Shown here: positions 1 through 64,000 of the stretch, in pieces | How the letters are laid out: the number at the start of each line of letters is the position of its first letter | Numbering within the stretch: the first letter of the stretch is position 1 | NCBI GenBank assembly: GCA_963666515.2 | Contig: OY762897.2 | Location: 3,520,001-3,584,000, forward strand | Direction: 5' to 3' | Source: Candidatus Binatia bacterium | Lineage (GTDB): Bacteria > Desulfobacterota > Binatia > UBA9968 > JAJDTQ01 | DNA length: 64,000 bases | Position numbers and translations under genes: made by a program | Notes under the pieces: generated by a model | Told to the model about the DNA's origin: nothing | What the model saw: only the letters and a program-made list of their open reading frames with translations | Databases searched by the model: none

Positions 1-1466
1 CGCGTGTAGAACATCGCCACCTTGAGGCCGTGTTCGGTCAAGTGGTAGCGGTAGGCGCCGGGGATGCGCTCGATCAGGCCGTGCAGGCGCAGGCGTCTCA
101 GGTCGTAACTCATTCGGCCCGGGCGCATTGGACTGGGATCGAGGCCCAGGAGTGCACCGAGGTGCCCGCGCAGGTCGCGGTTGGAGAAGCCGCGGGCCGA
201 AAGAGTGAACAAGAGCAGGGCCTGCATCAGAGCCTGCACGCGCTCATCGGCGAAGCGCAGGGCCGAGGCGCGTTGTCCGTGGAACTCCAGGCCGCGTTGA
301 TGGCGTTGGAGTTCGTCTTCACCCAGGGCACAGTCGTGGCTGATGGTTTCTATCTGCAACAGACGACGGTTGGCTGTGAAGCCGACCTGGCACAACGCCG
401 CCAGGTTAGACAGCCGCCGGCCCAGGGCGAAGTCATAGGTGTCGTTGACGGTGGTCTCGGTGCGCAGCGCCTGCCCTTCCTTGTGGTACTGCTTGATGCG
501 CGAGTGCTTGTAGTCCACGTGCAAGGAAGGGGTGACGCCTGCGGTGATGACCCGGGTACGGAACCGACCGGGGGTGCGCCGGGTGACCCGGCGCTGGAAG
601 ATCAACTGCACCTGGCTGGGGCGACCGAGATCGAGGTTCTCGCGGATCACGTCCTCGAAAAAGACGCGGCCCGAGGCCGGGCGGTCGAGCACCTGGGTCA
701 GGCTGAACTCCGCTTGCAGGATGGAGATGTCGTAGCGCAGACCGGCGCGACGGTCCTGAGGCGTATACGGATGCGGCAGGCGATCGAACCACTTGCGCGC
801 CAGTCTGTCGATGAAAGCGGCATCGAAGCCTTCGCAGATCTGTTGCAGCGCCTCGGGGTCTCCGCAGCAGCGCACGCCGTTGTCCAAAGCCTCGAACGGG
901 ATGCCGCGCTCGCGCAACTGGCACTTGGCGTACTCGTTGCCGTTGAGGCACAGCTTGCCGTTGTACGGGAAGTAGGTGCAGAACTTGATGAAGAACGGCC
1001 CCGCCTGTTTGTCCACGCAATAGAAATACACATGGTTGACCATCGCGGTAGACGAGACCACCCACGGATAGGTGACCCCGGTGTCCGGGTTCCGGCGCCG
1101 CTCGGTGCGCATCACACGGGCCTTCTCCTGCGCTATCCCGATGTACAAAACCCCTTCGGTTCCCTTGAACCGCCCCAGGTACTCCTGCGTCACCTCGTCC
1201 TTGCGCTGGCCCTTCTTGAAGTGCACCACCTCGATCTGCTCCCGCTCCGCAAAGTCCTTCACCGCCTGCACGAACTCCCGACTCTTGGGCGCCAGCGCCA
1301 CCGTCGACGCAAACCGCTGGCCATGGTGCTTGTGCAGATACCCCACTACCCCGCCCACGCTCTGCAACTGCGGCACATACAGGTTCAAGTACAGGCGATC
1401 CACCGACTCGTATTCCAGCGTCACGTGATCGCGCAATACTTCCGCTACGGTTTGTGGTAGGCTCAT
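1..1466 (-). CDS. Uncharacterised putative transposase/replication-initiator-like protein with C-terminal winged HTH; 3' end runs off the window
   Basis: Manual translation of the minus strand from ATG at 1466 is open to the window edge: MSLPQTVAEVLRDHVTLEYESVDRLYLNLYVPQLQ...GPFFIKFCTYFPYNGKLCLNGNE...SLHVDYKHSRIKQYHKEGQALRTETTVND...MSYDLRRLRLHGLIERIPGAYRYHLTEHG. It is absent from the ORF track because no stop falls in the window. Function is inferred. Confidence 0.85.
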   Translation of the reverse strand, partial: MSLPQTVAEVLRDHVTLEYESVDRLYLNLYVPQLQSVGGVVGYLHKHHGQRFASTVALAPKSREFVQAVKDFAEREQIEVVHFKKGQRKDEVTQEYLGRFKGTEGVLYIGIAQEKARVMRTERRRNPDTGVTYPWVVSSTAMVNHVYFYCVDKQAGPFFIKFCTYFPYNGKLCLNGNEYAKCQLRERGIPFEALDNGVRCCGDPEALQQICEGFDAAFIDRLARKWFDRLPHPYTPQDRRAGLRYDISILQAEFSLTQVLDRPASGRVFFEDVIRENLDLGRPSQVQLIFQRRVTRRTPGRFRTRVITAGVTPSLHVDYKHSRIKQYHKEGQALRTETTVNDTYDFALGRRLSNLAALCQVGFTANRRLLQIETISHDCALGEDELQRHQRGLEFHGQRASALRFADERVQALMQALLLFTLSARGFSNRDLRGHLGALLGLDPSPMRPGRMSYDLRRLRLHGLIERIPGAYRYHLTEHGLKVAMFYT

Positions 1467-1470
1467 GTCC

Positions 1471-1617
1471 GGCTCCGGTTGCTTCGGGCTTTTATGCCCA
1501 TTTGACCCTTTGAGGTCCGACCTTGCAAGGTCCCATGACCAGGGATTCAATCCCTGCTACAAGCGACCGGAGCCAATCCCCTTACCCCCTCGTCGGTCTG
1601 AGGCGAAGCCTCGCTAG
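1471..1617. mobile_element. Structured putative element end/origin: multibranch stem-loop, GCGAAGC hairpin and CTAG
   Basis: 14-bp outer stem 1471-1484/1561-1574 encloses four hairpins (1486-1499, 1504-1517, 1519-1532, 1540-1556). A separate hairpin GAGGC-GAA-GCCTC lies at 1600-1612 and CTAG at 1614-1617. Confidence 0.6.
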
Positions 1618-1704
1618 ATAATTCACCATCATTCATCAGCCCACCCATTGATCTATCGGTTCAGCGATCCGTCCACCGCTCAGGCACCCCGAAAGGAGAC
1701 GCGC

Positions 1705-1974
1705 ATGGCAGCGGCAAAGAAGAAGGCCCCGGCGAAAAAGGCTCCGGCGAAGAAAGCCGCTGCCAGGAAAGCGCCGGCGAAGAAGGCTGCGGCCCGCAAG
1801 GCTCCTGCCAAGAAAGCGCCCGCTAAGAAGGCCGCTGCCAGGAAGGCGCCCGCCAAGAAAGCGCCCGCTAAGAAGGCGCCGGCGAAGAAAGCTCCGGCAA
1901 AGAAGACGGCCTCCCGCAAGGCGCCCGCCAGAAAAGCCGCCGCCAAGAAGAAGGCGCCGGCCCGGAAGCGGTAG
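1705..1974 (+). CDS. Histone H1-like Lys/Ala/Pro-rich DNA-binding protein (89 aa)
   Basis: AAGGAG RBS before ATG 1705; protein is almost entirely [12 protein letters not shown] repeats. Confidence 0.8.
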
Positions 1975-1995
1975 CGCCGGGACGTCCGCGCCGTC

Positions 1996-2724
1996 GTGGA
2001 CGACGTCAACCTGTTCGTGGCCTTCCTCGCCGGGGGCCTCTCTTTTCTCAGCCCCTGCGTGCTGCCGCTGATCCCGTCCTACCTGTCGTTCGTATCCGGC
2101 ATATCGCCCCGCGAGATGGGGGAGGGCGGTTCGGGCACGGCCCGGGTCATGGGCAACGCCGCGGCCTTCGTGTTCGGCTTCTCGGCCGCCTTCGTCGCCC
2201 TGGGGGCGTCCGCGAGCCTGCTGGGAAGGCTGCTGGTCGGGTACCAGGACGCGGTGCGCGTCGGCGGAGGCCTGTTCATCCTGGTGGTGGGACTTTACCT
2301 GACCGGGCTGTTCAAGGTCGCCACCCTGGAACGCTACGCGCAGTTCAACCTGCGCAGCAAACCGGCCGGCTATATCGGGTCGGTGCTGGTGGGGCTTACC
2401 TTTGCGGTGGCGTGGATACCCTGCGTGGGGCCGATCCTCGGAGCCATCCTGACGCTGGCCGGCGCCGCCGGCGAGGTCCACCGCGGCGTGCTGCTGCTGT
2501 CGGCCTACGCCGCCGGCTTGGCGCTGCCGTTCCTGCTGAGCGCCCTGGCCATGAACCGGTTCATCAGGGTCTCCCGCGCCGTCGGCCCCTGGCTGCCGGC
2601 CATCCACGTGTGCGCGGGCCTGCTCCTGGTCGCCGTCGGCTTCCTCCTGCTCACCGACAACATGACCGCCCTCAACGCCTACGCCCTCCGCCTCACCCCT
2701 GCCTGGCTGATCACACGGCTGTAG
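1996..2724 (+). CDS. ccdA: Cytochrome c biogenesis protein CcdA (DsbD transmembrane domain)
   Basis: [19 protein letters not shown] and [10 protein letters not shown] motifs; multi-TM protein. Confidence 0.92.
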
Positions 2725-2950
2725 CCGCGCGGCTTACGTAACGCGCAGCAACTCCCACAAGCCTCTCGGGCTGACAATCCGCAACCCCTCAACTGGCGGG
2801 GCATCCAGAAGGTCCTTGTCTCCGGATACCAGTCTTGTGTCACCACACTCCGTATATCCCTTAAATGCCTCCTACCAAGGGACGCGATTGTCAAATCAAT
2901 TGTCTAGTGATACGCTTGTTAATACCGTTAAGTGCATCACAGGAGTTCTG

Positions 2951-3232
2951 ATGGCGAAATTACCCCAAATTATACCCGTGACCGACCTGCGGCAGGATGC
3001 GGCGGCCGTGTTGAAGCGAGTCGGCGAATCGCGCGAGCCCTTCGTCATTACCCAGCGCGGCCGGGCGGCGGCGGTGCTGCTGAGTGCGGAAGCGTACCAG
3101 CGTGCGGAGTCTGAACGGCAAATGCTCAGGCTGCTGGCGCAAGGGGAGAAGGAGATCGCCGAGGGGCAGGGTACCGACCTGGACACTGTGCTGGCGGAAG
3201 CCGACGCGCTGCTCGCGGATGAAGATTCGTGA
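2951..3232 (+). CDS. Phd/YefM-family antitoxin
   Basis: AGGAG RBS; IIPVTDLR...PFVITQRGRAAAVLLS motif; overlaps downstream toxin (GTGA). Confidence 0.9.
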   Translation: MAKLPQIIPVTDLRQDAAAVLKRVGESREPFVITQRGRAAAVLLSAEAYQRAESERQMLRLLAQGEKEIAEGQGTDLDTVLAEADALLADEDS

Positions 3233-3513
3233 GCGTCCGATTCACGCCATCCGCCCGGGCGCAATTCCTTGCCGCGATTGCCTATATCAAACGGGACAAC
3301 CCGGAAGCAGCGAGACGGTTTCGGCGACGGGCCGAGGATGTCCTGCGCCGACTCGATAAATTCCCCGACTCCGGCAGAGCCATTCCCGAGTTTCCGGAGG
3401 TGCCCTACCGGGAAGTGATCATCGCTCCGTACCGTTTTTTCTACCGCAAAGAAGACGACAACGTCTGGATCGCGGGCGTGTGGCACGGCGCCCAACTCTC
3501 GGATGAACCCTGA
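3229..3513 (+). CDS. RelE/ParE-family toxin
   Basis: VRFTPSA...FPDSGRAIPE...YREVIIAPYRFFYR...VWHGAQ; translationally coupled to the antitoxin. Confidence 0.9.
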   Translation: MSVRFTPSARAQFLAAIAYIKRDNPEAARRFRRRAEDVLRRLDKFPDSGRAIPEFPEVPYREVIIAPYRFFYRKEDDNVWIAGVWHGAQLSDEP

Positions 3514-3529
3514 GATTCGGGGAGGCAAT

Positions 3530-4741
3530 GTGAAATCGGTACCGGCAGACAGTGACTCCGAACTTCTGGCCCGTGCCGCGGCCATCCACGCCCGTGTCCT
3601 CACCATGGACACACACGTGGACATCCCGCCTGATTTCGGCACCGAGAGCTACGACCCCAGGGAGGCGAAGCGGGGCCGGGGCCAGATCGATCTGGTGGGG
3701 ATGGAGCACGGGGGGCTGGATGCGGTCTTCTTCATCGTCTACGTGGGGCAGGGCGAGCGCAACACGGCCGGGTACGCCCGCGCCATGGCGGACGCCTTCG
3801 CCAAGTTTGCCGCCATCCGGCGGATGACGGACGTGCAGTATCCGGACACGATCTCCCTGGCGCGGACGGCCGCGGACGTTCGCCGCATTCACGTCGAGGG
3901 GCGGCTGGCGGCGCTCATCGGTATCGAGAACGGCCATGCGCTGGGGCGTGACCTGCGGATCCTGGACACCTACTACGACTTTGGCGCGCGCTACCTGGGG
4001 CTGACCCACAACGGCCACAACGACCTCGGCGACTCGGCGGTGCCCTACCCGCGCCTCAAGGACTCGCCCAGCGAGCACGGCGGCCTCACCGACTTCGGGC
4101 GCGCCGTGGTCGGGCGCGCCAACGATCTGGGCATCATGGTGGATATCTCCCACGCGGCCATGACCACCGCTCTGGAAGCCATCAAGACCTCTCGCGCGCC
4201 GGTGGTCGCGTCCCACTCCAGCGTGAAGGGAGTCTACGACCACCCGCGCAACCTGACCGACGAGGCGCTGACGGCGCTCCGGGACAACGGCGGAGTGGCC
4301 CAGATGGTGGCCTTCGACGCCTACCTGCGGCCGGTGTCCGGCGAGAGGCAGGCGGCGTTCCGCGCCCTCCGAACGGAGATGGGGATCAAGGGATTCGCCG
4401 ACTTCCAGCGGTTGAGCGACGAAAAGCGCGATGTCTGGCACACCCATCGTCAGGAGATCGACGTCAAGTGGCCCAAGGCATCGGTGAGCGACTTCGCCGA
4501 TCACATCGACTACGCGGTCAATCTCATCGGCATCGACCACGTAGGCATCGCCTCGGACTTCAACGGAGGCGGCGGAATCGCGGGTTGGGACAATGCCCGG
4601 GATACCCTCAATGTCACTATCGAGCTGGTGCGCCGGGGCTACACGGAACCCGATATCGCGAAACTGTGGGGCCACAACCTGCTACGGGTGATGGAGGCCG
4701 TGGAGGGGTTTCGCCTGGATTCCGGGTCAAGCCCGGAATGA
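3530..4741 (+). CDS. Membrane dipeptidase (peptidase M19) family
   Basis: DTHVD, GIENG, LTHNGHN, DISH, ASHS, NLTDE, IDHVGIASDFNGGG motifs; GTG start after GGAGG (ATG 3503 is an alternative). Confidence 0.9.
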   Translation: MKSVPADSDSELLARAAAIHARVLTMDTHVDIPPDFGTESYDPREAKRGRGQIDLVGMEHGGLDAVFFIVYVGQGERNTAGYARAMADAFAKFAAIRRMTDVQYPDTISLARTAADVRRIHVEGRLAALIGIENGHALGRDLRILDTYYDFGARYLGLTHNGHNDLGDSAVPYPRLKDSPSEHGGLTDFGRAVVGRANDLGIMVDISHAAMTTALEAIKTSRAPVVASHSSVKGVYDHPRNLTDEALTALRDNGGVAQMVAFDAYLRPVSGERQAAFRALRTEMGIKGFADFQRLSDEKRDVWHTHRQEIDVKWPKASVSDFADHIDYAVNLIGIDHVGIASDFNGGGGIAGWDNARDTLNVTIELVRRGYTEPDIAKLWGHNLLRVMEAVEGFRLDSGSSPE

Positions 4742-4744
4742 CGG
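4715..4744. repeat. Palindromic REP-like repeat, family B
   Basis: CTGGATTCCGGG-TCAAG-CCCGGAATGACGG; related copies at 10930, 16811 (half) and 55746; contains the dipeptidase stop codon. Confidence 0.8.
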
Positions 4745-4797
4745 TTGGAGCCCGCGATGACGGGGCGGGCCTGGGCGAAGGCGGCAAACGGAAACGA

Positions 4798-5343
4798 CTA
4801 ACGGAACAGGTTCAGCACCGGGTCTATCAGGTAGGAATCGAAGGAGTACAGGCCGAGGCCGTGAGCGATCTGGCCGGCGGGCAGCGGGAACGAGAGAGCC
4901 TCCTCCAGGCCGATCTTGAAGAAGACGTACACGCCCAGGCTGTACAGGAGGCTGGTGAGCCAGAGCTCACGGGCCTGATAGCGGAGAAATATCGTCGGGA
5001 TGACCAGCCCGCCGACCTTGAATCCCAGGAGCCACAGGCCCACCGCGAAGGCCACGGCCCAGAAGGAGATCTCCAGCGTGCGCCGGCGCACCATGGCAGG
5101 CTCCAGCACGGGGCCGGCCTCCGCCAGGGGATCCGGCGCTGCCGGAACATCGCCGAGCCCGACCGGCCGGAGCCCCAGCCACAGGCTGTAGGCCAAGTGC
5201 ATCACGGCCATGGCCAGCACCGGGTAGCCGATGGCCAGGGGGAAGAAACGCGTGCGCGCCGGCCACTCCTGCGCCTCCCACACCGCCCAGGAGAGGAGCG
5301 TCACCAGCAGCACGCCGATGACGACATCGGTCCGGTTACGCAC
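4798..5343 (-). CDS. tctB: Tripartite tricarboxylate transporter small membrane subunit TctB
   Basis: About 4-5 TM segments, C-terminal PLPAG, directly downstream of tctA. Confidence 0.85.
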   Translation of the reverse strand: MRNRTDVVIGVLLVTLLSWAVWEAQEWPARTRFFPLAIGYPVLAMAVMHLAYSLWLGLRPVGLGDVPAAPDPLAEAGPVLEPAMVRRRTLEISFWAVAFAVGLWLLGFKVGGLVIPTIFLRYQARELWLTSLLYSLGVYVFFKIGLEEALSFPLPAGQIAHGLGLYSFDSYLIDPVLNLFR

Positions 5344-6832
5344 CCGGCTCCTCCTGGAGCTTGGCCCGCTTCGCCATCCAGTCCTGCAGCCCGGGCAGGA
5401 AGATCACGACCAGGGCGATCCCGAAGGTTACCATGACGATGGGACGCGTCAGGAACCAGAGCCCGTAAATCTCGTAGGAGATGAACAGGTTCCGCTCCAC
5501 CAGCGACCCCAGCACCAGGCCCAGCACCAGCGGGGGGCGCGGCCAGCCGTGGTTCACCATGATCACGCCCATCACTCCGAACACCAGCGTAGTGGCCATG
5601 GCGAAGTAGGAACCGGTGTTGGCGAAACCCGCCAGGAAGATGAGCATGAACAGCGAGGGGATCAGCAGCGATCCGCGCACTTGGGTGATCTTCGCCAGAT
5701 GGTTCAGGAACAGCAGGCACAGCACCACGGTGATGATGTTCGAGATGACGATGAGCCAGACGAACGAGAAGGTCAGAGCCAGATGCTCGGTCAGCATCTT
5801 CGGCCCGGGCTGCAGTCCCTGGATGATGAAAGCGCCCAGCAGGATAGCGGTGGTGGCGCTGCCGGGCACCCCGAAGGCAACGGTGGGGATCATGGCGGCG
5901 CCGATGCCCGAGTTGTTCGCCGCGCCCGGCCCCAGGACGCCGCGCACGTCGCCCTTGCCGAAGCCGCTCTTGTCCCTGGTGCTCTGCACCGCGTGGGCGT
6001 AGGACACCCACTGGGACAGCGCGGCGCTCACTCCGGGCACGAGGCCGAAGAAGGTGCCGATCATGCTGCAGCGGACGGTGAGGCCGATGTGGACGAAGGT
6101 GTCCTTGACCCCCTGCCACACGCCGCCCAGCTTGCCCACCTTGGTGTCGGCGATGGCGGAGCCCTTGACCCACAGCTCCACGATCTCCGGCACCGCGAAC
6201 AGCCCCACGGCCGCGGCGATGAGGCCGACCCCTTCCCACAGGTGCACGAGGCCAAAGGTATAGCGCTCGAGGTTCTCCTGGTAGTCCAGGCCGACGGTGG
6301 ACAGCACGAGCCCCAGTCCGCCCGCCAGCACCCCCTTGAGCTTGTTGTCGCCGCTCAGGGCCGCGAGAAAGCAGATCCCCAGGATGGCCAGGGCGAAGAA
6401 CTCCGGCGACTTGAAGGACAGCACCAGCGGGGTGACGATGGGAATGGCCAACGCCAGGGAGAAGGCGCCGACGATGGCGCCTACCAGCGAGCTCATGAGC
6501 GCCGCGCCCAGGGCGCGGCCGGCCTCGCCCTTTTTCGCCATGGGATGGCCGTCGATGATGGTGGCGGTGGACACCACCTCCCCGGGCACGCCGAACAGGA
6601 TCGAGGTGATGTCGCCGGTGGTGCCGGTGACCGCGTACATCCCGAGCAGGAACGCGAACGCCTGCACCGGGTCCATCTCGAAGATGAACGGCAGCATGAG
6701 CGCCACCGCCCCGGGGCTGCCGATGCCGGGCAGTATCCCGACGATGAACCCCAGGAAGATGCCGATGCACATCAACAGGAACGTGGTCTGGTCGAATACC
6801 TGGATGAGTCCTGTGACGAAGGCTTCCAGCAT
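5336..6832 (-). CDS. tctA: Tripartite tricarboxylate transporter large membrane subunit TctA
   Basis: GILPGIG, SILFGVPG, DGHPMAKKGEAGRAL, AFGVPGSATTAILLGA motifs. Confidence 0.95.
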   Translation of the reverse strand: MLEAFVTGLIQVFDQTTFLLMCIGIFLGFIVGILPGIGSPGAVALMLPFIFEMDPVQAFAFLLGMYAVTGTTGDITSILFGVPGEVVSTATIIDGHPMAKKGEAGRALGAALMSSLVGAIVGAFSLALAIPIVTPLVLSFKSPEFFALAILGICFLAALSGDNKLKGVLAGGLGLVLSTVGLDYQENLERYTFGLVHLWEGVGLIAAAVGLFAVPEIVELWVKGSAIADTKVGKLGGVWQGVKDTFVHIGLTVRCSMIGTFFGLVPGVSAALSQWVSYAHAVQSTRDKSGFGKGDVRGVLGPGAANNSGIGAAMIPTVAFGVPGSATTAILLGAFIIQGLQPGPKMLTEHLALTFSFVWLIVISNIITVVLCLLFLNHLAKITQVRGSLLIPSLFMLIFLAGFANTGSYFAMATTLVFGVMGVIMVNHGWPRPPLVLGLVLGSLVERNLFISYEIYGLWFLTRPIVMVTFGIALVVIFLPGLQDWMAKRAKLQEEPGA

Positions 6833-6910
6833 GGCGTCGTGGGCAACGGGAACGGTTGATTCGCTGTTTTACGGTTAGAGTTGAAGCTTCAGGTTAGAGT
6901 CAGGAGAGCG

Positions 6911-6956
6911 GGGCCCGGCCCGCACCCGCCTGCCGCGGACGCGGGCCGGAGCCCGG
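6911..6956. other. GC-rich intergenic hairpin after the binding-protein gene (possible mRNA-stabilising structure)
   Basis: CCGGCCCGC...GCGGGCCGG inverted repeat between tctC and tctA. Confidence 0.45.
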
Positions 6957-6993
6957 TATCACCTACGTTGATTCGACGGCACGCCGCCGGTCT

Positions 6994-8037
6994 TCAGCCC
7001 TTGTCAATGAGCGCCTTGATCTTGTCCATGAGGGGCTTGGGTGTGTTGAGCAACTCGTCGACAATCTTGGCCACGCCGTCGCCCCGCCTGGGCTGCAGAT
7101 TGCGGTTCTGCTTCTTGGCCAGCGCCTGGACCTGCGGGTCGTTGTACGCCTTGGCAAAGGCGTCGCGCAGGGCCTCGACACGGTCTTTCGGCACTCCGGG
7201 CGGCAGCGTATGGACGATGCTGATCTGGTTGGTGGCGTTCATCGCCCTCAGCATGGCGATCTCGTCCTTGCTCTTGCCCTGCTCCTTGGCCAGCACCTCG
7301 GCCGCGGGCACGCCCTTCAGCAGCGGGTGGTCCTCTCCCTCGCCGGCGATGATCAGCACCCGGCAGCACTTGCCCTCACCCTCGAACATGGCGATCTCGG
7401 TGCTGGCCATGGTCTGGAACGTCGTGCAGAAGCCGTTGACCTCGCCGTTCTTCACCGCCAGACGCTGCGCGCCGCCGCTGGGGAATCCCGTGACGGCCTT
7501 GAAGTTGCTGCCGAAGATCGCGTTGAAGAAAACCGGCTCGAGGTGGGACAGGCCGCCCTTGTCGAAGCTCGACACGATGATCTGCTTCTTGGTCTTCACC
7601 GCCTCGGCGAAGGTGTTCACACCCGCATCCAGCCGCACCGCGCACGCGGAGTTGGCGCGGAACGCGCTCGCCACCCAGTTGAACTTTCTGCCGTCGAAGT
7701 TCATCCCAGCCACGCCGCGGGCCTGCTTCATCACGAGGCTGCTGCTGACGGCCGCCATCACGGTGCCGTCCCGGCGCTCTTTGTTGTACACCGTGTTGGC
7801 CGCCAGCGCGCTGCCGCCGCCATCCTTGTTCTGGACCACGATGCGGGGGCTGCCGGGAATGTACTTGTGCAGAACCGGCGCGATGAGCCGGGTGGTAAGG
7901 TCGGTGGTGCCGCCCGGACCGTAACCCACGACAATGCGGAGCTGCTTGCCCTTGTAGAAATCCGCCACCGCGTCGCCCCACGCGGGGCTCGCCAGGAGCA
8001 GCAAACCTGCCATCAGAACGAGACTTCGTCTAAACAT
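6994..8037 (-). CDS. tctC: TTT substrate-binding protein (TctC/Bug family)
   Basis: Signal peptide MFRRSLVLMAGLLLLASPAWG, then DFYKGKQLRIVVGYGPGGTTD...IPGSPRIVVQNKDGGGS; GAGG RBS. The listed 731-aa ORF is over-extended. Confidence 0.92.
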   Translation of the reverse strand: MFRRSLVLMAGLLLLASPAWGDAVADFYKGKQLRIVVGYGPGGTTDLTTRLIAPVLHKYIPGSPRIVVQNKDGGGSALAANTVYNKERRDGTVMAAVSSSLVMKQARGVAGMNFDGRKFNWVASAFRANSACAVRLDAGVNTFAEAVKTKKQIIVSSFDKGGLSHLEPVFFNAIFGSNFKAVTGFPSGGAQRLAVKNGEVNGFCTTFQTMASTEIAMFEGEGKCCRVLIIAGEGEDHPLLKGVPAAEVLAKEQGKSKDEIAMLRAMNATNQISIVHTLPPGVPKDRVEALRDAFAKAYNDPQVQALAKKQNRNLQPRRGDGVAKIVDELLNTPKPLMDKIKALIDKG

Positions 8038-8111
8038 GCGTGCCTCCTCTCGGGTTTTGATCGTGCGATTAACCGACTTTACGGCGTCCGTGTCAACCCC
8101 TAATCCGGCCG

Positions 8112-9488
8112 TCAAGGCGCGTTGTCCTGCTCCCTGAGCATGTCCAGCGCCTGCTCCACCAGCCGGCGGCGCAGCCGGCGCTCCTCGTCCGCGTCGAGCG
8201 ACGGGTCGCCGAACACGTGCGGGATGGCCCGCCCCGACATGATCCGCTTGGCGCCGGTGTTCTCCGACACGGACACGAGATTGGTCACGTGCACCGTGGG
8301 GATGCCGGCCCTTTCGAGTTCCTTTGCCATCGCTGCGCCGCAGCGAGTGCAGGTCCCTCAGGCGGAGGTGAGTATGACGCCGTCGACGCTGTCCTCCTCC
8401 AGCGACGCCGCGATGTCCCGCGCCATGTCGGCGGCGGTCTCCACCGGCGTGCCGTTGCCCGTGGTGGAGTAGAAATACTCGTGCAGCCCGCCCAGCGACC
8501 CCTCCCGCACCGCGTCCCGCAGCACGTCCAGGGGGATCAGCCGGTTGGGGTCCTCGTTCACCGCCGCGGTGAAGAAGCCGCCGTGCACGGACTCGAAGTC
8601 GTCCGCGGCGAGTTGCTCCCGGCTCTCCAGGTGGTAGGCGCCGAAGTGGGTGGACAGGTACGACTTGATGCCGTCCGGGTTGCCGCGGGGAACCAGGCCG
8701 CCGGTGGTGACCAGCGCGACCTTGGCATGGCCGAGGTCGCGGATGCCCGGCGCCGGATCGATTTCCTGGAACGGCGGCAGCGGGATCTCGGTCTCCATCG
8801 GCCCGCCCGCGAGCTTGGCCAGCAGCAGGTCCACGGCCCGTTCGGCCGCGCGCCTGGACACCCGCGTGTTCCACCGGCCGCCGCGGGGAAGCAGACCCTC
8901 CTCGCCGCCCGGCGCCACGCCGCGGGCTATGCCGGCCGTGGAGGATATGTCGAGCCCTTCCTCGTTGCCCGGAGCCGCGGCCTCGGCGCTCAGCATCTTC
9001 GCGATGAGAACGGCCGAGCGCTCGAGGACGGCGCGCATGTCGCCGGACGACTCCCCGGTCGCGACCACCGGGATGTCGCGCCTGATCAGGTCGGCGCCGG
9101 GGTTTGACGGCGACATGGCGGTCAGCACCGGTATGCTCAGCTCGGCGCCCACCGCAGGTGTTCCGGGCCAGCCGCCCGCCGCCCGGCACAACCCCGCGCA
9201 GGCCAGCCCGTAACGGCCGGAGCCGAAGGCGGGCCCGGCGAACAGGAGGTCCGGCTCGGCCTCCTTCACCAGATCCAGGAGCCGCGCCGTTGCCTCCTCC
9301 TCGTTCTCGGAGAAGTGGTCGTCGCCGCAGTAGACGGTAGCGACGATGCCGGCGCCCTCTCCCAGCAGAGTTTGCAGCAGCCGCCCAGGCCCCACCGCGC
9401 CTTCCAGCACTCCGGGCGGCAGGCCCGCGCTCTCCTCTCCGCCGAGGCCGGCGAAGAATTGGTTCACGTAGTGGACGATTCGTTTCAT
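8112..9488 (-). CDS. grdB: Glycine/sarcosine/betaine reductase complex B selenoprotein (GrdB/GrdF/GrdH family), Sec encoded by TGA at 8358-8360
   Basis: N-terminus MKRIVHYVNQFFAGLGGEE; AGPAFGSGRYG; VHGGF...DPNRLIPLD. In-frame TGA reads VILTSA-U-GTCTRCGAAMAKELERAGIP and joins ORFs 8358..9512 and 8112..8330. Confidence 0.93.
8330..8357 (-). promoter_or_regulatory. Putative bacterial SECIS element
   Basis: Hairpin UCGCUGC-GGC-GCAGCGA begins 11 nt 3' of the in-frame UGA. Confidence 0.7.
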
Positions 9489-9576
9489 GTGACCTCCCTG
9501 GCCCTGTTCCACGTCCCCAATCGCCGTTCCTGCGAAACCGGGAATCCGAGCGTAGTAATTCTCACGGCGAACCCGT

Positions 9577-10833
9577 TTACCCCGGCCTGGCCGTCAGCGT
9601 CGAGCCGCCGATGGGGTCGATGGCGCCGATGATGTTCTGGACCGGGATCTCCACCGTGCCGGCCGGCTCCCCCTGGATGGCGCCCAGAAAGGCATCGCCG
9701 CCGATGACCACCTCCATGGATTCGTCGAGGCACACCTTCTCGGGACAGTTGCCGACGCTGACCATGGCGTCCGCCTGGGGGGCCACGTCCACCAGCGCCG
9801 GGCCGTCGCCGCCGGACTCCTCTTTGGCCACCAGCACCGTGCGCAGGCCCGCCTCCTCGCAGGCCCGGCAGGCCAGCATCAGGTCCACGTCGGCCTGGCC
9901 GCCTCCGTCCTTGGTGATGACCACCGCATCGGCCTCCACCACGTGCCGGAGCAGGCGCGCCGCGTGCCATGCCGTCTCCGCCTTGTCGTCGTAGGTGGCG
10001 CAGTGGTTGGCCAGCACCATGCCCGCGAACGCCAAGTCCTGGTCGTGCCGGCGGTGAAGCTCCCGGATCATCGGGTGGTTCAGGATGTCGTGGGTGGCGT
10101 TCTTGGTGGGCTTGGTATAGCCGTCGTTCACCAGCGCCCCGTCCAGCAGCTCGTTGGGATGCACCACGCTCGGCACGATGTCCCTGGTGCTCTTGCCGTA
10201 GAAGAGCTTCTGGCGGCCGATGCCGTGGGAGTAGGCGAAGCTCAGGTAGCCCACGCGCGGCAAGTCGGGTGACGCGTTACGGCCCAGGTCCAGGGAAAAG
10301 GCTTCGGTGCGGGCCGGCTCGACCCCCTGCGTGGTCTGGGCCAGGAAGACCGCCGCCCGAAGCCCCGCGCGCATGAGCGCCAGGCCGAACTCGCCGGGGT
10401 CGGCGCCCTCCCGCGCCCTGGGCAGCACCACCAGGCCGGGCATTTGGCCGAACCGGCTCAACTCGCTGCCGGGGCCGCACATGTCGATGATGGCCTCCTC
10501 GGACCTGGGCAGCGAACCGGAGGTCACCACGGCCACACCGTCCAGCGCGTGGGTGCGGCCGATACCGCACTGGGCCAGCGGCCCCAGGCTTCCGGGGAAC
10601 GGATTGCCGTTCTCCGGCGCCTTCCAGCGCGGCTCCACGATGTCCACCACGTGCAGCACCCGGGCGCGGTCCCCGGGCACGACGATGCTCAACTCCACGT
10701 CGTCGATGAGCGGCTCCGTCACCAGCTCGGCGCGTAGCGCGTCGCGGTTGACAACGAGTTCGCCTTCCCGATATTCGGTGTGGGCGCCCCAGGAAAGGGA
10801 CCGGACAGGGTAATGGGCCAGCTCGAAATCCAC
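9577..10833 (-). CDS. Glycine/sarcosine/betaine reductase component B partner subunit (GrdE/GrdG/GrdI family)
   Basis: DIVEPRWK, GRTHALDG, IIDMCGPG, HPNELLDGALV, MVSVGN motifs; GTG start after GGAGG; adjacent to grdB-like gene. Confidence 0.88.
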   Translation of the reverse strand: MDFELAHYPVRSLSWGAHTEYREGELVVNRDALRAELVTEPLIDDVELSIVVPGDRARVLHVVDIVEPRWKAPENGNPFPGSLGPLAQCGIGRTHALDGVAVVTSGSLPRSEEAIIDMCGPGSELSRFGQMPGLVVLPRAREGADPGEFGLALMRAGLRAAVFLAQTTQGVEPARTEAFSLDLGRNASPDLPRVGYLSFAYSHGIGRQKLFYGKSTRDIVPSVVHPNELLDGALVNDGYTKPTKNATHDILNHPMIRELHRRHDQDLAFAGMVLANHCATYDDKAETAWHAARLLRHVVEADAVVITKDGGGQADVDLMLACRACEEAGLRTVLVAKEESGGDGPALVDVAPQADAMVSVGNCPEKVCLDESMEVVIGGDAFLGAIQGEPAGTVEIPVQNIIGAIDPIGGSTLTARPG

Positions 10834-10929
10834 GTGACCTCCTGGTGCTGTGCCTGGGATCGGTTTCGAGGCAAACCCCTGTCTACCAAACCCGGCAGCG
10901 CAGTGCGACACCCGAACCGCCCTCCGTAT

Positions 10930-10959
10930 CCGTTACCCCGGGCTTGACCCGGGGTCCAG
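10930..10959. repeat. Palindromic REP-like repeat, family B (inverted copy)
   Basis: CCGTTACCCCGGGCTTGACCCGGGGTCCAG, reverse complement closely matches 4715-4744. Confidence 0.75.
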
Positions 10960-10981
10960 CGAGCAGTGACCGGGTGTCGAG

Positions 10982-12037
10982 GTGGCGAAGTTGGCCGATC
11001 CTGCAACAGACACCACGGACGAGGCCCCGCTGGAGCCCGACCTGCCCATCTGCGACCCGCACCACCACCTGTGGCGGCGGCCGGACAACCCTTACCTGCT
11101 CGACGATTTCTTGCGCGACGTCTCGGGCGGCCACCGGATCGTGTCCAGCGTGGCGGTGGAGTGCGGCGCCATGTACCGGGAAACGGGGCCGCCGGAGCTG
11201 CGTCCGGTGGGGGAGACGGAGTTCCTGGAAGGAATCGCGGTCGAGAGTGCGCGCGCCGAGACCGCTGAACGGGACCCTTCGACTTCGCTCCGCTACGCTC
11301 AGGGCGAACGGGGAAGGCCCTTGCCCGCGGTAGCGGCGGCCATCGTGGCCTATGCCGACTTGGCCCTGGGGGACGGTGTGGCCGCGGTGCTGGAAGCGCA
11401 CCTGGAGGCCAGTCCCGGCCGCCTGCGCGGCATCCGCTATTCCACCATGTGGGACGCCTCGGACTCGTATCGCAGCGTGCCGCGGCCCGGCCTGCTGCGG
11501 GACGCCGCGGTCCGCAAGGGCTTCGCGCGCCTCCAGCCCCTCGGCCTGAGCTTCGACGCTTGGCTCTATCACCCGCAGCTTTCCGAGCTGGTGGAGCTGG
11601 CGCGGGACTTCCCGGAGACGTCCATTATCCTCGACCACATCGGCGGGCCGCTGGGGCTCGGACCCTACGAGGGCCGGCGCGACGAGGTGTTCCGCGCCTG
11701 GAGCGCCGACATGGCGGCCCTGTCGTCGTGCCCCAACGTGGTGCTCAAGCTGGGCGGCGTCGGCTCGCTGCGCTCGGGTTACGACTGGCACACGCGCCAG
11801 CCCAGGCCCGGCTCCGCCGAGCTGGCCGAGGCCATGCGGCCTTGTTTCGAATTCTGCATCGAGAAGTTCGGCGCCGGCCGCTGCATGTTCGAAAGCAACT
11901 TCCCGGTGGACCGGGTGTCCTACTCGTACGTGTCCGTGTGGAACGCCTTCAAAATAATAACGCGGGGGTGTTCCGAGGCGGACCGGAATACGCTGTTCCA
12001 CGACACGGCCGCGCGGGTCTACCGGCTGGTAGAATAG
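10982..12037 (+). CDS. Amidohydrolase_2 family protein with in-frame palindromic insertion
   Basis: ICDPHHHLW, IILDHIGGP, CMFESNFPVD motifs. Confidence 0.9.
   Translation: MAKLADPATDTTDEAPLEPDLPICDPHHHLWRRPDNPYLLDDFLRDVSGGHRIVSSVAVECGAMYRETGPPELRPVGETEFLEGIAVESARAETAERDPSTSLRYAQGERGRPLPAVAAAIVAYADLALGDGVAAVLEAHLEASPGRLRGIRYSTMWDASDSYRSVPRPGLLRDAAVRKGFARLQPLGLSFDAWLYHPQLSELVELARDFPETSIILDHIGGPLGLGPYEGRRDEVFRAWSADMAALSSCPNVVLKLGGVGSLRSGYDWHTRQPRPGSAELAEAMRPCFEFCIEKFGAGRCMFESNFPVDRVSYSYVSVWNAFKIITRGCSEADRNTLFHDTAARVYRLVE
11275..11311. repeat. REP-like repeat, family A, in-frame in the amidohydrolase
   Basis: CCCTTCGACTTCGCTCCGCTACGCTCAGGGCGAACGG, read as PSTSLRYAQGER. Confidence 0.85.
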
Positions 12038-12072
12038 CATCCTTCGACTGTCGGATGCGGGAGACGAAGCCG

Positions 12073-12888
12073 ATGAGCGACGACAAGGTTCTCTACGAGG
12101 TCAGGGAGCAAACCGCGTGGGTCACGCTGAACCGCCCGGAGGCGTTGAACGCCATCAACGAGGAGATGCGGGGGCTCATCATCGAGTTCTGCGCACGGGC
12201 GGAGGCGGACCGGGACGTGCAGGTGGTGCTCTTCCGGGGCGCCGGCGAGAAGGGCTTCACCGTGGGCGGCGACCTGAAGGAACGGGCCCGGCGCAACGCC
12301 GAGCCAGCCGCGGAACAGGCTTCGCCGCTGGAGGCCCGGCAGGCGAAGCAGGCGCCGGGCACCCACTCGCCCATCGACGCGGTGGCGTCGCTGCAGAAAC
12401 CCTCCATCGCGCTGCTGCACGGCTACGTGGTGGGGGCCGGGCTGCTGATCGCCATGGCCTGCGACATCCGCATCGCCGCGGACAACGCCCGCCTGGGGGT
12501 CACCGAGGTGCGGCGCGGCTTCATGCCGGCGTCCGGCGGCACCCAGCGGCTGGCCCGCCTCGTGGGCATCGCCAAGGCGCTGGAGATATGCCTTTCGGGC
12601 GAACTGATCGACGCCGGGGAAGCGTACCGCATCGGCCTCGTCAACAAGCTGGTATCGGTGGGAGAGCTGACGCCCGCCGGCGAGGAGATGGCCGCGTCTT
12701 TCGCCAAGGGCGCGCCCCTGGCGCTGCGGTACGTCAAGGAATCGGTGCACCACGGCGCCGGGTTGCCGCTGGCACAAGGGCTTCGGCTGGAATCCGATCT
12801 CGCTGCCCTGGTGCTCACCACCGAGGACAGCAAGGAAGGCCCGCGAGCCTTCGTGGAGAAGCGCCCGCCGGTATGGAAGGGCCGGTAG
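12073..12888 (+). CDS. Enoyl-CoA hydratase/isomerase
   Basis: VTLNRPEALNAIN, GGDLKE, ACDIRIAA, GGTQRLARLVG, AFVEKRPPVWKGR. Confidence 0.93.
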   Translation: MSDDKVLYEVREQTAWVTLNRPEALNAINEEMRGLIIEFCARAEADRDVQVVLFRGAGEKGFTVGGDLKERARRNAEPAAEQASPLEARQAKQAPGTHSPIDAVASLQKPSIALLHGYVVGAGLLIAMACDIRIAADNARLGVTEVRRGFMPASGGTQRLARLVGIAKALEICLSGELIDAGEAYRIGLVNKLVSVGELTPAGEEMAASFAKGAPLALRYVKESVHHGAGLPLAQGLRLESDLAALVLTTEDSKEGPRAFVEKRPPVWKGR

Positions 12889-12961
12889 CTGCTCCCGCCT
12901 GCCGTCAGGGTCGGCGACACGTTGCCCTTGTCGTCCACGTGCCCGCCCGCGACCTCCTCAG

Positions 12962-15487
12962 CTACTTGACGGCTTCGGCCTCCTCCAGCGCGGTGATCTC
13001 CTCTTCGCTCAACCCCAGCACCTCGCCAAGGACGTAGGCGTTGTGGGCGCCGATCCAGGGCGGGGGGAGGGCGGCGCCGGCCTTGGAGCGGGACGGGATG
13101 CCGGGGAGGCCGTGGTGGGCGACGCGGCCCCAGGGGGGCTCGTCCATCTCGACGATGTGGCCGCGCTCGCGCAGGTGGGGGTCGTAGTAGAGGTCCTCGC
13201 CGGACATGGGGATGCCGGCGGCAACGCCGGCTTCCTGCAGGCGGCGGAAGGCCTGGCGGGCGGTCTGGGTGCGGGTCCACGCGGTCAGCTTCTCATCCAA
13301 CTCGTCTCGGTGCTGTCGGCGCCCTTCCCTGACCGCGAAGCGCGCGTCCTCGGCCCATGAACCCGCGCCGATGACGCCGGCCATGGCCTGCCACTCCTCG
13401 TCGGTCTCGCAGGCGATGATGATCCAGTCGTCGTTGCCGGCGCAGGGGTAGCAGCCGTAGGGGGCGTAGGGATCGCCCAAGATTTCCCGGTAGCCCAGCG
13501 TGTCCCATTCGTTGCCGTTGACGGTGTAGTCGAGGATGGCGGGACCCATCATGGCGCCTTGGGCCTCCAGCATGGCAGCCTCGATGAACTGCCCTTCCCC
13601 GGTTCGCTCCTGGTGCTCCACGGCCGCGGCGACGCCCAGGGCCATGGTGATGGCGCCCACCCGGTCGGGCCAGGCGATCTTGCAGCGCGCCCGCATGGGC
13701 GAGTCGGGATAGCCCCACAGGCGCATGAGCCCGGTGTAGGCCAGGAGTTGCCAGCCCCAGGCCACCCAGGACTTGAGCGGCCCTTCCCGGCCCCAGCCGG
13801 GCATGGACACCTGGATGATGCCGGGGTTCACCTTGCGCAGCGACTCGTAGTCGAAGCCGAGCCGCTCCATGACCCCGACGCTGAAGTTCTCCACCACCAA
13901 CTGGGACTGCTCCACTAGGCGGCGGAACAGCTCCTTGCCCTGGTCATGGCGCAGGTTCAGGGTGACGCCCAGCTTGGCCCGGTTCATGTCGGCGTGGATG
14001 GCGGCGCCCCGGCCCCGGGCGGCCACGGTGTTGGACTCGATCTTGAGCACCTCCACGCCGTAGTAGCCCAGGATCTCGGTGCCCAGGGGGCCGGCGAACT
14101 GCTGCGTCAGGTCCGCCATGCGGAGCCCGGAGAGCATGCCGTCGGTGGGCGCAGCCTGCCAAGTTGCTGCGGAGGGACGCCCTTCGACTTCGCTCGGCTG
14201 CGCCTCGCTACGCCTGTCCTGAGCCTTGTCGAAGGGCTCAGGGCGAACGGAGAGATCGCCCTCCGCATTTCGCACGGCAGCCCGGGTTTCCCTGCCCTGC
14301 TCCAGCTCGGCCAGCACCTCCTCGCGGTGCTGGTCCAGCAACGGCGCCGGACGGCGCACCCGCATGGGGGTGCGGGACAGGCGCATGGGGAAGCCCGGTG
14401 CGCGGTAGCGGCCGATGACCGGGTGCTCGATCTCCTGGAGCCAGCAGCGCGCGGCCAGTTGCTCGCCCTCCACGAACTCGCCCACGGTGTTGAGCGGGGC
14501 GGCGGAGAGGTGGCGGCGCTGGGCCTCGGCCACGAACTCGTCCGCGGTGAAGCCGCTGATGAACTCCGCCGCCACCGCGGAGGCTTCGTCGCTCCGGGCG
14601 TCGCGGTAGGCCATGTCCTCCCATTGCGGCTCGGACAGGACCGTCCCCGTCATCCAGTTCTGAGTGAACTCGCGCCACATGTGGGGCAGGTTGGCGGTGA
14701 AGTGGACGTAGCGGCCGTCCTTGCAGCGGTAGATGTTGGTGACCGAGCCGCCGTAGGTCCTGGCCCCGGGCCGGCGCCCCATGCGGTTCTCCAGGGTGTA
14801 GCGGGCGATGGAACTGCTGTTGGTGAAGGTCAGCGCCTCCTGGAGCGAGACGTCGATGCGCTGGCCGGTGCCGCTACGCCGCCGGTGCCGCACCCCGGCC
14901 ACCGCCAGGGTCGCGGCCACGCAACCGGCCACCTGGTAGGCCGAGTGCGACGGCGCGGTGCACGGCCCGCGCTGGTCGTCTCCCTGGCCGTAGAGAAAGC
15001 CGCCGGCGCCGTTGGTGATGGCGTCGCTGGTCTTGTAGTGGCGGTAGGGGCCGGTGCGGCCGAAGGGGGTCATGGACACCGTCACCAGCGCGGGGCAGCT
15101 CTCCTGGAGCCACGCGTCGGTGAAGCCCCAGGACTCCAGGCGGCCCAGCGGGGTGGCTTCGACGAACACGTCCGCGGACAGCAGCAGCTTCGTGAAGACG
15201 TCCCGGTCGCCTTCGGCCGAGAGGTCCAGCACCAGGCTGCGCTTGTTGGTGTTGGCGTGGATGGAGGTGAGGCTGCGCTCAAGGTCCTCCGCGCCGCCGG
15301 CGAAGGGCGGGAGGCGGCGCTCAGGGGCCCCCTCCGGCGGCTCCACCTTGATGACGTCGGCGCCGAGATCGGCCAGCAGCCGGCCCGCGTAGGCCGCGGG
15401 CACGTCGCCCAGTTCCACGACCCGGAGGTGGGCCAGCGCCGCACGCGGCTCGCGTTCGCTGCCGCGCTCAGTCTCGCGTTCGGTCAT
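12962..15487 (-). CDS. Fused two-domain CoA transferase family III (CaiB/BaiF)
   Basis: Two family-III domains: LADLGADVIKVEPPEG/NTNKRSLVLD and LSGLRMADLT/NRAKLGVTLNLR/VENFSVGVMERLG. Confidence 0.92.
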   Translation of the reverse strand: MTERETERGSEREPRAALAHLRVVELGDVPAAYAGRLLADLGADVIKVEPPEGAPERRLPPFAGGAEDLERSLTSIHANTNKRSLVLDLSAEGDRDVFTKLLLSADVFVEATPLGRLESWGFTDAWLQESCPALVTVSMTPFGRTGPYRHYKTSDAITNGAGGFLYGQGDDQRGPCTAPSHSAYQVAGCVAATLAVAGVRHRRRSGTGQRIDVSLQEALTFTNSSSIARYTLENRMGRRPGARTYGGSVTNIYRCKDGRYVHFTANLPHMWREFTQNWMTGTVLSEPQWEDMAYRDARSDEASAVAAEFISGFTADEFVAEAQRRHLSAAPLNTVGEFVEGEQLAARCWLQEIEHPVIGRYRAPGFPMRLSRTPMRVRRPAPLLDQHREEVLAELEQGRETRAAVRNAEGDLSVRPEPFDKAQDRRSEAQPSEVEGRPSAATWQAAPTDGMLSGLRMADLTQQFAGPLGTEILGYYGVEVLKIESNTVAARGRGAAIHADMNRAKLGVTLNLRHDQGKELFRRLVEQSQLVVENFSVGVMERLGFDYESLRKVNPGIIQVSMPGWGREGPLKSWVAWGWQLLAYTGLMRLWGYPDSPMRARCKIAWPDRVGAITMALGVAAAVEHQERTGEGQFIEAAMLEAQGAMMGPAILDYTVNGNEWDTLGYREILGDPYAPYGCYPCAGNDDWIIIACETDEEWQAMAGVIGAGSWAEDARFAVREGRRQHRDELDEKLTAWTRTQTARQAFRRLQEAGVAAGIPMSGEDLYYDPHLRERGHIVEMDEPPWGRVAHHGLPGIPSRSKAGAALPPPWIGAHNAYVLGEVLGLSEEEITALEEAEAVK
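14180..14250. repeat. Composite REP-like repeat, family A, in the CoA-transferase linker
   Basis: CCCTTCGAC...GTCGAAGGG inverted repeat plus CTCAGGGCGAACGG; translated SVRPEPFDKAQDRRSEAQPSEVEGR. Confidence 0.85.
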
Positions 15488-15537
15488 GCGGAAAACCTGG
15501 AGAAACTCTGATCAGATTGCGGTCGTCCCGAGAGCGT

Positions 15538-15573
15538 CCTTCGACTTCGCTCCGCTACGCTCAGAACGAACGG
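15538..15573. repeat. REP-like repeat, family A (intergenic)
   Basis: CCTTCGACTTCGCTCCGCTACGCTCAGAACGAACGG, near-identical to 11275-11311. Confidence 0.85.
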
Positions 15574-15609
15574 GAAGCAGCTTCATTCCCGTGTCGTCTG
15601 GCGCCCTGT

Positions 15610-16731
15610 CTACACCTGGGGCTCCAGGATCTCCAGCCCGTCGAGCCGGTCGATGAGGTAGAGCAGCCCGTTCTCGTCGTGGAAGACGTCGTTGCTCTGG
15701 ACGGCGTTCTGCCCCTTGCCGGGCTCGGGCACGTAGTAGCCCACCTCCCTGGGTTGGTAGGGGTTGGACACGTCCACCGCGCGCAGGCCGCCGCTGAACC
15801 AAGTGACGTAGAGCACGTTGCCGTAGACCTGCTCCGCGGGCTGGTGCGCGCCGTAGCGGTCGGCGGGCTCGCCGTCGAGGTCCGGCATGAACGTGGAGAT
15901 GGGCACCGGGTGTTTCTCGTCGGAGATGTCCACCACCCACATGAAGGCGTAGGGCAGCGGGGCCGCCTTCTGGGCTTCCTCGTCCACCACCACGAGCACC
16001 TCCCGGCCCATGAGCTTCTCGGGCATGGGCAGGGTCGTGTGCGTGGGCGACGGATAGGGAGGACTCGTGTCGAAGTGGCTCACCAGCGCGGGCTTGCTCA
16101 TGTCGGAGATGTCGAGGATCACGAAGCCGCCGTGCCAGTAGCTCACGTACAGGCGGTCGCCCCGCCGGATGGGATGGTGGCAGCGGTGCATGGTGCCCGG
16201 CCAAGTCGGCTCCTCGCCGCCGGCGACCCACTGACCCGGCATCCACCAGCGGCCCACCTCCTGCGGGTTGGCCGGGTCCGCCAGGTCCAGGATCATGCAG
16301 ATGTTGCCGACGTATCCTTCCGGGACCGGGGAGAAGTAGGCGTAGCGGCCATCGAAGGTGAAACGGTGGACGCCCTTGGCCGACGCCTTGAAGAACGCGG
16401 TCTCCCGCGGCCTAGCCGGATCCGACACGTCGAAGATCTTGAGGCCTCCTTGCGCGTCCTGGTTGTTCTCGTACCGTTCGTAGTTGACGATCATCACGCC
16501 GTCGCTCACCGCGGCCTTGTGGGAATGGATGCCGGGGGGCACGTCGAGCTGGGCCACGAGCCTGGGATTCTTCGGATCGCGCACGTCGATGACGGAAGTG
16601 CCGTGAGGCGGGTCCATGTGCCCCACGTAGGCGAAGCCGTTGTCCACCTCGATCTTGCCGCCGCCGGGCAGGTCCATGCGGCTCACCTGCCTGATCTTGC
16701 TGGCCGTGCCGAATCCGTTGCCTGTCGCCAT
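15610..16731 (-). CDS. LVIVD-repeat beta-propeller protein
   Basis: Repeated VIDVRDP/IFDVSDP/ILDLADP/ILDISD/VVDISD/AVDVSNP units; AAGGAG RBS. Confidence 0.88.
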   Translation of the reverse strand: MATGNGFGTASKIRQVSRMDLPGGGKIEVDNGFAYVGHMDPPHGTSVIDVRDPKNPRLVAQLDVPPGIHSHKAAVSDGVMIVNYERYENNQDAQGGLKIFDVSDPARPRETAFFKASAKGVHRFTFDGRYAYFSPVPEGYVGNICMILDLADPANPQEVGRWWMPGQWVAGGEEPTWPGTMHRCHHPIRRGDRLYVSYWHGGFVILDISDMSKPALVSHFDTSPPYPSPTHTTLPMPEKLMGREVLVVVDEEAQKAAPLPYAFMWVVDISDEKHPVPISTFMPDLDGEPADRYGAHQPAEQVYGNVLYVTWFSGGLRAVDVSNPYQPREVGYYVPEPGKGQNAVQSNDVFHDENGLLYLIDRLDGLEILEPQV

Positions 16732-16856
16732 CGCGATTCTCCTTTCGCTAGCGAGCCCGTAGGCAGGCTCAACGCCTAAATGCACGATTCGTTGGGAAAT
16801 GGCAACGACGAAGCCCGGAATGACGTGAAGGGGGGCGTTGTGCTAGGGTGGTGCCC

Positions 16857-18311
16857 ATGAGCGAGATCCATTTCGTCGACACGACGTTGCGGGACGGACA
16901 GATGAGCCTGTGGGCCACGCGCATGCGCACCGGCATGATGCTGCCGGTTGCCGAGCGCATGGACCGGGCGGGCTTCGACGCCGCCGAGTTGATGTCCAGC
17001 ATCTTCCTCAAGAAGTGCGTCCGGGACCTCAAGGAAGACCCCTTCGAGCGCATCCGGCGGGTGAAGGAGAAGATGCCCAACACCCCGCTGCGCATGACCT
17101 CTGGGCGGTTCAACGCCTTCGAGGTGACGCCCTATTCCCTGTACCAGCTCTACCTGGAGCGCATGCGCGCCAACGGCATGTCCCAGGCCCGGATATCGGA
17201 CGAGTGGAACGATCCGGAGGGGTGGAAGCAGAAGGTGCAGACGGTGAGGGAAGCCGGGCTCGAGCCCATCATCAACCTGATCTACTCGGTGTCGCCCAAG
17301 CATACCGACGAATACTACGTCGAGCGGGTGCGCCAGGCGGCGGCCCTGGACGTGCCGCGCATCTGCCTGAAGGACCCCGGCGGCCTCATCACCCCGGACC
17401 GGGTGCGCACGCTGGTGCCGCTGGTGCTGGAGAACGTCAACGGCGCGCCGGTGGAGTTCCACACCCACTGCACCACCGGCCTGGGGCCGCTGTGCTGCGT
17501 GGAGGCCATCAAGCTTGGCATCACCATCGTCAACACCGCCATCCCGCCGCTGGCCAACGGCTCGTCCAACCCGTCGCTGTTCAACGTGGCGGCCAACGCC
17601 CGGGCGCTGGGCCACACCACCACGGTGGACGAGGAGTCCATGCAGGCGGTGTCGGAGCACTTCACCCGCATCGCCGAGCAGGAAGGCCTGCCGCCGGGCC
17701 GCCCGGTGGAGTACGACTACGGGCAGTACCTCCACCAGGTGCCCGGCGGCATGTATTCCAACCTGCGCCACCAACTGGAGAAGGTGGGCCTCGGCCACAA
17801 GTTCCACGAGGCGCTGGAGGAGTGTGGCCGCGTGCGGGAGGAGTTCGCCTACCCCATCATGGTGACGCCGCTGTCCCAGTTCGTGGGCAGCCAGGCGGCC
17901 ATCAACGTGATCGTCGGCGAACGCTACGCCCAGGTCACCGACCAGAGCATCCTCTACGCCCTGGGGCTGTGGGGCGAAGAAGGCAGCCGGCTGATGGACC
18001 CGGAGGTCAAGGACAGGATCCTGGACCGGCCGCGCGCCCGTGAGCTGGCCAAGTGGGAGCCGCCGCAGCCGTCCATCGCCGAGATCCGCAAGGGCTTCGA
18101 GCCCGGCCTCTCGGACGACGACCTGCTGCTGCGCTGGCTCGTCACCAAGGAAGAGTTCAACGCCATGCGCGAAGCCGGCCCGGCGACGCCCTACACCGGC
18201 AACGGCGTCGTGGGGCTCCTCCGGAACCTCCAGGGGCAGAAGGCCAACCACGTTTTCATCCGGAGACCGGGGCTGAGGCTGTCACTGCAGGGGTCGGCCG
18301 GGGACGCCTAG
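16857..18311 (+). CDS. Pyruvate carboxylase B / oxaloacetate decarboxylase alpha carboxyltransferase domain protein, no biotinyl domain
   Basis: DTTLRDGQMSL, CLKDPGGL, FHTHCTTGL, HQVPGGMYSNL, YPIMVTPLSQFVG. Confidence 0.88.
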   Translation: MSEIHFVDTTLRDGQMSLWATRMRTGMMLPVAERMDRAGFDAAELMSSIFLKKCVRDLKEDPFERIRRVKEKMPNTPLRMTSGRFNAFEVTPYSLYQLYLERMRANGMSQARISDEWNDPEGWKQKVQTVREAGLEPIINLIYSVSPKHTDEYYVERVRQAAALDVPRICLKDPGGLITPDRVRTLVPLVLENVNGAPVEFHTHCTTGLGPLCCVEAIKLGITIVNTAIPPLANGSSNPSLFNVAANARALGHTTTVDEESMQAVSEHFTRIAEQEGLPPGRPVEYDYGQYLHQVPGGMYSNLRHQLEKVGLGHKFHEALEECGRVREEFAYPIMVTPLSQFVGSQAAINVIVGERYAQVTDQSILYALGLWGEEGSRLMDPEVKDRILDRPRARELAKWEPPQPSIAEIRKGFEPGLSDDDLLLRWLVTKEEFNAMREAGPATPYTGNGVVGLLRNLQGQKANHVFIRRPGLRLSLQGSAGDA

Positions 18312-18387
18312 GAGCCTGTCCGGGTAGTCGAATTTTGGGGCGACCGCGGGTCGCCCCAGGCGCCGGTGCACGGCGGGAGGTATCCCA

Positions 18388-19464
18388 ATGACCACGAACA
18401 CGGAAGCCGAAGCATTCTACCGGGAAGTGGACGAGAAGCACTTGGTGCCGCTGTGGAACATCACCCAGGACGCCTTGCCGGCTGAGCCGCGGTCGCCGGT
18501 GAAGGCGCACCTGTGGCGTTGGGAGGACCTGCGCCGGCTGGCGCACCAAGCGGGTGACCTGGTGCCCATCGAGCGCGGCGGCGAGCGGCGCGTGCTGGGG
18601 CTGGTGAACCCGGGACTGGGCGGCAAGCACGCGGCCACTCGTACCCTGTGGGCCGCGGTGCAGATCGTCAAGCCGGGAGAGATCGCGCCGTGTCACCGGC
18701 ATTCGCCGTCGGCCATCCGCTTCATCATCGAGGGCGACCGCACCTACACCAACCTGAACGGCGACAAGTGCGTCATGGGCCGGGGCGACTTGGTGCTGAC
18801 GCCGAGCTGGGACTGGCACGACCACGGCTGTGAGTCGGACGAGCCCATGATCTGGATGGACGGGCTGGACCTGCCGCTGGTGGGGGATCTCGACGCGACC
18901 TTCTTCGAGATGTACCCGGACCACCGCTTCCCCATCACCGACGTGAACGAGTCGGAGCGGAAGTTCGGCGTGACGCACCTCCGCCCCACCTGGGAGAAAC
19001 CGCCGGAGAACCGCTCGCCGCTGCTGAACTTCAAGTGGGAGCCCACCTATGACGCCCTGCAACGCATCGGCGAGGGGCCGGCGAGCCCCCATGACGACGT
19101 CTGCTTCGAGTACCTGAACCCGAGCACCGGGGGGCCGGTGCTGCCCACCATGAGCTGCACCATCCAGATGGTGCGGCCCGGCGTCCGCACGCAGGCCCAC
19201 CGGCAGGTGCACAGCTCGGTCTACCTGGCCTTCAGTGGCAAGGGCTACTCGGTGGTCAACGGCGAGCGGTTCGACTGGGAGCAGGGCGACTTCTTCGTGG
19301 TGCCGCCCTGGGCTTGGCACGAGCACGCCAACGACACCGACGGCGAGTCCATCCTGTTCGCCATCCACGACACCCCGGTGATGAAGGCCCTTGGACTCTA
19401 CCGCGAGGAAAGCTATACAGAGGGAGACGGACACCAGGAGATCACGGCGACCTTCGAGGCATGA
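18388..19464 (+). CDS. Gentisate 1,2-dioxygenase-like bicupin
   Basis: ERRVLGLVNPGL, HRHSPSAIRF, WHDHG, WMDGLDLP, WAWHEH. Confidence 0.9.
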   Translation: MTTNTEAEAFYREVDEKHLVPLWNITQDALPAEPRSPVKAHLWRWEDLRRLAHQAGDLVPIERGGERRVLGLVNPGLGGKHAATRTLWAAVQIVKPGEIAPCHRHSPSAIRFIIEGDRTYTNLNGDKCVMGRGDLVLTPSWDWHDHGCESDEPMIWMDGLDLPLVGDLDATFFEMYPDHRFPITDVNESERKFGVTHLRPTWEKPPENRSPLLNFKWEPTYDALQRIGEGPASPHDDVCFEYLNPSTGGPVLPTMSCTIQMVRPGVRTQAHRQVHSSVYLAFSGKGYSVVNGERFDWEQGDFFVVPPWAWHEHANDTDGESILFAIHDTPVMKALGLYREESYTEGDGHQEITATFEA

Positions 19465-19505
19465 GCCTTCAGGGCGAACGCCCGCGAAACGCGGAAAGAC
19501 CGGAA

Positions 19506-19748
19506 ATGGCGAAGTACCTGCAATGCAGCGAGTGCGGCAAGCTGGCGTTCTACTACGACGGCTACGTCGGCACCGAGAAGCCCTTCTACCTCAAGAACAT
19601 GATCTACCCGGACGGCAGGCAGCCGGAAACGCCCCGCTGCATAAGCTGCAACGCCGTCCCCCGAATGCTCTTCGACTTCATCAAGGAAGACAAGGAGCCC
19701 CTCCCCACACCCCAGCCCACGCCGGAACCCGAATCGCCGTCCGAGTAG
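19506..19748 (+). CDS. Small hypothetical Zn-finger-like protein (80 aa)
   Basis: CSEC and CISC pairs, host-like codon usage, Pro-rich tail. Confidence 0.65.
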   Translation: MAKYLQCSECGKLAFYYDGYVGTEKPFYLKNMIYPDGRQPETPRCISCNAVPRMLFDFIKEDKEPLPTPQPTPEPESPSE

Positions 19749-19771
19749 GCGGCACGGGCCTGCTACGAAAA

Positions 19772-19883
19772 TTACCGTCCGGGAAATTCTGGCTGCCCAC
19801 AGGGCATTCGAGCCATCAAGTTCCCGATCGGTAAATTACAGTTGCACTTCCGTCGGGATTCGTTTAACATTCCCGATCGGTAA
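19772..19883. promoter_or_regulatory. Three HipB operator-like palindromes at exact 49-bp spacing around a sigma70-like promoter
   Basis: TTACCGTCCGGGAA 19772, TTCCCGATCGGTAA 19821 and 19870; TTGCAC 19842 / TAACAT 19865. Confidence 0.8.
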
Positions 19884-19888
19884 ATCTC

Positions 19889-20131
19889 ATGCCGACTCGA
19901 ACACTCACACCCGCAGAGGTCGGCGACGTCGTCCGCACTGCCCGCAAGGCTGCGGGTCTGCGACAGTATGAGCTTGCGGGCGCCGCCGGCGTCGGTCTGC
20001 GCTTCATCGTCGATCTCGAGGCCGGAAAGCCCACCGCGCAGATCGGCAAGGCGCTCCAGGTCCTGGAGGCGCTGGGGTGTACGTTCGACATCGTGCCGCC
20101 ACCCGTGGCAAAGGGAAGGGGATCCCCGTGA
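19889..20131 (+). CDS. hipB: HipB-family HTH antitoxin
   Basis: ARKAAGLRQYELAGAAGVGLRFIVDLEAGKPTAQIGK (Xre HTH). Confidence 0.92.
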   Translation: MPTRTLTPAEVGDVVRTARKAAGLRQYELAGAAGVGLRFIVDLEAGKPTAQIGKALQVLEALGCTFDIVPPPVAKGRGSP

Positions 20132-21387
20132 GCCCGTCCCTCGACGTCTGGTGGGACCGCCGGCTTGTCGGCCGGCTCACTCAAGATCGCCATGGCGAGC
20201 TTGGCTTCGTCTACGCCGCCGGCTGGCTTCAAAGTGAAGACGCGCCGGCTCTGTCGGCGTCGCTACCCAAGCGCGCCGAACCATATTCCCGCCGTGAATG
20301 CCGTCCGTTCTTCGGCGGCCTCTTGCCCGAAGAAGGCCAGCGGCAGGCCGTGGCTCAGGCGCTCGGCGTTTCCCGTGGCAACGATTTCGCCCTCCTCGAC
20401 AAGCTCGGCGGCGACGTCGCCGGCGCGTTGCAACTGCTGCCACCCGGCGAGTCGCCTGCGGCTCCCAATACCGGGCGGCCGCCGAAGTCACTCGACGAAG
20501 CTGGCCTCATCCGCGTGCTGGATTCTCTGCCGACGCGTCCGTTACTGGCCGGTGAAGATGGTATGCGGCTTTCCCTGGCCGGTTCCCAGTCGAAGGTCCC
20601 GGTGGTCCTGGTTGAAGGGAAGGTGGCGTTGCCCTCCTCGGGGCAACCCACAACCCACATCCTCAAGCCATCGATCGCGCGTTTTCCTGGAACCACCGAG
20701 AACGAAGGCTTTGTCATGCGTCTCGCAGCAGCGGCAGGGCTCGATGTCGCCCCAGTGGAACCCCGAGCGGTACGGGACCGCCGGTTTCTTCTGGTGGCGC
20801 GCTACGACCGGTCGGTTGACGCCGACGGCCGCGCGCACCGCATCCACCAGGAAGACTTCTGCCAAGCGCTGGGGATAAACCCGGAACGGAAATACGCATC
20901 CGAAGGAGGCCCAACCCTCAAGGATTGCTTCGCGCTGGTCCGCCGGGTGTCGTTACGGCCCGCTGTGGAAGTCCTGAAGCTGCTCGACGCCGTCATCTTT
21001 AATCTGATCGTGGGAAACGCCGACGCCCACGGCAAAAACTTTTCGATCCTGTACGACGAAGGCGGACCACGCCTTGCGCCATTCTACGACCTTCTGGCGA
21101 CGGCCGCCTATCCCGAACTTTCAACCCGGATGGCGATGAAGGTGGGCAAACGCTCGACCCTCGGCGAAATGGACGACAAAGGCTGGGCGGCGTTCGCAGC
21201 CAACACAACCCTCGGCCTGCCCCTGATTCGCCGCCGGATCATCGAGATCAGCGAAGCCGTCGAGTCCCATGCAGAGGAAGTCGCCAAGGAACTGATGCAT
21301 GCCGGACTCGATGAACCGCTTCTATCGAGGATCGCCGAGCTGGTTGTCGGCCGGGCAGGCCGTTGTCGGCTCACGGTTCGGGAATAA
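20128..21387 (+). CDS. hipA: HipA-family kinase toxin
   Basis: FFGGLLPE, SLAGSQSK, IHQEDFCQALG, GNADAHGKNFS, LAPFYD. Confidence 0.95.
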   Translation: MSPSLDVWWDRRLVGRLTQDRHGELGFVYAAGWLQSEDAPALSASLPKRAEPYSRRECRPFFGGLLPEEGQRQAVAQALGVSRGNDFALLDKLGGDVAGALQLLPPGESPAAPNTGRPPKSLDEAGLIRVLDSLPTRPLLAGEDGMRLSLAGSQSKVPVVLVEGKVALPSSGQPTTHILKPSIARFPGTTENEGFVMRLAAAAGLDVAPVEPRAVRDRRFLLVARYDRSVDADGRAHRIHQEDFCQALGINPERKYASEGGPTLKDCFALVRRVSLRPAVEVLKLLDAVIFNLIVGNADAHGKNFSILYDEGGPRLAPFYDLLATAAYPELSTRMAMKVGKRSTLGEMDDKGWAAFAANTTLGLPLIRRRIIEISEAVESHAEEVAKELMHAGLDEPLLSRIAELVVGRAGRCRLTVRE

Positions 21388-21432
21388 GGCCGGTGGCAAC
21401 GACTCCAACCATGCCTGTCCTGAAACCAACGT

Positions 21433-21891
21433 CTACGGCCCGCATTTCACCAGGGTGATCTGGCCGGTGTCGCGGTCGTAGGTGGCGACTCCGGTGCCGG
21501 AACCGCAGCCATCGACGACCGTGGCCTTCACGACGAAGGTGGTGGCGGTGCCGGTGGTAACCGACGGCGTCACGTTGGCGCTTTGCGCGTAGCCGTAGGT
21601 CGTCAGGTCCGTGGTCTTGGTCGTGTAGGTGTTGTTTTCCAGGAAATAGGCCTCCTGCGCGAGGGCCATGTTCTTGACGTTGGCCTGGGCGTCCGCGTCG
21701 AAGCCCTTGCGCCGGTAGGAGCCGAACTGCGGGATGGCCACCGCCGCCAGGATGCCGATGATGGCGATGACCACGAGCAGCTCGATCAGGGTAAACCCGC
21801 GCGGCCCCCGGCGGTTTCTCGGCCGTGCCTCCGCGGCGCGCTCTCCAATGGAGCCGTCCACGATGCCCTGCGTTGCGCCGACCTTTTTCAT
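21433..21891 (-). CDS. pilA: Type IV pilin
   Basis: G|FTLIELLVVIAIIGILAAVAIPQF prepilin motif; C-terminal Cys pair. Confidence 0.9.
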   Translation of the reverse strand: MKKVGATQGIVDGSIGERAAEARPRNRRGPRGFTLIELLVVIAIIGILAAVAIPQFGSYRRKGFDADAQANVKNMALAQEAYFLENNTYTTKTTDLTTYGYAQSANVTPSVTTGTATTFVVKATVVDGCGSGTGVATYDRDTGQITLVKCGP

Positions 21892-21900
21892 CCGTGACTC

Positions 21901-23121
21901 CTATGGCGCCATGCTGCCGATCTGAAAGATCGGCAGGTACATGGAGATGACGATGCCTCCGATCACCACTCCCAGGACGATCATCAGCACCGGCTCCATC
22001 AGCGTGGTCAGCCGCACCACCGCGCGGTCCACCTCCTCCTCGTAGAACGCCGCTACCCGGTTGAGCATGGCATCGAGGGCGCCGACGCTTTCCCCCACGG
22101 CCACCATGTGGCAGACCATCGCCGGGAACAGGCCGCTGGCCGTGAGCAGCTCCGCCAGCGTCACCCCCCGCTGCAGGCCGTCCCGGGCCTCCAGGATCGC
22201 CTGCTCCAGGACCTTGTTGCCGGTGGTCCCCGCGGTGACGGTCAGGCTGTCCAGCAGCACCACGCCGGACTGGAGCAGCAGCCCGGTGTTCTGGCTGAAA
22301 CGGGCGATGGCCGACTTGCGCAGCAGGTCCCCGACGAGCGGAACCCGCAGCAGCCATCGATGCACCGAACGCAGACCCCGGTCCGTGCGGCAAGCCAGGT
22401 GAATCGCCGCGGGAACCGCCGAAAGGACCAGGACGAGAATCAGGAAGTAGTCATACAACCAGCGGCTCAGCGCGATGGTGATCTCCGTCAACGGGGGCAG
22501 GACCTGCCCCATGCCCCGGTAGACTTCGGCGAACACGGGAATCACGTGAAGGAGCAGCACGGACACCACCACCGTCGCCACGATGACGATGGCCGCGGGG
22601 TACAGCATGGCGGTCTTGACCTTCCGTTTGAGCCGGGCGGAACGCTCGATGAAGACCGCCAGCCGGGCGAGGACCTCGGCGAGGACGCCGCCGTGCTCGC
22701 CGGCGGCCACCATGCGGACGAACAGGTCGTCGAACAGCCTGGGGTGCCTGGACATGGCCGCGGTCAGGGTCATGCCGTTGGACACGTCGGACCGCACCGC
22801 CTGAAGCGCCTTGCGGACCACGCCGTTGCCGGTCTGGTCGGCGAGCACCCGCAGGCATTCGACGATGGGCACGCCGGCTTCGATCATGACGCCGAAGTTC
22901 CGCGTCAGCATGACGACGTCGTCGGCGCCGACCCTGGGCGCGAGTCCCGGGAGGGTGATCTCCCGCCGGAGTCCCGGCCCTTTCTCCCGGATGGCGGAGC
23001 GGAGCGGCCGTATCCGGCGCCGGCGAAGCTCGGCCGCGACCGCGGCCGGGTCCGCCGCCTCCATCTCCCCCCGCAGGAGCCGGCCCTCGCGGTTCCTTCC
23101 CTTCCAACGGTAGAGCGCCAT
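21901..23121 (-). CDS. pilC: Type IV pilus platform protein PilC (T2SSF family)
   Basis: AGEHGGVL, AMLYP, VGESVGALD, LMEPV, MYLPIF. Confidence 0.93.
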   Translation of the reverse strand: MALYRWKGRNREGRLLRGEMEAADPAAVAAELRRRRIRPLRSAIREKGPGLRREITLPGLAPRVGADDVVMLTRNFGVMIEAGVPIVECLRVLADQTGNGVVRKALQAVRSDVSNGMTLTAAMSRHPRLFDDLFVRMVAAGEHGGVLAEVLARLAVFIERSARLKRKVKTAMLYPAAIVIVATVVVSVLLLHVIPVFAEVYRGMGQVLPPLTEITIALSRWLYDYFLILVLVLSAVPAAIHLACRTDRGLRSVHRWLLRVPLVGDLLRKSAIARFSQNTGLLLQSGVVLLDSLTVTAGTTGNKVLEQAILEARDGLQRGVTLAELLTASGLFPAMVCHMVAVGESVGALDAMLNRVAAFYEEEVDRAVVRLTTLMEPVLMIVLGVVIGGIVISMYLPIFQIGSMAP

Positions 23122-23133
23122 GGGCTCACTCCT

Positions 23134-24768
23134 TCATCCGCGGCTGCGGGCGCCCTCGGGGTCCGGCTCCGTCACCCGCAGCGCCTCCTCGACGGTGGTG
23201 ACCCCCTGCCGGACCTTGCGGACCGCCGCCTGGCGCAGGGTGCGCATGCCCTTCTCCATGGCCGCGGCCTTGAGATCGGCCGCGGAACCGCCGCGCAGGA
23301 TCATCCTCCGCAGATCGTCGGTCAGGGTCATGACCTCGTAGACGGCCACGCGCCCGCGGTAACCCGTGTGTTGGCATTCCGGACAGCCGGCGCCGCGAAA
23401 GTTTTCGACGTCGCGCACCTCCTCCACCCGGCGCCCCGCCGCCGCGGGTTGCAGCGCCGCCCGCGCCTTGCACGCCTCGCACACCCGGCGCAGCAGCCGC
23501 TGGGCCGCCACCATGGTGACGGCCGACACGATCAGGTAGGGCTCCACGCCCATGTCGAGCAGGCGGTGGACGCTGGAAGGAGCGTCGTTGGTATGGAGGG
23601 TGGTCAGCACCAGGTGGCCGGTCAGCGCGGCGTTGACGGCGATGCGGGCGGTTTCGGCGTCCCGTATCTCCCCCACCATGATGATGTCGGGGTCCTGGCG
23701 CAGGAACGCCCTCAGGCAGGCGGCGAACGTCAGGCCGATCTCCCCGTGGGTCTGCACCTGGTTGATGCCGGCGAGATGGTACTCCACCGGGTCTTCCGCG
23801 GTGGAGATGTTCACTCCCGGCTGGTTCAGCTCCGACAACATGCCGTAGAGGGTGGTGGACTTGCCGCTGCCGGTGGGGCCGGTGAGCAGGATCATGCCGG
23901 CGGGCTTGCTCATGGCCTCGGTGAAACGTTGCCGGTCGCCGCCTTCCAGGCCCAGCCGGTCGAGGCCGGTCACCAAGTCGGACCGCTGCAGCAGGCGCAG
24001 CACCGCCTTCTCCCCGAAACGCGTCGGCAATACGGAAACCCGCACGTCCACCTCGCCGCCGGCGGCGTCCAGCCTCAGCCGGCCGTCCTGGGGCAGGCGG
24101 TGCTCGGCGATGTCGAGGCCGGCCATCACCTTGATGCGGGAGGTCAGGGCCAGCCTCATCTCGTCGGGCGGCGTCATCACCTCCTGGAGGATGCCGTCGA
24201 TCCTGAAGCGCACGCGGACGCTCTCGTCATACGGCTCGACGTGGATGTCGCTGGCCCCGCGCGCCACCGCGTCCTGCATCAGCGAATCCACCAGCGCCAC
24301 CACCGGCGCCTCCTCGGCCTCCTTTCGCGAAACCGCCCGGCCGGCGGAGTCGAGACGGCGGTCGAGAATCTGCTGGATGACGGACGGGCGCACCAGCACC
24401 GCCCTTACGTGGCAACCCGTCAGGAACCGGATCTCGTTCACGGCCGCGAGGTCGGCGGGGTCGCTCATGGCCACGTCGAGCGCCGAGTCCGCGCGGGACA
24501 GGGGGACCACGTGGTGTTTCCGCATGAGGGACGCCGGCAACAGCGCGAGCGCGGCGTCGTCCGGCTCGGCCTCGTCCGGCTTGGTCTCCTGGAGGCCGAA
24601 CCGCCCGGCCACGAAATCCATGAGGCGGTTCTCGTCCACGGCCCCGTCCCGGACCAGCGCCGCCAGCGGGTTCACGCCGGTCCGGCGCTGCATCGCCGCG
24701 GCGCTCTCCCGCTCCTCGCGCGTGACGACGCCCGCGCGCACCATCAAGTCTCCCAGGGACCACTCCAT
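23134..24768 (-). CDS. pilB: Type IV pilus assembly ATPase PilB
   Basis: ASDIHVEP, RLPQDGR, GPTGSGKSTT, AEDPVEY, LRQDPDIIMVGEIRD, tetra-Cys motif. Confidence 0.93.
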   Translation of the reverse strand: MEWSLGDLMVRAGVVTREERESAAAMQRRTGVNPLAALVRDGAVDENRLMDFVAGRFGLQETKPDEAEPDDAALALLPASLMRKHHVVPLSRADSALDVAMSDPADLAAVNEIRFLTGCHVRAVLVRPSVIQQILDRRLDSAGRAVSRKEAEEAPVVALVDSLMQDAVARGASDIHVEPYDESVRVRFRIDGILQEVMTPPDEMRLALTSRIKVMAGLDIAEHRLPQDGRLRLDAAGGEVDVRVSVLPTRFGEKAVLRLLQRSDLVTGLDRLGLEGGDRQRFTEAMSKPAGMILLTGPTGSGKSTTLYGMLSELNQPGVNISTAEDPVEYHLAGINQVQTHGEIGLTFAACLRAFLRQDPDIIMVGEIRDAETARIAVNAALTGHLVLTTLHTNDAPSSVHRLLDMGVEPYLIVSAVTMVAAQRLLRRVCEACKARAALQPAAAGRRVEEVRDVENFRGAGCPECQHTGYRGRVAVYEVMTLTDDLRRMILRGGSAADLKAAAMEKGMRTLRQAAVRKVRQGVTTVEEALRVTEPDPEGARSRG

Positions 24769-24865
24769 AGGCTTGCTCCGACGCGAATTCCCCTGAAATG
24801 GTTAATCGGCGTCTGCGCGCAAACCTATAGCGGAAATCTGTAGGGGACGGTCGTGGGGATCGAAC

Positions 24866-27579
<2,714 letters not shown>

Positions 27580-27580
<1 letters not shown>

Positions 27581-28902
27581 CAACGGTCCCTCGTGCGCGG
27601 GTCGATGCGGCGGCGGATTTCCTCCACCAGCCGGTCCACCGGAATCCTCACCTGGGTCATGGCGTCGCGGTCGCGCAGGGTCACGGTCTGGTCCGTCATG
27701 GTCTCGTGGTCCACGGTGACGCCGAAGGGGGTGCCGATCTCGTCCTGACGCCGGTAGCGCCGGCCGATGGAGCCGGCCTGGTCGTAGACCACGGGGAAGT
27801 GCTCCTTCAGGATGTCGCGGATCTCCTGGGCCCGTTCCGGCTGTCCGTCCTTCCTGAGCAGCGGGTAGACGCCGGCCTTGAACGGCGCCAGGCGCGGGTC
27901 GAGCCGCAGCACGGCCCGGCGCTCGCCCGCCACCTCCTCCTCGTCGTAGGCGTCCACCAGGAACGCCAGCAGCGGCCGGTCCACGCCCGCGGAGGGCTCG
28001 ATGACGTAGGGGACGTAGCGGCTGCGGGTGACCTCGTCGAAGTACGTCATGTCCTTGCCGCTGTACTCCATGTGCTGCTTCAGGTCGAAGTCGCTGCGGT
28101 TGGCGATGCCTTCCAGCTCCGACCAGCCGAAGGGGAACTCGTACTCCACGTCCACGCAGGCCTTGGCGTAGTGGGCCAGCTCGTCGCTGCCGTGGGGGCG
28201 GAGGCGCAGGTTTTCGGCGCGGATGCCGTTGTCCACGTACCACTGCATGCGCGCATCCTGCCAGGACTGGAACGCCTCTTCGTCCTCGCCCGGCTTGACG
28301 AAGTACTCGATCTCCATCTGCTCGAACTCGCGGGTGCGGAAGATGAAGTTGCCCGGGGTGATCTCGTTGCGGAAGCTCTTGCCGATCTGGGCGATGCCGA
28401 AGGGGATCTTCTGGCGCGCGGTGTCGAGGACGTTGGTGAAGTTGACGAAGATGCCCTGGGCGGTCTCGGGCCGCAGGAACACCGTGCTGGCGGTGTCCTC
28501 CACCGGCCCCATGAAGGTCTTGAACATGAGGTTGAACTGCCGCGCCCCGGTGACCTCGCCGCCGCAGTCCGGGCACTTGCCCGCTTCCTCCAGGAAATCC
28601 TCGCGGAAACGGTGGTGGCACACCTTGCACTCCACCAGCGGGTCGGAAAAGCCGGCCACGTGGCCCGACGCCTCCCACACCCGCGGGTGCATCAGGATCG
28701 AGGCGTCCAGGCCCACGGTGTCGTTGCGTCCGGTCACCACCGCCTTCCACCACGCCTCCTTGACGTTGCGCTTCAGCTCCACGCCCACGGGCCCGTAGTC
28801 CCAGGTGCTGCCGATCCCTCCGTAAATCTCGCTGGACGGAAAGATGAACCCTCTCCGCTTGCAGAGGTTGACGACCTTCTCCATCGTCGCGTGTTGGTTC
28901 AT
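27580..28902 (-). CDS. glyQS: Glycine--tRNA ligase (alpha2 type)
   Basis: [54 protein letters not shown]. Confidence 0.97.
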
Positions 28903-28961
28903 GGGTGCTGTGGTTCTCCTGTCTGTCGGAATACGCGTCCTTCGACTACTCGGCCGGATTC

Positions 28962-29735
28962 TTAGCGGAACGAACCGTCCAGGAACGCTACGGACTTGAG
29001 CTTCTTACTAATCTGGTACTGGATAAACAAGGGCAGGATGTCGCGGGCCTCCCTGAGGGCCGGCCCGGAGAAGGCCGGCGTCTCCCCGTCCACCCAGCCG
29101 CGCCGCTGAAAGTAGACCAGGACGCCCAGCCCCTCGGACGAAAGGGGCACCGCCTCCTTGCGAAAGCCGTAACAGTTCCGGCACAGCACGCCGCCGTCCC
29201 GCGGACTGAACCCCCAACGGCCGTTGCCGTTCGCGTGACCGGACGCGGGCGTGGCCCCGCAACGCTGGCAGTGCTCCAGGGTGGGCTGAAACCCGGCCAG
29301 CCGCAACAGCGTCAACTCGAACGCCGTGAGGAACTCCGTCGAGGCCTCGTTCCTTTCCAGGAACCGCAACCCGTCAAGCAGGTGGTCGAACAGCGACAGG
29401 CTGTCGTCGCCGTCCCGCGTCAGCTCATCGGTGATCTCAACGAGGTAGGAGGCATGCGCGATCTTGGCCAGGGTCCGGGTGATTTCCCGGAACACGTACA
29501 CCCAGTCGCAGGCGTGGACGAAGGCCAGCGCGCTGTTGGAACGCTGATGGAAACGCAACTGGACGAGCGTGAAAGGCTCCAGGACGTTCAGGAACCGCTT
29601 GCGGGAGCGCTTGGCCCCCTTGGCGATGCCCCTGATCTTGCCGAAATCCCGCGTCAGAAAAGAGACGATCTTGTCCGATTCGCCGTAGGCCCAGGATCGC
29701 AGCACGATGGCCGGGCTCGACCGTATCGCCGGCAC
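28962..29735 (-). CDS. recO: DNA repair protein RecO
   Basis: [21 protein letters not shown], CxxC...CxxC Zn finger. Confidence 0.93.
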
Positions 29736-29904
29736 TCAGTACCCCCCGACATGAACGGCGTCCCCCCGGCCTGATGATCTCCCGCCCGGTCCCGCCGCGC
29801 AATCGCCGATATCCGTAACGTATACACCAAGGAGCCGCAAAAGTCGCGAGGAAACGTCGATTCCCGCACAACTTGCCGTTGTGCACCCGTCTGTTCCGGC
29901 TACC

Positions 29905-29933
29905 TTGACAAGGTGCCGGACGGTGATTAACTT
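29905..29933 (+). promoter_or_regulatory. Putative sigma70 promoter of the grpE-dnaK operon
   Basis: TTGACA-N17-TAACTT. Confidence 0.5.
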
Positions 29934-30007
29934 CTGTCGGCCATTGCCGGGCGGGGGGCTGTTTTTCGCCCGCGACCACGGAAAGGACTCCGGAGACAGA
30001 CAGCATC

Positions 30008-30649
30008 ATGGGCGAAGAGAGCAGAGATCAGGCCGAAGCGGCAGCGGAAAGCGAAGAAACGGCCACCCCGGCCGACGCCGACCCTGCCGCCGGAGAAGCC
30101 GAGGAGCCCTCGGAGATCGAGCGGCTTGCGGCGGAGCTGGAGGCCGCGCGGGAGGAGGCGCGGCGCAACCACGACCTCTACCTGCGCGAGGCGGCCGAGA
30201 CCGAGAACTACAAGAAGCGCGTAACCCGCGAGAAACAGGACGCTATCCGGTACGCCAACGAGTCGCTGGTGCGGGATCTGCTGCCGGTGATCGACGACCT
30301 GGAGCGGGCGGCCCAGCACGCGCCGGCGGACGGCAACCCGCAGCCGTTGCTGGACGGCATCGGGCTGGTGCTCAAGGGGTGCCTGGAGGCGCTCCAGAAG
30401 CACGGGGTCACGCAGGTCACGGCCAAGGGACATCCCTTCGACCCGGAGAAGCACGAGGCGTTCGCCCAGGTGGAGACCGGCGAGCACGAGCCCAACACGG
30501 TGGTGGACGAGGTCCACCGGGGCTACTACCTGGCCGACCGGCTGCTGCGGCCGTCCCTGGTGAGCGTGGCTAAGGCCCCGACTTTACAGGAAAAAGACGG
30601 TCAGGAAAAAGATGGAACCGCGGTTGAAAACGACCGGGCCGATGATTAG
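30008..30649 (+). CDS. grpE: Nucleotide exchange factor GrpE
   Basis: AETENYKKR, LLPVIDDLERA, FDPEKHEA, RLLRPSLVSV. Confidence 0.96.
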   Translation: MGEESRDQAEAAAESEETATPADADPAAGEAEEPSEIERLAAELEAAREEARRNHDLYLREAAETENYKKRVTREKQDAIRYANESLVRDLLPVIDDLERAAQHAPADGNPQPLLDGIGLVLKGCLEALQKHGVTQVTAKGHPFDPEKHEAFAQVETGEHEPNTVVDEVHRGYYLADRLLRPSLVSVAKAPTLQEKDGQEKDGTAVENDRADD

Positions 30650-30691
30650 ATTCACACCGGGACCGCAGTTGAAGGACAAGGAGACGTAGAG

Positions 30692-32638
<1,947 letters not shown>

Positions 32639-32656
32639 GGGCGGCGGGACTGGACT

Positions 32657-33772
32657 TTGGACAAACGGGACTACTATGAAATCCTCGGCCTGAGCCGCAA
32701 CGCCGGCGAGGACGAGATCAAGAAGGCGTACCGCAAGCTCGCCCTCCAGTACCATCCCGACCGGAACCCGGGCGACAAGCAGGCGGAGGAGAAGTTCAAG
32801 GAGCTGTCCGAAGCCTACCAGGTGCTCTCCGATCCGGAGAAGCGGACCCGGTACGACCAGTTCGGCCATGCCGCGTTCGGCGAAAGCGGACCGTTCGCCG
32901 GCGGCTTCGACTTCTCCCAGGGCTTCGAGGACATCTTCGGCGACATCTTCGGCGAGTTCTTCGGCGGGGGGGCAAGGGGCCGGGCGCGTTCGCGAGCCCA
33001 ACGGGGCGACGACCTGCGCTACAACCTGGAGATCAGCTTCGAGAACGCCGCCTTCGGCACCGAGCAGAAAATCAAGATCCCGCGCCACGGACCCTGCGAC
33101 GAGTGCGAGGGCACGGGCGCCGAGAAGGGCACCTCGCCGCAGACCTGCCCCGGCTGCAGGGGCACGGGGCAGATGGCCTTCCAGCAGGGGTTCTTCACCG
33201 TGTCCCGGACCTGCAGCCAGTGCGGCGGCCAGGGGCGGGTGATCGCCCACCCGTGCGCCACGTGCGGCGGCGCCGGTCTCACGCGCAAGTTCCACACCAT
33301 CAACGTCAAGATCCCGGCAGGGGTGGACACGGGCTCGCGGCTCAAGCTGCGCGGCGAGGGGGAGAACGGCGCCCGCGGCGGCCCGCCCGGCGACCTGTAC
33401 GTGGTCATCATCGTCCAGGACCACCCCATCTTCGCCCGCGAAGGGACCGACGTCATCTGCGAGATGCCCATCAGCTTCGTCAACGCCGCCCTCGGGGCCG
33501 AGATCGAGGTGCCCACCCTGGAGGGCAAGGTCAAGATGAAGGTCCCTTCCGGCACCCAGTCGCACGCGGTCTTCCGCCTCAAGGGCAAGGGCATCCGGGA
33601 CGTGCATGGGGGCCGCCGGGGCGACGAGCACGTGCGCGTCCTGGTGGAGACCCCGACCCGGTTGAGCGCGCGCCAGAAGGAGCTGCTCAAGGATTTTGCC
33701 GAGGAGGGCGGGGAGGAAGCCCATCCTATTGCCAAAGGGTTCTTCGAGAAGGTAAAGGAACTGTTCGACTGA
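32657..33772 (+). CDS. dnaJ: Chaperone DnaJ
   Basis: J domain HPD, four CxxCxGxG repeats; TTG start. Confidence 0.98.
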
Positions 33773-33780
33773 GGGCAACC

Positions 33781-36261
33781 ATGGACGTATCGGACAAGGA
33801 CACCGCGGAGCTCGTCGCGGACCGGCCCGTCGCCGACATCCCCGACGTCATCCCCCTCCTGCCCATCCGGGACATCGTCATCTATCCCTACATGATGATC
33901 CCGCTGTTCGTGGGGCGGGAACTCTCCATCAACGCGGTGAACGAAGCGCTGGCGCGCGACCGGCACATCTTCCTCGTGGTGCAGAAGGACCCCACGGAGG
34001 ACGCCCCGGCCGCCGGCGACCTCTACCGCGTGGGCACGGTGGCGACCATCCTGCGCATGCTGAAGCTCGACGACGGACGCGTGAAGGTCCTGGTGCAGGG
34101 GCTCACCAAGGGCGCCATCGAGTCCGTGATCAAGGAAGAGCCGTACTTCGAGGTGCGGATCGAGAAGGTCCTCGAGCCGCAGGTCATCGAGCTTTCCGTC
34201 GAGGTCGAGGCGCTCATGCGCAGCGTCAAGGAGAAGATCGAGCAGATCCTCAACCTCAAGAACCTCCCGCCCGAGATCGTGATGGTCACCGACAACGTGG
34301 TGGAGCCCGGCGTGCTCGCCGACCTGGTGGCTTCCAACCTGCGCCTCAAGATCGACGAGAGCCAGGCCATCCTGGAAATCTACGAGCCCATCGAGCGGCT
34401 CCAGAAGGTCAACGAGCTGCTCACCCGGGAGCTGGAGCTGGCCACCATGCAGGCGCGCATCCAGAACCAGGCCAAGGACGAGATGAGCAAGACCCAGCGG
34501 GAGTACTTCCTGCGGGAGCAGCTCCGGCAGATCCACCAGGAGCTGGGGGAGGGCGACGACAAGACCGAGGAGGTGAACGAGATCAAGTCGCAGATCGACA
34601 AGGCCGGGATGCCGCCGGAGGTCAAGAAGGAGGCCGCCAAGCAGCTCAAGCGGCTGGAGCAGATGCACCCGGAGTCCTCGGAGTCCTCGCTGGTAAGGAC
34701 CTACCTGGACTGGATGGTGGAGCTTCCCTGGAGCGTGAGGACCGACGACAACCTCGACCTCAAGAAGGCCAAGCGGGTCCTGGACGAGGACCACTTCAAC
34801 CTGGAGAAGATCAAGGAGCGCTTCCTCGAGTACCTCGCGGTGAACAAGCTGCGGAAGGAGATCCGCGGCCCCATCCTGTGCTTCGTGGGCCCGCCGGGGG
34901 TGGGCAAGACCTCCCTGGGGAAATCCATCGCCCGGGCGCTGGGGCGGAACTTCGTGCGCATCTCGCTGGGCGGCATCCGCGACGAGGCGGAAATCCGCGG
35001 ACACCGCCGGACCTACGTGGGCGCCCTGCCCGGCCGCATCATCCAGGGCATGAAGCAGGCCGGCTCCAGCAACCCCGTGTTCATGCTCGACGAGCTGGAC
35101 AAGCTCGGCAACGACTTCCGCGGCGACCCGTCCGCGGCCCTGCTGGAGGTGCTCGACCCGGAGCAGAACCACGCCTTCAGCGACCACTACCTGAACGTCC
35201 CGTTCGACCTCTCCAGCGTGCTGTTCATCTGCACCGCCAACCTGCTCGACACGGTGCCGCCGGCGCTGCGCGACCGCATGGAGGTCATCAACCTCTCCGG
35301 CTACACCAACGAGGAGAAGCTGGAGATCGCGCGGCGGTTCCTGATCCCCCGGCAGTTGGAGGAGGCGGGCATCTCCGGCGACCTGCTGGACGTGTCCAAT
35401 GACGCGGTGCTGCGGATCATCGAGCAATACACACGGGAAGCCGGTCTACGGAACCTCGAACGGGAGATGGCGTCCATCTGCCGCAAGGTGGCGCGCAAGG
35501 TGGCCGACGGCCGCACCGCGCGCACCCGCATCACCCGCAGGAACCTGCAGCAGTATCTCGGCCCCCCGCGGTTCCTGACCGAGACCCAGGAGCAGAACGA
35601 GATCGGCGTCGCCACGGGGCTGGCGTGGACCAGCGCCGGCGGCGAGGTGCTGCACGTCGAGGCCTCGCTGTCCAAGGGCCGCGGCAACCTCACGCTGACG
35701 GGCCAGTTGGGCGACGTCATGCGGGAATCGGCCCAGGCCGCGGTGAGCTACGCGCGCGCCCAGGCCAAGAACCTGGGGCTCGAAGAGAACTTCTACCAGA
35801 AACAGGACATCCACATTCACGTGCCGTCGGGCTCCATCCCCAAGGACGGCCCGTCCGCGGGCATCACCATGGGCACCGCGCTCATCTCCGCGCTGACCCG
35901 GCGGCCGGTGAGCCGCAACGTCGCCATGACCGGCGAGATCACGCTCCGGGGCCGGGTGCTGCCGGTGGGCGGCCTCAAGGAGAAGTGCCTGGCGGCTTTC
36001 CGCTCCGGGGTCGAGACCGTGGCCATCCCGTTCCAGAACCAGAAGGACCTGGAAGAAATCCCGCGCCCCCTGCGCAACAAGCTGCACTTCATCCTGGCGC
36101 GCAACATGAACGACGTGCTGGCGGCGGCCTTCGGCGACAAGCAGCCGGCCGGCGACGCCGCCGAGCCGCCGAAGGCGAGGGCCGCGGCCAAGCCCAAGAA
36201 GGCCGCCCGGCGCACCCGCCCCAAGCCCCCGAGGGACAGAACGGTGCCCGCCAACGCCTGA
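33781..36261 (+). CDS. lon: ATP-dependent protease La
   Basis: GPPGVGKTS, PKDGPSAG, GGLKEK. Confidence 0.98.
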   Translation: MDVSDKDTAELVADRPVADIPDVIPLLPIRDIVIYPYMMIPLFVGRELSINAVNEALARDRHIFLVVQKDPTEDAPAAGDLYRVGTVATILRMLKLDDGRVKVLVQGLTKGAIESVIKEEPYFEVRIEKVLEPQVIELSVEVEALMRSVKEKIEQILNLKNLPPEIVMVTDNVVEPGVLADLVASNLRLKIDESQAILEIYEPIERLQKVNELLTRELELATMQARIQNQAKDEMSKTQREYFLREQLRQIHQELGEGDDKTEEVNEIKSQIDKAGMPPEVKKEAAKQLKRLEQMHPESSESSLVRTYLDWMVELPWSVRTDDNLDLKKAKRVLDEDHFNLEKIKERFLEYLAVNKLRKEIRGPILCFVGPPGVGKTSLGKSIARALGRNFVRISLGGIRDEAEIRGHRRTYVGALPGRIIQGMKQAGSSNPVFMLDELDKLGNDFRGDPSAALLEVLDPEQNHAFSDHYLNVPFDLSSVLFICTANLLDTVPPALRDRMEVINLSGYTNEEKLEIARRFLIPRQLEEAGISGDLLDVSNDAVLRIIEQYTREAGLRNLEREMASICRKVARKVADGRTARTRITRRNLQQYLGPPRFLTETQEQNEIGVATGLAWTSAGGEVLHVEASLSKGRGNLTLTGQLGDVMRESAQAAVSYARAQAKNLGLEENFYQKQDIHIHVPSGSIPKDGPSAGITMGTALISALTRRPVSRNVAMTGEITLRGRVLPVGGLKEKCLAAFRSGVETVAIPFQNQKDLEEIPRPLRNKLHFILARNMNDVLAAAFGDKQPAGDAAEPPKARAAAKPKKAARRTRPKPPRDRTVPANA

Positions 36262-36302
36262 GCAATGCGGCGTCAGCGCGAGGCGCCGTCACGCACACCC
36301 CC

Positions 36303-37340
36303 ATGAGACTTCGGGACCTGGGAGAGTTCGGGTTCATCGACCTGATACAAAGGCAGACCCCGCGCAGGCGCGGCGTGCGTCTGGGCATCGGCGACGACGC
36401 CGCCCGGGTTTCCACACCCGACGACTCGCTGCTGTTCACCTCGGACCTCCTCATCGAAGGCGTCCACTTCAACCGCGACTGGATCTCCATGCGCGACCTC
36501 GGACACAAGTCCCTCACCGCCAGCCTGAGCGACATCGCCGCCATGGGCGGGCGGCCGGCGTATTTCCTGCTGTCGCTGGCGCTGCCCGACCTCGCCACGC
36601 AAACGGCGGCCGCGCTGGTCCGCGGCATCCACGCCGCGGCCGCGGAGCACCGGGTGGCGCTGGTGGGAGGCGACACCTGCGCCGCGGACCGCGTGATCAT
36701 CGACGTGTTCCTGGCCGGCTTCGCGCCCCACGGCGCGGTGACCCGCAGCGGCGCCCGGGCGGGCGACGACATCTACGTCACCGGCATGCTGGGAGACTCG
36801 GCGCTGGGCCTGGCGCTGCTCTCCGAGCCACGCACCGGGGACTCGGCATCGGGCCGGGCGCCGCTTTCCGAGCCACGCGGCACGGTCTCGGCCAGGGACC
36901 GCAACTACCTCGTGAGCAGGCACCACCGGCCCACGGCGCGGGTGAAGACCGGCATGGAGCTGGCCAGGCAAGGCTTGGCCCGGGCGATGATGGACGTGAG
37001 CGACGGGCTGGCCCAGGACCTGGAGCACATCTGCCGGGCCAGCGGCGCCGGCGCGGTGGTGTACCAGGACCGGGTGCCGCTTTCGCCCGCCTTCCGGCGG
37101 GTCGCCGGTCCGGACGACCTCGCCTGCGCGCTGGCCGGCGGCGAGGACTACGAGTTGCTGTTCACCGCCCGGAGCGACGCGCGCAAGGGGGTGGAACGGG
37201 TCGCCCGGCGCACCGGGGTCCCCATCACCCGCATCGGCGAATGCGTGCCCCGGAAGCACGGCGTCACGCTGGTGGACCCGCGGGGGGAGCGCGCGCCCTT
37301 CACGGCCCTTGGCTACGACCACTTCAAGGGGGTGGGTTAG
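36303..37340 (+). CDS. thiL: Thiamine-monophosphate kinase
   Basis: GEFGFI, GIGDDAA, SDIAAMGG, VGGDT, DVSDGL, GGEDYELLFT, GYDHF. Confidence 0.95.
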   Translation: MRLRDLGEFGFIDLIQRQTPRRRGVRLGIGDDAARVSTPDDSLLFTSDLLIEGVHFNRDWISMRDLGHKSLTASLSDIAAMGGRPAYFLLSLALPDLATQTAAALVRGIHAAAAEHRVALVGGDTCAADRVIIDVFLAGFAPHGAVTRSGARAGDDIYVTGMLGDSALGLALLSEPRTGDSASGRAPLSEPRGTVSARDRNYLVSRHHRPTARVKTGMELARQGLARAMMDVSDGLAQDLEHICRASGAGAVVYQDRVPLSPAFRRVAGPDDLACALAGGEDYELLFTARSDARKGVERVARRTGVPITRIGECVPRKHGVTLVDPRGERAPFTALGYDHFKGVG

Positions 37341-37346
37341 GCCGCC

Positions 37347-38096
37347 ATGGACGAAGAGAAGCTGACAGAACTGCTGGAAGGCGTGCGGCGCGGCGCGGTC
37401 ACGGTCGACGAAGCCCTGAAGCGGCTGGAGCACCTCCCCTTCGAGGACCTGGGGTTTGCCAAGGTGGACCATCACCGGGCCTTGCGGCAGGGGTTTCCCG
37501 AGGTCATCCTTGGGGAAGGCAAGGAAGTGCCGGACATCGCGGCCATAGCCCGGGCCATCCGCAAACGGGGCGCCAGCGTGCTCATCACCCGGCTGTCCGA
37601 AGAGAAGGTGGACGCCCTCAAGACGCGCCTCCGGGGGTTCCGCTTCCACCGCCAGGCCCGGTGCGCCACCTGGCGCCCCAAGGACGCCCCGGTCAAGGGC
37701 AAGGGGACCATCGCGGTGGTGTGCGCCGGCACCTCGGACATCCCGGTGGCCGAGGAGGCCGCGGTCACCGCCGAGATCATGGGCAACCGGGTGGAGCGGG
37801 TGTACGACGTGGGGGTGGCCGGGCTGCACCGGCTGCTGGGCCACCACCGGCAGCTCACCGAGGCGGCGCTGCTCATCGTGGTGGCGGGCATGGAGGGGGC
37901 CCTGCCCAGCGTGGTGGCCGGGCTGGTCCGGCGGCCGGTCATTGCGGTGCCCACCAGCGTCGGCTACGGCGCCAGCTTCGGCGGCCTGTCGGCGCTCCTG
38001 GCCATGCTCAACTCCTGCGCCGCGGGGGTGACGGTGGTGAACATCGACAACGGCTTCGGCGCCGGCTTCGCGGCCTCGCTGATCAACAGGGATTGA
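37347..38096 (+). CDS. larB: Nickel-pincer cofactor biosynthesis protein LarB (PurE-like)
   Basis: AGTSDIPVAEEA, AGMEGALPSVV, PTSVGYGA, VNIDNGFGA. Confidence 0.93.
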   Translation: MDEEKLTELLEGVRRGAVTVDEALKRLEHLPFEDLGFAKVDHHRALRQGFPEVILGEGKEVPDIAAIARAIRKRGASVLITRLSEEKVDALKTRLRGFRFHRQARCATWRPKDAPVKGKGTIAVVCAGTSDIPVAEEAAVTAEIMGNRVERVYDVGVAGLHRLLGHHRQLTEAALLIVVAGMEGALPSVVAGLVRRPVIAVPTSVGYGASFGGLSALLAMLNSCAAGVTVVNIDNGFGAGFAASLINRD

Positions 38097-38143
38097 CGGG
38101 CAGGGCCGGATATGGGCTAATTTCGGTAGCAGGAACGACGACA

Positions 38144-38572
38144 ATGGCGGACGAGGACAAGAAATACAGGGTTATCAGGCGGTCGTCGGAGTTGAGCATC
38201 CGGCTCTCCGGCGACTCGCTGCCTCAGCTTCTCGCGGACGCCGGGCTGGCGCTGTTCGACCTGCTGGTGGACCCGGAATCGGTGGAGGCGCGGGAGAGCG
38301 TCGCCCTGGAGGTGGAAGGGCTGGACAACGACGACCTGATGGTCAACTGGATACGGGAACTGCTCTACGAGTACCAGGCCAGCGGCTTCGTGCTGAAGGA
38401 GTTCGACATCCATGAGGCCGGGGAGTTCTTCGTGCGCGCCGAGGCGCGGGGAGAGAAATTCGACCCCGACCGCCACGAAGAGCGCGAGGCCATCGCCGCG
38501 GTTGACGAACGGCTCAGTCACTTGGGCAAGATGGGGTCCCAATGGACCGCCCAGGTAGGTTTCGAGCTGTGA
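38144..38572 (+). CDS. Archease-like protein (degenerate)
   Basis: LMVNWIRELLY and ARGEKFDPDRH match the archease pattern, but the usual HTAD and KAVTYH motifs are replaced. Confidence 0.75.
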   Translation: MADEDKKYRVIRRSSELSIRLSGDSLPQLLADAGLALFDLLVDPESVEARESVALEVEGLDNDDLMVNWIRELLYEYQASGFVLKEFDIHEAGEFFVRAEARGEKFDPDRHEEREAIAAVDERLSHLGKMGSQWTAQVGFEL

Positions 38573-38590
38573 GGCGCCAAGGGCGGCCCC

Positions 38591-39955
38591 ATGCGTGACG
38601 AGTACTCCGGGTGCTCCCTCATCGCCGACCCGATCCACCGCTACATCCCTTTCACGGTCCCGCAGAACGCCGGCGAGGTCACGGAAAAGGACCTCATCGA
38701 TTCCCCCTGGTTCCAGCGCCTCCGCTACATCTTCCAGCTTCAGAGCGCCCGCTGGGTCTATCCCTCGGCGGAGCACAGCCGCTTCCAGCACTGCCTGGGG
38801 GCCATGCACCTGGCCGGCGCCTTCGCCCGCGGCCTGTACCCCTCGCTGCGCAAGGTGCTGGGCGAAGAATGCCCTTCCGCCAACTACGTGGAAGAGTACA
38901 TGCGGGTCACCGGCCTGCTGCACGACGTGGGCCACGGCCCGTTCTGCCACTTCTTCGACAACCACTTCCTCAGCCGGCACGGCCTGATCCACGAGGACCT
39001 CTCCCAGGTCATCATCCGCGAGCACCTCGGCGACGTCATCCGCGCCATCCGCCGCAGCCCATCGGGACCCTTCGCCGAAGGCGAAATGCTCGACCCCGAG
39101 GACGTCGCCTTCCCCATCAAGAAGGACTCCGAGGACGACCCCGCCAAACCCCGGTGGCTCCGTTTCCTCCAGCCCCTGACCAACGGCATCTTCACCTTCG
39201 ACAACCTCGACTACGTGTCGCGCGATTCCTACATGTGCGGCGTGGCGGTGGGACCCGTCGACCGGGACCGGCTCATCTACTACACCTTCATCTCGCCCAA
39301 GGGGCTGACCCTGCACCGTTCCGGCGAGGGCGCCCTGACCATGTTCCTGAACGCCCGCAAGTACCTGTACGAGAACGTCTACTTCCACCGCACCACCCGG
39401 GCCATCGACGCCCACCTCCAGGAACTGTTCCCGGAGACCATGGCGCGGATCGCGCCGGGAAACCCGCTGGACCACATGGAGCAGTACCTGCACCTGACGG
39501 ACTGGTCGTTGCTGCAGGAAGTGTCCCGCTGGCGCCGGCTCGACACCCCGCTGGGGCGCGAGTGGGGGCGCATCCTCGACCGCGACCTCAAGTGGCGGCT
39601 GGCTTACGAGCGGACGCTTTCGGCCGCGGAGATGGCGAGCGGGCTCGACCTCATCGAGGTCCACGAGTGGGAGGTGCTGATCCGGGCGGCCCTGCCCCCG
39701 GAGCAGCGGGACCTGGTGTACCACGTGGACATCGCCAGCCAGGACTCGCGGCCGGAGAACCCCATGGCCATGGGCAAGAAGCAGATCCACACCTACGACC
39801 CGTCCACCGGCGCCATCACCAAGGAGTCCATGGCCGAGCTGTTCGCCTACATCCCTTCCAAGATCGTCAAGTTCCGCGTCTTCGCCCTGGACCACGACCA
39901 CGACCGGCTGCTGGCCTCCTGCACCGAGGAGGTGTTCGAGGGCGCGGGAAAGTGA
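38591..39955 (+). CDS. HD-domain phosphohydrolase (SAMHD1/dNTPase-like)
   Basis: DPIH, FQRLRYIFQL, HSRFQH, LLHDVGHGPFCH, DNLDYVSRD, VYFH. Confidence 0.9.
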   Translation: MRDEYSGCSLIADPIHRYIPFTVPQNAGEVTEKDLIDSPWFQRLRYIFQLQSARWVYPSAEHSRFQHCLGAMHLAGAFARGLYPSLRKVLGEECPSANYVEEYMRVTGLLHDVGHGPFCHFFDNHFLSRHGLIHEDLSQVIIREHLGDVIRAIRRSPSGPFAEGEMLDPEDVAFPIKKDSEDDPAKPRWLRFLQPLTNGIFTFDNLDYVSRDSYMCGVAVGPVDRDRLIYYTFISPKGLTLHRSGEGALTMFLNARKYLYENVYFHRTTRAIDAHLQELFPETMARIAPGNPLDHMEQYLHLTDWSLLQEVSRWRRLDTPLGREWGRILDRDLKWRLAYERTLSAAEMASGLDLIEVHEWEVLIRAALPPEQRDLVYHVDIASQDSRPENPMAMGKKQIHTYDPSTGAITKESMAELFAYIPSKIVKFRVFALDHDHDRLLASCTEEVFEGAGK

Positions 39956-39959
39956 GCGC

Positions 39960-40850
39960 CTACCGGAAGACCTTCGCGCGCAGCCACGCCGCGGCGTGGG
40001 CGGCCAGCACCAGCCCGCAGCCCAGCGCCACCATGGTGGGTCCCAGGGGAATGTCGAACTGGTAGCAGACCGCGAACCCGGCCACGCCGATGGCGGCGCC
40101 GGCCAGGGACGACGCGATGAAATAGGGCGCCATGCGTGACACCAGCGGCCGCACGGCGATGGGCGGCAGCACCAGGAAGCCGAAGGTGAGCAGCGGCCCG
40201 GCCATGATCACTCCCAACGCCACGGTGACCCCGGCCAGCAGGTAGAGAAGAAGGTCCCATACGGCGACGCCTCCCTTCAAGAGGACGGTGAGGTCGCGAT
40301 CGAACGACGACATCAGCAGCTCGCGGCGAAAAAGGACGAGGCACGCCATCACCACCGCATAGACCGTGCCCAGGGTGGCGAGCTCGGTCCACGACAACAC
40401 CACCGCCTCTCCCTTGACCAGACTCAGGATCGTCGCTTCGCCGAAGGGATAGAACGCCAGGAACAGGACCGTGAGCGACCCCGCCAGGGCGTAGGTCACG
40501 GCCAGGCGGGTCTCCGCGCGGCCGTTGCGGCGCGAGTCCATCAGGCCCAGGAGCACCATCCCGCCGAAGGTGAACAGCAGCGAACCGCCGTAGGCGAGCA
40601 GCCGTTCGACCTTGTGCGCGTCGCCCGACGCGTGGCCCGGATGCGGCACCAGCCCGACCTCGTGCGCGAACAACGCGAACGCCACCCCCGCGGCCGCCAG
40701 TTGCGGCAGCGTCAGGCCCAGCAGCACGCTCCGCCTGAGCACCAGAAAGCCCCCTACCACCGGACACACCAGACCCAGGACGATGCTTCCGACCACCGCG
40801 GGAAACAGCAGGAAGGACGGGCTCAGGACCTCCAGGAACGCACTCGCCAC
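39960..40850 (-). CDS. Zn/Mn ABC transporter permease (ZnuB-like)
   Basis: Multi-TM; VLRRSVLLGLTLPQLAAAGVA, DIPLGPTMV. Confidence 0.85.
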   Translation of the reverse strand: MASAFLEVLSPSFLLFPAVVGSIVLGLVCPVVGGFLVLRRSVLLGLTLPQLAAAGVAFALFAHEVGLVPHPGHASGDAHKVERLLAYGGSLLFTFGGMVLLGLMDSRRNGRAETRLAVTYALAGSLTVLFLAFYPFGEATILSLVKGEAVVLSWTELATLGTVYAVVMACLVLFRRELLMSSFDRDLTVLLKGGVAVWDLLLYLLAGVTVALGVIMAGPLLTFGFLVLPPIAVRPLVSRMAPYFIASSLAGAAIGVAGFAVCYQFDIPLGPTMVALGCGLVLAAHAAAWLRAKVFR

Positions 40851-40860
40851 GCCCGCACCC

Positions 40861-41535
40861 CTACGCCTGCCCGTGCTCGTGCACGCCGCCGTCGGCAAGG
40901 CGGAGCACCCGTCCGCAGGTCCAGTCGAGGATATCGCTGTCGTGGCTGGAGAGGACGATGGTCGTCCGCAACCCGCGGTTGAGATCGACCAGTTGTCGCG
41001 CGATGTCTTCGCGGGCGTTCCGGTCCACGCCGGCGAAAGGCTCATCGAGAAGCAGCAATGCCGGATCCACGGTCAGCGCCCGTGCGATGAGCGCCCGCTG
41101 GCGCTGACCGCCCGAGAGGTGGAAAAACACCGCTCGCCGGAGCCGGGCCAGCCCTACCCGCTCCAGAGCCGCATCGACCCGTTGGCGCTCGTGTCCGGAG
41201 AATCGCCGCCAGGGACGCAGCCGGCCGTAGGCCCCCATGGCCGCCACCTCCCACACGGTCAAGGGGAAGTAGGCGTCGAGGGAGGCGTGCTGGGGTACGT
41301 AGCCGAGACGGGCGCGCGGAAGGCGCCGTTCCACGCTGCCGCCGCGCGGCGGGAGCAGGCCCAGCATGGACCGGAGGAGGGTGGTCTTGCCGGAGCCGTT
41401 GGCTCCCGCCAACCCGACGAATTCACCGGCATCGATGCGCAGGTGGACATCGTCGAGCACCGTCTCGGCGCCATACCCCAGCGACGCGTGCTGCAGCACA
41501 AGGACCGGGCGCGCGGACCCGTCGCCCGCGGTCAC
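40861..41535 (-). CDS. Zn/Mn ABC transporter ATPase (ZnuC-like)
   Basis: GANGSGKTT, GYVPQ, LSGGQRQR, LLDEP, SSHD. Confidence 0.9.
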   Translation of the reverse strand: MTAGDGSARPVLVLQHASLGYGAETVLDDVHLRIDAGEFVGLAGANGSGKTTLLRSMLGLLPPRGGSVERRLPRARLGYVPQHASLDAYFPLTVWEVAAMGAYGRLRPWRRFSGHERQRVDAALERVGLARLRRAVFFHLSGGQRQRALIARALTVDPALLLLDEPFAGVDRNAREDIARQLVDLNRGLRTTIVLSSHDSDILDWTCGRVLRLADGGVHEHGQA

Positions 41536-42455
41536 CGGCCGGCCGCCTCCGACAGGCGGGTGACGAGATGGTCGATGAACTTGATGTAGGTTTCGACCCC
41601 CGGGCCGCCCGCGTACAGCGGCACCTGCACGAGCCTGGCGCCGGTCTCCCGGGCGACGCGTCGCGGCACCCTGGGCGGATGCGTGCCGTACACCACCAGC
41701 GGGACCCGCGCGGCCTTCATCCGCTCGACCAGTTGGACGATGTGCGCCGGCGTCGGCCCGATGCCGGCCGCCAGTTCCAGGGTGCCGAACAGCCGCATGC
41801 CGTAGCGCTTGGCGAAATAGGCCATGTCGTCGTGGTAGCTGACAAACTGGACGCCGTCGAGGCCCCGGGCCGTCTTCTGCCACTCGGGTATGCGCCGGTC
41901 CAGCTCCGCGACGTAAGCCTGCAGGTTCTTCATGAAGAAGGGGCGGTGCTCGCCGTGGGCCTTCGACAGGCCTTCGGCGATGTTCCGCGCAATCAGCTTT
42001 CCCAGGACCGGGTCCAGGTTGTAGTGGGGATTGCCCCTCGGATGGATGTCGCCAGCCTTTCGCGAATAGGTCTTGGGCGGCTTCAGGGGCACGATACCCG
42101 CGGAGGTATCGATATGGCCGATCCCTCCGCGAGAGATTCGCGGGTTGGCGGCCACGTCGAGCAGCGCCGGCAGGAATGCATGCTCCAGCGCCAGCCCCAT
42201 CAGCACCACCGCATCCGCGCGGTTGAGCCGGGTGACCATGCTGGGTTTCACCTGGACGCTGTGGATGTCCCGGACGCCGAGGGTGAGACTCTCGACCGAA
42301 ACCCGCTCCTTGCCGATCTGCCGGGTGATGTCGGCCAGATCCGGGATGGTGGCGACCACCCGGATATTCTCGGCCGCGGCCGAACCGACGACCGCCAGGA
42401 CCAGCGACAGGGTGAGGGCCGCCAGCGGCCACTGCCGTGTGAACGTGCTCGTCAT
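41532..42455 (-). CDS. Zn/Mn ABC substrate-binding protein (ZnuA/TroA-like)
   Basis: Signal peptide; DIH, GNPHYNLDP, YHDD, PTPAH. Confidence 0.9.
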   Translation of the reverse strand: MTSTFTRQWPLAALTLSLVLAVVGSAAAENIRVVATIPDLADITRQIGKERVSVESLTLGVRDIHSVQVKPSMVTRLNRADAVVLMGLALEHAFLPALLDVAANPRISRGGIGHIDTSAGIVPLKPPKTYSRKAGDIHPRGNPHYNLDPVLGKLIARNIAEGLSKAHGEHRPFFMKNLQAYVAELDRRIPEWQKTARGLDGVQFVSYHDDMAYFAKRYGMRLFGTLELAAGIGPTPAHIVQLVERMKAARVPLVVYGTHPPRVPRRVARETGARLVQVPLYAGGPGVETYIKFIDHLVTRLSEAAGR

Positions 42456-42558
42456 GGAAACTCTCCCCTGGCGCTCTTTCCAGGCGGGGATGCGCTGCGT
42501 TCGTCCCGGAGCCGGCCCCCGCCATGCCGGCCCCGGTGTCTCGTCCGGTTAACCGGCG

Positions 42559-43872
42559 CTAGCGCCGTTCACGAAAACCGTGCGTATGGCTGCCGAGAAC
42601 GGTGGTCCACTGGAGGTAGACCTGGGGGCCCTCGTGCCCGGCCGCTTCGCCGACGTCGTCCCACCCGTGGGTGTACTGGAGACGCAGGCGGTTGAACTCG
42701 CTCGGCGACCATGAAACGTACGGCGAAAGACTCAGCGTCTTGTCGGAGGGATGCTCCGGGTCGGGCGCGGAATCCACCAAGAGGCCCAGGCTCCATTTGC
42801 CCGGAAACTCCGGATTGAAGTCCACGTTGGCGTACGCGTAGCCGCCGCGGGCGGTCACCTCTCCGGCGTCGTGGAAGTGCTGGCGGTTGACGAACCACTC
42901 GCCCGCGATGGTGAGCCCTTCGTAGAGACCGGCCACCAGGGGCCGGTGCCGAAGCGTCACGTCAGCGCCCAGCAGCGCGCGCCGGCTATCTTCCTCTCCC
43001 GTCTCCGTCGCCGGCGTGAACGCCAGCGAGGAACCGACCTCGATGTTCCAGGTTTCGCTCAGGTCGAAAAAGGCCTGCAGCCGGCCCAGGTAGGTCAGGT
43101 TCTTGAGGGACCGACTTCCGCCTTCATCGTCGTCGTCGTCGTCCTCCCCGTTATCGTCGTGATCGTCATCCTCCCCGTGATCGTCGTGATCATCCTCCCC
43201 GTTATCGTCATGTTCGTGGGAGTGCCCGATCTCGTTGAACGCCCCGCCGGTCAGGGAGAGATAGAACGGGGTCGGGAAGAGGTAGCGCCACTGGACGCCC
43301 GTGCCTATCGACTCGCCGCCGGCCAGACGATTCATGGACAGGGGCGTGTTGACGAACGGAAGCTCGTGCTGGTGAAACTGTGTCAGACGGCCGAAGTCCG
43401 CGAAAAAGCGCCCGGCGGTCACGTTGATCGGCAGAGCCGTCGTCTGCACGGCCGCCTCTTCGATCTCGATTCCATCTTCCGTGCCGGTGATGAACGCGTA
43501 GGCCCTTCCATACGGGTCGATCTCGGCCGACAGACCGAGCTCCGCCGACCGCAACTTGAATTCGCCGTCGGCGTCGTCCCGATGCTCGAAGGTCGTGTCG
43601 ATGGCCATGCCGATGGACGGATTCAGGATCGAAGGACTCTCCTGGACCGCCTTCACGGACTGCTCGACCGAAGTCACACGTTCGGCCTCGGCCTTCTTCC
43701 GATCGAGCTCCTCGATGCGCTTCATCAACTCGTTCATTTCCTGCTGCATCTCGCCCAGTTGCTTCTTGAGCGCCTCCACCGGTTCCTGCCCGGCCGCGGA
43801 GCCCGAAAACCCGCATGACAGCAGGAACGCCATGCACCCGAGAACCACCCTCTTCGTCACGAAAGCCTTCAT
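42559..43872 (-). CDS. Putative metal-regulated outer-membrane beta-barrel with His/Asp-rich loop
   Basis: Signal peptide, N-terminal coiled coil, NPSIG, IDPY, HDDNGEDD repeats, SEFNRLRLQY, C-terminal GSHTHGF; heads the metal ABC operon. Confidence 0.75.
   Translation of the reverse strand: MKAFVTKRVVLGCMAFLLSCGFSGSAAGQEPVEALKKQLGEMQQEMNELMKRIEELDRKKAEAERVTSVEQSVKAVQESPSILNPSIGMAIDTTFEHRDDADGEFKLRSAELGLSAEIDPYGRAYAFITGTEDGIEIEEAAVQTTALPINVTAGRFFADFGRLTQFHQHELPFVNTPLSMNRLAGGESIGTGVQWRYLFPTPFYLSLTGGAFNEIGHSHEHDDNGEDDHDDHGEDDDHDDNGEDDDDDDEGGSRSLKNLTYLGRLQAFFDLSETWNIEVGSSLAFTPATETGEEDSRRALLGADVTLRHRPLVAGLYEGLTIAGEWFVNRQHFHDAGEVTARGGYAYANVDFNPEFPGKWSLGLLVDSAPDPEHPSDKTLSLSPYVSWSPSEFNRLRLQYTHGWDDVGEAAGHEGPQVYLQWTTVLGSHTHGFRERR
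43124..43227 (-). repeat. Low-complexity His/Asp/Glu coding repeats
   Basis: HSHEHDDNGEDDHDDHGEDDDHDDNGEDDDDDDE. Confidence 0.8.
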
Positions 43873-43909
43873 AGAGTCTCCTTCCGGTAGGCGCCGCATG
43901 AATTCCACC

Positions 43910-44010
43910 ATATGTTAATAAGAAATCAATATCAGATGAATGGCGACTTTTTCAACACACGTAATTGGTCAGGAAGACTTTTATAATCTATTGATAAAAT
44001 AATCTCAATA
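43910..44010. promoter_or_regulatory. AT-rich control region with Fur/Zur-box-like sites
   Basis: TAATAAGAAATCAATATCAGAT and ATTGATAAAATAATCTCAAT resemble Fur-family boxes; upstream of the metal uptake operon; Fur-family gene nearby. Confidence 0.55.
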
Positions 44011-44200
44011 GGTGCCAGCCCCTCGTCCTGCTTCGGCGACGCCCCGAATCGCCTTTGCCTCCATGGCGTGTCGTACAGTATAGTTGGTGAGCCAGCGTGC
44101 CGGAGAGGAGCACGGACCCGCGTCTTCGCCCCGGACCACGCCACGACCGGCTGCTGGCCTCCTGCACCGAAGAGGTGTTCCAGGGCGCGGAAAAACGAGG

Positions 44201-46447
44201 ATGACTACCGGCGAGCCAGGCATGAGTCTCTCCCGGCGGGAGGGGCTGACCATCCTCTCACTCGCTCTGCTGGTGGCGGTGAGCTACCTGCCGGCGATGC
44301 TGTGGGGCGGTTTTGTATGGGACGATGTCGGCATCACCGGGGCGCAGCCGGTCCGGGAAGCAACCGGCCTGTGGCGAATCTGGTTTTCGCCCGGGAGCAT
44401 CGGGAGTGAAACCCACTACTGGCCGCTGGTCTATACGACGTTCTGGTTGGAGCACAAGCTGTGGGGCTTTGCGCCGGCCGGGTATCACGTCGTCAACGTG
44501 CTGCTGCACGCGGCCAATACGATCTTGCTGTGGCGCCTGTTGCGGCGGCTGACGGTCCCCGGCGCGTGGGCGATAGCCGCGGTGTTCGCCGTGCACCCCG
44601 TGCACGTGGAGTCGGTCGCGTGGGTCATCGAGCGCAAGGACGTGCTCTCCAGCCTGTTCTACCTTACCGCGGCGCTGACCTGGATGCGTTGGGTGGAAAC
44701 GCCGCGCCCGGGCCGCTACGCGCTGGCCCTGGGCCTGTTCGCGGCGGGCATGCTCAGCAAATCCATGGTGGTCACGCTGCCGGCGGCGCTGCTCATCTGG
44801 CATTGGTGGAAGCAGGGCCGCGTGACCGCGCAGGACTTGATTCGATTGACGCCGTTCTTCGCGGTGGCCCTGGCCATCGCGGCCGGCGACGTGTGGTATT
44901 CAAGGTCCGTAAACCCGGTATCCCTGGAGTATTCGGCGATCGAGCGGATGCTCATCGCAGCGCGCGCCCTGTGGTTCTATGCCGGAAAGCTGGCGTGGCC
45001 GACGGATCTGGCCGTCGTCTACCCGTTCTGGGACGTCCGCGTCGCGGACCCGCTCGCCTGGGGGTGCGCCGTCGCTGCCGCCGGGCTGACGGTGGCGCTG
45101 TGGACCCTGCGGCATCGGATCGGACGCGGGCCGCTGGCCGGGACGCTGTTCTTCGCGGTCACGCTGTCGCCGGTGCTGGGCTTTGTGGGTCACAACTACA
45201 TGGCGGAGTACGCCTTCGTCGCCGACCGCTACCAGTACCTGGCCAGCGCCGGGTTGCTGGCCGTTGTCATCGGGGCCGCGGCCCACGGCGTTGCCGCCGC
45301 CCGCGCCGCCGGCAGATTGCCCGACGCGGCGATGAAGGGGGCGGCGGGCTTGACGGTCGCGACCCTGGCAGTCCTGGGAACGCTGACCTGGCGGCAAGCG
45401 GCCATCTATAGCGACCCGTTGACCTTCAACCGCCACATCATCTCGCTCAATCCACGGGCATGGAGCGCTCATCAAAATCTGAGCGTCGCGCTCTTCGATC
45501 GGGAACGCGCGGAAGAAGCCCTTGCCGCTTCCGTCGTCGCCGTGGAACTGAACCCGAAAGCCATCAAGCCGAACGTCCTCCTTGGCAAAATTCTCCTCGA
45601 ACTGGGACGGTTCGAGGAGGCGGAAAAACACTGGCGGCACGTGCTGGAGCTGGTTCCGCGCTACCCCGCCGCTCATCGCGGCCTTGGCGTAGCGCTTTTC
45701 AAGCAAGGACGACTGGAAGAAGCCCTCACGGCCATTCGCGCCGCCCTGGAACAACGCCCGGACTGGGACGTCGCGATGGCCAGTCTCGGCGCCGTCCTGA
45801 ATGACCTGGGACGTTTCGACGAGGCCGAGCGGCACCTGCGCCAGGCCCGGGAACTCCACCCGCGGCATACCAGAATCCTCCATAATCTGGGCGAGTCGCT
45901 CAGACGCACGGGACGGCACGAGGAAGCGCTTGACCTGTACGGTTCGGTCGTCGAAATCGAGCCCGACTATGCGCCGGCCCATGGCGCCATGGGCGTTGTC
46001 CTTCTCGCCATGCGGCGCCATGACGAAGCCATCGACGCCATGCAACGGGCGGTGACGCTGGAGCCGGATTCGCCGCAGGCGCCCGGGCTGTACGCCTCCC
46101 TGGGCAAGGCCGCGCGGGAGACGGGTCGGACCGAGATGGCCGCCAGCTACTATGAACGCGCCTTGCAGGGCGACCCGCGCCGCACGGATGCTCTCCTGGG
46201 CCTGGCCATGGTGCGGTTCAGGCAGCAGCGTTACGCCGAAGCACGGCCGCTCTTGCAGACCATCATCGAGATGGAGCCCGGCCACGCGCTCGCTCATGCC
46301 AACATGGGAGTCGCCCTTTACCACCTGGGGCGCAAACGCGAGGCGGTGGAGAGCATCGACCGGGCGCTCGCCCTGGACCCGACCCTGGAGCGCGTGCGAG
46401 CCGGCCGCGCACGAATTCTGGAAAGCATGGGACAGCGACGCCGGTAG
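44201..46447 (+). CDS. TMTC-like membrane glycosyltransferase-fold protein with C-terminal TPR repeats
   Basis: FVWDD, YWPL, FAVHPVHVESVAWVIERKDVL, ADRYQYL, then many TPRs; start uncertain (44201 or 44222). Confidence 0.88.
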   Translation: MTTGEPGMSLSRREGLTILSLALLVAVSYLPAMLWGGFVWDDVGITGAQPVREATGLWRIWFSPGSIGSETHYWPLVYTTFWLEHKLWGFAPAGYHVVNVLLHAANTILLWRLLRRLTVPGAWAIAAVFAVHPVHVESVAWVIERKDVLSSLFYLTAALTWMRWVETPRPGRYALALGLFAAGMLSKSMVVTLPAALLIWHWWKQGRVTAQDLIRLTPFFAVALAIAAGDVWYSRSVNPVSLEYSAIERMLIAARALWFYAGKLAWPTDLAVVYPFWDVRVADPLAWGCAVAAAGLTVALWTLRHRIGRGPLAGTLFFAVTLSPVLGFVGHNYMAEYAFVADRYQYLASAGLLAVVIGAAAHGVAAARAAGRLPDAAMKGAAGLTVATLAVLGTLTWRQAAIYSDPLTFNRHIISLNPRAWSAHQNLSVALFDRERAEEALAASVVAVELNPKAIKPNVLLGKILLELGRFEEAEKHWRHVLELVPRYPAAHRGLGVALFKQGRLEEALTAIRAALEQRPDWDVAMASLGAVLNDLGRFDEAERHLRQARELHPRHTRILHNLGESLRRTGRHEEALDLYGSVVEIEPDYAPAHGAMGVVLLAMRRHDEAIDAMQRAVTLEPDSPQAPGLYASLGKAARETGRTEMAASYYERALQGDPRRTDALLGLAMVRFRQQRYAEARPLLQTIIEMEPGHALAHANMGVALYHLGRKREAVESIDRALALDPTLERVRAGRARILESMGQRRR

Positions 46448-46647
46448 CCCGTAGAGTCGGGATGGGCATTGCGGCGAAAGACCGGCAAGGCCCTGCATGA
46501 ACAAGGCTCAGCTTTGCATGTCTGAAGTGCAGTGGTGTATAATTGCACGATGAATGGGACGGATGTTCCGAAAGAGGATGGAACGGGAGGATGGAACGGC
46601 GAACGTGCCCGTCGCGCCAAGGCCAAGGCGCCCACATGGTCGGTGAA

Positions 46648-47070
46648 ATGAGCTACCCCGAGGAAAAGGCTTCTCGCAATCGTCCCCGCGTCAGACGGCG
46701 GACACGGCAACGCAGCGTGATCCAGCGGGTGCTGCTGGAAGCCAACCGTCCGCTGAGTCCCCACGACATCCTCCAGGCGGCGCAGGCGAAAGCCCCCGGC
46801 CTGGGCATCGCCACCGTCTACCGCGCGATTCACACCATGACGACCGAAGGGACCCTCGTCCCGGTGGAAGTTCCCGGGGAAGCCCCCCGTTACGAGAGCG
46901 CGGGAAAGGAACACCACCACCACTTCCAGTGCCGCGAGTGCGACGACGTCTTCGACATCCAGGGCTGCCCGCCGGACATCCAGAAGCTCGCGCCCAAGGG
47001 CTTCCGGCTCGAGGGCCACCAAGTCGTGCTCTACGGCGTGTGCCCCCCGTGCACGGGAATGCCCACGTAG
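46648..47070 (+). CDS. Fur-family regulator (possibly Zur)
   Basis: TRQR, GIATVYR, HHHHFQCREC, YGVCPPC. Confidence 0.9.
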   Translation: MSYPEEKASRNRPRVRRRTRQRSVIQRVLLEANRPLSPHDILQAAQAKAPGLGIATVYRAIHTMTTEGTLVPVEVPGEAPRYESAGKEHHHHFQCRECDDVFDIQGCPPDIQKLAPKGFRLEGHQVVLYGVCPPCTGMPT

Positions 47071-47091
47071 CCGAGCGAAGTCGAAGGACGC
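47066..47091. repeat. Partial REP-like repeat, family A (inverted), overlapping the Fur-family stop codon
   Basis: Reverse complement GCGTCCTTCGACTTCGCTCGGCTACG. Confidence 0.75.
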
Positions 47092-47124
47092 AAACCTTTC
47101 ATCACGACAGCCCAGAATAAGACC

Positions 47125-47610
47125 ATGAGCAGCCTCCGCATCGAACAGGAAGGAATGCCGGCGCTGGAGTTGGATTTCCAGCAACTCGCGGCCCTGGACG
47201 GCCAGATCGACGACGTCGGCGCGCTGATCCCCGGCCGCACGGGCGGCGCCGTGACGCTTCAGGCCATCCTCGACCGGCTCAACCCGGACCCGGCCCTCGA
47301 CCACCTCACGGTGGAATCCACCGACGGCGGCTTCGCCGCCAGCGTGCCGCTGGAGGCGCTCCGCCGCGCGGTCATCGCCTACCGCATCGGCGACGAGCCG
47401 CTGCCCCGGGACAAGGGCGGGCCGTTGCGTTTCCTGATCCCCGACGACGAGGGCTGCGCCACCGGCGGCGCCGACGCCTGCGCCAACGTCAAGTTCGTGG
47501 GCACGCTGCGCCTGACGAAGGGCAAGGGCAAGGACACGCGGCCGGAGACGCCCCGGCAGCATGCCAGGCTGCACGAGGAAGAAGGCAAGCAGGAACGCGG
47601 AGGACACTGA
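47125..47610 (+). CDS. Small molybdopterin-oxidoreductase (sulfite oxidase-like) domain protein
   Basis: STDGGFAASVPL, PLPRDKGGPLRFLIP, ANVKFV. Confidence 0.7.
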   Translation: MSSLRIEQEGMPALELDFQQLAALDGQIDDVGALIPGRTGGAVTLQAILDRLNPDPALDHLTVESTDGGFAASVPLEALRRAVIAYRIGDEPLPRDKGGPLRFLIPDDEGCATGGADACANVKFVGTLRLTKGKGKDTRPETPRQHARLHEEEGKQERGGH

Positions 47611-48747
47611 ATGGCTTCACTCAAGGACAAGTACGCGATCGTGGGCGTGGGGCACTCGGCGCTGGGGAAGGTGCCCGAGCTGAGCGACTACGGCCTGCAG
47701 GTGATGGCGGTGAAGGCCGCCCTGGACGACGCCGGCCTCAAGAAGACCGACATCGACGCGGTGATCACCCACAGCCACCTGCTGGGCGCGGTGCGGGTGC
47801 ACCACCAGAACCTGTCGGAGCGGCTGGGCATCGACACCGCCTTCGGGGTGTCGCTGTCCGCGGGCGGGGCCACCTCGTGCCTGATGGTGCAGGTGGCGGC
47901 CGCGGCCATCGAGGCGGGCTTCTGCAAGACCGTGCTGTGCGTCCACGGCGACAAGGGCGCCACCCGCAAGACGCCGGGCCGGGGCGACGGCGGCGGCGAG
48001 TTCGGCCCCGAGTACGGCCTGTACGGCGCCGCCGGAGCGCACGCCTTCGGGCTGACGCGCCACATGCACGAGTACGGCACCACCCACGACCACATGGGCG
48101 CCATCGCCGTGGCCTGCCGCAAGCACGCGCAACTGAACCCGGTGGCCGCCATGCAGGCCGACATGACCCTGGAGGACTACCACAACTCGCGCTGGATCGT
48201 ATGGCCGTTCCACCTGTTCGACTGCTGCCTGCGGAGCGACGGTGCCGCCGCGGTCATCGTCACCTCGGCCGAGCGCGCCAGGGACATGAAGCAGAAGCCG
48301 GTCTACGTCATGGGCATGGGTCAGACCAACAACTCCCGCGGCTACATCTGGGGCGACCACATGACCGAGCTGGGCGCCAAGGAGTCCGGCGCCCAGGCCT
48401 TCGCCATGGCCGGCCTCAAGCCCAAGGACATCGACACCGCACAGATCTACGACTGCTTCACCTACATCCTCATGGCCACGCTGGAGGACTACGGCTTCTG
48501 CAAGAAGGGCGAGGGCGGCCCGTTCGTGAGCGGAGGCCGCATCGAGTTGGGCGGCGAGCTGCCCACCAACACCTCCGGCGGCATGCTGTCGGAGTGCTAC
48601 ATCGAGGGCATGCTCCAGATCGTCGAGGGCGTGCGCCAGTTGCGCGGCGAATGCGGCGCGCGCCAGGTCAAGGACGCCGAGACCGCCATCATCAGCGGCA
48701 ACGGCGGCAACGCCGTGTGCCACTCGACGCTGATCTTGAGGAACTAG
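47611..48747 (+). CDS. Thiolase-like protein (SCP2/Ltp2 aldolase type)
   Basis: AIVGVG, DCCLRSDGAAA, IYDCFT, PTNTSGGMLSE; paired with DUF35. Confidence 0.9.
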   Translation: MASLKDKYAIVGVGHSALGKVPELSDYGLQVMAVKAALDDAGLKKTDIDAVITHSHLLGAVRVHHQNLSERLGIDTAFGVSLSAGGATSCLMVQVAAAAIEAGFCKTVLCVHGDKGATRKTPGRGDGGGEFGPEYGLYGAAGAHAFGLTRHMHEYGTTHDHMGAIAVACRKHAQLNPVAAMQADMTLEDYHNSRWIVWPFHLFDCCLRSDGAAAVIVTSAERARDMKQKPVYVMGMGQTNNSRGYIWGDHMTELGAKESGAQAFAMAGLKPKDIDTAQIYDCFTYILMATLEDYGFCKKGEGGPFVSGGRIELGGELPTNTSGGMLSECYIEGMLQIVEGVRQLRGECGARQVKDAETAIISGNGGNAVCHSTLILRN

Positions 48748-48796
48748 CGGCGGGGGCCGAGCCCCGTCACGTGCTCCCGACAACCAGGAGACCGCC

Positions 48797-49204
48797 GTGA
48801 GCGACTACGCCAAACCCATACCGACCCCGTCCGAGGATTCCGTACCCTACTGGGAGGCCGCAAAGAACCACGAGCTGAAGCTGCAGCAGTGCGGCGCCTG
48901 CAACGCCTTCCGGTTCCCGCCGGCCGAGGTGTGTCCCGAGTGCACCTCCGAGGACTACGAGTGGAAGCCGGTATCCGGCAAGGGCCGGGTGTTCTCGTTC
49001 GTCATCTACCACCGCGCCTACCACCCCGGCTTCAAGGAGGAGCTGCCTTACGTGGTGGCGGTCATCGAGCTGGACGAGGGGCCGCGCATGCTGTCCAACG
49101 TCACCGGCTGCAAGCCCGAAGAGGTGCGCTGCGACATGCCGGTGGAAGTGACCTACGAGGACATCACCGACGAGATGACCCTGCCGAAGTTCCGTCCCGC
49201 GTGA
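48797..49204 (+). CDS. DUF35 Zn-ribbon/OB-fold protein
   Basis: PYWEAA, CGAC, FPP..CPEC, SGKGRVFSF, ELDEGPRMLSN. Confidence 0.92.
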   Translation: MSDYAKPIPTPSEDSVPYWEAAKNHELKLQQCGACNAFRFPPAEVCPECTSEDYEWKPVSGKGRVFSFVIYHRAYHPGFKEELPYVVAVIELDEGPRMLSNVTGCKPEEVRCDMPVEVTYEDITDEMTLPKFRPA

Positions 49205-49213
49205 GGACGCGCC

Positions 49214-50629
49214 ATGTCCTACCGTGACCTCAGAGAATGGCTGGAGCAGGTGGACGCCATGGGCGAACTGCGCACGGTGCCGGGCTGCGACTGGAACCTG
49301 GAGATCGGCGCCCTGGCCGAGGTGGCCGGGCGCGGCCGGGACGCCCCCGCGATCCTGTTCGACGACATCAAGGGCTACCCCGAGGGGCACCGGGTGCTGG
49401 TGGGCATGGTGGAGTCGCTCAAGCGCGCCGCCCTCACCACCAACCTGCCCACGGACATCACCCGCAACGAGTTCATCGCCGCCTGGCGGGAGCGCCTCAA
49501 CAACCCGAAGCTGATCCCGCCCGAGTACGTGGACGAGAGCCCTCTCTACGAGAACGCGTTCACGGGCAAGGACATCGACCTGCTGAGCCTGCCGGTGCCC
49601 AAGTGGCACGACGAGGACGGCGGCCGATACATCGGCACCGCCCACGTGGTCATGACCCAGGACCCGGACGAGGGCTGGATCAACATGGGCGTGTACCGCA
49701 CCATGGTGCACGAGAAGGACCGGCTGGCGGTCTACATCTCGCCGGGCAAGCACGGCCGCATCCACCGCCAGAAGGCATTTGACCAGAACAAGCCCCTCAA
49801 GGTGGCCATCTCGTTCGGGCAGGACCCGCTGCTGTTCCTGCTGGGGTCGCGGCAGATCCCCTGGGGCGACCAGGAGCTTGACTACGCCGGCGGCATCAAG
49901 GGCGCGCCCGTGGACGTGATCCGCGGCGAGTTCACCGGCCTGCCGATTCCGGCCCATGCCGAGATCGCCATCGAGGGCGAGATCATGCCCGATGAGACCC
50001 TCCCGGAAGGCCCCTTCGGCGAGTGGCCCGGCTACTACGCCAGCGGCTCGCGCGAGGAGCCGGTGGTGCACGTCAAGAGCCTGATGTACCGCAACAACCC
50101 CATCCTCACCGGCTCGCCGCCGTTCCGGCCGCTGCCCGGCGCCGACGGCTGCGCCTCGCTGATCCGGGCCGCATTCATCTGGGACTCCATGGAGAAGGCC
50201 GGCGTCCCCGACGTCACCGGCGTCGCCTGCTACCAGAACCGCTTCTTCACCGCCGTGTCCATCCGCCAGCGCTACCCCGGACACGCCAAGCAGGCCGCCC
50301 TGATCGCCAGCCAGAACCATACCGGCGCCTACCTCGGCCGCTACGTGGTGGTGGTGGACGACGACATCGACGTCGCCGACCTGAACGACGTGCTGTGGGC
50401 CATGTGCACCCGCTGCAACCCCGCCGACTCCATCGACATCCTGCGCCGCACCTGGAGCGGCCCCCTCGACCCCATCATCCCCCGCGACCAGAAAGGCCAC
50501 AACTCCCGCGCCATCATCGACGCCTGCCGCCCCTACGAATGGATCAAGGACTTCCCGCCCGTGTCGGGCGCCAGCCCGGAGCTGAAGGAGGAGGTGCTGG
50601 AGAAGTACGGGGGGTATCTGAAGGGGTGA
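49214..50629 (+). CDS. UbiD-family (prFMN) decarboxylase
   Basis: DLREWL, DGGRYIGT, NMGVYR, EGPFGEWPGYY, VVVVDDDID, IIDAC. Confidence 0.95.
   Translation: MSYRDLREWLEQVDAMGELRTVPGCDWNLEIGALAEVAGRGRDAPAILFDDIKGYPEGHRVLVGMVESLKRAALTTNLPTDITRNEFIAAWRERLNNPKLIPPEYVDESPLYENAFTGKDIDLLSLPVPKWHDEDGGRYIGTAHVVMTQDPDEGWINMGVYRTMVHEKDRLAVYISPGKHGRIHRQKAFDQNKPLKVAISFGQDPLLFLLGSRQIPWGDQELDYAGGIKGAPVDVIRGEFTGLPIPAHAEIAIEGEIMPDETLPEGPFGEWPGYYASGSREEPVVHVKSLMYRNNPILTGSPPFRPLPGADGCASLIRAAFIWDSMEKAGVPDVTGVACYQNRFFTAVSIRQRYPGHAKQAALIASQNHTGAYLGRYVVVVDDDIDVADLNDVLWAMCTRCNPADSIDILRRTWSGPLDPIIPRDQKGHNSRAIIDACRPYEWIKDFPPVSGASPELKEEVLEKYGGYLKG
50256..50629 (+). repeat. 374-bp direct repeat, copy 1 (ubiD 3' end)
   Basis: Matches 51166-51539; the only difference I saw is TATCTG vs TATTTG near the end. 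Confidence 0.92.
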
Positions 50630-50722
50630 ATCAGACCGATTGTTTGCTTTACTTGACAAGAGAACCGGGATTCGCTGAACTATTGAGACTTGATGTGCCC
50701 CGCCCAAACAAAGGAGAAAAGC

Positions 50723-50965
50723 ATGGGAACCTCACCATCTTTCTACTGCAAGACATATGACGAAGCAGTGAAGGAGGTTCGCTCCCGCAAGTCGACTCCC
50801 GAGGGACAGAACATGTTACACAGGATTCTGGTTTCTCCGTACGGAGACGGCTACATCGTCCGGTCCATTGATGCGGAACTCTACTGCGAGTCGATCGCCA
50901 ACGGCCAGAACCCAGACGCTTGGCTTGGCTCCGGCATGTGGCCCAAAGGCGTTGTCGCGCGATGA
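50723..50965 (+). CDS. Hypothetical protein in a lower-GC islet
   Basis: AAGGAG RBS, 80 aa, ATGA overlap with the next ORF. Confidence 0.6.
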   Translation: MGTSPSFYCKTYDEAVKEVRSRKSTPEGQNMLHRILVSPYGDGYIVRSIDAELYCESIANGQNPDAWLGSGMWPKGVVAR

Positions 50966-51131
50966 CGGAAGACCCTGAAGGCAGAACCGCGTCCCTGGAG
51001 CCTGTTGAACCTGAACATGTTCAGGAGGAGCTTTTTCCCCTAGTTCGAGAGCAAATCGAAATCGAACATCGACGCATCGAGAGCAATGACCGTCGCACTG
51101 AAATCATTCGTGACGCGATCAAGGCGAGTAC
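50962..51131 (+). pseudogene. Hypothetical ORF truncated by an IS-like end
   Basis: MTEDPEGR...IIRDAIKAS runs into TGGAGTTACCCC... and then into the duplicated ubiD segment. Confidence 0.5.
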
Positions 51132-51157
51132 TGGAGTTACCCCGTTTCAGTGGACAG
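51132..51157. mobile_element. Isolated IS3-family-like terminal inverted repeat
   Basis: TGGAGTTACCCCGTTTCAGTGGACAG has the TG...CCCC...TGGACA shape of IS3-family ends; no transposase follows. Confidence 0.5.
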
Positions 51158-51165
51158 TTGAGGGC

Positions 51166-51539
51166 TGTCCATCCGCCAGCGCTACCCCGGACACGCCAAG
51201 CAGGCCGCCCTGATCGCCAGCCAGAACCATACCGGCGCCTACCTCGGCCGCTACGTGGTGGTGGTGGACGACGACATCGACGTCGCCGACCTGAACGACG
51301 TGCTGTGGGCCATGTGCACCCGCTGCAACCCCGCCGACTCCATCGACATCCTGCGCCGCACCTGGAGCGGCCCCCTCGACCCCATCATCCCCCGCGACCA
51401 GAAAGGCCACAACTCCCGCGCCATCATCGACGCCTGCCGCCCCTACGAATGGATCAAGGACTTCCCGCCCGTGTCGGGCGCCAGCCCGGAGCTGAAGGAG
51501 GAGGTGCTGGAGAAGTACGGGGGGTATTTGAAGGGGTGA
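51166..51539 (+). pseudogene. Duplicated 3' fragment of the ubiD-family gene (repeat copy 2)
   Basis: Direct repeat of 50256-50629. Confidence 0.9.
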
Positions 51540-51580
51540 GGGGAGGTAGAGCGTGAGGCCGTCTCGGACGGTCCCCGATA

Positions 51581-51814
51581 TCACGAGGCGAATCTGAAAA
51601 CCTGCACGGAGAGCGATCGGACGGCTTTGCCCTCGCCGTGAACCATCAGGCGCACTTTCTCCGCCGTTTCACGACTGAAGGTCTGTTCGCCGCATTGGCC
51701 GCACACCACCGCGGGAACGCCGTCCACCATGACGTACTGCCCATCGATGCAGAACATCTCGTCAACCAACTCCTCCCGGGTCTCGCCTCCGCGACAGACG
51801 TCACACTTGGGCAT
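51581..51814 (-). CDS. YgiT-type zinc finger (MqsA N-terminal-like)
   Basis: MPKCDVC...VPAVVCGQCGEQTFS; AGGAGG RBS. Confidence 0.88.
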   Translation of the reverse strand: MPKCDVCRGGETREELVDEMFCIDGQYVMVDGVPAVVCGQCGEQTFSRETAEKVRLMVHGEGKAVRSLSVQVFRFAS

Positions 51815-51815
51815 C

Positions 51816-52124
51816 TCATCTCCTCCTGGAGTAATCGATCCACTCTGCCGGGCCGGGCTCATGAAGTGTGATGATCCTCAGTGACTCGCCGTCGGCCAAC
51901 GACACCTGGATGTGCAACGGCCTCCCCATTCGCGTAAAGCCCAAGAGAAGGCAACTCGGAGAATACTTGTCATCAGGGTAGTCCTCAATCACACTTGCTT
52001 GCCTGCCAGCATCGCGTATTTCCCGCTCACTGATGTTTCTTTCAACCAAGCGTCTGAGCGCGTGACGGGTTACCACGTAGTCACCAGAGTGGAGTTGCCT
52101 ACGGACTTGATCAATCGTCTTCAC
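51816..52124 (-). CDS. DUF4258 protein (putative RelE-like toxin)
   Basis: TRHALRR, IEDYPDDKYSPSCLLLG, RPLHI, IITLHEP. Confidence 0.85.
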   Translation of the reverse strand: MKTIDQVRRQLHSGDYVVTRHALRRLVERNISEREIRDAGRQASVIEDYPDDKYSPSCLLLGFTRMGRPLHIQVSLADGESLRIITLHEPGPAEWIDYSRRR

Positions 52125-52156
52125 GCCGACATTAACCCATCACATGCAAGGCCGCC

Positions 52157-53332
52157 TCACACCCCCCTCAATACCTCCGCCATCTCCCGCACTCCAATGA
52201 CCTCCACCTCCCGCGACAGCGGATAGCGCTCCGTACCGGCGTACACCACGAATGCCTTCTCGGGGCGCACGTCTTCCAGCGCGTGATGAAACCCGCGGGT
52301 AGGCCGCGGGGCCAAGCTGTGCTTGATTTCGACGACCCAAGGCGCGGTGTGGCCGGGAAGCTCCAGGACCAGGTCGATCTCGGCGCCAGCCGCAGTGCGG
52401 TAGAAGCTGGCAAGGGTGCGCCAAGGCGCCGCGACGAGGAGATTCTCGATCACGAAACCCTCCCAACTCGCGCCCAATGCGGGATGACCGGTCAGGGTGA
52501 TCTCGTCCTGAATGCCAAGGAGCCCGTGCACGAGGCCGCTGTCCCTGACGTACACCTTGGGCGACTTCACCAGCCGCTTGCGGGTATTGGCCATGAATGG
52601 TGGCAAACGGCGAACCAACAAGAGGTCGGTCAGGAGATCGACGTATCGGGTGACCATGGGCGCGCTGATGGACAGACTGGCGGCCAGCGCCGAGGCGTTC
52701 AGCAACGACCCCTGGCCGTGAGCGAGCATCCGCCACAGCCTTTCCAGCGTGGCGGCAGGGACAGGGTAGGGCGAGAACTGCGGCATGTCCCGTTCCAAAT
52801 AGGTAGTGATAAAGTTCAGTCGGTACGCGAGGCTATCGGCATCGTTGGCGGCGAGAAAACTCTCCGGGAAGCCGCCGCGGAGCCACAATTTCGTGAGGGT
52901 GTCGTCGTCTGGGGCGGCTTCAAGAACGTCGAAGGGATGGAGCGCCACGTATTCGATGCGCCCCGCCAAACTCTCGCTCGACTGCCGCAGCAGGTCGATG
53001 GACGCGGAACCCAGGATCAGGAACCGGCCTGTGCGCTGGCCCTCCCGGCGGCCTTCATCGATGAGGCCGCGCAACTCGCGAAACAACTCCGGCGCGCGGT
53101 GGACTTCGTCGATGATGACCAGACGGTCTCTGTACCGCTCAAGAAAAAGCCAGGGTTCCGCCAGCCTGGCCCGGTCCGTGCTATTCTCAAGGTCAAGGTA
53201 TACGTTGTTGATGGTATCGGCGATTTGCCGTGCCAGCGTGGTCTTGCCGACCTGTCGCGGTCCGATCAGCGCTACGGCGGCTTGGCGACCCAGAGCCACA
53301 CGGATGTCTTTGGCTGCACGGCGTTCAATCAT
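52157..53332 (-). CDS. AAA+ ATPase with DUF4143 / PD-(D/E)xK C-terminus
   Basis: GPRQVGKTT, IIDEVH, LGSAS, ESLAGR, RGGFP, KSPKVYVRDSG, EIDLV..VEIK. Confidence 0.92.
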   Translation of the reverse strand: MIERRAAKDIRVALGRQAAVALIGPRQVGKTTLARQIADTINNVYLDLENSTDRARLAEPWLFLERYRDRLVIIDEVHRAPELFRELRGLIDEGRREGQRTGRFLILGSASIDLLRQSSESLAGRIEYVALHPFDVLEAAPDDDTLTKLWLRGGFPESFLAANDADSLAYRLNFITTYLERDMPQFSPYPVPAATLERLWRMLAHGQGSLLNASALAASLSISAPMVTRYVDLLTDLLLVRRLPPFMANTRKRLVKSPKVYVRDSGLVHGLLGIQDEITLTGHPALGASWEGFVIENLLVAAPWRTLASFYRTAAGAEIDLVLELPGHTAPWVVEIKHSLAPRPTRGFHHALEDVRPEKAFVVYAGTERYPLSREVEVIGVREMAEVLRGV

Positions 53333-53376
53333 CCTTGCAAATTAAAACAAACTGTTTTGATTTACAAGGATGATTG
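53326..53376. promoter_or_regulatory. Inverted repeat with 24-bp arms overlapping the start codon of the first AAA-DUF4143 gene
   Basis: CAATCATCCTTGCAAATTAAAACA-AAC-TGTTTTGATTTACAAGGATGATTG, 2 mismatches. Confidence 0.75.
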
Positions 53377-53409
53377 GTTGGTGCATTGCCAGTGGTGCTG
53401 AAACTGTAG

Positions 53410-53802
53410 ATGCCTCCCCCGTTGACAGAAACCCTTCGACGCATTGTCGCCATGCTCGCCGGAAAAAGCGGCGACGTTGGCGAAACTGCGGACGACCCCC
53501 ACGACGACACCCCACCCGACGAAGACCCCGTCGTCCTCCCCATCGAGGACCACATCGACCTGCACCCCTTCGCGCCCAGGGACATTCCGAGCGTGGTGGA
53601 GGAGTACGTCTGGCAGTGCCACGAGGAAGGGCTCCGCGAGGTGCGGATCATCCACGGGCGCGGCAAGGGGGTGCAGCGGCGCATCGTGCAGTCGGCGCTG
53701 GAGAAGAACCCGCTGGTCCTGTCGTGCCACGACGCGCCGCCGGAAAGGGGCGGGTGGGGCGCGACGGTGGCGATGATTCGCGCGAAGGAGGGTGGGGAGT
53801 AG
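53410..53802 (+). CDS. Smr/MutS2 C-terminal domain protein
   Basis: IDLH, VRIIHGRGKGVQR, GGWGAT; start uncertain. Confidence 0.88.
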   Translation: MPPPLTETLRRIVAMLAGKSGDVGETADDPHDDTPPDEDPVVLPIEDHIDLHPFAPRDIPSVVEEYVWQCHEEGLREVRIIHGRGKGVQRRIVQSALEKNPLVLSCHDAPPERGGWGATVAMIRAKEGGE

Positions 53803-53837
53803 GTGCCGGCGGGGCTCGGCTCGGCCGCCACAGAGCC

Positions 53838-55001
53838 CTACGTGACTAGCGCATCCGTCCAGAGCCTTTCGAGAAATCGTTCCCACGGCAGTATCCAGAT
53901 ACCCTCGCCGGTGCGCCGGGGGGCGTCTTCGTTGCAAACGACCACGGCTTGGGCCGGACGATGCTCGTCCATGTAGGCGCGCATGGCCCTGAGTTCCCCG
54001 GGACGGACGCGAGGGCTTCCCTTGACCTCGATGGCCACCTCGCCTGCGCGCCCGAGCACGAAGTCGCACTCCAGGCCCGACTTGGTGCGCCAGAAGCGCA
54101 CCGGGAAGTCGTACTCGCGGTAGGAGCGATAGGCGAGCAGCTCCATCAGGACCAGGTGCTCCAGGGCACGGCCGAAGTCGGCGCCGTGCCCGTGTTCGAT
54201 TCGGCGTCCGGTCACGTGGCCGGCTACACCCACGTCGAAGAGATAGAATTTCGGCGCGCGCGTGATGACCGCGCGCGAGCGACGCGGACTGAACGGCTCC
54301 ACGAAGACGCCCAGCAGCGTATCGACGAGTATCTGGAAATACTCGCGCACGGTCTTGGAATCGACGCCACAGTCCCTGGCGACGTTGCTGTAGTTCAGAA
54401 GCTCTCCGTGGCAGAAAGACAGGGCTTCGAAAAACCTCGAGAAGCCCGCGACGTTCCGTGTCAGCCCTTCGTCGAAAACCTCCTCTTTCAGATAGTCATC
54501 GACGTAGCCCGCGAGGGCACGCCGGTATCCAGCGGCATCGTAGTGCTGCGGCACCAGCCCTCGGTTGAGCGCCCTCAATAGATCGAACTCCGGCACTTCC
54601 GGCCACGTCAGCGGATGGAGCTCGAAACGCCAAGCGCGGCCGCCCAGCAGGTTGGCGCGGCCGCGCTTCAGCTTTCTGGCGCTGGAACCGCACAACACGA
54701 AGCTCAACCCTTCGTTCTCGATGAGTCGATGAACCTCGTCCAGAACGGCTGGCGCCTTCTGCACCTCGTCGACGATGATGGGGTTGGAGCGGGTCGCTTG
54801 ATCGAATGCCGCCACGCGTTCCGCGAACGCCCAGGGCGCCCGCGTGAGTTCCAGCATGAGCCGGGTGTCGAGCAGGTCGAACCGGGCAGCCTCGGGGAAA
54901 AGCGCGCGGAGCAAGGTGGACTTGCCGGTCTTGCGGGGTCCCCACAAGAAAGCGGACTGTCCCGGTGGCAGGTCCAGGCGGAGGGTCCGGTAGTAGTGCA
55001 T
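53838..55001 (-). CDS. Second AAA+ ATPase with DUF4143
   Basis: GPRKTGKST, VDEVQK, CGSSARKL, NLLGGRA, PKFYLFDVG, ECDFV..IEVK. Confidence 0.92.
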   Translation of the reverse strand: MHYYRTLRLDLPPGQSAFLWGPRKTGKSTLLRALFPEAARFDLLDTRLMLELTRAPWAFAERVAAFDQATRSNPIIVDEVQKAPAVLDEVHRLIENEGLSFVLCGSSARKLKRGRANLLGGRAWRFELHPLTWPEVPEFDLLRALNRGLVPQHYDAAGYRRALAGYVDDYLKEEVFDEGLTRNVAGFSRFFEALSFCHGELLNYSNVARDCGVDSKTVREYFQILVDTLLGVFVEPFSPRRSRAVITRAPKFYLFDVGVAGHVTGRRIEHGHGADFGRALEHLVLMELLAYRSYREYDFPVRFWRTKSGLECDFVLGRAGEVAIEVKGSPRVRPGELRAMRAYMDEHRPAQAVVVCNEDAPRRTGEGIWILPWERFLERLWTDALVT

Positions 55002-55012
55002 CGCTCGGATAC

Positions 55013-55052
55013 TACTCCGAAATAGTCGGACTATTTCGGAGTATACTCCGAA
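55013..55052. promoter_or_regulatory. Overlapping perfect palindromes upstream of the second AAA-DUF4143 gene
   Basis: TACTCCGAAATAGTC-G-GACTATTTCGGAGTA (55013-55043) and TTCGGAGTATACTCCGAA (55035-55052). Confidence 0.75.
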
Positions 55053-55149
55053 TCAGTAGATATTCCAAGCCCTTCTGAGCCAATGGAGTCCTTCGAATGG
55101 CGCCATCTTGCTCGGCAACCATTGATCAGAGGTTCATGTCGATGACGCG

Positions 55150-57600
55150 TCATCTCTCCGCCTGCCGCACCAGCGCCCTTATCCGGTCCGGGCTGAGGGG
55201 CAGCTCCTTGATCTGGATGCCCAGGGAGGAGAGGGCGTGGGAGACGGCGTTGGCCAGGGCGGCGCCGCAGGCGACGATGCCGCCTTCGCCGGCGCCCTTG
55301 ACGCCGAGGGGGTTGAGGGGGGAGGGGGAGTATTCGGTGATGATGCTCTCCACGGGCGGGATCTCCGTGGCGGAGGGGAGCGGGTAGTCCAGCAGGGTCG
55401 TGGTCAATAGCTGGCCGTCCTCGTTGTAGGCCAGCTCCTCCAGGAGCGTGCCGCCGATGCCCTGGGCGGCGGCGCCCAGGGCCTGGCCGTGCACCAGCAA
55501 CGGGTTGACGGCGCGGCCGACGTCCTCCAGCACGAGGTAGCGCAGGATTTCCACCATGCCGGTCTCCGGGTCCACGGCCACGTGCACGAGGTGGCCGCCG
55601 TAGGTGTAGGTGAGCAGGTTGTTGTGGAAGTACTCGGTGGCTTCGAGGCCGGGGGCGGCGTCGGCGGGGGCCTTGCCGGGCCTGGTCATTTCCAGGAGGT
55701 CTCCGAGGCACAGGAGCGGCCTGCCGGCGGCCGGGGAGTCAACCTCTGGATTCCGGCTTTCGCCGGAATGACGGGGGGCGGTCGGCGGTGGCTGGCCGCT
55801 GCCCGCAGGGTAGACCCCTCCGTCGCGGAACTCCAGGCCGGCGGGGTCGGTTTCCAGGCGCCGCGAGGCCACCTCCAGCAGGCGCTTCTTCAGCGCCTGG
55901 GCGGTCAGGTGCACGGCGTTGCCGGCCATGACGGTGCCGCGGCTGGAGTAGGTGCCGCCGCCCCAGGGCATGAGGTCGGTGTGGCCGTGGAAGACGGTGA
56001 TCCACTCCATGGGCACGCCCAGGGCGTCGGCGCATATCTGCGCCATGATGGTCTCGTGGCCCTGCCCCAGGGTGGCGATGCCCAGGTAGACGGCCACGCT
56101 CTCCGGGCCGGTGACGGCCACGCGGGCGCCCTCGGACGGGCCCAGGCCGGTGTTCTTCACGAACCAGCCGATGCCGATGCCGTGGTAGCGGCCCTCCCGC
56201 TTCTGCCCCTGGAGCGGCTCCAGCTCCTTCCAGCCGAAGCGTTCCAGCGCGTGCTCCAGCGCCCGCGGGTAGTCGCCGCTGTCGAACACGGTGGAAGCGA
56301 TGCCGGGCCGGGTGGGCCCCAGCTCGTAGGGTATCTCCTCGGGCTGGATGAGGTTCTTGCGGCGCAGGTCGATGGGGTCCATGCCCAGGTCTTCGGCCAC
56401 CATGTCGAGCATGCGCTCGCGGAAGTAGCAGGATTCGTAGCGGCCGGGCGCGCGGTAGGTGCCCACCCCCATCTTGTTGGTCATGACGCAGCGGATGTGG
56501 GCCTCGTAGGCCGGTATCCGGTACGGCCCCGGCAGCACGCCGGCGGTAGACGCCGGCACCAGGCCGCCGTGGGTGCGGATGTGCGCGCCCATGTCGCCGT
56601 GGATGTGGGCGCGCATGCCCAGCAGCGTGCCGTCCTTCCGCGCGGCGATCTCCAGCTCACAGCGTACCTCCCGCGAGTGGTTGGCGGCCATCAGGTGCTC
56701 GCGCCGGTCCTCGATCCACTTGACCGGCCGGCCGAGCTTCATGGCGGCGTAGGGGACCAGGTAGTCCTCCGGGTAGAACTCGCCGCGGATGCCGAAGCCG
56801 CCGCCCACGTCGGGCTCGATGAAGTGGATGCGGTGCTCCGGCATCTCCAGCAGCGACGACAGCACCGCGCGGTTGAAGTGCGCCACCTTGGTCATGCCCC
56901 ACACCGTCAACTCGTTCCGGCCGGCGTCCCAGGACGCCACCAGGCCGCGGGTTTCCATGGGGTTGCCGGTGTGGCGGTGCGTCCGCAGCACCTCCTTGCG
57001 GGTGTACTCGGCGTCGCGGAAGGCCCCGTCCACGTCGCCCAGCTTGATGTCGTGGCCGCCGGCCACGTTGGTGCCCTGCTCCTCGTGGATGATCACGTCG
57101 CCGCGCAACGCCGCCTCGACGTCCGGCACCACCGGCAGTGGCTCGTACTCCACCCCGATCAGGTCGGCGCCGTCCTCGGCCACGTAGCGGTCCACCGCGG
57201 CCACCAGCGCCACCGGCTCGCCCACGTAGGCGACCTTGCCCCGGGCCAGCGGGTACTGCAGGAAGCGGTCCAGCCCGTCCAACTGGTACATGCGGAGCGG
57301 GATCGGCTTGACCCCCGCGGGCAAATCCGCAAAGGTGAGCACGCCGACGACCCCCGCGAGCTTCAGGGCCTCCGACACGTCCACCGACTCGATGCGCGCA
57401 TGCGCGTGAGGGCTCCGCAGGACCGCCGCGTACAGCATTCCGGGCAGCTTCACGTCGTCGATGAACGTGGCCTTGCCGGTCAGGAAACGGACGTCCTCGG
57501 CGCGCCGGATCGGCGCCCCGATGTATGGAGCGCGTCCTTCGACTTCGCCTGTCCTGAGCTTGTCGAAGGGCTCAGGACGAACGGGTATGGTCTGCGTCAT
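55150..57600 (-). CDS. Xanthine dehydrogenase/CoxL-like molybdopterin-binding subunit with two palindromic insertions
   Basis: RAEDVRFLTG, RSPHAHA, DVGGGFG, YRAPGR, GQGHET, GVKGAGEGG; GGAG RBS before ATG 57600. Confidence 0.93.
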   Translation of the reverse strand: MTQTIPVRPEPFDKLRTGEVEGRAPYIGAPIRRAEDVRFLTGKATFIDDVKLPGMLYAAVLRSPHAHARIESVDVSEALKLAGVVGVLTFADLPAGVKPIPLRMYQLDGLDRFLQYPLARGKVAYVGEPVALVAAVDRYVAEDGADLIGVEYEPLPVVPDVEAALRGDVIIHEEQGTNVAGGHDIKLGDVDGAFRDAEYTRKEVLRTHRHTGNPMETRGLVASWDAGRNELTVWGMTKVAHFNRAVLSSLLEMPEHRIHFIEPDVGGGFGIRGEFYPEDYLVPYAAMKLGRPVKWIEDRREHLMAANHSREVRCELEIAARKDGTLLGMRAHIHGDMGAHIRTHGGLVPASTAGVLPGPYRIPAYEAHIRCVMTNKMGVGTYRAPGRYESCYFRERMLDMVAEDLGMDPIDLRRKNLIQPEEIPYELGPTRPGIASTVFDSGDYPRALEHALERFGWKELEPLQGQKREGRYHGIGIGWFVKNTGLGPSEGARVAVTGPESVAVYLGIATLGQGHETIMAQICADALGVPMEWITVFHGHTDLMPWGGGTYSSRGTVMAGNAVHLTAQALKKRLLEVASRRLETDPAGLEFRDGGVYPAGSGQPPPTAPRHSGESRNPEVDSPAAGRPLLCLGDLLEMTRPGKAPADAAPGLEATEYFHNNLLTYTYGGHLVHVAVDPETGMVEILRYLVLEDVGRAVNPLLVHGQALGAAAQGIGGTLLEELAYNEDGQLLTTTLLDYPLPSATEIPPVESIITEYSPSPLNPLGVKGAGEGGIVACGAALANAVSHALSSLGIQIKELPLSPDRIRALVRQAER
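55746..55774. repeat. REP-like repeat, family B, in-frame in the Mo-enzyme
   Basis: CTGGATTCCGGC-TTTC-GCCGGAATGACGG, read as RHSGESRNP. Confidence 0.8.
57536..57584. repeat. Composite REP-like repeat, family A, in-frame at the Mo-enzyme N-terminus
   Basis: CCTTCGAC...GTCGAAGG plus CTCAGGACGAACGG, read as PVRPEPFDKLRTGEVEG. Confidence 0.85.
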
Positions 57601-57744
57601 GTGGTGCTCCAAGGGTTGGCTCGGTGTCGCGTGCCTGTGGAAGGATAGTACACCAGGGAGACCATGATCAAATTGAAGTGGCGTGGCGCCGTTTCCCTTC
57701 AACTCGACCGCGCGGACATCGCGCGCGTGCGCAAGGAGAACTCG

Positions 57745-58224
57745 ATGACGAGAACCCTGAAGATCGTGGCCGCGCTGGGCCTGTGCCTGGTGTTGGGCGG
57801 CGTGGTGACGGCGGGCAAGGGGCGGGGGGCGGACGACGCGGTTTCACGGCACATGGTGGCCCAAGCCATGTTGACCGCCCATTTCATCGCCGCCGCGGTC
57901 AAGGCGGGCATGAGCACGGACGAGATCAACGCGGCGTTGAGCAGGGTGGCCGCGGGCTCGGCCATCTCGGAGTTCTGGATCAGCGACGAGAAGGGCCGCG
58001 TCGAGTTCACCAACGTCAAGGGCGCCAGCTTCGAGTTCCCCACGGACCCGGCGGCCAAGTCCCAGGCGGCGCCCTTCGCCGCGCTGCTGGACGGCAGCAA
58101 GACCGTGGTGGTTCAGGGGTTCCGGCCGCGTGAGCTGGACGCCAGACCGTTCAAGTACGTGGGGGTCGCCGGGGTCGACAAGCAGCGCATCGTCCAGGTG
58201 GGGGTAGCCGAAGCGGGGCGTTGA
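57745..58224 (+). CDS. Secreted hypothetical protein, possible stand-alone Cache/PAS-like sensor domain
   Basis: AAGGAG RBS, signal peptide, EFWISDEKGRVEFTN...KYVGVAG...IVQVG. Confidence 0.7.
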   Translation: MTRTLKIVAALGLCLVLGGVVTAGKGRGADDAVSRHMVAQAMLTAHFIAAAVKAGMSTDEINAALSRVAAGSAISEFWISDEKGRVEFTNVKGASFEFPTDPAAKSQAAPFAALLDGSKTVVVQGFRPRELDARPFKYVGVAGVDKQRIVQVGVAEAGR

Positions 58225-58450
58225 CGCGGACCTGCAGCCACCAGGAGGCCCTTCAACGCGAGGCATGGGGCCGGGGGCAGACGACCCGGTTTCTCAGCGC
58301 AGAGTCGCCTGCGCTCTCATTCGGTCTCCGTTGCGGGCGGCTTTTCACGTCCGTTGCCGTAGCGACAGCCTCCGCCCAGGGTTAGTGGTATTGGGGAAGG
58401 TTCTATTCGGTCTACGAGCGAGTCAAATTGCAGACAGAACAGAGTTGAAC

Positions 58451-58487
58451 GCAAAAAGGCCGCTCCGAACGGGAGCGGCCCTTTTGC
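58451..58487. terminator. Bidirectional rho-independent terminator
   Basis: AAAAA-GGCCGCTCC-GAACG-GGAGCGGCC-CTTTT between convergent genes. Confidence 0.85.
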
Positions 58488-58509
58488 TTCGGGGGAGGAT
58501 AATTGTCAC

Positions 58510-58824
58510 CTACTCGTTGCTCTCTTGGGATTTTTTGGCGATCTCAAGGAATTTGGTGACGGCCTCAGTAAGCGTTCTCATGTTGGCCGTCAACTGGGCA
58601 ACGTCGGCCTTCAGTTCGTCTTGTCCTCTCGCGAGCCGGGCAACGTTAGCCTCCAGTCGGGCAACATTGCCCTCCACCCCCTTCAGCCGAGCCGCTTGCA
58701 GCTTGACCTCGGTTACTTGCGCCTGAACGTAGAACACGGCCGTTCCGGTGAGGCCGATAACGGCTACCATGGCAATGACAACGCTGCTGAAGCTGGACCA
58801 TACCTCACGAATGCTGTCTGCCAT
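58510..58824 (-). CDS. Small membrane-anchored coiled-coil protein
   Basis: AAGGAG RBS, N-terminal TM, heptads (NVARLEA/NVARLAR), own terminator, lower GC. Confidence 0.7.
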   Translation of the reverse strand: MADSIREVWSSFSSVVIAMVAVIGLTGTAVFYVQAQVTEVKLQAARLKGVEGNVARLEANVARLARGQDELKADVAQLTANMRTLTEAVTKFLEIAKKSQESNE

Positions 58825-59052
58825 TTGAACTGCTCCTTTCCTTCTCGTATATCGGGCCGACCCTCTTTGTCAACAGACACCGGTCATTGCGCTCTCCGCG
58901 CCCTCTGCGGTCTCGGCGGTGACGACGATTGGTTACTGCCCCCCTCTATAGGTAAGTCGGCCGTGGTGGGTGAAACTTTAGGTTTGGGGATGGGGCGCTT
59001 GGGGAGGAGTCTGTCCGAACGCTGCTGGGATGGGGTAGAATCAGCATCGACG

Positions 59053-60462
59053 ATGCCGTTCCTCTTGCAACTCACCCGGCCGGAGACCCTGCTGGTGCTT
59101 CTGTGGGCGTCGCAGTTGGTTCGGATGGCGTGGCCGGTCGCTGCCGCGGACCTCGCGGGGGCGGCGATCGCGGCGGCGTTCATCCTGCGGGTGTTCGTGT
59201 TCCTGCGCCGGCCGACCATCGTCCTGTGCTGCACCCTCGCCGCCCTGGCCGTCCTCCTCATCTTCCTCTACGGCGAGCCCGCGGCCGTGCTGGTGGGGTT
59301 CAAGGCGGCGCCCATGTTCGCGGGCTTTTTCGGCAGCATCGTGCTTCTGCGCGCCACCGGCGAGCAGCTCCAGCAGACCGCCCAGGCGCGCGAGCTGTTC
59401 GCGCGTCTCAAGCCCGACCACCGGCTGGGCGGCTTCCTGGTGGGCAGCCACCTGCTGGCAGTGGTGCTGGGACCCGGCGCCTACGCCATCACCGCCCCCA
59501 TCATAGGCGCTGGCAACGATGACGACTCCTCGGCACTACGACGGCGCAGCAACACGGGCGCCGGTGCCGGACGCCTGGACAAGGACGAAGAGGAGAGCGA
59601 GGCGGAGCGGGAGCACTTGGCGGCCATGCGCGCGTGCCATCGGGGCGGCGGCCTCGCCGGCCTGTGGTCGCCGTTCTGGATCGCCATGGCGCTGTCGTCC
59701 CAGTACGTGCCGGGGGTGCCCCTGTGGCACACCATGGCGCTGGGCATGGCCATGGCCGCGTGCGCGTTGACGGCCTCCCACGTGCTCTTCGCCCCGGAAC
59801 CGGGCGTCACCCTGCTGTGGCGGGCGCTGCGGAGCCTCCAGCCCATCGTCCCGCCGGTGGCGGCGTGCGTCCTGACGGTGGCGGTTCTTTCGGGGGTGAC
59901 GGTGCTGTCGGGCCTGGAGGCGCTGATCGTGAGCGTGCCGGTCCTTTGCGCGCTGGCGCTGCTGGGAAAGGGCCGGCGCGCGCTCGCGACCGGCTTGGCC
60001 GACACCTACCGGGGCGCCGCCCACGTCGGCAACGAGATCGCGATCCTCACCATCTCGCTGGCCCTGGGCGGGGTGGTCCGGCACGTCTTCGCGCACACCG
60101 GGATCACCGACTGGATCGGCGGCCTCGACCTGCCTGCGGCGGCCGTCATCGCCATCATGATCGGCGCCACCTCCCTCGGCGCCCTGGCCGGGGTGCACCA
60201 GATCGTGTCCGTGTCGCTGCTGCTGACGGTGTTCTCGGAGCTGCCGGTGCGGGTGGCCGGCGTGGTGCTCATCGAGAGCACGCTGGCGGCCTGGTCGTGC
60301 TCGTCCATCATCGGCCTTTCCGCCATCATGGTCGGCACCGCCACCGCCATATTCCGCGTCCCCCCGGGAAAGGTCATCCTCGGACCCAACCTCCGGTTCG
60401 CCGCCCTGTTCGCCGCCGGCTCCATCCTGGTACTGGCGGGCGTCAACGCGCTGCTGGTATGA
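59053..60462 (+). CDS. Multi-pass membrane protein (putative transporter)
   Basis: Many hydrophobic segments; LWSPFWIAMA, GVHQIVSV; family not firmly assigned. Confidence 0.7.
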   Translation: MPFLLQLTRPETLLVLLWASQLVRMAWPVAAADLAGAAIAAAFILRVFVFLRRPTIVLCCTLAALAVLLIFLYGEPAAVLVGFKAAPMFAGFFGSIVLLRATGEQLQQTAQARELFARLKPDHRLGGFLVGSHLLAVVLGPGAYAITAPIIGAGNDDDSSALRRRSNTGAGAGRLDKDEEESEAEREHLAAMRACHRGGGLAGLWSPFWIAMALSSQYVPGVPLWHTMALGMAMAACALTASHVLFAPEPGVTLLWRALRSLQPIVPPVAACVLTVAVLSGVTVLSGLEALIVSVPVLCALALLGKGRRALATGLADTYRGAAHVGNEIAILTISLALGGVVRHVFAHTGITDWIGGLDLPAAAVIAIMIGATSLGALAGVHQIVSVSLLLTVFSELPVRVAGVVLIESTLAAWSCSSIIGLSAIMVGTATAIFRVPPGKVILGPNLRFAALFAAGSILVLAGVNALLV

Positions 60463-60485
60463 CAGAGGCGCCGGGTTCCGCCGTC

Positions 60486-62759
60486 TCAGAACTCCCGGCG
60501 CCAGCCGGCGAGGAAGGTCATCTCCGGGTGCGCGGCCCTGCGATGTCCGGGCCGGTGGCTGTAGACGGCGCCGAGGCGAAGCTCACCCTCCGCCAGCGGG
60601 CGGCGCCATTGTCCCGCGAAGTCCATCTGCCGGCCGCTGGGCGCCAGGTCCGCGGCGGCCGAGCCGTACCACACCGAGCCCGCCCTGGTGCGGCCGGCCG
60701 GGGCCGTGAACCAGGCCCGGCCGCTCTCGACGCGCAACGGCTGCGACACGGAAAAACGCAACCGCCCCGAACCGGCGAGGGCCGTGCCGGCGTGAAGCGC
60801 AAAGGCGCTGGTGGCGAGCGGGGACACCCGCGTCACGAGTCCGCCTCGGGCCGCCGGGGCGACGAACCCGAACTCCGCGTTGGCGCCGATGCGCCATCGG
60901 CCCAGATCCGTATGCGCGTCCAGGCCCAGGAACGCGGTATTTGCGGCCAGCCTGCCGAAAGCGCCTTCGCCGACGCTTCCGAGCAACGTCTCGCGCTCGC
61001 CGATCCATCCGGCCCGGACCCCCAGCGGCAGCCCCGCACGCCGCCAGCTCAGCGCCGCGCCGACCGCGGGCGCCTGCCCCGGAATCCCCTTCGTGGTGAA
61101 GGCCGCGGCGGACAGCCCGCCCGATCCGGCCAGGGTGGCCTTCACCGCGCCTTCGGCCAGGGCCAGGTGGCTGCCCCGCACCTCCACCGTCCTCTCCAGG
61201 CGGGCGATCCCGAGACTCCCGGGAGCCGTCTCGCCTCCGGCGGGCTCGGGCGCCAGAAAGCGGCGGAGGCGCGCCGATACCGGCGTTTCCGGGGCGGGGG
61301 CGGTGAAGTTTCCCAGGCGGTACCAGAACGGGGCTCCGAGAGCGTCCAGCGCCATGATCTCGCGTGCGGCGAGCGAACGCTGGAGAGCGTCCCCGAAGGC
61401 CGCTCCCGGCAGAAGCCGCGTCGACGCCAAACGGACGCCGTTTCGCCCCACACTGCCGCCCGACGCCAGACGGACGCCGTTTCGCCCCACGCTGCCGCCC
61501 GACGGCAGCGCCAGGACGCCCACCGGGGAGGTCGCGGCGCCCAGGTTCATCGAGCCTTGCCCGTAGACGGCCGCGTCGGCGTACGCGCCGCTCTTGTCCG
61601 CGGTCTTGAACAGCCGCGTCACCAGCTCGGTGCTGGACAACTGGTCGCGGAAGAGCTGCTTCATCAGCGCCAGCCCGCCCGCCACCATGGGCGCGGCAAC
61701 CGACGTCCCATCGACGCTGGCATAGCCCCGAACCGGGCCGAGGCCGTCCTCGTCGGGGCCGAAGTAGGCCGCCCGGACGTCTTTCCCGGGCGCCGCAATG
61801 CAATACTCCGCGGCAATGCCGCAACGGTTGGAAAAGGAGGCGATCCGCCCGTCGTCGGGGCTCAGGGCCACCACCGCGACGGAATGGCCCCGAAGCTCGG
61901 CGATGCGCGCCGCCAGACCCGGCAGCACCTCGACCGAGACCGCGTTGATGGCGCCGTCCTCGCAATGGTCGGTGGCCGATGGCTCGCAAGGGTCTCCGTG
62001 GGCGTTGCCGGCCGCCCACACGAGAAGGGTCTTTTCGCCGGCGCCGGCCTGCGCCATGGCGGCAATCGCGTTCGGCAGGCTGGCGCGAAGCTCCGTCTCG
62101 GTGTAGTCGTCGATGATGCCGTGGAAGCCGATGCTCAGGTTCAGGACGTCCACCCTCCGGTCGCCGTCCCGCCAGGCCAGGATGTGATCGAGCTGCTCCT
62201 TCCAATCGGCGTCGGCGGCGGCCAGCCGGGCGAGCGATACCGGGCGGTAGTCGTGGACGCCTGAACCCAACGGTATGCCGAACATGGCGATGTCCGCGGC
62301 CCACGCCACGCCTTGCATTTCGTCGGGCGGCGAAGACCGCGCGGCCGCGGCCACGCTCGCCACCGCGGTACCGTGCGAGAAGGTCTCGCCGGTCTCGTCG
62401 GACGCGCCCGACAGGAGTTCCTCGGTCACGGTCTTGCCGGCGAACGCGGGGTGTTCCAGGTCGATTCCGCTGTCGATGAAACCGATGGTCACACCGGAGC
62501 CGGGCTCGGCGTCGCTGCCTTTCAGCGCGGCGAGGTTGCCGTAGGCCGCGCCCGCTCCGACGTGGCGCAGTCCCCACTGCGTCGCGAAGTCGTCAGGTGG
62601 CCGTCCGCCGCCACCGCCTCCACCTCCGCGTCCGCCTCCACCCCCGCCACCGCCTCCGCAGCCGCCGAGCGTGAGCAGGACCGAGAGAAGGATGAAACAG
62701 GCAAGAGCCGGATGACGGGCCGCGGGTCCGGCTTGCCGCTCCCGTTCGGGATAGCGCAT
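60486..62759 (-). CDS. Lipoprotein S8 (subtilisin-like) serine peptidase with C-terminal beta-rich domain
   Basis: Lipobox-like LGGC plus poly-Gly linker; catalytic IDSG, HGTAVA, GTSVAAP; AAGN; C-terminal WRREF. Confidence 0.9.
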   Translation of the reverse strand: MRYPERERQAGPAARHPALACFILLSVLLTLGGCGGGGGGGGGRGGGGGGGGRPPDDFATQWGLRHVGAGAAYGNLAALKGSDAEPGSGVTIGFIDSGIDLEHPAFAGKTVTEELLSGASDETGETFSHGTAVASVAAAARSSPPDEMQGVAWAADIAMFGIPLGSGVHDYRPVSLARLAAADADWKEQLDHILAWRDGDRRVDVLNLSIGFHGIIDDYTETELRASLPNAIAAMAQAGAGEKTLLVWAAGNAHGDPCEPSATDHCEDGAINAVSVEVLPGLAARIAELRGHSVAVVALSPDDGRIASFSNRCGIAAEYCIAAPGKDVRAAYFGPDEDGLGPVRGYASVDGTSVAAPMVAGGLALMKQLFRDQLSSTELVTRLFKTADKSGAYADAAVYGQGSMNLGAATSPVGVLALPSGGSVGRNGVRLASGGSVGRNGVRLASTRLLPGAAFGDALQRSLAAREIMALDALGAPFWYRLGNFTAPAPETPVSARLRRFLAPEPAGGETAPGSLGIARLERTVEVRGSHLALAEGAVKATLAGSGGLSAAAFTTKGIPGQAPAVGAALSWRRAGLPLGVRAGWIGERETLLGSVGEGAFGRLAANTAFLGLDAHTDLGRWRIGANAEFGFVAPAARGGLVTRVSPLATSAFALHAGTALAGSGRLRFSVSQPLRVESGRAWFTAPAGRTRAGSVWYGSAAADLAPSGRQMDFAGQWRRPLAEGELRLGAVYSHRPGHRRAAHPEMTFLAGWRREF
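61422..61499. repeat. 39-bp in-frame tandem duplication in the S8 peptidase
   Basis: SGGSVGRNGVRLA x2. Confidence 0.9.
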
Positions 62760-62772
62760 GGCCGCCGTGCCC

Positions 62773-64000
62773 TCAGAACTGCCGGACGAAGCGGATCTCG
62801 CCGCTGGTACGCTTGTAGTCGTGGGCCTGGGCGTTGGAGGAGCGGACCTCCCGCACCAGCGCCACTTGCGGACTGAAACCCATGAGCGTAAAGGCGCGGT
62901 TGAAGACCGACGCCCGGAGGTTGTAGGTCCTGTCTTCCCGGGAAACCCCTCCCGGCGTCAGGTACCCCCAGTTGCCCCGGTAATCCGTCCAGCGGTAGCC
63001 GCCGCCGCCGCCGACCGTGAACCCCAGCGGCAAGGCCACGGACACGCCGGCCTGTAGCCACCGGCTCTCGTTGCGGCTGGTCAGGGTCGCGGGCCGATCG
63101 CGTCCGTGTCCGGCGGTCAGGTCGAGCCGCACGGTGGGCGTCAGCAGGAAGCCGGCGCCGGCCGTGACGCTCCGCACCGGTCCGTCCAGGTGGTTCCGCC
63201 CCCGGTAGCGGCGGTCGTGCCACGACGCGGTTCCGTTGAGCATGAGGCGCCGGTTGAGCCGGTGCCTCATCATCAGCCGTCCGCCCAGGTCCAGGTGGTC
63301 CCTCGTGCCCCCGCTCCAGATTTGGCGCCCGCTGCCCAGCACGCTGAACTCGGTGTTCCGGCCGGCCAGCACCCGCGGACCGGCGTGCACCGACACCAGC
63401 ACCTTGTCGAACTTCTGCGCGGAGTATTCCCTGATCGACGCGTCCGCGCCGGCGCGGAGCCTAAGCCGGTCGCCCAGCGGGTGCTGGTATTCCCCGCCGG
63501 CCCACACCGCCAGCCCCACCCCCGACGTGGTCAGCTCCTCCTCGTCCCGGATGAACGGCAGCCCGAAGATGTAGATGGTCCTCTCGTCGGATGCGCCGCC
63601 GATGTTGGTGTCCGGCGCCAGCGCGAGGCCCATGTGCATGGTCCAGCGCCGGCGCGCCCGTATCTGCGAAAGGAACCGCCGCACGTTGGCGACCACCGCA
63701 TCGGGCGGGTCTCCGGCCAGGACGCGCTCGAAGTGCTCCCGCGACAGGCCGTCCTCCCGCTTGTAGAAGAACGCCCGCGCCAGCTCCAGGCGCACCCGCA
63801 CCAGGCCCGGCTCGTTCACCAGAAGCCCCCGGAGCGCGGCGATGGCCTCGTCGAGCAGCGCCAGCTTCTCCTTCCCGTCTTCCGGCGGCGCGCCCAGCGA
63901 CGCCTCGATCGCTGCCAGGGCCAGCAGGAAGGCCGCGTTCTTGTCGTCCGGGTGCTCCGCGGCCCACGAACGCAGGACGCCCAGCGCCTCCATGTAACGG
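62773..64000 (-). CDS. Surface lipoprotein assembly modifier (Slam/DUF560, T11SS) family; 5' end outside the window
   Basis: TPR-like RVRLELARAFF, then LAPDTNI and an amphipathic beta-barrel ending FVRQF. Confidence 0.82.
   Translation of the reverse strand, partial: RYMEALGVLRSWAAEHPDDKNAAFLLALAAIEASLGAPPEDGKEKLALLDEAIAALRGLLVNEPGLVRVRLELARAFFYKREDGLSREHFERVLAGDPPDAVVANVRRFLSQIRARRRWTMHMGLALAPDTNIGGASDERTIYIFGLPFIRDEEELTTSGVGLAVWAGGEYQHPLGDRLRLRAGADASIREYSAQKFDKVLVSVHAGPRVLAGRNTEFSVLGSGRQIWSGGTRDHLDLGGRLMMRHRLNRRLMLNGTASWHDRRYRGRNHLDGPVRSVTAGAGFLLTPTVRLDLTAGHGRDRPATLTSRNESRWLQAGVSVALPLGFTVGGGGGYRWTDYRGNWGYLTPGGVSREDRTYNLRASVFNRAFTLMGFSPQVALVREVRSSNAQAHDYKRTSGEIRFVRQF

What the first reader, a model, noticed from the sequence alone, without database searches (positions are those of the whole stretch)
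1..1617. Candidate uncharacterised rolling-circle-type mobile element: hidden Rep_trans-like/wHTH ORF plus structured end
Seen in sequence: a >480-codon minus-strand ORF missed by the ORF track, with a highly folded non-coding region directly upstream that ends before host genes resume. I could not spot DDE, HUH, Ser- or Tyr-recombinase motifs by eye. Established: Rep_trans (pT181 RepC/RepD-type) initiators have a catalytic Tyr in a YxK motif followed by RxE. Inference: IKQYHKEGQALRTETT fits that pattern, and YDLRRLRLHGLIERIP..YRYHLT looks like a winged HTH. The gene may encode a non-HUH rolling-circle transposase of an unclassified IS-like family; I recall similar proteins being labelled only as hypothetical or MarR-like.
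Basis: partly seen in the sequence, partly recalled or inferred. Interest (0 to 1): 0.9.

Follow-up and report, generated by a model that had tools for sequence, protein, structure and literature searches.

The report
Unclassified CTAG-targeting insertion sequence family
This is one of nine identical copies of a 1.87-kb jumping gene whose single, never-annotated protein looks like a rolling-circle replication nuclease rather than any known transposase, so it may be a new kind of bacterial transposon.

Summary
Window 1-1617 is the larger part of an 1871-bp element that starts 254 bp before the window. It has nine 100%-identical copies in this genome. It was not found in the other 27 species genomes of the genus. 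Each copy is bounded by CTAG, with no terminal inverted repeats. Empty sites carry a single CTAG.

The only ORF is 535 aa, of which 488 aa lie in the window. It matches nothing in Pfam, NCBIfam, PHROGs, PADLOC or PDB sequences. It has more than 10,000 homologue clusters across many phyla. Where a source name was listed it read 'hypothetical protein'.

AlphaFold gives an N-terminal double beta-alpha-beta4-alpha domain (pLDDT 92). Foldseek matches it to viral TATA-binding-protein-like models, the fold class of Rep_trans initiators. A MarR-like winged helix follows.

D23, E253, K325-x-Y327 and R335 are invariant in 31 of 31 sequences; K329 and E337 in 30 of 31. This mirrors the Rep_trans D/D/E plus RxYxK...RxE arrangement. 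Sequence and profile tests against Rep_trans are negative.

Best reading: a new IS family moved by a Rep_trans-like tyrosine nuclease that cuts after CTA at two hairpin-bearing ends. That it is mobile is shown. The chemistry is inferred.

The parts
1..1617 (-). Part of the 1871-bp element that lies in the window. The element is G000:C1:3519748-3521617. Its 3' (right) end, 254 bp, lies before window base 1.
   Evidence: Nine copies are 100% identical over exactly this span.
1..1466 (-). Only long ORF of the element: residues 1-488 of a 535-aa protein (P0001), the putative transposase.
   Evidence: More than 10,000 homologue clusters, none with a family name.
342..1466 (-). N-terminal domain, residues 1-375. 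It is two beta-alpha-beta4-alpha repeats (TBP-like fold class) and is the presumed catalytic domain.
   Evidence: AlphaFold2 pLDDT 91.9, pTM 0.89. BFVD hits to TBP-like viral proteins at probability 0.99-1.00.
1398..1400 (-). Codon of D23. It is invariant, lies on the first strand, and is a proposed metal ligand (counterpart of RepDE D46).
   Evidence: The RepDE residues come from PMC4797284 (passages).
708..710 (-). Codon of E253. It is invariant, lies on the first strand of the second repeat, and is a proposed metal ligand (counterpart of RepDE D142).
456..494 (-). KQYHKEGQALRTE: K325-x-Y327-x-K329 and R335-x-E337 on two adjacent strands. Y327 is the proposed nucleophile.
   Evidence: Y327 is the only tyrosine of the N-domain invariant in 31 of 31 sequences.
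27..269 (-). MarR/ArsR-like winged helix-turn-helix, roughly residues 400-480.
   Evidence: Foldseek PDB hits at probability 0.95-0.99. Weak wHTH HMM hits. HTH_5 is above its cut-off in a distant homologue.
1467..1617 (-). Left end plus 5' leader, 151 nt with no ORF of 50 aa or more on the gene strand.
1600..1612 (-). Terminal hairpin GAGGC-TTC-GCCTC, which starts 2 nt after CTAG.
   Evidence: Conserved in relatives with a variable loop and a compensatory GGGGC/GCCCC variant.
1614..1617 (.). CTAG at the left-end junction. The proposed cleavage is after CTA. The junction can be placed anywhere within a 3-4 nt ambiguity.
1565..1575 (-). GGCTCCGGTC segment that pairs with the ribosome-binding region.
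1471..1479 (-). ACCGGAGCC, which includes a GGAG Shine-Dalgarno-like site 6 nt before the ATG. It is sequestered in the long stem.
   Evidence: The GGAG is invariant in 18 of 18 aligned leaders.

Best explanation
Window 1-1617 is most of an autonomous insertion sequence of an undescribed family. The element is 1871 bp with one gene.

Protein. The 535-aa product is the transposase. I propose it is a metal-dependent tyrosine nuclease. Its N-terminal domain has the TBP-like double-repeat fold of Rep_trans and Rep-Arvir rolling-circle initiators. A MarR-like winged helix follows and reads the ends.

Proposed catalytic set:
- Y327 is the nucleophile, with K325, K329 and R335.
- D23, E253 and E337 hold the metal.

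Proposed steps:
1. The enzyme recognises two different, non-inverted ends that each carry a hairpin.
2. It cuts one strand after CTA at both ends: CTA^(G/A)CGAGGC... on the left and ...TCAAGGAxTCTA^G on the right.
3. It moves the strand, as a circle or by rolling-circle copying, into a CTAG target cut the same way.
4. The occupied site then shows CTA at both junctions, with no true target duplication and no terminal inverted repeats.

The 5' leader folds so that the ribosome-binding site is paired. This probably keeps transposase translation low.

Shown: mobility, boundaries, the CTAG target, absence of inverted repeats, fold class, conserved residues.
Inferred: tyrosine chemistry, the single-strand or rolling-circle route, the exact cleavage position, the role of the leader.
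For: Mobility
- Nine copies are 100% identical over 1871 bp, each in different flanks.
- The gene was found in 1 of 28 species genomes of the genus, G000 only.
- In two sister species the syntenic site reads ...GGCTGAACTAGATAG..., with one CTAG and no element.
- One contig of run X4 joins L001 1246 to 3114. It skips 1867 nt exactly at the element's ends. Its depth is 10.7 against about 20 for the flanks.
- Element-to-flank depth ratios in runs X1, X2 and X4 are about 8-12.

Family
- 10,355 representative clusters at E <= 1e-3.
- 80 loci from Pseudomonadota, Acidobacteriota, Actinomycetes, Verrucomicrobiota, Myxococcota and others, at 55-74% identity.
- Many contigs are just 1.8-2 kb long.

Ends
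- 59 of 67 left-end hairpin sites are preceded by CTAA and 1 by CTAG.
- By my own count from the printout, about 50 of 55 right ends finish ...CTAG 37-66 nt after the ORF. The core ACTTGAC...TCAAG...CTAG is 43-44 nt long.
- In 7 of 8 multi-copy groups of relatives (6 fully, and the left end only in one pair), similarity between copies stops at or within a few bases of these motifs.
- The ends share nothing beyond CTA.
- L076 carries an exact tandem copy of a 44-nt right-end unit bounded by CTA.

Protein
- AlphaFold2 gives pLDDT 85.2 for the whole protein and 91.9 for the N-domain.
- The topology is twice beta-alpha-beta4-alpha.
- The best BFVD hit is A0A2N9QVX7 (E 1.2e-4, probability 1.00). 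A Terrestrivirus TBP follows at probability 0.99.
- A0A2N9QVX7 was also the top hit reported for the archaeal Rep-Arvir initiator RepSNJ2. That protein has the same N-terminal TBP-fold plus MarR-wHTH architecture and is structurally related to Rep_trans (PMC13107129, passages).
- D23, R24, E253, K325, Y327 and R335 are invariant in 31 of 31 sequences. K329 and E337 are invariant in 30 of 31. The set includes homologues of 23% and 27% identity.
- In RepDE the metal ligands are D46, D142 and E214. [quoted passage not shown]
- The distant homologue L114 reads VKVYDK...LRIETT. Proteobacterial Rep_trans proteins read LRVYDK and LRIEV.
Against: Sequence and profile tests
- No sequence or profile test links the protein to Rep_trans or DUF7845. 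PF02486 and PF25227 are absent at E <= 10 in 29 of 29 members.
- hhalign gives probability 0.1-0.8%.
- One of the two permissive hhalign runs aligned a different region, the first repeat, to the Rep core.

Structure
- Foldseek against the PDB gave nothing at E <= 1e-3 for either model. TBPs appear only at E 0.3-0.6. RepDE and RepSTK1 are not among the listed rows, which run to rank 50 with gaps.
- TM-scores of the BFVD hits are low (0.13-0.36).
- I had no coordinates, so the clustering of D23, E253, E337 and Y327 in space was not checked.

Single-strand route
- Orientation relative to replication is 6 co-directional and 3 head-on. That is not the strict bias known for IS608-type single-strand elements (recalled knowledge).

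Alternative chemistry
- A 3-bp CTA duplication by another chemistry gives the same junction sequences.

Strength of the empty-site evidence
- The empty-site contig has only 25 nt on its shorter side and was laid at 90% likeness.
- Clean empty sites were not found for a second copy or for a CTAA-type relative.
Confidence: 0.6

Rival explanations
1. It is an insertion sequence, but the protein uses another chemistry. It could be a hydrolytic, DDE-like or wholly new active site built from D23, E114, D152 and E253. It would make staggered cuts at CTAG and duplicate CTA (3 bp). The tyrosine would be structural or DNA-binding.
For: - Several invariant acidic residues exist besides the proposed triad: E114 and D152 are each conserved in 30 of 31 sequences.
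- The junctions (flank-CTA...CTA-G-flank) are equally explained by a 3-bp duplication.
- No statistical link to Rep_trans was found.
Against: - There are no terminal inverted repeats, which cut-and-paste DDE enzymes normally need (the requirement is recalled knowledge).
- No DDE, DEDD or RNase H-like Pfam match appears at E <= 10.
- The model shows an all-antiparallel TBP-like sheet, not an RNase H fold.
- The K-x-Y-x-K...R-x-E pattern is conserved down to 23% identity.
Confidence: 0.2
2. It is primarily a tiny integrating rolling-circle replicon, an episome with a Rep and an origin, that inserts at CTAG. It would not be a transposon that lives only in chromosomes. The 1.8-2-kb metagenome contigs would be free circles.
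For: - The architecture matches replication initiators (RepSNJ2, RepD; PMC13107129 and PMC4797284, passages).
- Many contigs are element-sized.
- Element depth is 8-12 times flank depth.
Against: - Nine chromosomal copies account for a depth ratio of about 9 without any free form.
- Element-sized contigs such as L015 start exactly at CTAACG and end exactly at CTAG, as collapsed repeats do, with no terminal overlap seen.
- No contig joining the right end to the left end appeared among the listed joints. Contigs can miss rare forms.
- The viral and plasmid-like collection held only 1 distant relative.
Confidence: 0.12
3. The protein is a DNA-binding regulator or passenger, and the element is moved in trans by an enzyme encoded elsewhere.
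For: - The only family-level sequence signal is a winged helix.
- A distant homologue is annotated as an ArsR family regulator (hit H17).
Against: - It is the only ORF of 150 aa or more in the element other than frames overlapping it.
- It travels with the same conserved ends across many phyla.
- A 375-residue conserved N-terminal domain with invariant polar residues is far more than a regulator needs.
Confidence: 0.05

Closest known systems
Rep_trans (PF02486) rolling-circle initiators and MOB_T relaxases: pT181 RepC, pC221 RepD, RepSTK1, CTXphi RstA, ICEBs1 NicK, Tn916 Orf20
   Same: - TBP-like curved-sheet fold class (Carr 2016, PMC4797284, passages).
- A tyrosine on a beta-strand in a basic-x-Y-x-K context, with R-x-E on the next strand and an aspartate on the first strand.
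- A DNA-binding HTH domain C-terminal to the catalytic domain.
- Hairpin-bearing DNA sites.
   Different: - No detectable sequence or profile similarity.
- The domain is about twice as long, 375 aa.
- The known roles of Rep_trans are plasmid and phage replication and conjugative nicking, not transposition (review PMC5714925, passages).
- Here the gene sits in a multi-copy chromosomal element with two distinct ends.
Rep-Arvir (DUF7845, PF25227) initiators of archaeal viruses and plasmids, such as RepSNJ2
   Same: - Same three-part layout: N-terminal TBP-fold domain of about 300 aa, MarR-like wHTH, C-terminal extension.
- Same best BFVD hit, A0A2N9QVX7.
- PDB Foldseek likewise sees only the wHTH.
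- Similar order and spacing of the acidic, acidic, Tyr, acidic residues: E25, D207, Y283, E303 there and D23, E253, Y327, E337 here (PMC13107129, passages).
   Different: - No PF25227 match.
- Bacterial, not archaeal.
- A 1.9-kb insertion sequence, not a virus or plasmid replication module.
- The motif around the tyrosine differs: KHYYM there, KQYHK here.
IS200/IS605 family (HUH Y1 TnpA; IS608, ISDra2)
   Same: - No inverted repeats and no target duplication.
- Different subterminal hairpins at the two ends.
- Insertion next to a fixed tetranucleotide.
- A related short sequence at the cleavage sites of both ends.
(The family properties are recalled knowledge.)
   Different: - TnpA is a roughly 150-aa HUH enzyme. 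This protein has no HUH motif or Y1_Tnp match, and its fold differs.
- The hairpins sit 2-8 nt from the cut, not 10-20 nt.
- No clear replication-strand bias: 6 to 3.
IS91 / ISCR / Helitron rolling-circle transposons (HUH Y2)
   Same: - No inverted repeats and no duplication.
- A tetranucleotide target next to one end.
- A Rep-like transposase (review PMC5714925, passages).
   Different: - HUH fold with two tyrosines on a helix. Here there is a single invariant tyrosine on a strand.
- The target is CTAG, not GTTC/CTTG.

Membership tests
Insertion sequence (autonomous transposable element) | Multiple identical copies with sharp common boundaries in unrelated flanks | tested here: met
   Nine of nine copies are 100% identical over 1871 bp, and their flanks are unrelated.
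Insertion sequence (autonomous transposable element) | Presence/absence polymorphism with empty sites | tested here: met
   - Sister species G003 and G011 have the syntenic site with one CTAG and no element.
- A contig of run X4 skips the element exactly, with the caveat of a 25-nt shorter side.
- The gene is in 1 of 28 genus genomes.
Rep_trans (PF02486) | Match to the family HMM or profile | tested here: not met
   - No PF02486 hit at E <= 10 in 29 of 29 members.
- No match in the own genome.
- hhalign probability 0.1-0.8%.
Rep_trans (PF02486) | Crescent TBP-like beta-sheet catalytic domain | tested here: inconclusive
   - The topology is twice beta-alpha-beta4-alpha.
- BFVD TBP-like hits reach probability 0.99-1.00 but TM is 0.36 or less.
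- PDB TBPs appear at E 0.3-0.6. RepDE is not among the listed rows, which run to rank 50 with gaps.
- The VIA-align libraries were unavailable.
Rep_trans (PF02486) | Motifs N' (D), I (RxD), II (T/SxY/ExG), III (YxKxxE) and IV (W/LxRxE), as listed in PMC5714925 | tested here: inconclusive
   - Counterparts found: D23; Q251-x-E253 in place of RxD; K325-x-Y327-x-K329-E330; L334-R335-x-E337.
- They are in the same order and on the corresponding strands.
- Motif II has no clear counterpart.
- The match was made by eye, not by a scored alignment.
Rep_trans (PF02486) | Covalent 5'-phosphotyrosine nicking at a hairpin site, dependent on a divalent metal | not testable with these tools
   This needs biochemistry.
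Rep-Arvir (DUF7845, PF25227) | Match to PF25227 | tested here: not met
   No hit at E <= 10 in 29 of 29 members.
Rep-Arvir (DUF7845, PF25227) | N-terminal TBP-fold domain followed by a MarR-like wHTH | tested here: met
   The architecture is as described in PMC13107129 (passages).
IS200/IS605 (HUH Y1) | HUH motif and Y1 transposase domain | tested here: not met
   No Pfam Y1_Tnp or any HUH family hit. The fold is different.
IS91 (HUH Y2) | HUH Y2 Rep-like transposase | tested here: not met
   No Pfam hit.
IS110 (DEDD) and DDE families | DEDD or DDE (RNase H-like) transposase domain; terminal inverted repeats for DDE families | tested here: not met
   - No Pfam or NCBIfam transposase model matches.
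- The ends share only CTA.
MarR/ArsR-type winged helix | wHTH fold or profile match in the C-terminal part | tested here: met
   - Foldseek probability 0.95-0.99 to MarR-family structures.
- HTH_5 scores 27.2 bits against a cut-off of 22 in homologue L114.

The most novel reading that the evidence does not exclude
This is the founding example of a new mechanistic class of prokaryotic transposon. It would be an insertion sequence family, spread over many bacterial phyla, whose transposase is a Rep_trans-like (TBP-fold, non-HUH) tyrosine nuclease. The enzyme would excise and integrate single-stranded DNA at CTA^G. Rep_trans enzymes would then have been recruited for transposition just as HUH enzymes were in IS200/IS605, IS91 and Helitrons.
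Probability: 0.5. Interest if true: 0.9.

Novelty: categorically new. Interest (0 to 1): 0.85.

Why it matters
Known transposases fall into a handful of enzyme classes: DDE, DEDD, HUH, tyrosine recombinases, serine recombinases and Cas1 (recalled knowledge). A very large protein family would add a class if it is a Rep_trans-like transposase. The family has more than 10,000 clusters at 50% identity and is annotated only as hypothetical. That would also close the parallel between the two unrelated families of rolling-circle nucleases.

Practical consequences:
- Annotation. Thousands of 'hypothetical proteins', and many 1.8-2-kb contig breaks in assemblies, would be explained.
- Evolution. It bears on the history of TBP-fold nucleases, which were linked between bacteria and archaea only in 2026 (PMC13107129).
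- Tools. It would give a compact single-protein system with a 4-base target.

Even if the chemistry proves different, the element is a real, active, unclassified insertion sequence family.

Tried and rejected
Sequence family searches
- Pfam, NCBIfam, PHROGs, PADLOC and PDB sequence searches of the protein gave nothing except weak wHTH hits.
- Rfam on the element gave 3 sub-threshold hits, which I dismissed.

ESM Atlas
- Only unnamed clusters came up. The named-only search of the N-domain gave nothing.

Structure searches
- Foldseek against the PDB with the whole model and with the N-domain gave no hit at E <= 1e-3.
- The VIA-align libraries were not on the machine. A search independent of Foldseek and a direct comparison with RepDE were therefore not possible.
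- Model coordinates are not exposed.

hhalign against Rep_trans
- Negative in three settings.
- The Rep_trans alignment was small: 4 close pT181-family proteins plus 3 proteobacterial ones. These came from 3 of 301 genomes with a match.

Homodimer prediction
- Residues 1-500, two copies. The answer was no verdict, score 0.00. This is no evidence either way.

Empty sites
- The L005 copy lies in a non-syntenic region.
- For the CTAA-type element L078, the relative G331 lacks an extra 63 and 578 bp, so the site is not clean.
- Whether the empty site of CTAA-type elements is CTAG therefore remains untested.

Replication-strand bias
- 6 to 3, uninformative.

RNA runs
- No RNA holder was listed, so nothing can be said on expression.

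IS110-like bridge or guide RNA in the leader
- I considered this and set it aside. The flanks share nothing beyond CTAG (7 of 9 also have a T after it). The protein also has no DEDD match.

Literature
- Five full-text searches found no description of this family, of its end sequences, or of a Rep_trans- or TBP-fold transposase.
- This covers only the held open-access library and bioRxiv. ISfinder could not be queried.
- Supplements are closed. Supplementary Dataset S1 and Table S6 of PMC13107129, and Figure S5 of PMC4797284, might hold bacterial homologues or alignments that bear on the claim.
Full report
WHAT IS THERE

The minus strand of window 1-1550 carries an ORF that runs off the window start. 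With the whole genome laid, the ORF is 535 aa (P0001). A DNA search of the window's own genome with window 1-1640 found nine places at 100% identity and one degraded relic.

Identity among the nine copies stops at window 1617/1618 on one side. On the other side it stops 254-256 bp before window base 1. The element is therefore 1871 bp (G000:C1:3519748-3521617).

In gene orientation the element has three parts:
- a 151-nt leader with no ORF of 50 aa or more on the gene strand;
- the ORF, at positions 152-1759;
- a 112-nt tail.

All nine copies read flank|CTAG...CTAG|flank. The flanks share nothing further, except that 7 of 9 have a T after the right-hand CTAG. The two ends share nothing beyond CTAG, so there are no terminal inverted repeats.

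IT IS MOBILE AND RECENT

- Distribution. Within the genus, the protein was found in 1 of 28 species genomes, G000 only, at E <= 1e-10. The DNA was not found in 30 relatives apart from a short fragment in G016.
- Empty site in sister species. The flanks of the window copy are syntenic in sister species. In G003 and G011 the site reads ...GGTAAAGGCTGAACTAGATAGTT... In G000 it reads ...GGTAAAGGCTGCA|CTAG[element]CTAG|ATAATT... The empty site therefore has one CTAG.
- Empty site in a sequencing run. Four runs of 'organism A' hold the stretch. In run X4 one contig joins L001 1246 to 3114. It skips 1867 nt with 5 nt of ambiguity, at depth 10.7 against about 20 for the flanks. I read this as an empty-site allele in a natural population. 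The shorter side is only 25 nt and I laid at 90% likeness, so this piece is weak on its own. The joint does coincide exactly with the element's ends.
- Copy number. Depth ratios of element to flank are about 8-12 in X1, X2 and X4, in line with nine copies.
- Target scarcity. CTAG is rare here: 1197 sites against about 14,762 expected from base composition.

THE FAMILY

The protein has no match in Pfam, NCBIfam, PHROGs, PADLOC or PDB sequences, apart from weak winged-helix signals. Yet it is common:
- All 8000 scored candidates in one search passed E <= 1e-3. None of the 120 listed has a Pfam domain, and where a source name is listed it reads 'hypothetical protein'.
- The exhaustive search found 10,355 representatives at E <= 1e-3 and 1,214 at E <= 1e-30.
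- In species-representative genomes, 130 of 215 pattern matches encode relatives. The 80 kept have 55-74% identity. They come from Gamma-, Beta- and Alphaproteobacteria, Acidobacteriota, Actinomycetes, Verrucomicrobiota, Myxococcota, Gemmatimonadaceae, Anaerolineae, Armatimonadetes and others.
- 28 plasmid records hold it, mostly from Rhodococcus, Burkholderia and Mycobacterium.
- PGAP calls the Caballeronia homologue 'hypothetical protein'.
- Many contigs are only 1.8-2 kb. Some, such as L015, start and stop exactly at the element's ends, as collapsed repeats do.

THE ENDS ARE CONSERVED ACROSS PHYLA

Left end. I searched for the hairpin alone, so that the preceding bases would not be fixed by the pattern. 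Of 67 distinct sites:
- 59 are preceded by CTAA;
- 1 by CTAG (L089, like the window's element);
- 5 by CCAG-type sequences;
- 2 by other sequences.

Thirteen of the 80 loci had no such hairpin on the gene strand. Some of these are cut by contig ends. The consensus is CTA-A-CG-AGGC-NNN-GCCT-CAGACCGACGAG. The loop varies, and a compensatory GGGGC/GCCCC version exists.

Right end. By my own count from the printout, about 50 of 55 loci end ...CTAG 37-66 nt after the ORF. The core ACTTGAC...TCAAG(G/A)...CTAG is 43-44 nt long. It contains the inverted repeat CTTGAC/GTCAAG or, in actinobacterial versions, an inner GC hairpin.

Boundaries in relatives. Eight genomes with several copies were compared. 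In six groups, similarity between copies stopped at or within a few bases of these motifs at both ends. In the L011/L086 pair it did so at the left end only. In the L017 group the copies were too diverged to tell.

Placing the junction. Typical members read flank-CTA|ACG...CTA|G-flank. The simplest account is a CTAG target and cuts after CTA on both sides. Sequence alone cannot place the junction within the shared CTA.

L076 carries an exact tandem copy of a 44-nt right-end unit. It starts after the CTA that overlaps the stop codon and ends at the terminal CTA. Aberrant use of a second CTA^A site would produce this. Slippage is not excluded.

THE LEADER

The leader folds better than shuffles (z = -3.28). 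In 18 aligned leaders, RNAalifold keeps three features:
- the terminal hairpin;
- an internal GAGCT-CGA-AGCTC hairpin;
- a long stem that pairs GGCTCCGGTCG with the region holding the invariant GGAG before the ATG.

Twelve of the 24 pairs show a change on both sides. I read this as occlusion of the ribosome-binding site, by inference. The same sequences may also serve as DNA sites.

THE PROTEIN

Models. AlphaFold2 on a 29-sequence alignment gave pLDDT 85.2 and pTM 0.73. The N-terminal 375 residues alone gave 91.9 and 0.89.

Topology (DSSP), two beta-alpha-beta4-alpha repeats:
- First repeat: strand 15-30, helices, strands 105-125, 132-152, 156-163 and 170-175, then helix 176-186.
- Second repeat: strand 246-260, helices, strands 304-307, 314-319, 322-329 and 333-340, then helix 352-374.

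From recalled knowledge, this is the TBP repeat pattern.

Foldseek results:
- Against the PDB it found only MarR-type winged helices for the C-terminal part (probability 0.95-0.99). Nothing reached E <= 1e-3 for the N-domain. TBPs appear at E 0.3-0.6.
- Against BFVD the best hits are A0A2N9QVX7 (E 1.2e-4, probability 1.00), a Terrestrivirus TBP (probability 0.99), poxvirus and asfarvirus early-transcription-factor-like proteins, and a B263R homologue. TM-scores are low.

The 2026 Rep-Arvir paper (PMC13107129; I read the abstract and passages) reports the same behaviour for the archaeal initiator RepSNJ2:
- PDB hits only to the wHTH;
- the same top BFVD hit, there identified as a phycodnavirus TBP;
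- an N-terminal TBP-fold domain followed by a MarR-like wHTH;
- catalytic E25, D207, Y283 and E303 overlaying RepDE D46, D142, Y191 and E214.

Carr et al. 2016 (PMC4797284, passages) place the Rep_trans catalytic residues on the inner face of a TBP-like sheet:
- D46 is on strand 1 and D142 on strand 6.
- R189, Y191 and K193 are on strand 10.
- R212 and E214 are on strand 11.

Conserved residues here. I added two homologues of 27% and 23% identity. In the resulting 31 sequences:
- D23, R24, G156, P167, N175, N196, E253, K325, Y327, R335 and L456 are invariant in 31 of 31.
- E114, Y147, D152, Q251, F290, K329, E337, Y454 and L459 are conserved in 30 of 31.

Y327 is the only fully invariant tyrosine of the N-domain. 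The positions map as follows:
- D23 lies on the first strand.
- E253 lies on the first strand of the second repeat.
- K325-x-Y327-x-K329 and R335-x-E337 lie on the last two strands.

The order and placement match Rep_trans. The distant homologue even reads VKVYDK...LRIETT, next to LRVYDK and LRIEV in proteobacterial Rep_trans proteins.

WHAT SPEAKS AGAINST A REP_TRANS LINK

- PF02486 and PF25227 do not match any of 29 members at E <= 10.
- PF02486 finds nothing in the own genome.
- hhalign of the family against a 7-sequence Rep_trans alignment gives probability 0.1%.
- Two permissive local runs give 0.3% and 0.8%. One aligns R335/E337 with R212/E214. The other aligns a different region.
- RepDE and RepSTK1 are not among the listed rows of either Foldseek PDB search, which run to rank 50 with gaps.
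- I could not superpose structures. The VIA-align libraries were absent and no coordinates are exposed.

The relation is therefore one of fold class, architecture and motif topology. It is not demonstrated homology.

MECHANISM

The element has:
- a single invariant strand-borne tyrosine with flanking basic residues;
- an acidic trio;
- two unlike hairpin-bearing ends;
- no inverted repeats;
- a fixed tetranucleotide target;
- CTA at both junctions.

On this basis the best-supported model is a tyrosine-nuclease, single-strand or rolling-circle transposon. It would work like IS200/IS605 or IS91, but with an enzyme of the other (non-HUH) rolling-circle class. I give this 0.6.

The main rival is an unknown hydrolytic chemistry with a 3-bp CTA duplication (0.2). 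An integrating mini-replicon (0.12) is a variant of the main model. A passenger regulator is unlikely (0.05).

The replication-orientation count is 6 co-directional and 3 head-on. It uses an origin near 3.75 Mb and a terminus near 1.4 Mb, taken from GC skew. It gives no support for strict lagging-strand targeting.

NOVELTY

Five literature searches found no description of this family, of its ends, or of a Rep_trans- or TBP-fold transposase. The 2017 review of rolling-circle initiators lists replication and conjugation, not transposition, as the roles of Rep_trans (PMC5714925, passages). NCBIfam holds NCBI's curated protein-naming models; none of them matches. I could not query ISfinder or read supplements.

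VERDICT

The mobile-element reading is established. The Rep_trans-like reading is plausible and specific, but it is not proven.

Noticed in passing
window 1618-1974, and L001 1225-1253: The element sits inside the -10 region of a promoter-like site, TTGACT-17-TAGATA in sister species. This site lies upstream of a 108-aa Ala/Lys-repeat (AKKA) protein gene at window 1648-1974, which looks histone H1-like by eye. After insertion, the host -35 plus the element's end forms TTGACT-17-TAGAAT (10 of 12 matches), reading antisense into the element.
   Followed up: partly
G000:C1:2645461-2645643 (L010): A 183-bp relic of a related element, 90-92% identical, with an internal deletion that joins gene positions 180 and 507. 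The same joint (L001 2610 to 2938) appears in contigs of runs X1, X2 and X4.
   Followed up: partly
whole genome G000: CTAG is about 12-fold under-represented: 1197 observed against about 14,762 expected. Eighteen of those sites belong to the nine element copies. Seven of nine insertions have T after the right-hand CTAG, whereas 227 of 1197 CTAG sites (19%) are followed by T.
   Followed up: partly
L076 4575-4700: An exact tandem duplication of the 44-nt right-end unit (AAACTTGAC...CTTCTA), bounded by CTA on both sides. The sister copy L075 has one unit.
   Followed up: partly
L031 4600-4810: The right end is interrupted after ...GATCAAGGAT. About 110 nt later the last ~20 nt of the ORF and the right end are repeated. 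This is unexplained. It may be an insertion into the end.
   Followed up: no
L050, L053, L058, L060, L064, L065, L067, L068 (left ends): In the Acidobacteriota-type elements the invariant GCCTCAGACCGT is followed, about 35 nt later, by its perfect complement ACGGTCTGAGGC. This makes a long alternative hairpin that competes with the small terminal hairpin.
   Followed up: no
L114 (G307:C148), and plasmid hit H17: A distant clade of the family, 25-27% identical, is annotated as an ArsR family regulator. Its wHTH passes the Pfam HTH_5 cut-off. It keeps D-R, Q-A-E, K-V-Y-D-K and L-R-I-E.
   Followed up: partly
window 2816-3513: Two small adjacent plus-strand ORFs (138 aa and 94 aa, overlapping by 4 nt) look by eye like a Phd/YefM-type antitoxin and a RelE/ParE-type toxin pair. 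This was not tested.
   Followed up: no
G016:C208:52810-52885: A sister species holds two short fragments, 93% and 92% identical, that match the element's left end and leader (L001 3089-3117 and 2917-2964). It has no copy of the gene.
   Followed up: no
G000:C1, about 3.8-4.0 Mb: The cumulative GC skew jumps by about 1.2 units between 3.8 and 4.0 Mb, far more than anywhere else in the chromosome. I did not look for the cause.
   Followed up: no
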